NCBI RefSeq assembly: GCF_001194135.2
Contig: NC_068982.1
Location: 102,145,276-102,209,275, forward strand
DNA length: 64,000 nucleotides
Source of the DNA: Octopus bimaculoides
Lineage: Eukaryota
Direction of reading: 5' to 3'
Made by a program: the position numbers and the translations under genes. Below the pieces are notes generated by a model. That model ran no database searches, had not been told where the DNA came from, and worked only from the letters and a program-made list of their open reading frames with translations. Positions 1 through 64,000 of the stretch are shown here, in pieces; positions within the stretch are counted from its first letter, which is position 1; the number at the start of each line of letters is the position of its first letter.

Positions 1-40600: not shown

Positions 40601-41104
40601 AGTCGAGAATACTACAGGCGGTCGAGGCAGGCATTTAAAGTTTTAACCCTTATGTTATAGCATCTGCCTCGAAGAGTAGAGCAAAACACTGCGGTAAAGC
40701 TGACAGTGTTTAGAAACGTTTAATACATGTTTGTTCTGGTTCACTAAGGATATAATTTGGTTTTGTTCTACGCAGATCTTTTGTCAGTCGCGGTCATTTA
40801 ATGTATTTCGTTCCTTCTGATTTCTCAGTACATTCTTTAACGTTGAGAATGCATTTTTTTTATGTCTCGCGTTAAAGAAATGTTTAAGAGCCATGTTCGC
40901 CACTACCTCACTGGTAGCGACGTCTTTCCTAATTACGTTCTTTTTTTTACTTCTAATGTACTTACTAAACCCCCCTCTAGACTAATTCCTTTTATTCCTA
41001 GTTTATTTTCTAAATTTATCGACTCTGTTCAAACACACTCTTCAGAGTTCCGTACCAGTGTCTGTTGTCGAGTGACTCTGTCAATCACTGCTTAATTAAT
41101 TTGC

Positions 41105-41247
41105 TAATTTATTTCTTTTACTACCCACAAGGGGCTACACACAGAGGAGACAAACAAGGACAGACAAACGGATTCAGTCGATTATATCGACCCCAGTGCA
41201 TAACTGGTACTTATTTAATCGACCCCGAAAGGATGAAAGACAAAGTC
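41105..41247 (-). mobile_element. SINE-B 3' part (tail type 1)
   Basis: cccacaaggggctacacacagagg...gtcgattatatcgaccccag...gaaaggatgaaagacaaagtc. Confidence 0.92.
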
Positions 41248-41505
41248 TCTTTCCTTGTGAACCAGTGAGATATCCTTCAGTCTTCCTTAACATGAATGAC
41301 AAGTGATTTACAGAAAGTATAAACATCACAAAGAGGTTGTCTCCTTGGAATATGCCTTTGCGATACTGTATTCTATCGGTGATGATACAGTAACACTTTG
41401 TGTTTAATTTCAAGATGGTGGCCTACGATGAAGTCATGTCAGCTATGACTCACTATTTTCACTGGAACGTTAGCAAGCTGAAGAGCTTTTGGGATACATG
41501 AGTAA
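41248..41505 (-). mobile_element. RLE LINE (divergent lineage) RT fragment starting at a (CATA)n tract
   Basis: KALQLANVPVKIV...ITDRIQYRKGIFQGDNL...FILSVNHLSFMLRKTEGY. Confidence 0.85.
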
Positions 41506-41593
41506 ATGTATGTATGTATGTATGTATGTATGTATGTATGTATTTATGTATGTATGTATATGTACAGATCTGTATGTTTTATGTATGTATGTA

Positions 41594-42523
41594 TTCTCGT
41601 GCATATTACAGCATATCTAGACATGTTCATATATATTTAAATGATAATTTTCTGGAAAATTTTACAGATTTTTACAATTCCACTGATGAATTCGATCTGT
41701 AGTCTTCGAATTAGCTTTCTCCTTTCTGGTTATGAGAAACCTAATTTCTCAAGATTGGTATTTAGTCAATGTGTTACATATTCCAGCGCCCCAATAATTA
41801 CAGGTATAAACCTGAATTTGTAATCTGAATAGAGTAACTGCAGATTTCTCAATAGTTCAGCGTAGGTGTTCTTTGTTTCAATGATCTTCAGCTTTACGTT
41901 AACATCCGCTGGGCGGCTAATTTCCACAACTGTGCACAGTTTCTCTTCTCCATCCCAAATCATTATATCAGGTCTGTTGTGCCTACATTTTATTGAGGTC
42001 TTCTCTTGTACATTCCACCAGTACTCCTTTTTATTATGAGTGGCTATGGCTTCTACCATCTTGTGGGTTCTTTTTTGTCTTCAGGGTTATCCTTCCAACG
42101 GATTTCAGTATAGAGAGTTCTAGCTACAACATCATGTCCCCTCGGTAGATAATACCGTGATGACATTTTCGGACAACTGCTTATGATCTGGGTGATATCT
42201 TCGGTGTTAACTCTACAAAATCTGCATTGGTTGTCACATACTTTTCCTGCATCTCTATCCCTTTTGTGCATCAGGTACTTGGATGATATTTCCTGTTCCT
42301 GGATTGCAAACGCATACCTTTCAGAGTGGGAGGTATTGTTCCGGCCTACCTTCCAAGTCTTATGATGTTATCAGCCTCATGTATGCAAACTTGGTCAATG
42401 GTCTCATCTTTTAACTACAAAGTGTCGAAGTCCACTTCGACACTTGGTGGTTAAAAGATGTTGCCGAAAGGATATGACACGTCATTCGAAGGCATTTTGG
42501 ATCGTTGTTAAGCCTCTGTCGCC

Positions 42524-42525
<2 letters not shown>
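41594..42525 (-). mobile_element. 5'-truncated RLE LINE (divergent lineage): CCHC knuckle, RLE domain and 3' UTR, between (CATA)n tracts
   Basis: GDRGLTTIQNAFE, CRFCRVNTEDITQIISSCPKMSSRYY, HNRPDIMIWD, VVEISRPADVN, YAELLRNLQLLYSDYKFRFIPVIIGAL. Confidence 0.9.
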
Positions 42526-42554
<29 letters not shown>

Positions 42555-42586
42555 TGTATGTATGTATGTATGTATGTGTGTGTGTG

Positions 42587-42621
<35 letters not shown>

Positions 42622-43269
42622 CTATTCCTATCTTATAAAATAATTGTATAGCGAAAAACTGTAGAGCGAGAAATATATATAAAAAATCGATATAGAGGGA
42701 AAGCAATAGAAAGGTAGAAAGACAAACACGAATATATTCAGCAAACAAAGAAATAATCCGATAAACAGACACATACACACAGACAGGCCGGCAGGCAAGC
42801 AGACAGGCAGACAGACAAACAGATAAATAGACAGACAGACAGGCATACAGACGTGCAAGCAAGTGGACAGGTAGGCAGTAAGGCTGATAGAACAGAAAAT
42901 GGAGACGTAAAGAATATGAGAATATTCAGTGCTGTGAAACAAGTGTGTGTGGCTGCTTAGCGTAGTGATATGAGTATAATTACACGAATCACTGACTAAG
43001 CAATAACTTTCTCTTTAGCAATAACCAGTGCAGTCACAAATCCTATAATTGTGGCAAGAAATTTTCAGAGTGGCGAGGAATAAGCTTTCATAAGGTAATT
43101 AAGGGTTCGGTTTTGGGGAAAGAATTAAAAATGCAACAAGTACCAATGTACGAAGTTCTGGATGGGCCGAGACAATAACTTGGTTTCGATGTGTGATTCG
43201 AACTATTTCATGCCAGTCATATAGCTAGTGTAGTTAGAAAAGATAAACTAAAGAGCGAACCATCAGACA

Positions 43270-43440
43270 TTCAGTGGAGCTACTTAAAATAACAGCCAAA
43301 TATCCTACAACTTACACCCATTTTGAAATATATATATATAGTACTTATTGGATGGTGTAGACCTAGATAAACCATGTCTGAATGAAAAATAGATTGGTCA
43401 CGTGTGGAATGACTTTGAGCCAATTTCTAAGACCTTGACG
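43270..43440 (+). mobile_element. SINE-C, diverged
   Basis: aaataacagccaaatatcc...ttggatggtgtagacctagat...attggtcacgtgtggaatgactttga. Confidence 0.6.
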
Positions 43441-43544
43441 TTAATGTGCCACTGTGTTGATTGGAATGTCGCTGATTGGTATTCTGTCTCAGTAGTAAAG
43501 CTTGTGTATGGGCCTTAGCAATGAATGCGTAAAACTCACCGTTC

Positions 43545-43625
43545 TTGCTTAGCCTCATCTCAGCTCTGATCCAGTAAATGTGTAATCAAAGGCATCCCAG
43601 CCGTGACCATCCCGTTTTTTTTTTA
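43545..43625 (-). mobile_element. SINE-C 3' end in opposite orientation
   Basis: cagctctgatc...aatcaaaggcatcccagccgtgaccatcccg is the reverse complement of the SINE-C tail. Confidence 0.65.
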
Positions 43626-44610
43626 ACAGCTAAGCTAGAACACTTAATGCCCACTTTCTTTTATTTCAAGGGCGACTTCGTTGAACTTACCTCGTCAATT
43701 TCTAAAACGATGAGCCAAAAGGGGGTAATTGTGGGCTCATTTATACGATAAGACAACAACAGGGAACGCTATATTTTCATTGTTGAGTAAAAATGTTCTT
43801 CTAGAAAAAATCTGCCTAAAATTTATTTAAAGTGTTCTCGTCCAAATATTACATATTTTCGTTCTGAGTCCCTAGACGTCGTCAACAAACATAAACGTAG
43901 ATCTTTGTATCATTGTAAGAGATCAGAAGTTTTTATTCTTTTATTTATTTCAAATTTTGTACATCAGAATATGCTCCATTAGAAAAGTTTCAGTATCCAT
44001 TTCGTTTATTGTAGTCATGATGTTGCCTTTTTTTTTTTACGTATATATTCCAGCTGTACCCTCATACTTAGAATGTTCACGGTAATTCACACCAAACTCG
44101 CTCGTAAAAGAAAACGCTTAGTAATATCTCATTAACTTCTCATTGTAAAATATATAACAGAGCCCGTAAGTTTAAGTATCCACACACCTCAGAGATTTTT
44201 ACTCTGTGACGGTACATTTTCTATCTCCTGTAGGCACCATCTTTATTGAATAAATAACCAAAAATAACAATAATAGAAGCGAATATTTCTCACGTAGATA
44301 AAGGAAGTCGAACACTTACAGGAAGATATAATTATATAATGAATTCTCGACACTAGAAAGACGAAAAGCAACGTCAACCTGGACAGAAATATTGATTTCT
44401 TACCTAGGTACGAATCAAGTATTTTAAAGAAGGGGAAAAATCAATTAAATCGAACTTGGTAGTTAGGTGACATTTATGATATAGATTCCAAAGAGAAAAC
44501 TAAAGTCAATTATGCAGAATTTTTACTAGTTAATGTAAGGAAAGTGACAGTTTCTAGGGCTTTCACAGGCTTAGGAAAACACTGAGCCTGTTACTGCTCA
44601 TTTTTAAACA

Positions 44611-45038
44611 TAGGCTCAGGAGTGGCTGTGTGGTAAGTAGCTTGCTTACCAACCACATGGTTCTGGGTTCAGTCCCACTTCGTGGCACCTTGAGCAAGTG
44701 TCTTCTACTATAGCCTCGGGCCGACCAAAGCCTTGTGAGTGGATTTGGTGGACGGAAACTGAAAGAAGCATGTCGTATATATGTATATATATTTATATAT
44801 GTGTATGTGTGTGTATATGCTTGTGTGTCTGTGTTTGTCCCCCCAACATCGTTTGACAACCAATGCTGGTGTGTTTATGTCCCCGTAACTTAGCGACTCG
44901 GCAAAAGAGACCGATAGAATAAGTTCTAGGCTTACAAAGAATAAGTCCTGGGGTCGCTTTGCTCGACTAAAGGCGGTGCTCCAGCATGGCCGCAGTCAAA
45001 TGACTGAAACAAGTAAAAAAGTAAAAGAGTAAAAGAGT
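44611..45038 (+). mobile_element. SINE-A full-length (reference copy)
   Basis: A-box tggctgtgtgg, B-box gggttcagtccc, CORE-like ccttgagcaagtgtc, internal TA/TG tract, second module, tail gactgaaacaagtaaa...(gtaaaaga)n. Confidence 0.95.
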
Positions 45039-45221
45039 ATATGTCAGGTGAGGTTTTCAAGGAAAATGAGAACAAGAAGAGATTCTAGCAGTTTAACTTC
45101 TAGGGAATATAAATTAACAGAAGTAGCTAGCACAGAACTTTGGAAAAGGGACACAAAATGGAAAATTTGAAGAGAAGTGAGACATGTGTAGAATCAGCCT
45201 CTCTCTCTCTCTCTCTCTATT

Positions 45222-45600
45222 GGAGTAGGGGCAAGCTAATTCCCATGAGCAGACACCGTGGTACAAGCGATATAAAAGCCAAAGTGACGACATAATTACG
45301 TATGGGCCAGAGGATGTAGTTAGTTGGGGTGGCATTATATGTCAATGAGTTGGATACTTCTTTTGAATACAGGTCTAGGATTTATGTAAGTATCCTGCCA
45401 CACGGTTATGAAAGTAAGAGAATAATTACATTGCGGGTATCATCAGAGTTTTGTATCAAGTTATCAGCTGAGAAAAGGTGAAATATTTTCAGTCAGGAGA
45501 GGGTTTATTAGAAGGCTAAACTCAAGGATGCGGTTCTTGTTTATATCATTAACAAGATTTCCCGATTTAGATACTGCACAGCAAAATTATCCTGCGCTTA
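45222..45600 (-). mobile_element. CR1/L2(Crack)-type LINE C-terminal remnant
   Basis: KRSIQLID and SSLWLLYRLYHGVCSWEL motifs; same type as 27300-27575. Confidence 0.6.
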
Positions 45601-45769
45601 AAGGAAACTACCAATCACACAATTCTAGAAACAACAAAAAATAAGAAACCGCAAAAACAGCAACAGCAACAACAACAACGACGATGATGATAATGATAAT
45701 GACAATAATAGTAATAATGATGATGATAATAATAATAATAATGATAATAATAATAATAATAATAATAAT

Positions 45770-46255
45770 AAAACAATACCTATTGTCATAGGTGCCCTGG
45801 GAATGACAGCGAAACGGGCTGATTACTACCTAGCTGAGATACCAGGAAACCCCAAAATGGCTGAAGTCCAAAAGATAGTGCTCATGGGAACTGCCCATAT
45901 CCTACGTAAAATACTGTCTATGTAATCTCAAATTTTAAAGCAAACATAATTTTCTTATGGTTTCTTAAACATTCACTTGAACAAAACTGTACAAATCCAA
46001 ATATATGGTACCCTAGGCATAACACCTACATGAACTTCTAACTTGTTGTCTCTTNNNNNNNNNNNNNNNNNNNNNNNNNNNNNNNNNNNNNNNNNNNNNN
46101 NNNNNNNNNNNNNNNNNNNNNNNNNNNNNNNNNNNNNNNNNNNNNNNNNNNNNNNNNNNNNNNNNNNNNNNNNNNNNNNNNNNNNNNNNNNNNNNNNNNN
46201 NNNNNNNNNNNNNNNNNNNNNNNNNNNNNNNNNNNNNNNNNNNNNNNAAACATAA

Positions 46256-46257
<2 letters not shown>
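45770..46257 (+). mobile_element. 5'-truncated R4/Dong-type LINE 3' end in a (TAA)n tract
   Basis: KTIPIVIGALGMTAKRADYYLAEIPGNPKMAEVQKIVLMGTAHILRKILSM*, 3' UTR across a gap, ending aaacataaaa+(taa)n. Confidence 0.92.
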
Positions 46258-46322
<65 letters not shown>

Positions 46323-46346
46323 GTAATAATAACAACAATAATAATG

Positions 46347-46378
<32 letters not shown>

Positions 46379-46443
46379 CTTGAGGTCTCTGGGTGAGACT
46401 TGGATCCAACTTGTACAAATGCAAAACAAAAGTCAAACATAAA
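46379..46443 (+). mobile_element. ~65-bp terminal copy of the same LINE family
   Basis: Ends agtcaaacataaaa+(taa)n like the copy at 46248-46257; (TAA)n on both sides. Confidence 0.75.
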
Positions 46444-46473
46444 ATAATAATAATAATAATAGTAATGATGATG

Positions 46474-46530
<57 letters not shown>

Positions 46531-46599
46531 GTAATGATGATGATAATAATAATAATAATAGTAATAATAACAACAATAATAATGATAATAATAATAATC

Positions 46600-46770
46600 A
46601 TTTGGATATTGTCAACAAAACCAATATAGTAAGTGGCTGCTGATCGAAGTATCTCCCAACAGACGGTAACATATTTCCAAAAGCAATGGAATAATTATCC
46701 AAATATAATGATGTGGAAACAGAGATAATTAGAATGTTATGTTTGAAAACAAAAATGGAATCCCTAAAAT
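46600..46770 (+). mobile_element. Older RLE LINE fragment after (TAA)n
   Basis: DIVNKT...PTDGNIFPKAME*LSKYNDVETEIIRMLCLKT resembles the RLE P.D.NI..KE.EKLSKY.DL.IEI..MW motif. Confidence 0.7.
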
Positions 46771-46996
46771 ATTAGAGAAACATATAGAAAAATATATAAT
46801 GACAAACATAAAAATATATACTTTTTAATAAATTGTTTTTATTTCTATCGAAATATATATGAATATTGGTGACGCTTGCATTGAATTGTTTCGTTTCGTA
46901 TTAGTTTAATGCTGGAATGACAATTTAATCATCTACTACTTGCGTGTAATATATAATTCAAGTTTGTATGTTTTCGTATCTCTCCGTTTAAGAGTG

Positions 46997-47055
<59 letters not shown>

Positions 47056-47267
47056 NNNNNNNNNNNNNNNNNNNNNNNNNNNNNNNNNNNNNNNNNNNNN
47101 NNNNNNNNNNNNNNNNNNNNNNNNNNNNNNNNNNNNNNNNNNNNNNNNNNNNNNNNNNNNNNNNNNNNNNNNNNNNNNNNNNNNNNNNNNNNNNNNNNNN
47201 NNNNNNNNNNNNNNNNNNNNNNNNNNNNNNNNNNNNNNNNNNNNNNNNNNNNNNNNNNNNNNNNNNN

Positions 47268-47328
<61 letters not shown>

Positions 47329-47456
47329 GAGAGAGAGACAGAGAGAATAGAGACTGCCATTCTCTGTATAGAATACACTTCGTAGAGCCCAAGGGATTTG
47401 AACTTGAGCAGGTAGAGGAGTAAAATATTAGAGGAAGCATGTTAGTTAAGTCGATA

Positions 47457-48192
47457 TACAAAAACTGTTAAATACATTTAATCCAAAGAATGTACATATG
47501 TATACATATAAAAGAAGTCCGACTTACACAGAATGGAAATGATATAAGGAATTAGGTGGGATATGAGTAGGAGTTTTACGAGTCCAACAGCTGTTTCTGG
47601 TGATTTGGTGGTTCAAAATAATCCTTGTAACTTGATTCCATCATCGGATACCACAAGCCTCTGTCTTCAAGAAAAAATTTCATATTTGAGGTGTTGACAG
47701 AATAGAGATTAAAGATGGAATGATTTTTTGGAGAACTAAGTGTAATAGAAAGAGGAGCTGGGGGTGTTTAGATAGAAAGTAGTGATTGGAGAAAATAGAT
47801 TTGGGGGTTAGTGTTAATAATGTTAGTGTTAGTGTTAACACTAATCCCAAAATCTAATGCTCCTCCCACTACCCTCTATCTAAACACCCCAACTCCTCAT
47901 TTTAATATCCTTAGTGCCCCATAAAGTCATTCCATCTTTAATTTCCATTCTGTCAACACCGCAAATGCAAAATTCTTCCCTGAAGACGGAGGCTGCTGGT
48001 TTCCGATGATGGAATCGAGTTACAAGCATTATTTTGGACCACCAAGCCACCCAGAAACAGTTGTTAGACTCGTAAAACTCCTACTCGGCACCACTAATTC
48101 CTAATATCATTTCCATTCTGTGCAAATCAGACTTCTTTTATATGTATACATATGTACATTGTTTGGATTAAAGGTATTTATCATTTTTTACA
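47457..48192. repeat. Long palindrome: two ~360-bp inverted arms with a short spacer; probable inverted Penelope-like termini
   Basis: Arm 47457-47817 matches the reverse complement of 47835-48192 along its length (roughly 80-85% by eye). Confidence 0.9.
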
Positions 48193-49394
48193 TTTACACA
48201 CACATATATATATATGCGTGCTTATGTGTATGTGTGTGGGTGTGTGTGCGTGTGTGTGCGCGTGTGTGTATGTGTATGTGTACTGATTTACATGAAGCAA
48301 TAACTTCCAGAACTTAGCATGTAAAAGAAGAGTATACTTCAATTAATGTTAACCTAATAGATAAAAAAAGAAACATGCTCATACTCCCAGCTTTCCGTCA
48401 CCGCTCTTTCGGTTAACTTTGTGCCACTTACTCTGTCGGATGCTTGACTATATCTTCGTACAATGCACATACAATGTATTTGAAAATACATTATACGCTT
48501 ATATTATTTGTTTTTTAAATATCATGCAGCCGTTATTTTAGAAAAAATAGCCGTTTCGAGGTCACGCTTCCCATATTCTTCCTGGTTCTCATAGCAATAA
48601 AATATATCTAAACATCTTCCCAACTTTTATTAATCTTTACATGTTGAATCCAACCTCATAAAGGGAAAATCACTATACAACGATTTTTCTCTTAGGAGAT
48701 TCCTTTGTTGTTTAAACAATATTTTCAAAACATTTATCCGAACAAAACTGCCACTTTGAAATGAAGGATTTGGGGGGGGGTGATTTTTTTTACTCTTTTT
48801 CGATCAAAAACCAAGGAGGATTCATGAATACGATGAGATAACAATCCCTTTTTGTTTAAGCAATTTCTATTTTGGAACAAAATTTCAATTTCCTCGTTCA
48901 AATAAAGGTCACACCACATTTTTTTTTTACCTGAAGGTACTATTTCTATAAGATAGTGCTTTATCCTGAACCATCTAAATAATTTCGTATTCGTGCAAAG
49001 TTGTCTCTGTTAAGAGCAAACAGATTTTTTTCTTCACAAAGTCGTAGTAATTTTTGACGTCACTAACAAATGAATATTTATGCTTATACCTGTTTTTTCC
49101 CCCTAAAGAGTGTGCAGTTGCTCCAAAACATACTTTGCTTGATTGCTGATAATAGTTTTGACTTTAACACTAGATACTATCGACTTTACCAAACAATTTC
49201 TACTTCCTACTGTGCAATTCTTCGAATTCGGCAGATGTCCAATTGGAATTTATTTGCTTGCTATTTTGCCTCTCTGTTTTATTTAGCATTATATCCCCTC
49301 AAATTTCTACAAAGTGAAAAGTTAACTTCAGCAGAGTTCCTAAGTTTGTGTTTATAAAATCAAAGAATTTTCCAGCATTTTCAATTCATATATA

Positions 49395-49810
49395 CTGTGT
49401 TACTCTGTTACTTGTTTCATCTAATCATTAAACTACGGCAATGCTGGAGCACTGCCCTAAAGGGCTCTAGTCAAACAAATTGACCCCAGAACTTATTCCT
49501 TGTAAGCCTAGTACTTATTCTATCGGTCGCCTTTGCTGAAGCGCCAAGTTACGGGGATGTAAACACACCAATACTGACTGTCAAGGGATGGTTGGGGGAC
49601 AAACACAGACACAAACACGCACACAGGCACATATACATATATATACAACAGTCTTTTTCAGTTTCCGTCTACCAAATGCACCCACAAGACTTTGGTCGGC
49701 CTTAGGCTATAGTAGAAAACACTTGCCCAAGGTGCCATGCAGTGGGAATGAACCTAGGAACATGTGGTTGGGAAGTAAGCTTCTTACCACATAACCACGC
49801 CTGCGCCTAT
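49395..49810 (-). mobile_element. SINE-A full-length
   Basis: Colinear with 44611-45038 (reverse complement). Confidence 0.92.
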
Positions 49811-50289
49811 ATATGGCGAACGTTCAGTTATTGTTTCTGTGGCCTTGCATAATCATGAGTACTTATATTTCCATGGTTGTCAGAACCGACCATATGTTTC
49901 CAAATGTTCTACTTGCATAGATAATCATCCCGTACCTTTGACTCTGAAACGAAAGTTCACATGCGCTCCACCTACCTAAATGCTGTCGAACCAGATTATG
50001 TGCTGATGTCTCAAGTACTTATTTAGGTTTCAGTTTTTATCTAATCTTTAAAATTCTTTATACGGTGCCTCATGACTCCTTCTTCCAGTGAGAGCTATTT
50101 TAACTATAATGGTTGTCAGTGCTGTGTCCAATTCGAATTTCAATGAGATCAAAAGTCCTGTTGCGCCATTCGAAAGACAGAGATACATCCTTCTCTGTTC
50201 ACGGGTCTCTGTAATTACTTTATAAATGCTGGCGTCAGTTGGTTGCACGTAATCTTATCCTCTATTTTTTAAATCTTTTGGGTCAATGT

Positions 50290-50528
50290 TTTTTTTTTTC
50301 TTTACTGCCCACAAGGGGCTACACACAGAGGGGACAAACAAAGAGAGACAAATAGATTAAGTCGATGATATCGACCCCAGTGCGTAACTAGTACTTATTT
50401 AATCGACCCCGAAAGGATGAAAGGCAAAGTCGACCTCGGCGGAATTTGAACTCAGAACATAGCGGCAGACGAAATACCGCTAAGCATTTTGCCCGGAGTG
50501 CTAACGTTTCTGCCAGCTCGTTGCCTTA
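50290..50528 (-). mobile_element. SINE-B full-length (tail type 1)
   Basis: cccacaaggggctacac...gaaaggatgaaaggcaaagtcgacctcggcgg...gccagctcgttgcctt. Confidence 0.94.
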
Positions 50529-50716
50529 AATGGGTAAATGTTTCTTATCAAGCGATTTTCTGCTAAAGAAAATATTAACAAAATGCAAATTATTGTTGTT
50601 TTGGGGTTTACACGCAAAAATACTTGTACGCACGCTGTAGGTTTTGAGTTGTAGTTGTTGTCATTGCTGCTGTTGTTGTCAGCTAAATTCCGCTAAACAA
50701 CAACGATAACAATATC

Positions 50717-50748
<32 letters not shown>

Positions 50749-50749
<1 letters not shown>

Positions 50750-50957
50750 CCTTTCTACTAGAGGCACAAGGCCTGAAACTCTGAGGAAGGGGACAGTCGA
50801 TCACATCGACTCCAGTACTCAACTGCTACATATATCGACTCCGAAAGGATGAAAGGCAAAGTCGACCACGGCGGAATTTGAACTCAGAACGTAAAGACGG
50901 ACAAAATGCCGTTAAGCATTTTGTCCAGCAAACTAACGATTCTGCCAGCTCGCTGTC

Positions 50958-50958
<1 letters not shown>
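50749..50958 (-). mobile_element. SINE-B full-length (tail type 2) embedded in (AAT)n on both sides
   Basis: (aat)n cctttctactagaggcacaagg...gccagctcgctgtctt (aat)n. Confidence 0.94.
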
Positions 50959-51031
<73 letters not shown>

Positions 51032-51304
51032 CATTATTATTATCATCATCATCATCATCGTTGTCGTCATCATCATTATTATTATAAAAGTTTATATGGC
51101 AAGTTTTGATATTGACATATTATTACTCTGAAATAATCAAATTATGCATTATAAATTAGATTGCATCAAATCAGTTGTGAATTTCATTATATACTCCACG
51201 TCATGTTTTAAGAGGTTAACATAATGGGAAGTAGATTTAAAGAAAAATTATTGATAGATATGCAAACGAGTGTAAGTTTGTATATTTCCGTATACAAAGA
51301 GCCT

Positions 51305-52871
51305 GGATGCTCGCGATTTCCTTCCCAATGTCAGAATTTGTTCAAATCTTCTTCTCTGATGTAGTTTGGCATGCAAATGACGAAAATCATATTCCTTTTT
51401 TTGTAGAAATTGCTAACAACAAAGTTATAACCCTTTGAACGTGTGAAAATTTAACCAATCGAGAGCCTCCATCATCGACATACCGGAAATTGTAATTTCC
51501 ATGTGTTAACGATAAGAAAATGAAAACATTATGAAGCCTTGAAAGAATTTTTTTGCTTAAAAGGAATTTAATGAAAGAAAATTATGAATGTTTCGAATAT
51601 GAAAAAAAAATTTAATGAATTACTATGAAAATGTTATACAACCTTTAAATATGGAAGGTAGAAAGAAAGAAAGAAAGAAAGAAAGAAATAAAGAAAGTAA
51701 GAAAGAAAGAAAGTCAATAACAATGAATAGTTATTATGCACGCCAACATTTTTTCAAAACAGTTGCACTCTTCATACCTTCGGCGCCGCATGAAGTCGCA
51801 GAGATGGTAGAATGATTACTGCCACAACGCTGCTTACTTCCACGCTCGAGACTGGGCCCTTCGTTTCCTAGTTGTTGCGTGTGGGCCTTCTTTCTTGCGC
51901 ATAGGCAATCTCAAGGTTATGGTTCACCGTTCTGTGAAGAAACGTGTATCCCAGTATCTCTGATGTGTGCGAGTATACCCGTCGCTGTATATAGTTGTTT
52001 CCGGCAGAACCGACCGTCGAATGGGTTTTACGATTGTAACAAGGTACAGTTTATAGGAATACCTCTTTTGTTTTGAGACAGAGCACCAAAACCCTAGCAA
52101 TTTCCTGTTGTTATCATCCCCGGTTGAATTTTCTTCTCGAGAACAATGTTCCGTTAGTTTTGAAAACTGTTTCTTGACCACCCGTCTTTAAAAGTTTGCA
52201 CATACCTCGCAGACGCTGTTGCTGTAATCAATAACTATATTTCTGTTAATTTTCAATTCTGCCACACAGAACTGAATAATGGTCAGATCCTCGACCCAGA
52301 AATATAGAAACATATATAGAAATATAGAATGCCACCACCTTCAAACCATGCTACCTTTCTCACAGAGGAAATTTATTTTTTCAGTAGCGTCAATAGACGT
52401 TGCCATGAACTACTTGCATGTTTATGGGTTGTTTTGAAATTCTTCTCCGGTACCACTCCTTTGACTTCAAAAAAATTACTGCATCATACTCCGTCTTCAC
52501 ATTATCACACATATCCCCAAAATTCATTCCAAAAATGTTCATTTGTAAAATTTTTAAAAAAAAGCAGAAAAAGGAATTACGACTTTCTGCACAGGTGCAA
52601 ATACCAAGCTAAAGAAAAATGAATAACTACAGGAAGTAGATAGCAAAGGATTACTGTTCATGTTTTGCACTGAAAGCAAATAACAAATTTATTGCCAAAC
52701 GACTAGAGCGACTTCCGGTATGTGGCTAAAATTTCAAACATTCAAGTTTGTATCTTTTATTCAAAAATTCTATGGAGATGAATGTGATTTTCGTCATTAG
52801 CATGAAAACTTACATCTGTGTAAGTAATTTTTAAAAATATTCTGACCGTGCGAAGAAAACTGTAAATCCCC
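51305..52871 (-). mobile_element. Decayed Merlin (IS1016/ISXO2-like) DNA transposon with long imperfect inverted ends
   Basis: Minus strand VRKVAWFEG, TLFSRRKFNRG, PIRRSVLPETTIYSDG, HRTVNH, LCDFMRRRR; 51305-51490 aligns with the reverse complement of 52712-52871. Confidence 0.8.
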
Positions 52872-53176
52872 TAGAACTCCAACTTTGAAAAATAAGTGAG
52901 GAAGCTTAAAAGAAGAAAAATGTATGCATACTATTTTAAAATAATGCATGCGCATTGTGTGTGTGCGCGCGCGCGAGTGTCCGCGCGTGTGCATTTGTAT
53001 GTGTATGTTCCTATGTATGTATGCTTAAATATATATATATTTATATGTGTTCAAGTTTAACATTTTCAACCATGTAAAACGTGTAGACATAGCAGGTATA
53101 TATCGTAGAGAGAGAGAAAGAAGAGAAAAGATAAGAGACGTAGGCGGAGAAAGTGGGACAGAGAGACAGAGAGACA

Positions 53177-53216
<40 letters not shown>

Positions 53217-53892
53217 AGAAGAAAAATGTCAGGATGTTGTCGATTTTAACTTGTAGTTGACACTTTTGAGTTATGCTGTCATGTGACCACACTCCTCTCA
53301 TATAAACACATCTGAATCTGCACGTTTCACTTACCAACTTTGAGTTTAATCAACTTCTAGCATAAAACTACAAGCAGGTTTCTTTAAATGATCTTAACGT
53401 ATTGAAAGTAGCGCCATCACTTTAAACATCATATTAATATGCAATATATTTCGTAATATAATCCAGGCATGAGCTATATATACGTGTTGAGATTCATTAA
53501 AAGCAATCTTAAAATTGGTGCGTGTTATTATAAATGTGAGGATGTCTTTCTCCTATGCTGAGATCATATGAACAGACATGGAAGTGAGATGTAAGACGTT
53601 CACCTTACAATCATGGGGTACAGAGTTTGATCTCATTGAGCAACATGTTCGTCATGTTTGTTTGTATTATTTTTTTTTTTTGAGAAAGAGTTTGATTCTG
53701 TAGCTTCCACACACCCTTCTATATCCCAGATCATCAACGTAGTTAACGTTCCTCATGAACAGTTGCAAGTCGACTGCTGCAAAAAAGACATGTTCAGCGA
53801 TGAACTCCAGAGGGTTCCAGGGAATAAATTACTGTGTGTATGGGTTAGTCAGGGTCCTGTGATCTTGGACACAATTTATCATTCCGTATATG

Positions 53893-54445
53893 TGAATCTT
53901 AATCTTCGACTTAGTTCCTACTGCGTAGTTGACCTGTACATCGGGCAACAAGACATTTCCAATCATCCACTCTCCTGCATCTTCCTAGATGATACTAAGC
54001 TGATTTAGGTCTTCTTCGTAGACGACGCGACATATCTCCTTGGGCCTCTCCCCTCCTTCATCCCTCTGGTGTTACACATTGCATAAACTGTCTTGGGTAT
54101 TTTCCTCCTTGGAAGTATAACAATTTTATCCTCCACAATTCCCTGCAGTCTGTGCAGATTGATTTTTTTCGGGACATCAGAGTTTCTAATTGTCCTTGTT
54201 AGTGATCTAGAATGTTCTTTGTCGACACATTTAGTGGAATTCATTCAAGTTCTGAGTGATCGGTGCAGTCATTTTCCAAGCTACACCCGCGTCAGTTGTA
54301 GTTCGCAGAACAATGCTCTGGTGCACCAAGAACTTCATATGGTAGCTAATGAAAGTACTGGTTCAGATTTTGTTTATATTCCTGAACACTTCCTCTGCAC
54401 GCTCAGTTCTGTAGCTGATATCTGACTCAGCATCTTTCGTTCTAG
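53893..54445 (-). mobile_element. RTE-clade LINE 3' fragment
   Basis: DAESDISYRTERAEEVFRNINKI(W)...AWKMTAPITQNLNEFH...GERPKE....EEDL, then short-repeat tail aggaactaagtcgaagattaagatt. Confidence 0.75.
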
Positions 54446-54943
54446 CAATAATGCTATATGCGTATGCGTGCATGTAAATACTCATTAATGTGTATTAATG
54501 AATATTTATATGTGAAACATCACTTGCGTATTAATACGAGTGCCTATGATGATGCCTTTCGTTTATAAATCTACTCCCTTTTATCCAGCATTTGTTCGTC
54601 CCATGATTGTCCGTCCAGCATTCCGTTTGTGATATTTCTTTTCTCTACGGCTAAAGGATATGATTGTGTGTAAGATTAGGCTGTCATCTCTATCAGCGGT
54701 CTTTTCTCAACGGCTTCTCTATGGACATTTATATATCGATGAGTACGTGGAATGAAGACAAAACACAGTTGAGTAAATATATCCATATGTAGACATCTAA
54801 GTGTTTACATATTGCAGTTTGCAGATACTTGATTGAGAGTTTTGTCTACATTTTATGTGTAAACAATATTCATACCGTTTGAAACTTAAGTTAAATGTTA
54901 TTTATATTTTTTGTGTGTTTACTTCATCTACTCTATAATATAA

Positions 54944-54995
<52 letters not shown>

Positions 54996-55639
54996 ACACA
55001 TATATATATATACATATATACTTATATATATTTACACACACACACACACATATATATTTATATATTGTTGTACTTGGCGGTGGTCATTTTTTTTTGCCAA
55101 ATATATGGATATGTATAAACATATACACACACACACATACATGTATATTTATATATATGTATGTATGTATGCATGTATGTATGTATCATGTTACTTTCAG
55201 TTTGTATTTCACTATTGTCTTTTCTGAAACATTCTGACAAAAATAACAAAAAATTCCATCTTGTATGGTGACAAAGTGATGGATTTTATGAAAGAGCAGT
55301 CTCGATAAAATCTTCTTTGAGTATGTACACTAAAAAGATTATCTGAATTCGAAAGAATCTAAACGAAAATAATTTTGTCTATAATAACATTATGATATTT
55401 TTACTTATCGTAAGACAAATGGATGTGGTAGTGACAATGAAAAAAATGACATGTATATATTTTAGAATAAACAATATGTTACTACTCCTCGCCACTACAC
55501 TTAACAAGAAAGACAGTTAGTAACACAATAGTTATATATGATAAATGATATGTCAAGCATGGGTCGTAAAACGAAATGGAATGCATGGAATTTAACGCAG
55601 TAGTACACTACGATTCTCTCTCTTTTTATGCATATATAT

Positions 55640-55832
55640 ATTCTTTTATTCTTTTAGTTGTTTCAGTCATCTGACTGTGGCCATGCTGGAGCACCGCAAG
55701 GTGCTTTTTATCGAAGTATTCGACTCCAGAACTTATTTTTTGTGAACCTAGCACTTATTCTATCACCCACTTTTACTGACCTGCTATGTTACGGGGACAT
55801 AAACACACCAATACCGATTGTCAAACACAAAC

Positions 55833-55860
<28 letters not shown>
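55640..55860 (-). mobile_element. SINE-A 3' half
   Basis: tttcagtcatctgactgtggccatgctggagcaccg...ttacggggacataaacacacca...(TA)n. Confidence 0.85.
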
Positions 55861-55864
<4 letters not shown>

Positions 55865-55904
55865 GCGTAGTATATGTAGATACGTATAATGCATATATAT
55901 ATAT

Positions 55905-55950
<46 letters not shown>

Positions 55951-55992
55951 TAATATGTATAAAATTATATATAACGTGCAGATATATATGTG

Positions 55993-56200
55993 TACGAAAA
56001 GTTCCTGGCTTTAAGGGTATTTCAAAAAGCTTGGTTGCAGGCCCTCCTTTCCGAGTTCTTTTTCAAGACTTAGAAAAACTGAAGGGTTGCTACTATAAGT
56101 GTGTGAATTTCAGAGGCGAATATGTTGAATATAATGATAATCAACTGATCGTCCTGTAGTTCTGTTACTCAACCCAGGAACTTTACAGAACCCTCTCGAA
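55993..56200 (+). mobile_element. Internally deleted mariner derivative (MITE-like)
   Basis: Inverted ends aaaagttcctggct / acccaggaacttt; residual C-terminal LEKLKGCYYKCVNFRGEYVE (mariner KC...GEYVE motif). Confidence 0.75.
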
Positions 56201-56264
56201 TATGTAATTGCGCGTGAGCGTGTCTGTACGTACACATGCATGCACATGCACACACACATACACT

Positions 56265-56408
56265 CACATGTATGTATGTATGTATGTATGTATGTATGTA
56301 TGTATGTATGTACGTGCGTATGAATGTATGTATTTTGTATGCATTATGTATGTATGTATGTATGTATGTATGTATGCATGTATGAATGTATGTATGTATG
56401 TATGTATG

Positions 56409-56499
<91 letters not shown>

Positions 56500-56500
56500 G
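56265..56500. repeat. (TATG)n followed by (TCTA)n
   Basis: Direct reading. Confidence 0.97.
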
Positions 56501-57576
56501 ATCGTTGCAGCCATCAGACAAGTGTGAAATGCAATCAAGCGAAAGAAAGTACTCAGTACTGTCAAGCAGAATGAAAAAATAAAATATTATTTATTTAATA
56601 CTAAGTTGCAACCAGAAGATTCTCCTTAGTTCCTTGCCGTTCTCCTACTGAAATAGTTGCTTTAAGTAATATGTAGAATATATCCACATACATGCGAGCA
56701 CACACATGCATACGTACAAATTTGTTTAAAGTCTGTAAATTGTGTTTAAGGGAATCGCTCGCTATCCTCCGCTACTACAACCGCTCACTACTCAATAGAT
56801 CTTGTGATGGTCAGTGCTACTGTTTGTGGTCTGGGTGGAGGTGGGTGGGGCAGGGGAATGGTATCAATGAGGAGAGGAGGTAGGAGGAAAAAGAGTAAGT
56901 AGGTGTCACATGAAGAGAGGGAGTTGAGCCCATGTGATGCGAAAGAGCGAAGAGGGAAGATTAATACCTGTTCACAACGAAGGCAGGAGTCCGGATGGTC
57001 CCTGTCCAAAGACAGTCAGAACACAGACATATGTTGTAGTGAACGATCGGTAGAGCGGAAATGGCGCGAGACCGCGGTACGGTATGGCTTGCTTAAAAAA
57101 AAAAATAACGTGAAAGAAGGCTGGTTTTTCAGAAAAGAAATAAATGTGTAAGGACGAGGTAAATGTAAAATGAGATAAGAAAGACAGTAAAAGAATATTA
57201 GAAATTGCCTCCCTTCAGCCCACTCGAATCAACATTAATATGTTTGATGCAAATTTATTCAACGGGAGAAGAAATATAGATTGAAAGATAAAATAATATG
57301 CGTTCAGTGAAAGTTTCATACAGCTGCTACTCCAACGCGAACGATATCCCTCGCAGGTCCTACCAAGCGCTTTTCCAAGTTGTGACTGCCGAGAGACAGA
57401 GACTGGTCCAATAGCAGCTTCTTGTTTCTTCGTTTTTTTTCCTCAACGACCAGCTATGTTTTATATTTGACGCTGAAAGATTGCTTGGAAACATACAGCA
57501 CACTATAGAACCTTGTCTGCTCGTCGTGTTTTCACAGTGTGAAACTAAATAGTAGGCTGAATTTACATTCTATGTG

Positions 57577-57666
<90 letters not shown>

Positions 57667-57949
57667 TACATACATACATACACACATACATGCATACATA
57701 CATACATACATACATACATACATACATACATGTGTGTGTATGCCCGCTCACTGATTGTAATTTGTCTGTATCGTCTGTATGTGCGAATCAGTTTAACCTT
57801 TCGCTGATGATTCGTGTCTGAAGTCAAGGGTCATTGACACCATCTGCTTGGTCATTTTTCAATGCCGATTGCCTTTTCTCTAAGATTATTTATGCATTTA
57901 TGCACATTGCTTTTATCAATTAAGTCATCTCTTTAAGCGACCTCTAGAC

Positions 57950-58120
57950 TGCTGTTGAAGTTAGGCACCCTGCATTCTTCTTTCGTCAACAACTCAATGC
58001 GGGCACATTTCTCTACTTGGGATGCAGCAATTTTCTGCAATGAAGAACAGGAAAAGGAGTTACTATATTGGAAGAGTTATTCTATCAACAAGTGAAATCA
58101 GACCGACCTATGTCACATAA
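57950..58120 (+). pseudogene. Possible hAT dimerisation-domain remnant
   Basis: STTQC...QFSAMKNRKRS...ILSTSEIRP resembles the STTYLCE..FSAM..K...R.RL motif. Confidence 0.4.
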
Positions 58121-58300
58121 AAAAAATTAACCCCGTTATGATATTATATGCAGTGTAAACCTCAGGTTTTAATGATGCAACAAAAGGAGCCCTGTAGAAA
58201 GGCAATGAAAAATATACAGGGCCATAACTTTATGCATAGACACACAAGCATACATACGCACATACACATACACACAGAACACACACACACACACGAATAC

Positions 58301-58342
<42 letters not shown>

Positions 58343-59257
58343 NNNNNNNNNNNNNNNNNNNNNNNNNNNNNNNNNNNNNNNNNNNNNNNNNNNNNNNNNN
58401 NNNNNNNNNNNNNNNNNNNNNNNNNNNNNNNNNNNNNNNNNNNNNNNNNNNNNNNNNNNNNNNNNNNNNNNNNNNNNNNNNNNNNNNNNNNNNNNNNNNN
58501 NNNNNNNNNNNNNNNNNNNNNNNNNNNNNNNNNNNNNNNNNNNNNNNNNNNNNNNNNNNNNNNNNNNNNNNNNNNNNNNNNNNNNNNNNNNNNNNNNNNN
58601 NNNNNNNNNNNNNNNNNNNNNNNNNNNNNNNNNNNNNNNNNNNNNNNNNNNNNNNNNNNNNNNNNNNNNNNNNNNNNNNNNNNNNNNNNNNNNNNNNNNN
58701 NNNNNNNNNNNNNNNNNNNNNNNNNNNNNNNNNNNNNNNNNNNNNNNNNNNNNNNNNNNNNNNNNNNNNNNNNNNNNNNNNNNNNNNNNNNNNNNNNNNN
58801 NNNNNNNNNNNNNNNNNNNNNNNNNNNNNNNNNNNNNNNNNNNNNNNNNNNNNNNNNNNNNNNNNNNNNNNNNNNNNNNNNNNNNNNNNNNNNNNNNNNN
58901 NNNNNNNNNNNNNNNNNNNNNNNNNNNNNNNNNNNNNNNNNNNNNNNNNNNNNNNNNNNNNNNNNNNNNNNNNNNNNNNNNNNNNNNNNNNNNNNNNNNN
59001 NATATCTTTACACATATGCATATGCACATATGTGTATGTGTATATTTATCTACCTATCTATCTATTTTTTAACCTATCTATTTATCTATCCATCTCTCTA
59101 TTTATTTCTATGTATGTATGTATGTATGTATGTATGCGTGTATGTATTTCTTTATTCGTGTATATATTCATACATATGTACAGACAAATTTATACATGTA
59201 AATATACGAAGACAGACAGATGAAATGATACACTAATACGTTGTTGATAACGAGGTT

Positions 59258-59318
<61 letters not shown>

Positions 59319-59470
59319 GTATGTTTGTAGGCAGGGTAGGTAGGTAAGTGGTGCTTGTTATCGGAAGCAAGCAGCTGAATGGGGGAGTAAATATCAGTTT
59401 ACTTGGTCAACCTATTGAAATCTGTTTTCCACGGACTATTATTTGACTTCTAATAATAAAATATTAATAA

Positions 59471-59520
<50 letters not shown>

Positions 59521-59562
59521 GTTGTTGTTGTTGTTATTGTTGTTGTTGTTGTTATTATTATT

Positions 59563-59815
59563 GAGGGAAAGCTGTCTTTATATAACTGGTGATCATAGCT
59601 AAAGAGGTTGTAGGATGGACGAGATTGAAGGAGCTTAAGACGAACACTTTTCTCTTTGGTCAATACCGGAACAACTTGAAAAGGAAAATAAGGGTAGAGA
59701 CGGAAGTGTTGTCTTCTAACCAGTTTGCTGAAAGATAGATGAAAGTGGCGAGAATGGTGCGAGTGAACAGGCTTGCTTTGAGCATACGCCTTCAATTGGA
59801 GAAAAGAAAAGAAAA
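59563..59815 (+). mobile_element. Tx1/L1-clade LINE: ORF2 C-terminal fragment
   Basis: Diverged direct repeat of 61340-61530; begins immediately after (ATT/GTT)n. Confidence 0.85.
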
Positions 59816-59819
59816 AAAC

Positions 59820-61786
59820 AGCGAAGGAGGCGGAGCGCTGCGAAAGGCCGATAACAGCCTTTGAAATACGGGAAACAATGGCTAGCTGCACGAGGGGTAA
59901 ATCGCCTCGTTTGGATGGTCTGCCCTACGAGCTCTACGCTTACGTACCAGATTTGTTGGGCAACCTCTTAGTAAACGTTTACTGCAACTGGCAACAGAAT
60001 GGGAGAATTCCCAGGTTTGTGAGCCGAGGAGTGGTGGCGTTGCTGAAAAAAGACCCGAACAAGAGGAATTGTATTGACAGCTATAGGCCCATAACTCTGC
60101 TGAAATTTTGGCCAAGGTGTTAGCTACGAGGTTGGCGCTTGTCGTCGACGATCTGGTAGGGGAGGCACAGATATGCGCCATGCTGATAAGATCCGTCCAC
60201 GACAACCCCACCTCATGCGATACATCATTGAAAAGTGGCTAAAGAACCTGGCACGGGAGGGGCCCTGATCAATTTAGATCAGGGTAAAGCTTTCGATAGG
60301 GTCGACCATCTATACCTGCTGACGGTCCTCAAGGCATCTAGTTTCGGGCCTATATTCAGGGGCTGGATCACCGCAATGCACAGCGACATGGCTGGACACA
60401 GCTTGTGGCTGGACACCTGGAGAAGCAAATCCGTCTATGCGCGCTAGACAGCCGGACAGGTTAAATTGTTCGGGTCCTGGTTCAGTCCAGACCTCGAGAT
60501 GGATAAAAACTGGGATAGGTAATGACCAAGGTGACTACTCTCACGCAGAAATGGGTCCAGAAAAAGCTATCCCTGAAAGGTCGGGCAGAGGTAGCTAACG
60601 CGTATATCGCATCCGTCATCTATTATTGCTTGACCGTACTGGCCACTGTCTCATAACACTGGAGCGTATACTCTCCCATTTCTTATGGAAGGGACACATC
60701 CGATGGTCAGACGGTCTATCTGCTGTCAGTAATCGCTACGAGGTGGCCTGGGTATGCCATGGTTGATGATGCGCAGCAGACATGCACTGAGGCTACGACA
60801 TCTCCAGTGCTTCCTTGACAGTGTACAGGTGTGATCGTCGTTCGCCAGACATGTTATTCTGCAGCTGGTTTCTGTAACAGAACTGCAGTCCTGGGTAAAG
60901 CAGAAACCGAGGAGGAACATTTGGAAAGTGGAATGTTTTCAAGCGCTTCCAGCCATCAGCCAATCGGACAGTGCGATAGGTAGAATGTCCCCTTTAGCTT
61001 TTTATACGGGATTAGTGGAGAAAAAGTGCGACGACGTTCCTGGGGTGACTTTGGGTGTCGAAGTAGATCAGCTAGACGCTCTTTTCCGGAGAACCTTCGG
61101 GCCGAGACCGATGGATAATTTCCAAAAATCTCTGGCCTAGCAGTGCTACCAGGGAGCTTTGCATCTTCAAAGTAAACTCTACAGGCACGGAAATGCCGTC
61201 AGCCAAGCATGTTCGAGATGCGCGCTCTCGTCCAGTTCGTGTGGCTTTATGTTGGACACCTGCTGTCGCGTGTGAGACGGATCCGGCTGTCAACTGAATC
61301 CATTGTGAAGATCGCCCCGCCGCCTTCCTTTAACAGGGAAGGAAAGGCTGTTTTTTTATACCTGGTGGCCATAGCGAAAGAAGTTGTTGAGTGGACGAGA
61401 TTGAAGGGGCTGAAGACAAACCCTTTTCTCTTTGGTCAATCCCTGTTCAATTTCTTTAAGCTTCACTTGAAAATGAAAATAAGGGTAGAGGGGGAAGCGT
61501 TATCTTCTAGCCAATTTGTAGTTGATAAAAAAAGGAAAGGAAAAACGGCACCTGTCCCAAAAGTCAGGGTACGCATAGTTTATATGGAGCTTTCCATGAG
61601 CAATCCTCGAACGTCTCCTCCCTATTGAGGATCAAACATTGTGAATTTTAAGAAATTTTGTTGAACTTATTTACACGCAAAACCCTCACAACACACACCT
61701 ACACACATACACACATATTCTTTGTTTTGTCCTGTTCTGTCCATAATGTTTTTCCTAATGTAAACCCTTGTGGTTAATAAAGAAAC

Positions 61787-61787
<1 letters not shown>
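59820..61787 (+). mobile_element. 5'-truncated Tx1/L1-clade LINE (RT with internal deletion, C-terminal knuckle, 3' UTR) ending in (ATT)n
   Basis: RPITAFEIRETMASCTRGKSPRLDGLPYELY, YRPITLL, LINLDQGKAFDRVDHLYL, WVQKKLSLKGRAEVAN, CSRC; QG/YADD region not found; AATAAA at 61776 then gaaacc(att)n. Confidence 0.9.
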
Positions 61788-61865
<78 letters not shown>

Positions 61866-62904
61866 TACCAGTTTTCATACATATATACCAATGTGGTTGA
61901 GAAGATGGTATGATGCCTTAATTTTACCTCGGCTTGTCCTTGTCTATTTTACTTAATTACTTGTATAAACCATCTCTAACCAAGAAATATCTAGCTGTTA
62001 AAGTAAAAACACTTACACCGTAATAGCCATCACCTAGGTAAACTGTTGCGTACAGATGGATGTCAGATTTTTAAGTCAGTTTTTCAATTTTATTGATATA
62101 GTATAGCCTTAAATTAGCCCCTATAGGCTAGAACTTTGATATAAAATCTTTTAAAGTCATGCCAGTAGATCGAAGTCCTCCTGAGTGTGACTTTAAATTG
62201 TGTCCGGTTGTGGAACCTTGTTCGGGATTTCCAGGATTTTAACGAGGGAAGAACCACCTCTTAGCCACTATTGTTCCCATATTTATTCCTACTCAGATTA
62301 GAAATATCTATTAAGGTCCCAGCTATGGGTTAATTTACAAATTAGCAATTCACGGATCGTCTCCGGAAGAAGGTCACTCACAGAATGGTAGATGGGAACC
62401 TTCAGCTTTTTAGCAGCTCCAGACCATTACAGGCTTGAAGGACGAGTGAGTGCGACAGGATCTTTAGAAACCACGAATCCTTGCTGCCATGTATGGTAAT
62501 TTACTGTGCATTTCATAAGTCTAAGGGAGTAATCCCCTATAAAAAATCTGGAAGGGACCCTAAAGCAGATATGTACTACTATAATTAACCAATATCCAGC
62601 GTCCCCTACGGTTCAATGGATGTTGCGCACGTACTAGCTTTTCTTACCCGCGTAGAGGAACCAGATAAGAAGTGGTAAGTGTACTTGAGGCTAAGCACTT
62701 GCAGCTGGAAACAACCAAGGCGCAGCAGATCTGGTTGTATTACTGTCTACTTAATATCGTCAGCCATCGACGAAGGCCAACCTTATATCTTCAGCAACGG
62801 GTCAACTTATTGCAGGTTATACATCAAAGGGTAAAAAATATTTGTGGCTAGATGCCGTCAGCAAAGTGTTGCTGGATAAATATTGTTAACTAAGATTCAA
62901 AATA

Positions 62905-63053
62905 TTTCTTTCTTTATTGCCCACCAAGGGGCTAAACATAGAGGGGGAAAACAAGGACAAAGGAGTTAAGTTGATTACATCGACACCAGAGAGTAACTGG
63001 TACTTATTTAATCGACACCGAAAGGATGAAAGGCAAAGTCGATCTCGGCGGAG
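62905..63053 (-). mobile_element. SINE-B 3' part (tail type 1)
   Basis: ctttattgcccaccaaggggctaaacatagaggg...gaaaggatgaaaggcaaagtcgatctcggcgg. Confidence 0.9.
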
Positions 63054-64000
63054 GCTACATACCTTCAGTAAAGGACCAAAATATTGTTGGTTTTAAAACT
63101 TCATTTATTTCCCATGAAAAATCAAATAATTTGTTTTATATATATATATATATATATAAAATACTGACACTTGCTTCTTCTTGCAAAAGCGATTTTCGAA
63201 AGAAATTTTAATGATGTCTAAATTCCGACGGAAGAGGAAATGTAAAGTTGTGGCAATCTTCTGTAATAAGATAGAAAAAAAGAAGCTAATTCAGTCAGAA
63301 AATCCGATTATTCGTTCACTGGAAATTTACAACGCTAAATATTGGCTAACTAAACATGATAGTATGTAATTGTTTATTTGGGGGGTTTTTTCCACTATTG
63401 TTATTCAAAATCTGAAAACTAATAGTCATAATATACATCTGTCTTCGAGATCAAACTTGTGTAGCTGCTGAAGTGCAGAGTCAAGTGGAAAACCGAACAT
63501 ATAGCTTACCATTAGATCAATGAAATTAATTAATATCAAAGTGTGAAGCTAATACTAAAATGAGTGGCATTAGTTTTGATATTTTTAATGAAAGTATGGA
63601 AGCCTTGATAATATTAAACTATATTACAGATGTATTATTTTTATAATGGATTTCATTTATAGTTTTAAATGACTTTCTATCTTGAAAATAGAAATCGAAT
63701 TTTTAGAGAAGAGAAGTTTTGGTTCACTCTATGACATAGTAGGCCACCCAGTGAATGAATGCAATGATATGTTGAGAAGTTTATGTTGTTAATTTGCTGT
63801 TGTTTAGTGTTGAGATTTCTCTTTGTCTATTCTACGATGAATAACGAAACAAATGGGCAGGTTGAGGTCAATATTTGCACAGAAATTATGAAAAGATAAA
63901 AAATAAAGCCTTATTGAATTGTTTCATGCGGGTAAATATCATAGGAACGTATGGGAATTGTATATTGATGTTCCAGGTGTTTGCATAGCAGAGGAAAATG

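What the first reader, a model, noticed from the sequence alone, without database searches (positions are those of the whole stretch)
41248..42620. Divergent RLE LINE whose copies start and end at (CATA)n tracts: possible new microsatellite target
Seen: on the minus strand, (CATA)n at 42526-42620 runs directly into GGRGL-like coding sequence (tatggcgacagaggc). The element ends in a short UTR followed by (CATA)n at 41506-41593. A second 5'-truncated RT fragment starts directly at that tract (41505). That gives three element-microsatellite junctions, all CATA and none TAA. The RLE region (EISRPADVN, LRNLQLLYSDYKF) differs from the TAA-linked copies. Established: Dong (R4 clade) targets (TAA)n and RLE LINEs are often sequence-specific. 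Inference: this lineage targets or regenerates (CATA)n, a specificity I do not know from described elements. Caveat: (TATG)n is common in this window.
Basis: partly seen in the sequence, partly recalled or inferred. Interest (0 to 1): 0.75.

Follow-up and report, generated by a model that had tools for sequence, protein, structure and literature searches.

The report
Microsatellite-homing LINE copies in octopus DNA
Two dead, 5'-truncated copies of a retrotransposon with an R2-type endonuclease sit nested in a (CATA)n microsatellite. About 30 relatives from other samples show that this lineage regularly ends in, and is usually also preceded by, (ACAT)n or (ACTT)n repeats, so it is a new target variant of the known microsatellite-specific LINEs.

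Summary
On the minus strand the layout is (CATA)24, fragment A (thumb, CCHC and RLE, 42524-41637, then a CATA-rich UTR), (CATA)9, fragment B (RT motif B, 41505-41247), then an unrelated repeat. The genome is Octopus bimaculoides or a close relative.

Of 21 relatives whose sequence reaches a simple repeat 3' of the ORF, 8 end in sense-strand (ACAT)n, 12 in (ACTT)n and 1 in (ACTG)n. One further copy reads (ACAT)2(ACAG)n. The repeat starts at a fixed point after conserved UTR motifs. Eight of ten definable 5' junctions abut the same repeat unit in the same orientation.

The window copy belongs to a subclade whose known tails are all ACAT-type. The other lineage in the window (27-30% identical) abuts (TAA)n instead.

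An AlphaFold model of A's C-terminus matches the R2 zinc-finger and RLE domain. Full-length relatives have no APE domain.

Limits: only one further octopus copy could be fetched, and it was uninformative. R4/Dong versus HERO membership could not be resolved.

The target is not unprecedented. APE-type Waldo inserts in (ACAY)n, and the RLE elements Dong and Togen use (TAA)n and (TG)n. I rate it a new variant of a known kind, of moderate interest.

The parts
42525..42620 (-). Upstream (CATA)n tract, about 24 units. It abuts the truncated 5' end of fragment A and is read as the remaining 5' part of the target microsatellite.
   Evidence: TRF (TATG, 24.5 copies, 92% matches); sequence.
41637..42524 (-). 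Fragment A: a 5'-truncated, degenerate LINE copy running from the thumb motif G(G>D)RGL through the CCHC zinc knuckle (CRFC...Q....C, with H>Q) and the RLE (RPDIMIWD...VVEIS...K) to the stop codon at 41639-41637. It has at least 3 frameshifts, several stop codons, a deletion of about 190 nt relative to L001, and a 56-nt palindrome at 42405-42460.
   Evidence: Translation; tblastn; blastn. AF2 model pLDDT 85.7. Best Foldseek match is R2Tg 9dou_A, E 4e-8, TMq 0.66.
41541..41636 (-). 3' UTR of fragment A. It is CATA-rich and partly shared with relative L007, including the string AAAACATACAGATC.
   Evidence: Alignment A1; sequence.
41506..41540 (-). Pure (CATA)8.75. It is the 3' tail or target remnant of fragment A and at the same time the repeat abutting the 5' end of fragment B.
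41247..41505 (-). Fragment B: a second, older 5'-truncated copy of the same lineage, covering the RT region around motif B (KGIFQGDNLF). It is degenerate and has lost its 3' part.
   Evidence: tblastn: P0023 39%, P0027 36%, P0053 40%, no hit from TAA-lineage proteins. Translation.
41107..41247 (-). Unrelated interspersed repeat of about 140 bp (SINE-like) that ends fragment B. It is not part of the LINE.
   Evidence: blastn: copies at 50431-50293, 10479-10616 and 63040-62904, 82-91% identical.

Best explanation
Fragments A and B are two dead, 5'-truncated copies of a single-ORF non-LTR retrotransposon. Its ORF has an N-terminal non-APE region, an RT, a GGRG thumb, a CCHC knuckle and a C-terminal PD-(D/E)xK restriction-like endonuclease. 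This is the R2 superfamily, of Dong/R4 or HERO type.

This lineage integrates by target-primed reverse transcription into tetranucleotide microsatellites of the form (AC[A/T][T/G])n. In the octopus subclade the repeat is (ACAT)n, which is the same as (CATA)n, always with ACAT on the element's sense strand.

B inserted first into a (CATA)n tract. A later inserted into the part of that tract left upstream of B. This gives (CATA)n-A-(CATA)n-B, the same nested or tandem pattern seen in relatives such as L005.

Shown here: the domain make-up and RLE fold; the fixed position of the repeat after conserved 3' UTR motifs; the same repeat on both sides of truncated and full-length copies; and the lineage-specific repeat type (CATA against TAA) within one window.

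Inferred, by analogy with R2, Dong and the telomere-repeat LINEs: the RLE nicks inside the repeat; the RNA carries repeat units at its 3' end, taken from the downstream repeat by read-through; these units pair with the nicked DNA to set the start of reverse transcription; and 5' truncation follows from incomplete cDNA synthesis.
For: Domains:
- P0027 is an intact 1085-aa ORF with RVT_1 and weak zf-RVT and no APE.
- Only R2 proteins match it by sequence in the PDB.
- The model of A's C-terminus matches the R2Tg, R2Pm and R2Bm zinc-finger and RLE region, then PD-(D/E)xK nucleases.

3' ends:
- ACAT: window, L006, L007 (degenerate), L008, L020, L023, L031, L036.
- ACTT: L004, L005 (two copies), L009, L011, L012, L019, L021, L024, L025, L026, L027.
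- ACTG: L010. L002 reads (ACAT)2(ACAG)n.
- All are on the sense strand. In the metagenome scan, 10 of 10 contigs that reach any repeat end in one of these.

5' junctions: the same unit and orientation are seen at window A, window B, L004, L005c1, L005c2, L008, L009 and L011. In those 16-21 kb loci, the tracts of that unit that TRF finds are the ones touching the element.

Phylogeny: the window copy groups with L007, L002, L020 and L023, all ACAT-type.

Within the window, TAA-lineage fragments (25260, 45770, 46653, 11384, 21913) abut (TAA)n, while lineage-(ii) fragments abut (CATA)n.
Against: - No empty, pre-insertion site was seen, so true target choice is inferred and not shown.
- The only other O. 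bimaculoides copy fetched (L001) has no clear repeat at its 5' junction and has lost its 3' end.
- L010 has no upstream repeat and ends in (CTGA)n after a hairpin-like break.
- L008 has only 3 units downstream but 50 upstream.
- (CATA)n is the commonest tetranucleotide repeat in this window.
- The hosts of most relatives are unknown (metagenome or unlabelled assemblies).
- The trees are rough NJ trees of about 200 aa.
Confidence: 0.72

Rival explanations
1. Tail only, with no target choice. The element makes or carries an (ACAT)n or (ACTT)n 3' tail, through RT slippage or a templated tail as in many LINEs, and inserts at more or less random sites. Upstream repeats arise from RT template jumps onto the tail of a second RNA, from tandem arrays, or from later expansion.
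For: - The repeat starts at a fixed point after the UTR, like an element-encoded tail.
- L008 has only 3 downstream units.
- L001 and L010 lack an upstream repeat.
- Tandem copies exist (L005).
- From my own knowledge, R2-type RTs are known to template-jump.
Against: - 5'-truncated copies with different truncation points (window A, window B, L004, L008) each have 9-50 units of the same repeat directly upstream, with no upstream element.
- Full-length copies begin right at the repeat.
- Near-identical elements carry different units (L004 against L008). This fits a repeat acquired from the target better than a tail encoded by the element.
Confidence: 0.18
2. Passive accumulation or chance. Octopus DNA is very rich in (CATA)n, and LINE fragments simply end up next to such tracts, or survive better in repeat-rich, low-recombination DNA. 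Drosophila Waldo-A/B near CA repeats has been explained this way.
For: There are 9 ACAT-class tracts in 64 kb, covering 0.8-1.9% of bases. PMC3812793 describes passive accumulation for Waldo-A/B.
Against: The junctions are exact to 0-6 nt and the orientation is constant. In total, 21 of 21 readable tails in unrelated samples fall in three of the 60 strand-specific tetranucleotide classes. In the non-octopus loci, the tracts of that unit that TRF finds are the ones touching the element. TAA-lineage copies in the same window pick (TAA)n instead.
Confidence: 0.04
3. Microsatellite birth from the element. The CATA-rich 3' UTR seeded a new (CATA)n tract after insertion, so the downstream repeat is a by-product and not a target or tail.
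For: The UTR at 41636-41541 is itself CATA-rich and looks like a decayed repeat. Birth of microsatellites from LINE and SINE tails is well known (PMC3812793).
Against: This does not explain the upstream tracts. It also does not explain why relatives with quite different, non-CATA UTR ends carry clean repeats starting at one fixed base.
Confidence: 0.06

Closest known systems
Dong (R4 clade RLE LINE; Bombyx mori, Anopheles gambiae, Biomphalaria glabrata)
   Same: It has a single ORF with RT and a C-terminal CCHC and RLE. It inserts in a microsatellite and is flanked by it (PMC3812793, PMC4640811). A (TAA)n-linked sister lineage lies in this same window. Octopus genomes are annotated as rich in Dong-R4 (PMC13282606).
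   Different: Dong's target is the trinucleotide (TAA)n, whereas here the repeats are the tetranucleotides (ACAT)n and (ACTT)n. The RLE region is only 27-30% identical to the TAA-linked copies. Clade membership was not shown here.
Waldo (WaldoAg1, WaldoAg2, WaldoFs1; R1 clade)
   Same: It inserts specifically into (ACAY)n, which includes the same (ACAT)n repeat (PMC3812793).
   Different: Waldo uses an APE-type endonuclease and belongs to the R1 clade of insects. The protein architecture is unrelated apart from the RT. If the shared target is real, it arose by convergence.
HERO clade families reported as microsatellite-specific, and Togen ((TG)n, fish)
   Same: These are RLE LINEs outside R2 proper with microsatellite targets (PMC4640811, citing Repbase Reports 2014 for a leech HERO family). 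Hero families of about 4.2 kb are annotated in Octopus vulgaris (PMC13282606), close to the 4.3-4.55 kb of full-length relatives here.
   Different: I could not see the repeat units of the HERO families. Togen uses a dinucleotide. No reference sequences were available for comparison.
R2 (28S rDNA-specific; R2Bm, R2Tg, R2Pm)
   Same: R2 proteins are the only solved structures that match, both by sequence (E 1e-24) and by fold (zinc-finger and RLE region, TMq 0.66). The TPRT mechanism is taken from R2.
   Different: R2 targets a unique 28S rDNA site and has N-terminal CCHH zinc fingers. Here the N-terminus shows no zinc finger (by eye it is a Myb-like W...Y...W pattern), and no HDV-like ribozyme was found at the 5' end.

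Membership tests
RLE-encoding non-LTR retrotransposons (R2 superfamily) | Reverse transcriptase domain of LINE type | tested here: met
   RVT_1 is found in full-length relatives P0027, P0148 and P0138. Fragment B carries motif B. P0027 matches R2 proteins in the PDB at E 1e-24.
RLE-encoding non-LTR retrotransposons (R2 superfamily) | CCHC knuckle followed by a PD-(D/E)xK restriction-like endonuclease, both C-terminal to the RT | tested here: met
   The window reads CRFC...Q....C, then RPD...(x13)...E.S...K. P, D and K are invariant and E is nearly invariant across 18 relatives. The AF2 model has pLDDT 85.7. The best Foldseek hits are the R2Tg, R2Pm and R2Bm C-terminal regions, followed by cap-snatching PD-(D/E)xK nucleases. 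In the window copy the knuckle histidine is mutated to Q, consistent with a dead copy.
RLE-encoding non-LTR retrotransposons (R2 superfamily) | No APE endonuclease N-terminal to the RT | tested here: met
   No Exo_endo_phos hit in P0027, P0148, P0138 or the L005 N-terminal ORF. The window copies themselves lack the N-terminus.
R4/Dong clade | RT groups with R4, Dong and Rex6 in a phylogeny | tested here: inconclusive
   No R4, Dong or HERO reference sequences could be obtained. The only usable text was a 25-aa block at the RT end from the supplement of PMC7650587. In that block the TAA lineage scores best with R4_Hmel, while the CATA lineage has no clear best match.
R4/Dong clade | Dong-type target: insertion in (TAA)n | tested here: not met
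   All three junctions in the window are (CATA)n. Relatives carry ACAT, ACTT or ACTG. The other lineage in the window does abut (TAA)n.
HERO clade | RT groups with HERO-1_SP, HEROTn and HERO_BF | not testable with these tools
The 25-aa block lacks the (V/L)R(K/R)WL motif that the HERO and R2 references show, which is a weak hint against HERO.
Microsatellite-specific LINEs (functional class) | The same simple repeat lies on both sides of independent copies, in one orientation, whatever the 5' truncation point | tested here: met
   Eight of ten 5' junctions and 21 of 21 readable 3' ends meet this.
Microsatellite-specific LINEs (functional class) | The empty target site is an uninterrupted microsatellite, and the endonuclease cleaves that repeat | not tested
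No orthologous empty site was available and no biochemistry was possible.

The most novel reading that the evidence does not exclude
Target choice in this lineage may be set largely by the repeat units carried at the 3' end of the element's own RNA, which pair with the nicked repeat. On this reading, a copy that lands by accident in a different AC[A/T][T/G] repeat passes the new 'address' to its progeny. That would explain why proteins 85-88% identical, with the same 3' UTR end, sit in (ACAT)n against (ACTT)n (L008 and L004) or in (ACTT)n against (ACTG)n (L009 and L010). It would make this a naturally re-addressable RLE retrotransposon.
Probability: 0.2. Interest if true: 0.75.

Novelty: new variant of a known kind. 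Interest (0 to 1): 0.5.

Why it matters
Target-specific RLE retrotransposons, R2 above all, are being developed for site-directed DNA insertion. Their natural range of targets shows how specificity evolves. This lineage adds tetranucleotide repeats to the RLE target list. It shows repeated switching between (ACAT)n and (ACTT)n among close relatives. It also has apparently intact copies (uninterrupted ORFs of about 950-1085 aa in P0027, L016 and L018-L023) that could be tested. For cephalopod genomics, it links part of the very abundant (CATA)n repeats to a specific LINE family. It also warns that microsatellite markers of this type may share flanks derived from the element.

Tried and rejected
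No read-level census and no empty-site test were possible.
- L001, the only other O. bimaculoides copy: it is 5'-truncated inside a zinc-finger gene array, with no clear repeat at the junction, and its 3' end is deleted. It is uninformative.
- Pfam on the RLE region alone gave no family.
- Rfam, E-value mode, on the full-length copies L005, L006, L009 and L011 found no HDV-like or other ribozyme at the 5' ends. Only weak miRNA-like chance hits appeared elsewhere.
- ARAGORN on L004, L005, L008, L009 and L011 called no tRNA, so the tRNA-like stretch upstream of L004's repeat is unconfirmed.
- Reference RTs for R4 and HERO: the supplement of PMC7650587 holds only R2, BLAG and CRE sequences as readable text, plus one 25-aa block for R4 and HERO. 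That block was too short to place the CATA lineage.
- blastn of fragment A against the window found no further copies; the hits were only the repeat itself.
- I considered that A and B are one rearranged element. I rejected this because, read on the minus strand, the 3' part (A) comes before the RT part (B), each starts at a repeat, and they do not overlap.
- Literature searches for an RLE LINE with ACAT or ACTT targets found none in the held library. Repbase Reports are not searchable here.
- I did not use the third homologous-protein search, because it would not have resolved the clade.

Full report
**What is in the window**

The window is cephalopod DNA. The best named protein matches are Octopus bimaculoides XP_014788340 and LOC106878562. 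One homologous copy lies on O. bimaculoides chromosome record CM046628.1.

Read on the minus strand, the region is laid out as follows:
- (CATA)24 at 42620-42525.
- Fragment A at 42524-41637.
- A CATA-rich 3' UTR at 41636-41541.
- Pure (CATA)8.75 at 41540-41506.
- Fragment B at 41505-41247.
- An unrelated interspersed repeat of about 140 bp at 41247-41107. It has other copies in the window at 50431-50293, 10479-10616 and 63040-62904.

Fragment A begins exactly at the repeat with GDRGL. This is the GGRGL thumb motif of relatives; P0021 aligns from residue 38 at 42523. It continues through a CCHC knuckle (CRFC...Q....C, with the histidine mutated) and an RPD...E.S...K nuclease motif to a stop codon at 41639-41637.

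Fragment A is a dead copy. It has at least three frameshifts and several stop codons. It lacks about 190 nt that L001 has, and it holds a 56-nt palindrome at 42405-42460.

Fragment B starts within about 6 nt of the repeat, at a point equivalent to P0027 residue ~485. It carries RT motif B (KGIFQGD). It matches only proteins of fragment A's lineage. The one nuance is that about half of the '41506-41593 tract' is element UTR, because it aligns with the UTR of a 66%-identical relative (L007).

**What kind of element it is**

Searches with the C-terminal peptide and with P0021 found several hundred relatives. Among them are intact full-length ORFs such as P0027 (1085 aa). These carry RVT_1 and a weak zf-RVT hit and have no APE domain. 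By sequence, their only relatives among solved structures are R2 proteins (E 1e-24).

An AlphaFold model of the window's own C-terminal 197 residues, built with 18 relatives, reached pLDDT 85.7. Its best structural matches are the C-terminal zinc-finger and RLE region of R2Tg, R2Pm and R2Bm (E 4e-8, TMq 0.66). The next matches are PD-(D/E)xK cap-snatching nucleases. The element is therefore an RLE-type LINE.

Full-length genomic copies are 4.3-4.55 kb (L009, L005 copy 2). No HDV-like ribozyme was detected at their 5' ends.

**Two lineages in one window**

tblastn with long proteins separates two lineages:
- Lineage (i) resembles P0148, P0134 and P0138. Its fragments lie at 11384-12813, 21913-22813, 25260-25379, 45770-45922 and 46653-46757. 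Their ends abut (TAA)n-type tracts.
- Lineage (ii) resembles P0021, P0023 and P0027. It comprises fragments A and B, whose ends abut (CATA)n.

The two lineages are 27-30% identical in the RLE region. So within one stretch of genome, each lineage keeps its own repeat.

**Relatives elsewhere**

I therefore fetched DNA around relatives with the look-up of encoding contigs (12 look-ups) and one metagenome scan.

3' ends, all on the sense strand:
- (ACAT)n: window A, L006 (the intact P0027 element), L007 (degenerate), L008, L020, L023, L031 and L036.
- (ACTT)n: L004, both L005 copies, L009, L011, L012 (degenerate), L019, L021, L024, L025, L026 and L027.
- (ACTG)n: L010.
- (ACAT)2(ACAG)n: L002.

In the metagenome scan, all 10 contigs that ran on to any simple repeat ended in ACAT or ACTT. 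The other contigs simply stopped inside the UTR, which is up to about 1.1 kb long. The repeat always begins at a fixed base after conserved UTR motifs.

5' junctions: eight of the ten that could be defined abut the same unit in the same orientation. These are window A, window B, L004 ((TTAC)21), L005 copy 1, L005 copy 2, L008 ((CATA)50), L009 and L011 ((TACT)28). They include copies truncated at different points and full-length copies that start right at the repeat. In those 16-21 kb loci, the tracts of that unit that TRF finds are the ones touching the element.

The exceptions are L001 (octopus; no clear repeat at the 5' junction, 3' end lost) and L010.

**Distribution of tail types**

In NJ trees of the C-terminal domain, the window copy falls in a subclade with L007, L002, L003, L020, L023 and P0023. 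All known tails in that subclade are ACAT-type. ACTT dominates other subclades, and ACAT reappears in the basal L006/L031 group.

Two very close pairs differ in repeat unit:
- L004 (ACTT) and L008 (ACAT) are 85% identical in protein. Their 3' UTRs end at the same base (...TAATAATGGAATATAT..GAAAC) and are then followed by TTAC or ATAC units.
- L009 (ACTT) and L010 (ACTG) are 88% identical.

All units fit the pattern AC[A/T][T/G].

**How it most likely works**

The pattern matches a target-specific LINE that integrates into a microsatellite. The RLE nicks within the repeat. Reverse transcription starts at the RNA's 3' end, which probably carries repeat units that pair with the nicked DNA. cDNA synthesis often stops early, which produces 5' truncation. 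The 5' end is then joined inside the same repeat, so the repeat remains on both sides.

In the window, B went in first, and A then went into the repeat left upstream of B.

The architecture and the association with the repeat are shown here. The nick site, the priming step and the RNA tail are inferred from R2, Dong and the telomere-repeat LINEs (established knowledge and PMC3812793).

The main rival is a tail-only element without target choice, with upstream repeats arising from template jumps. It is not excluded, because no empty site was seen. It fits poorly, however, with long upstream repeats at differently truncated copies that have no upstream element.

Chance or passive accumulation is close to excluded by the relatives. 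For the window alone it would have been a fair worry, since ACAT-class repeats cover 0.8-1.9% of the window.

**Comparison with what is known**

Microsatellite-specific LINEs on record are Waldo (ACAY), Mino (AC), Kibi (TC), Koshi (TTC) and Dong (TAA) (PMC3812793). Togen (TG) and some HERO families are added by PMC4640811. So (ACAT)n is not a new LINE target as such, because Waldo, an APE-type element, already uses it. RLE elements with microsatellite targets are not new either.

What I could not find described in the held literature is an RLE lineage tied to tetranucleotide repeats, with switching between ACAT and ACTT. Repbase Reports, where such families might be listed, could not be searched.

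Whether the lineage belongs to R4/Dong or HERO remains open. Octopus annotations list both (PMC13282606). The only reference text I could obtain was a 25-aa block. It weakly links the TAA lineage to R4_Hmel and says nothing clear about the CATA lineage.

**Verdict**

This is a new variant of a known kind, of moderate interest. The more novel possibility is that the address is carried by the RNA tail.

Noticed in passing
window 11357-12813(+), 21729-22813(-), 25156-25379(+), 45690-45922(+), 46252-46757(+): Five fragments of a second RLE LINE lineage (resembling P0148, P0134 and P0138). Their 5' ends or 3' UTRs abut (TAA)n/(ATA)n tracts, which is Dong-like behaviour in the same window.
   Followed up: partly
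window 42405-42460: A 56-nt near-perfect palindrome inside fragment A. Relative L001 has only one arm, so the second arm is an inverted duplication that replaced the neighbouring sequence.
   Followed up: partly
window 41107-41247; copies at 50293-50431, 10479-10616, 62904-63040, 10696-10769, 50794-50863: An interspersed repeat of about 140 bp (SINE-like, 82-91% identical copies) that cuts off fragment B.
   Followed up: partly
L004 7540-7810: A tRNA-like stretch with A-box-like and B-box-like motifs lies directly upstream of the (TTAC)21 tract into which the LINE copy is inserted. It may be a SINE that shares the LINE's repeat tail. ARAGORN did not call a tRNA.
   Followed up: partly
L005 1519-9498: Two head-to-tail copies of the element, one internally deleted and one near full length, separated and flanked by (CTTA)n. 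This is a tandem array as expected for a repeat-homing element.
   Followed up: yes
L012-L015 (four TARA ocean metagenome samples): The same internally deleted derivative occurs on four contigs, with an identical 119-aa C-terminal ORF. It keeps the N-terminus and RT up to about residue 490, then residues 956-1081, followed on L012 by a UTR of about 800 nt ending in a degenerate (CTTR)n. It may be a spreading non-autonomous form.
   Followed up: partly
L025 3748-3885; L010 10854-11101: Compound repeats follow the element: (CTTA)12 (TTAC)5 (TGAC)4 (GACT)3 (GACG)8 in L025, and (CTGA)62 with (CCTG)n in L010. In L010 the 3' UTR breaks at a short hairpin (cttgttcttgc...gcaagaacaag).
   Followed up: no
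protein P0065 (1492 aa): A predicted protein that is a read-through fusion of one full copy and a second 5'-truncated copy of a third RLE lineage. The two are joined in frame with no repeat between them.
   Followed up: no
protein P0004 (NCBI, labelled Pseudomonadota bacterium MAG): A 248-aa fragment of this eukaryotic LINE is deposited as a bacterial MAG protein. It is probably a mis-binned eukaryotic contig.
   Followed up: no
L001 8100-9900: The O. bimaculoides copy of the element lies inside an array of decayed C2H2 zinc-finger repeats.
   Followed up: no
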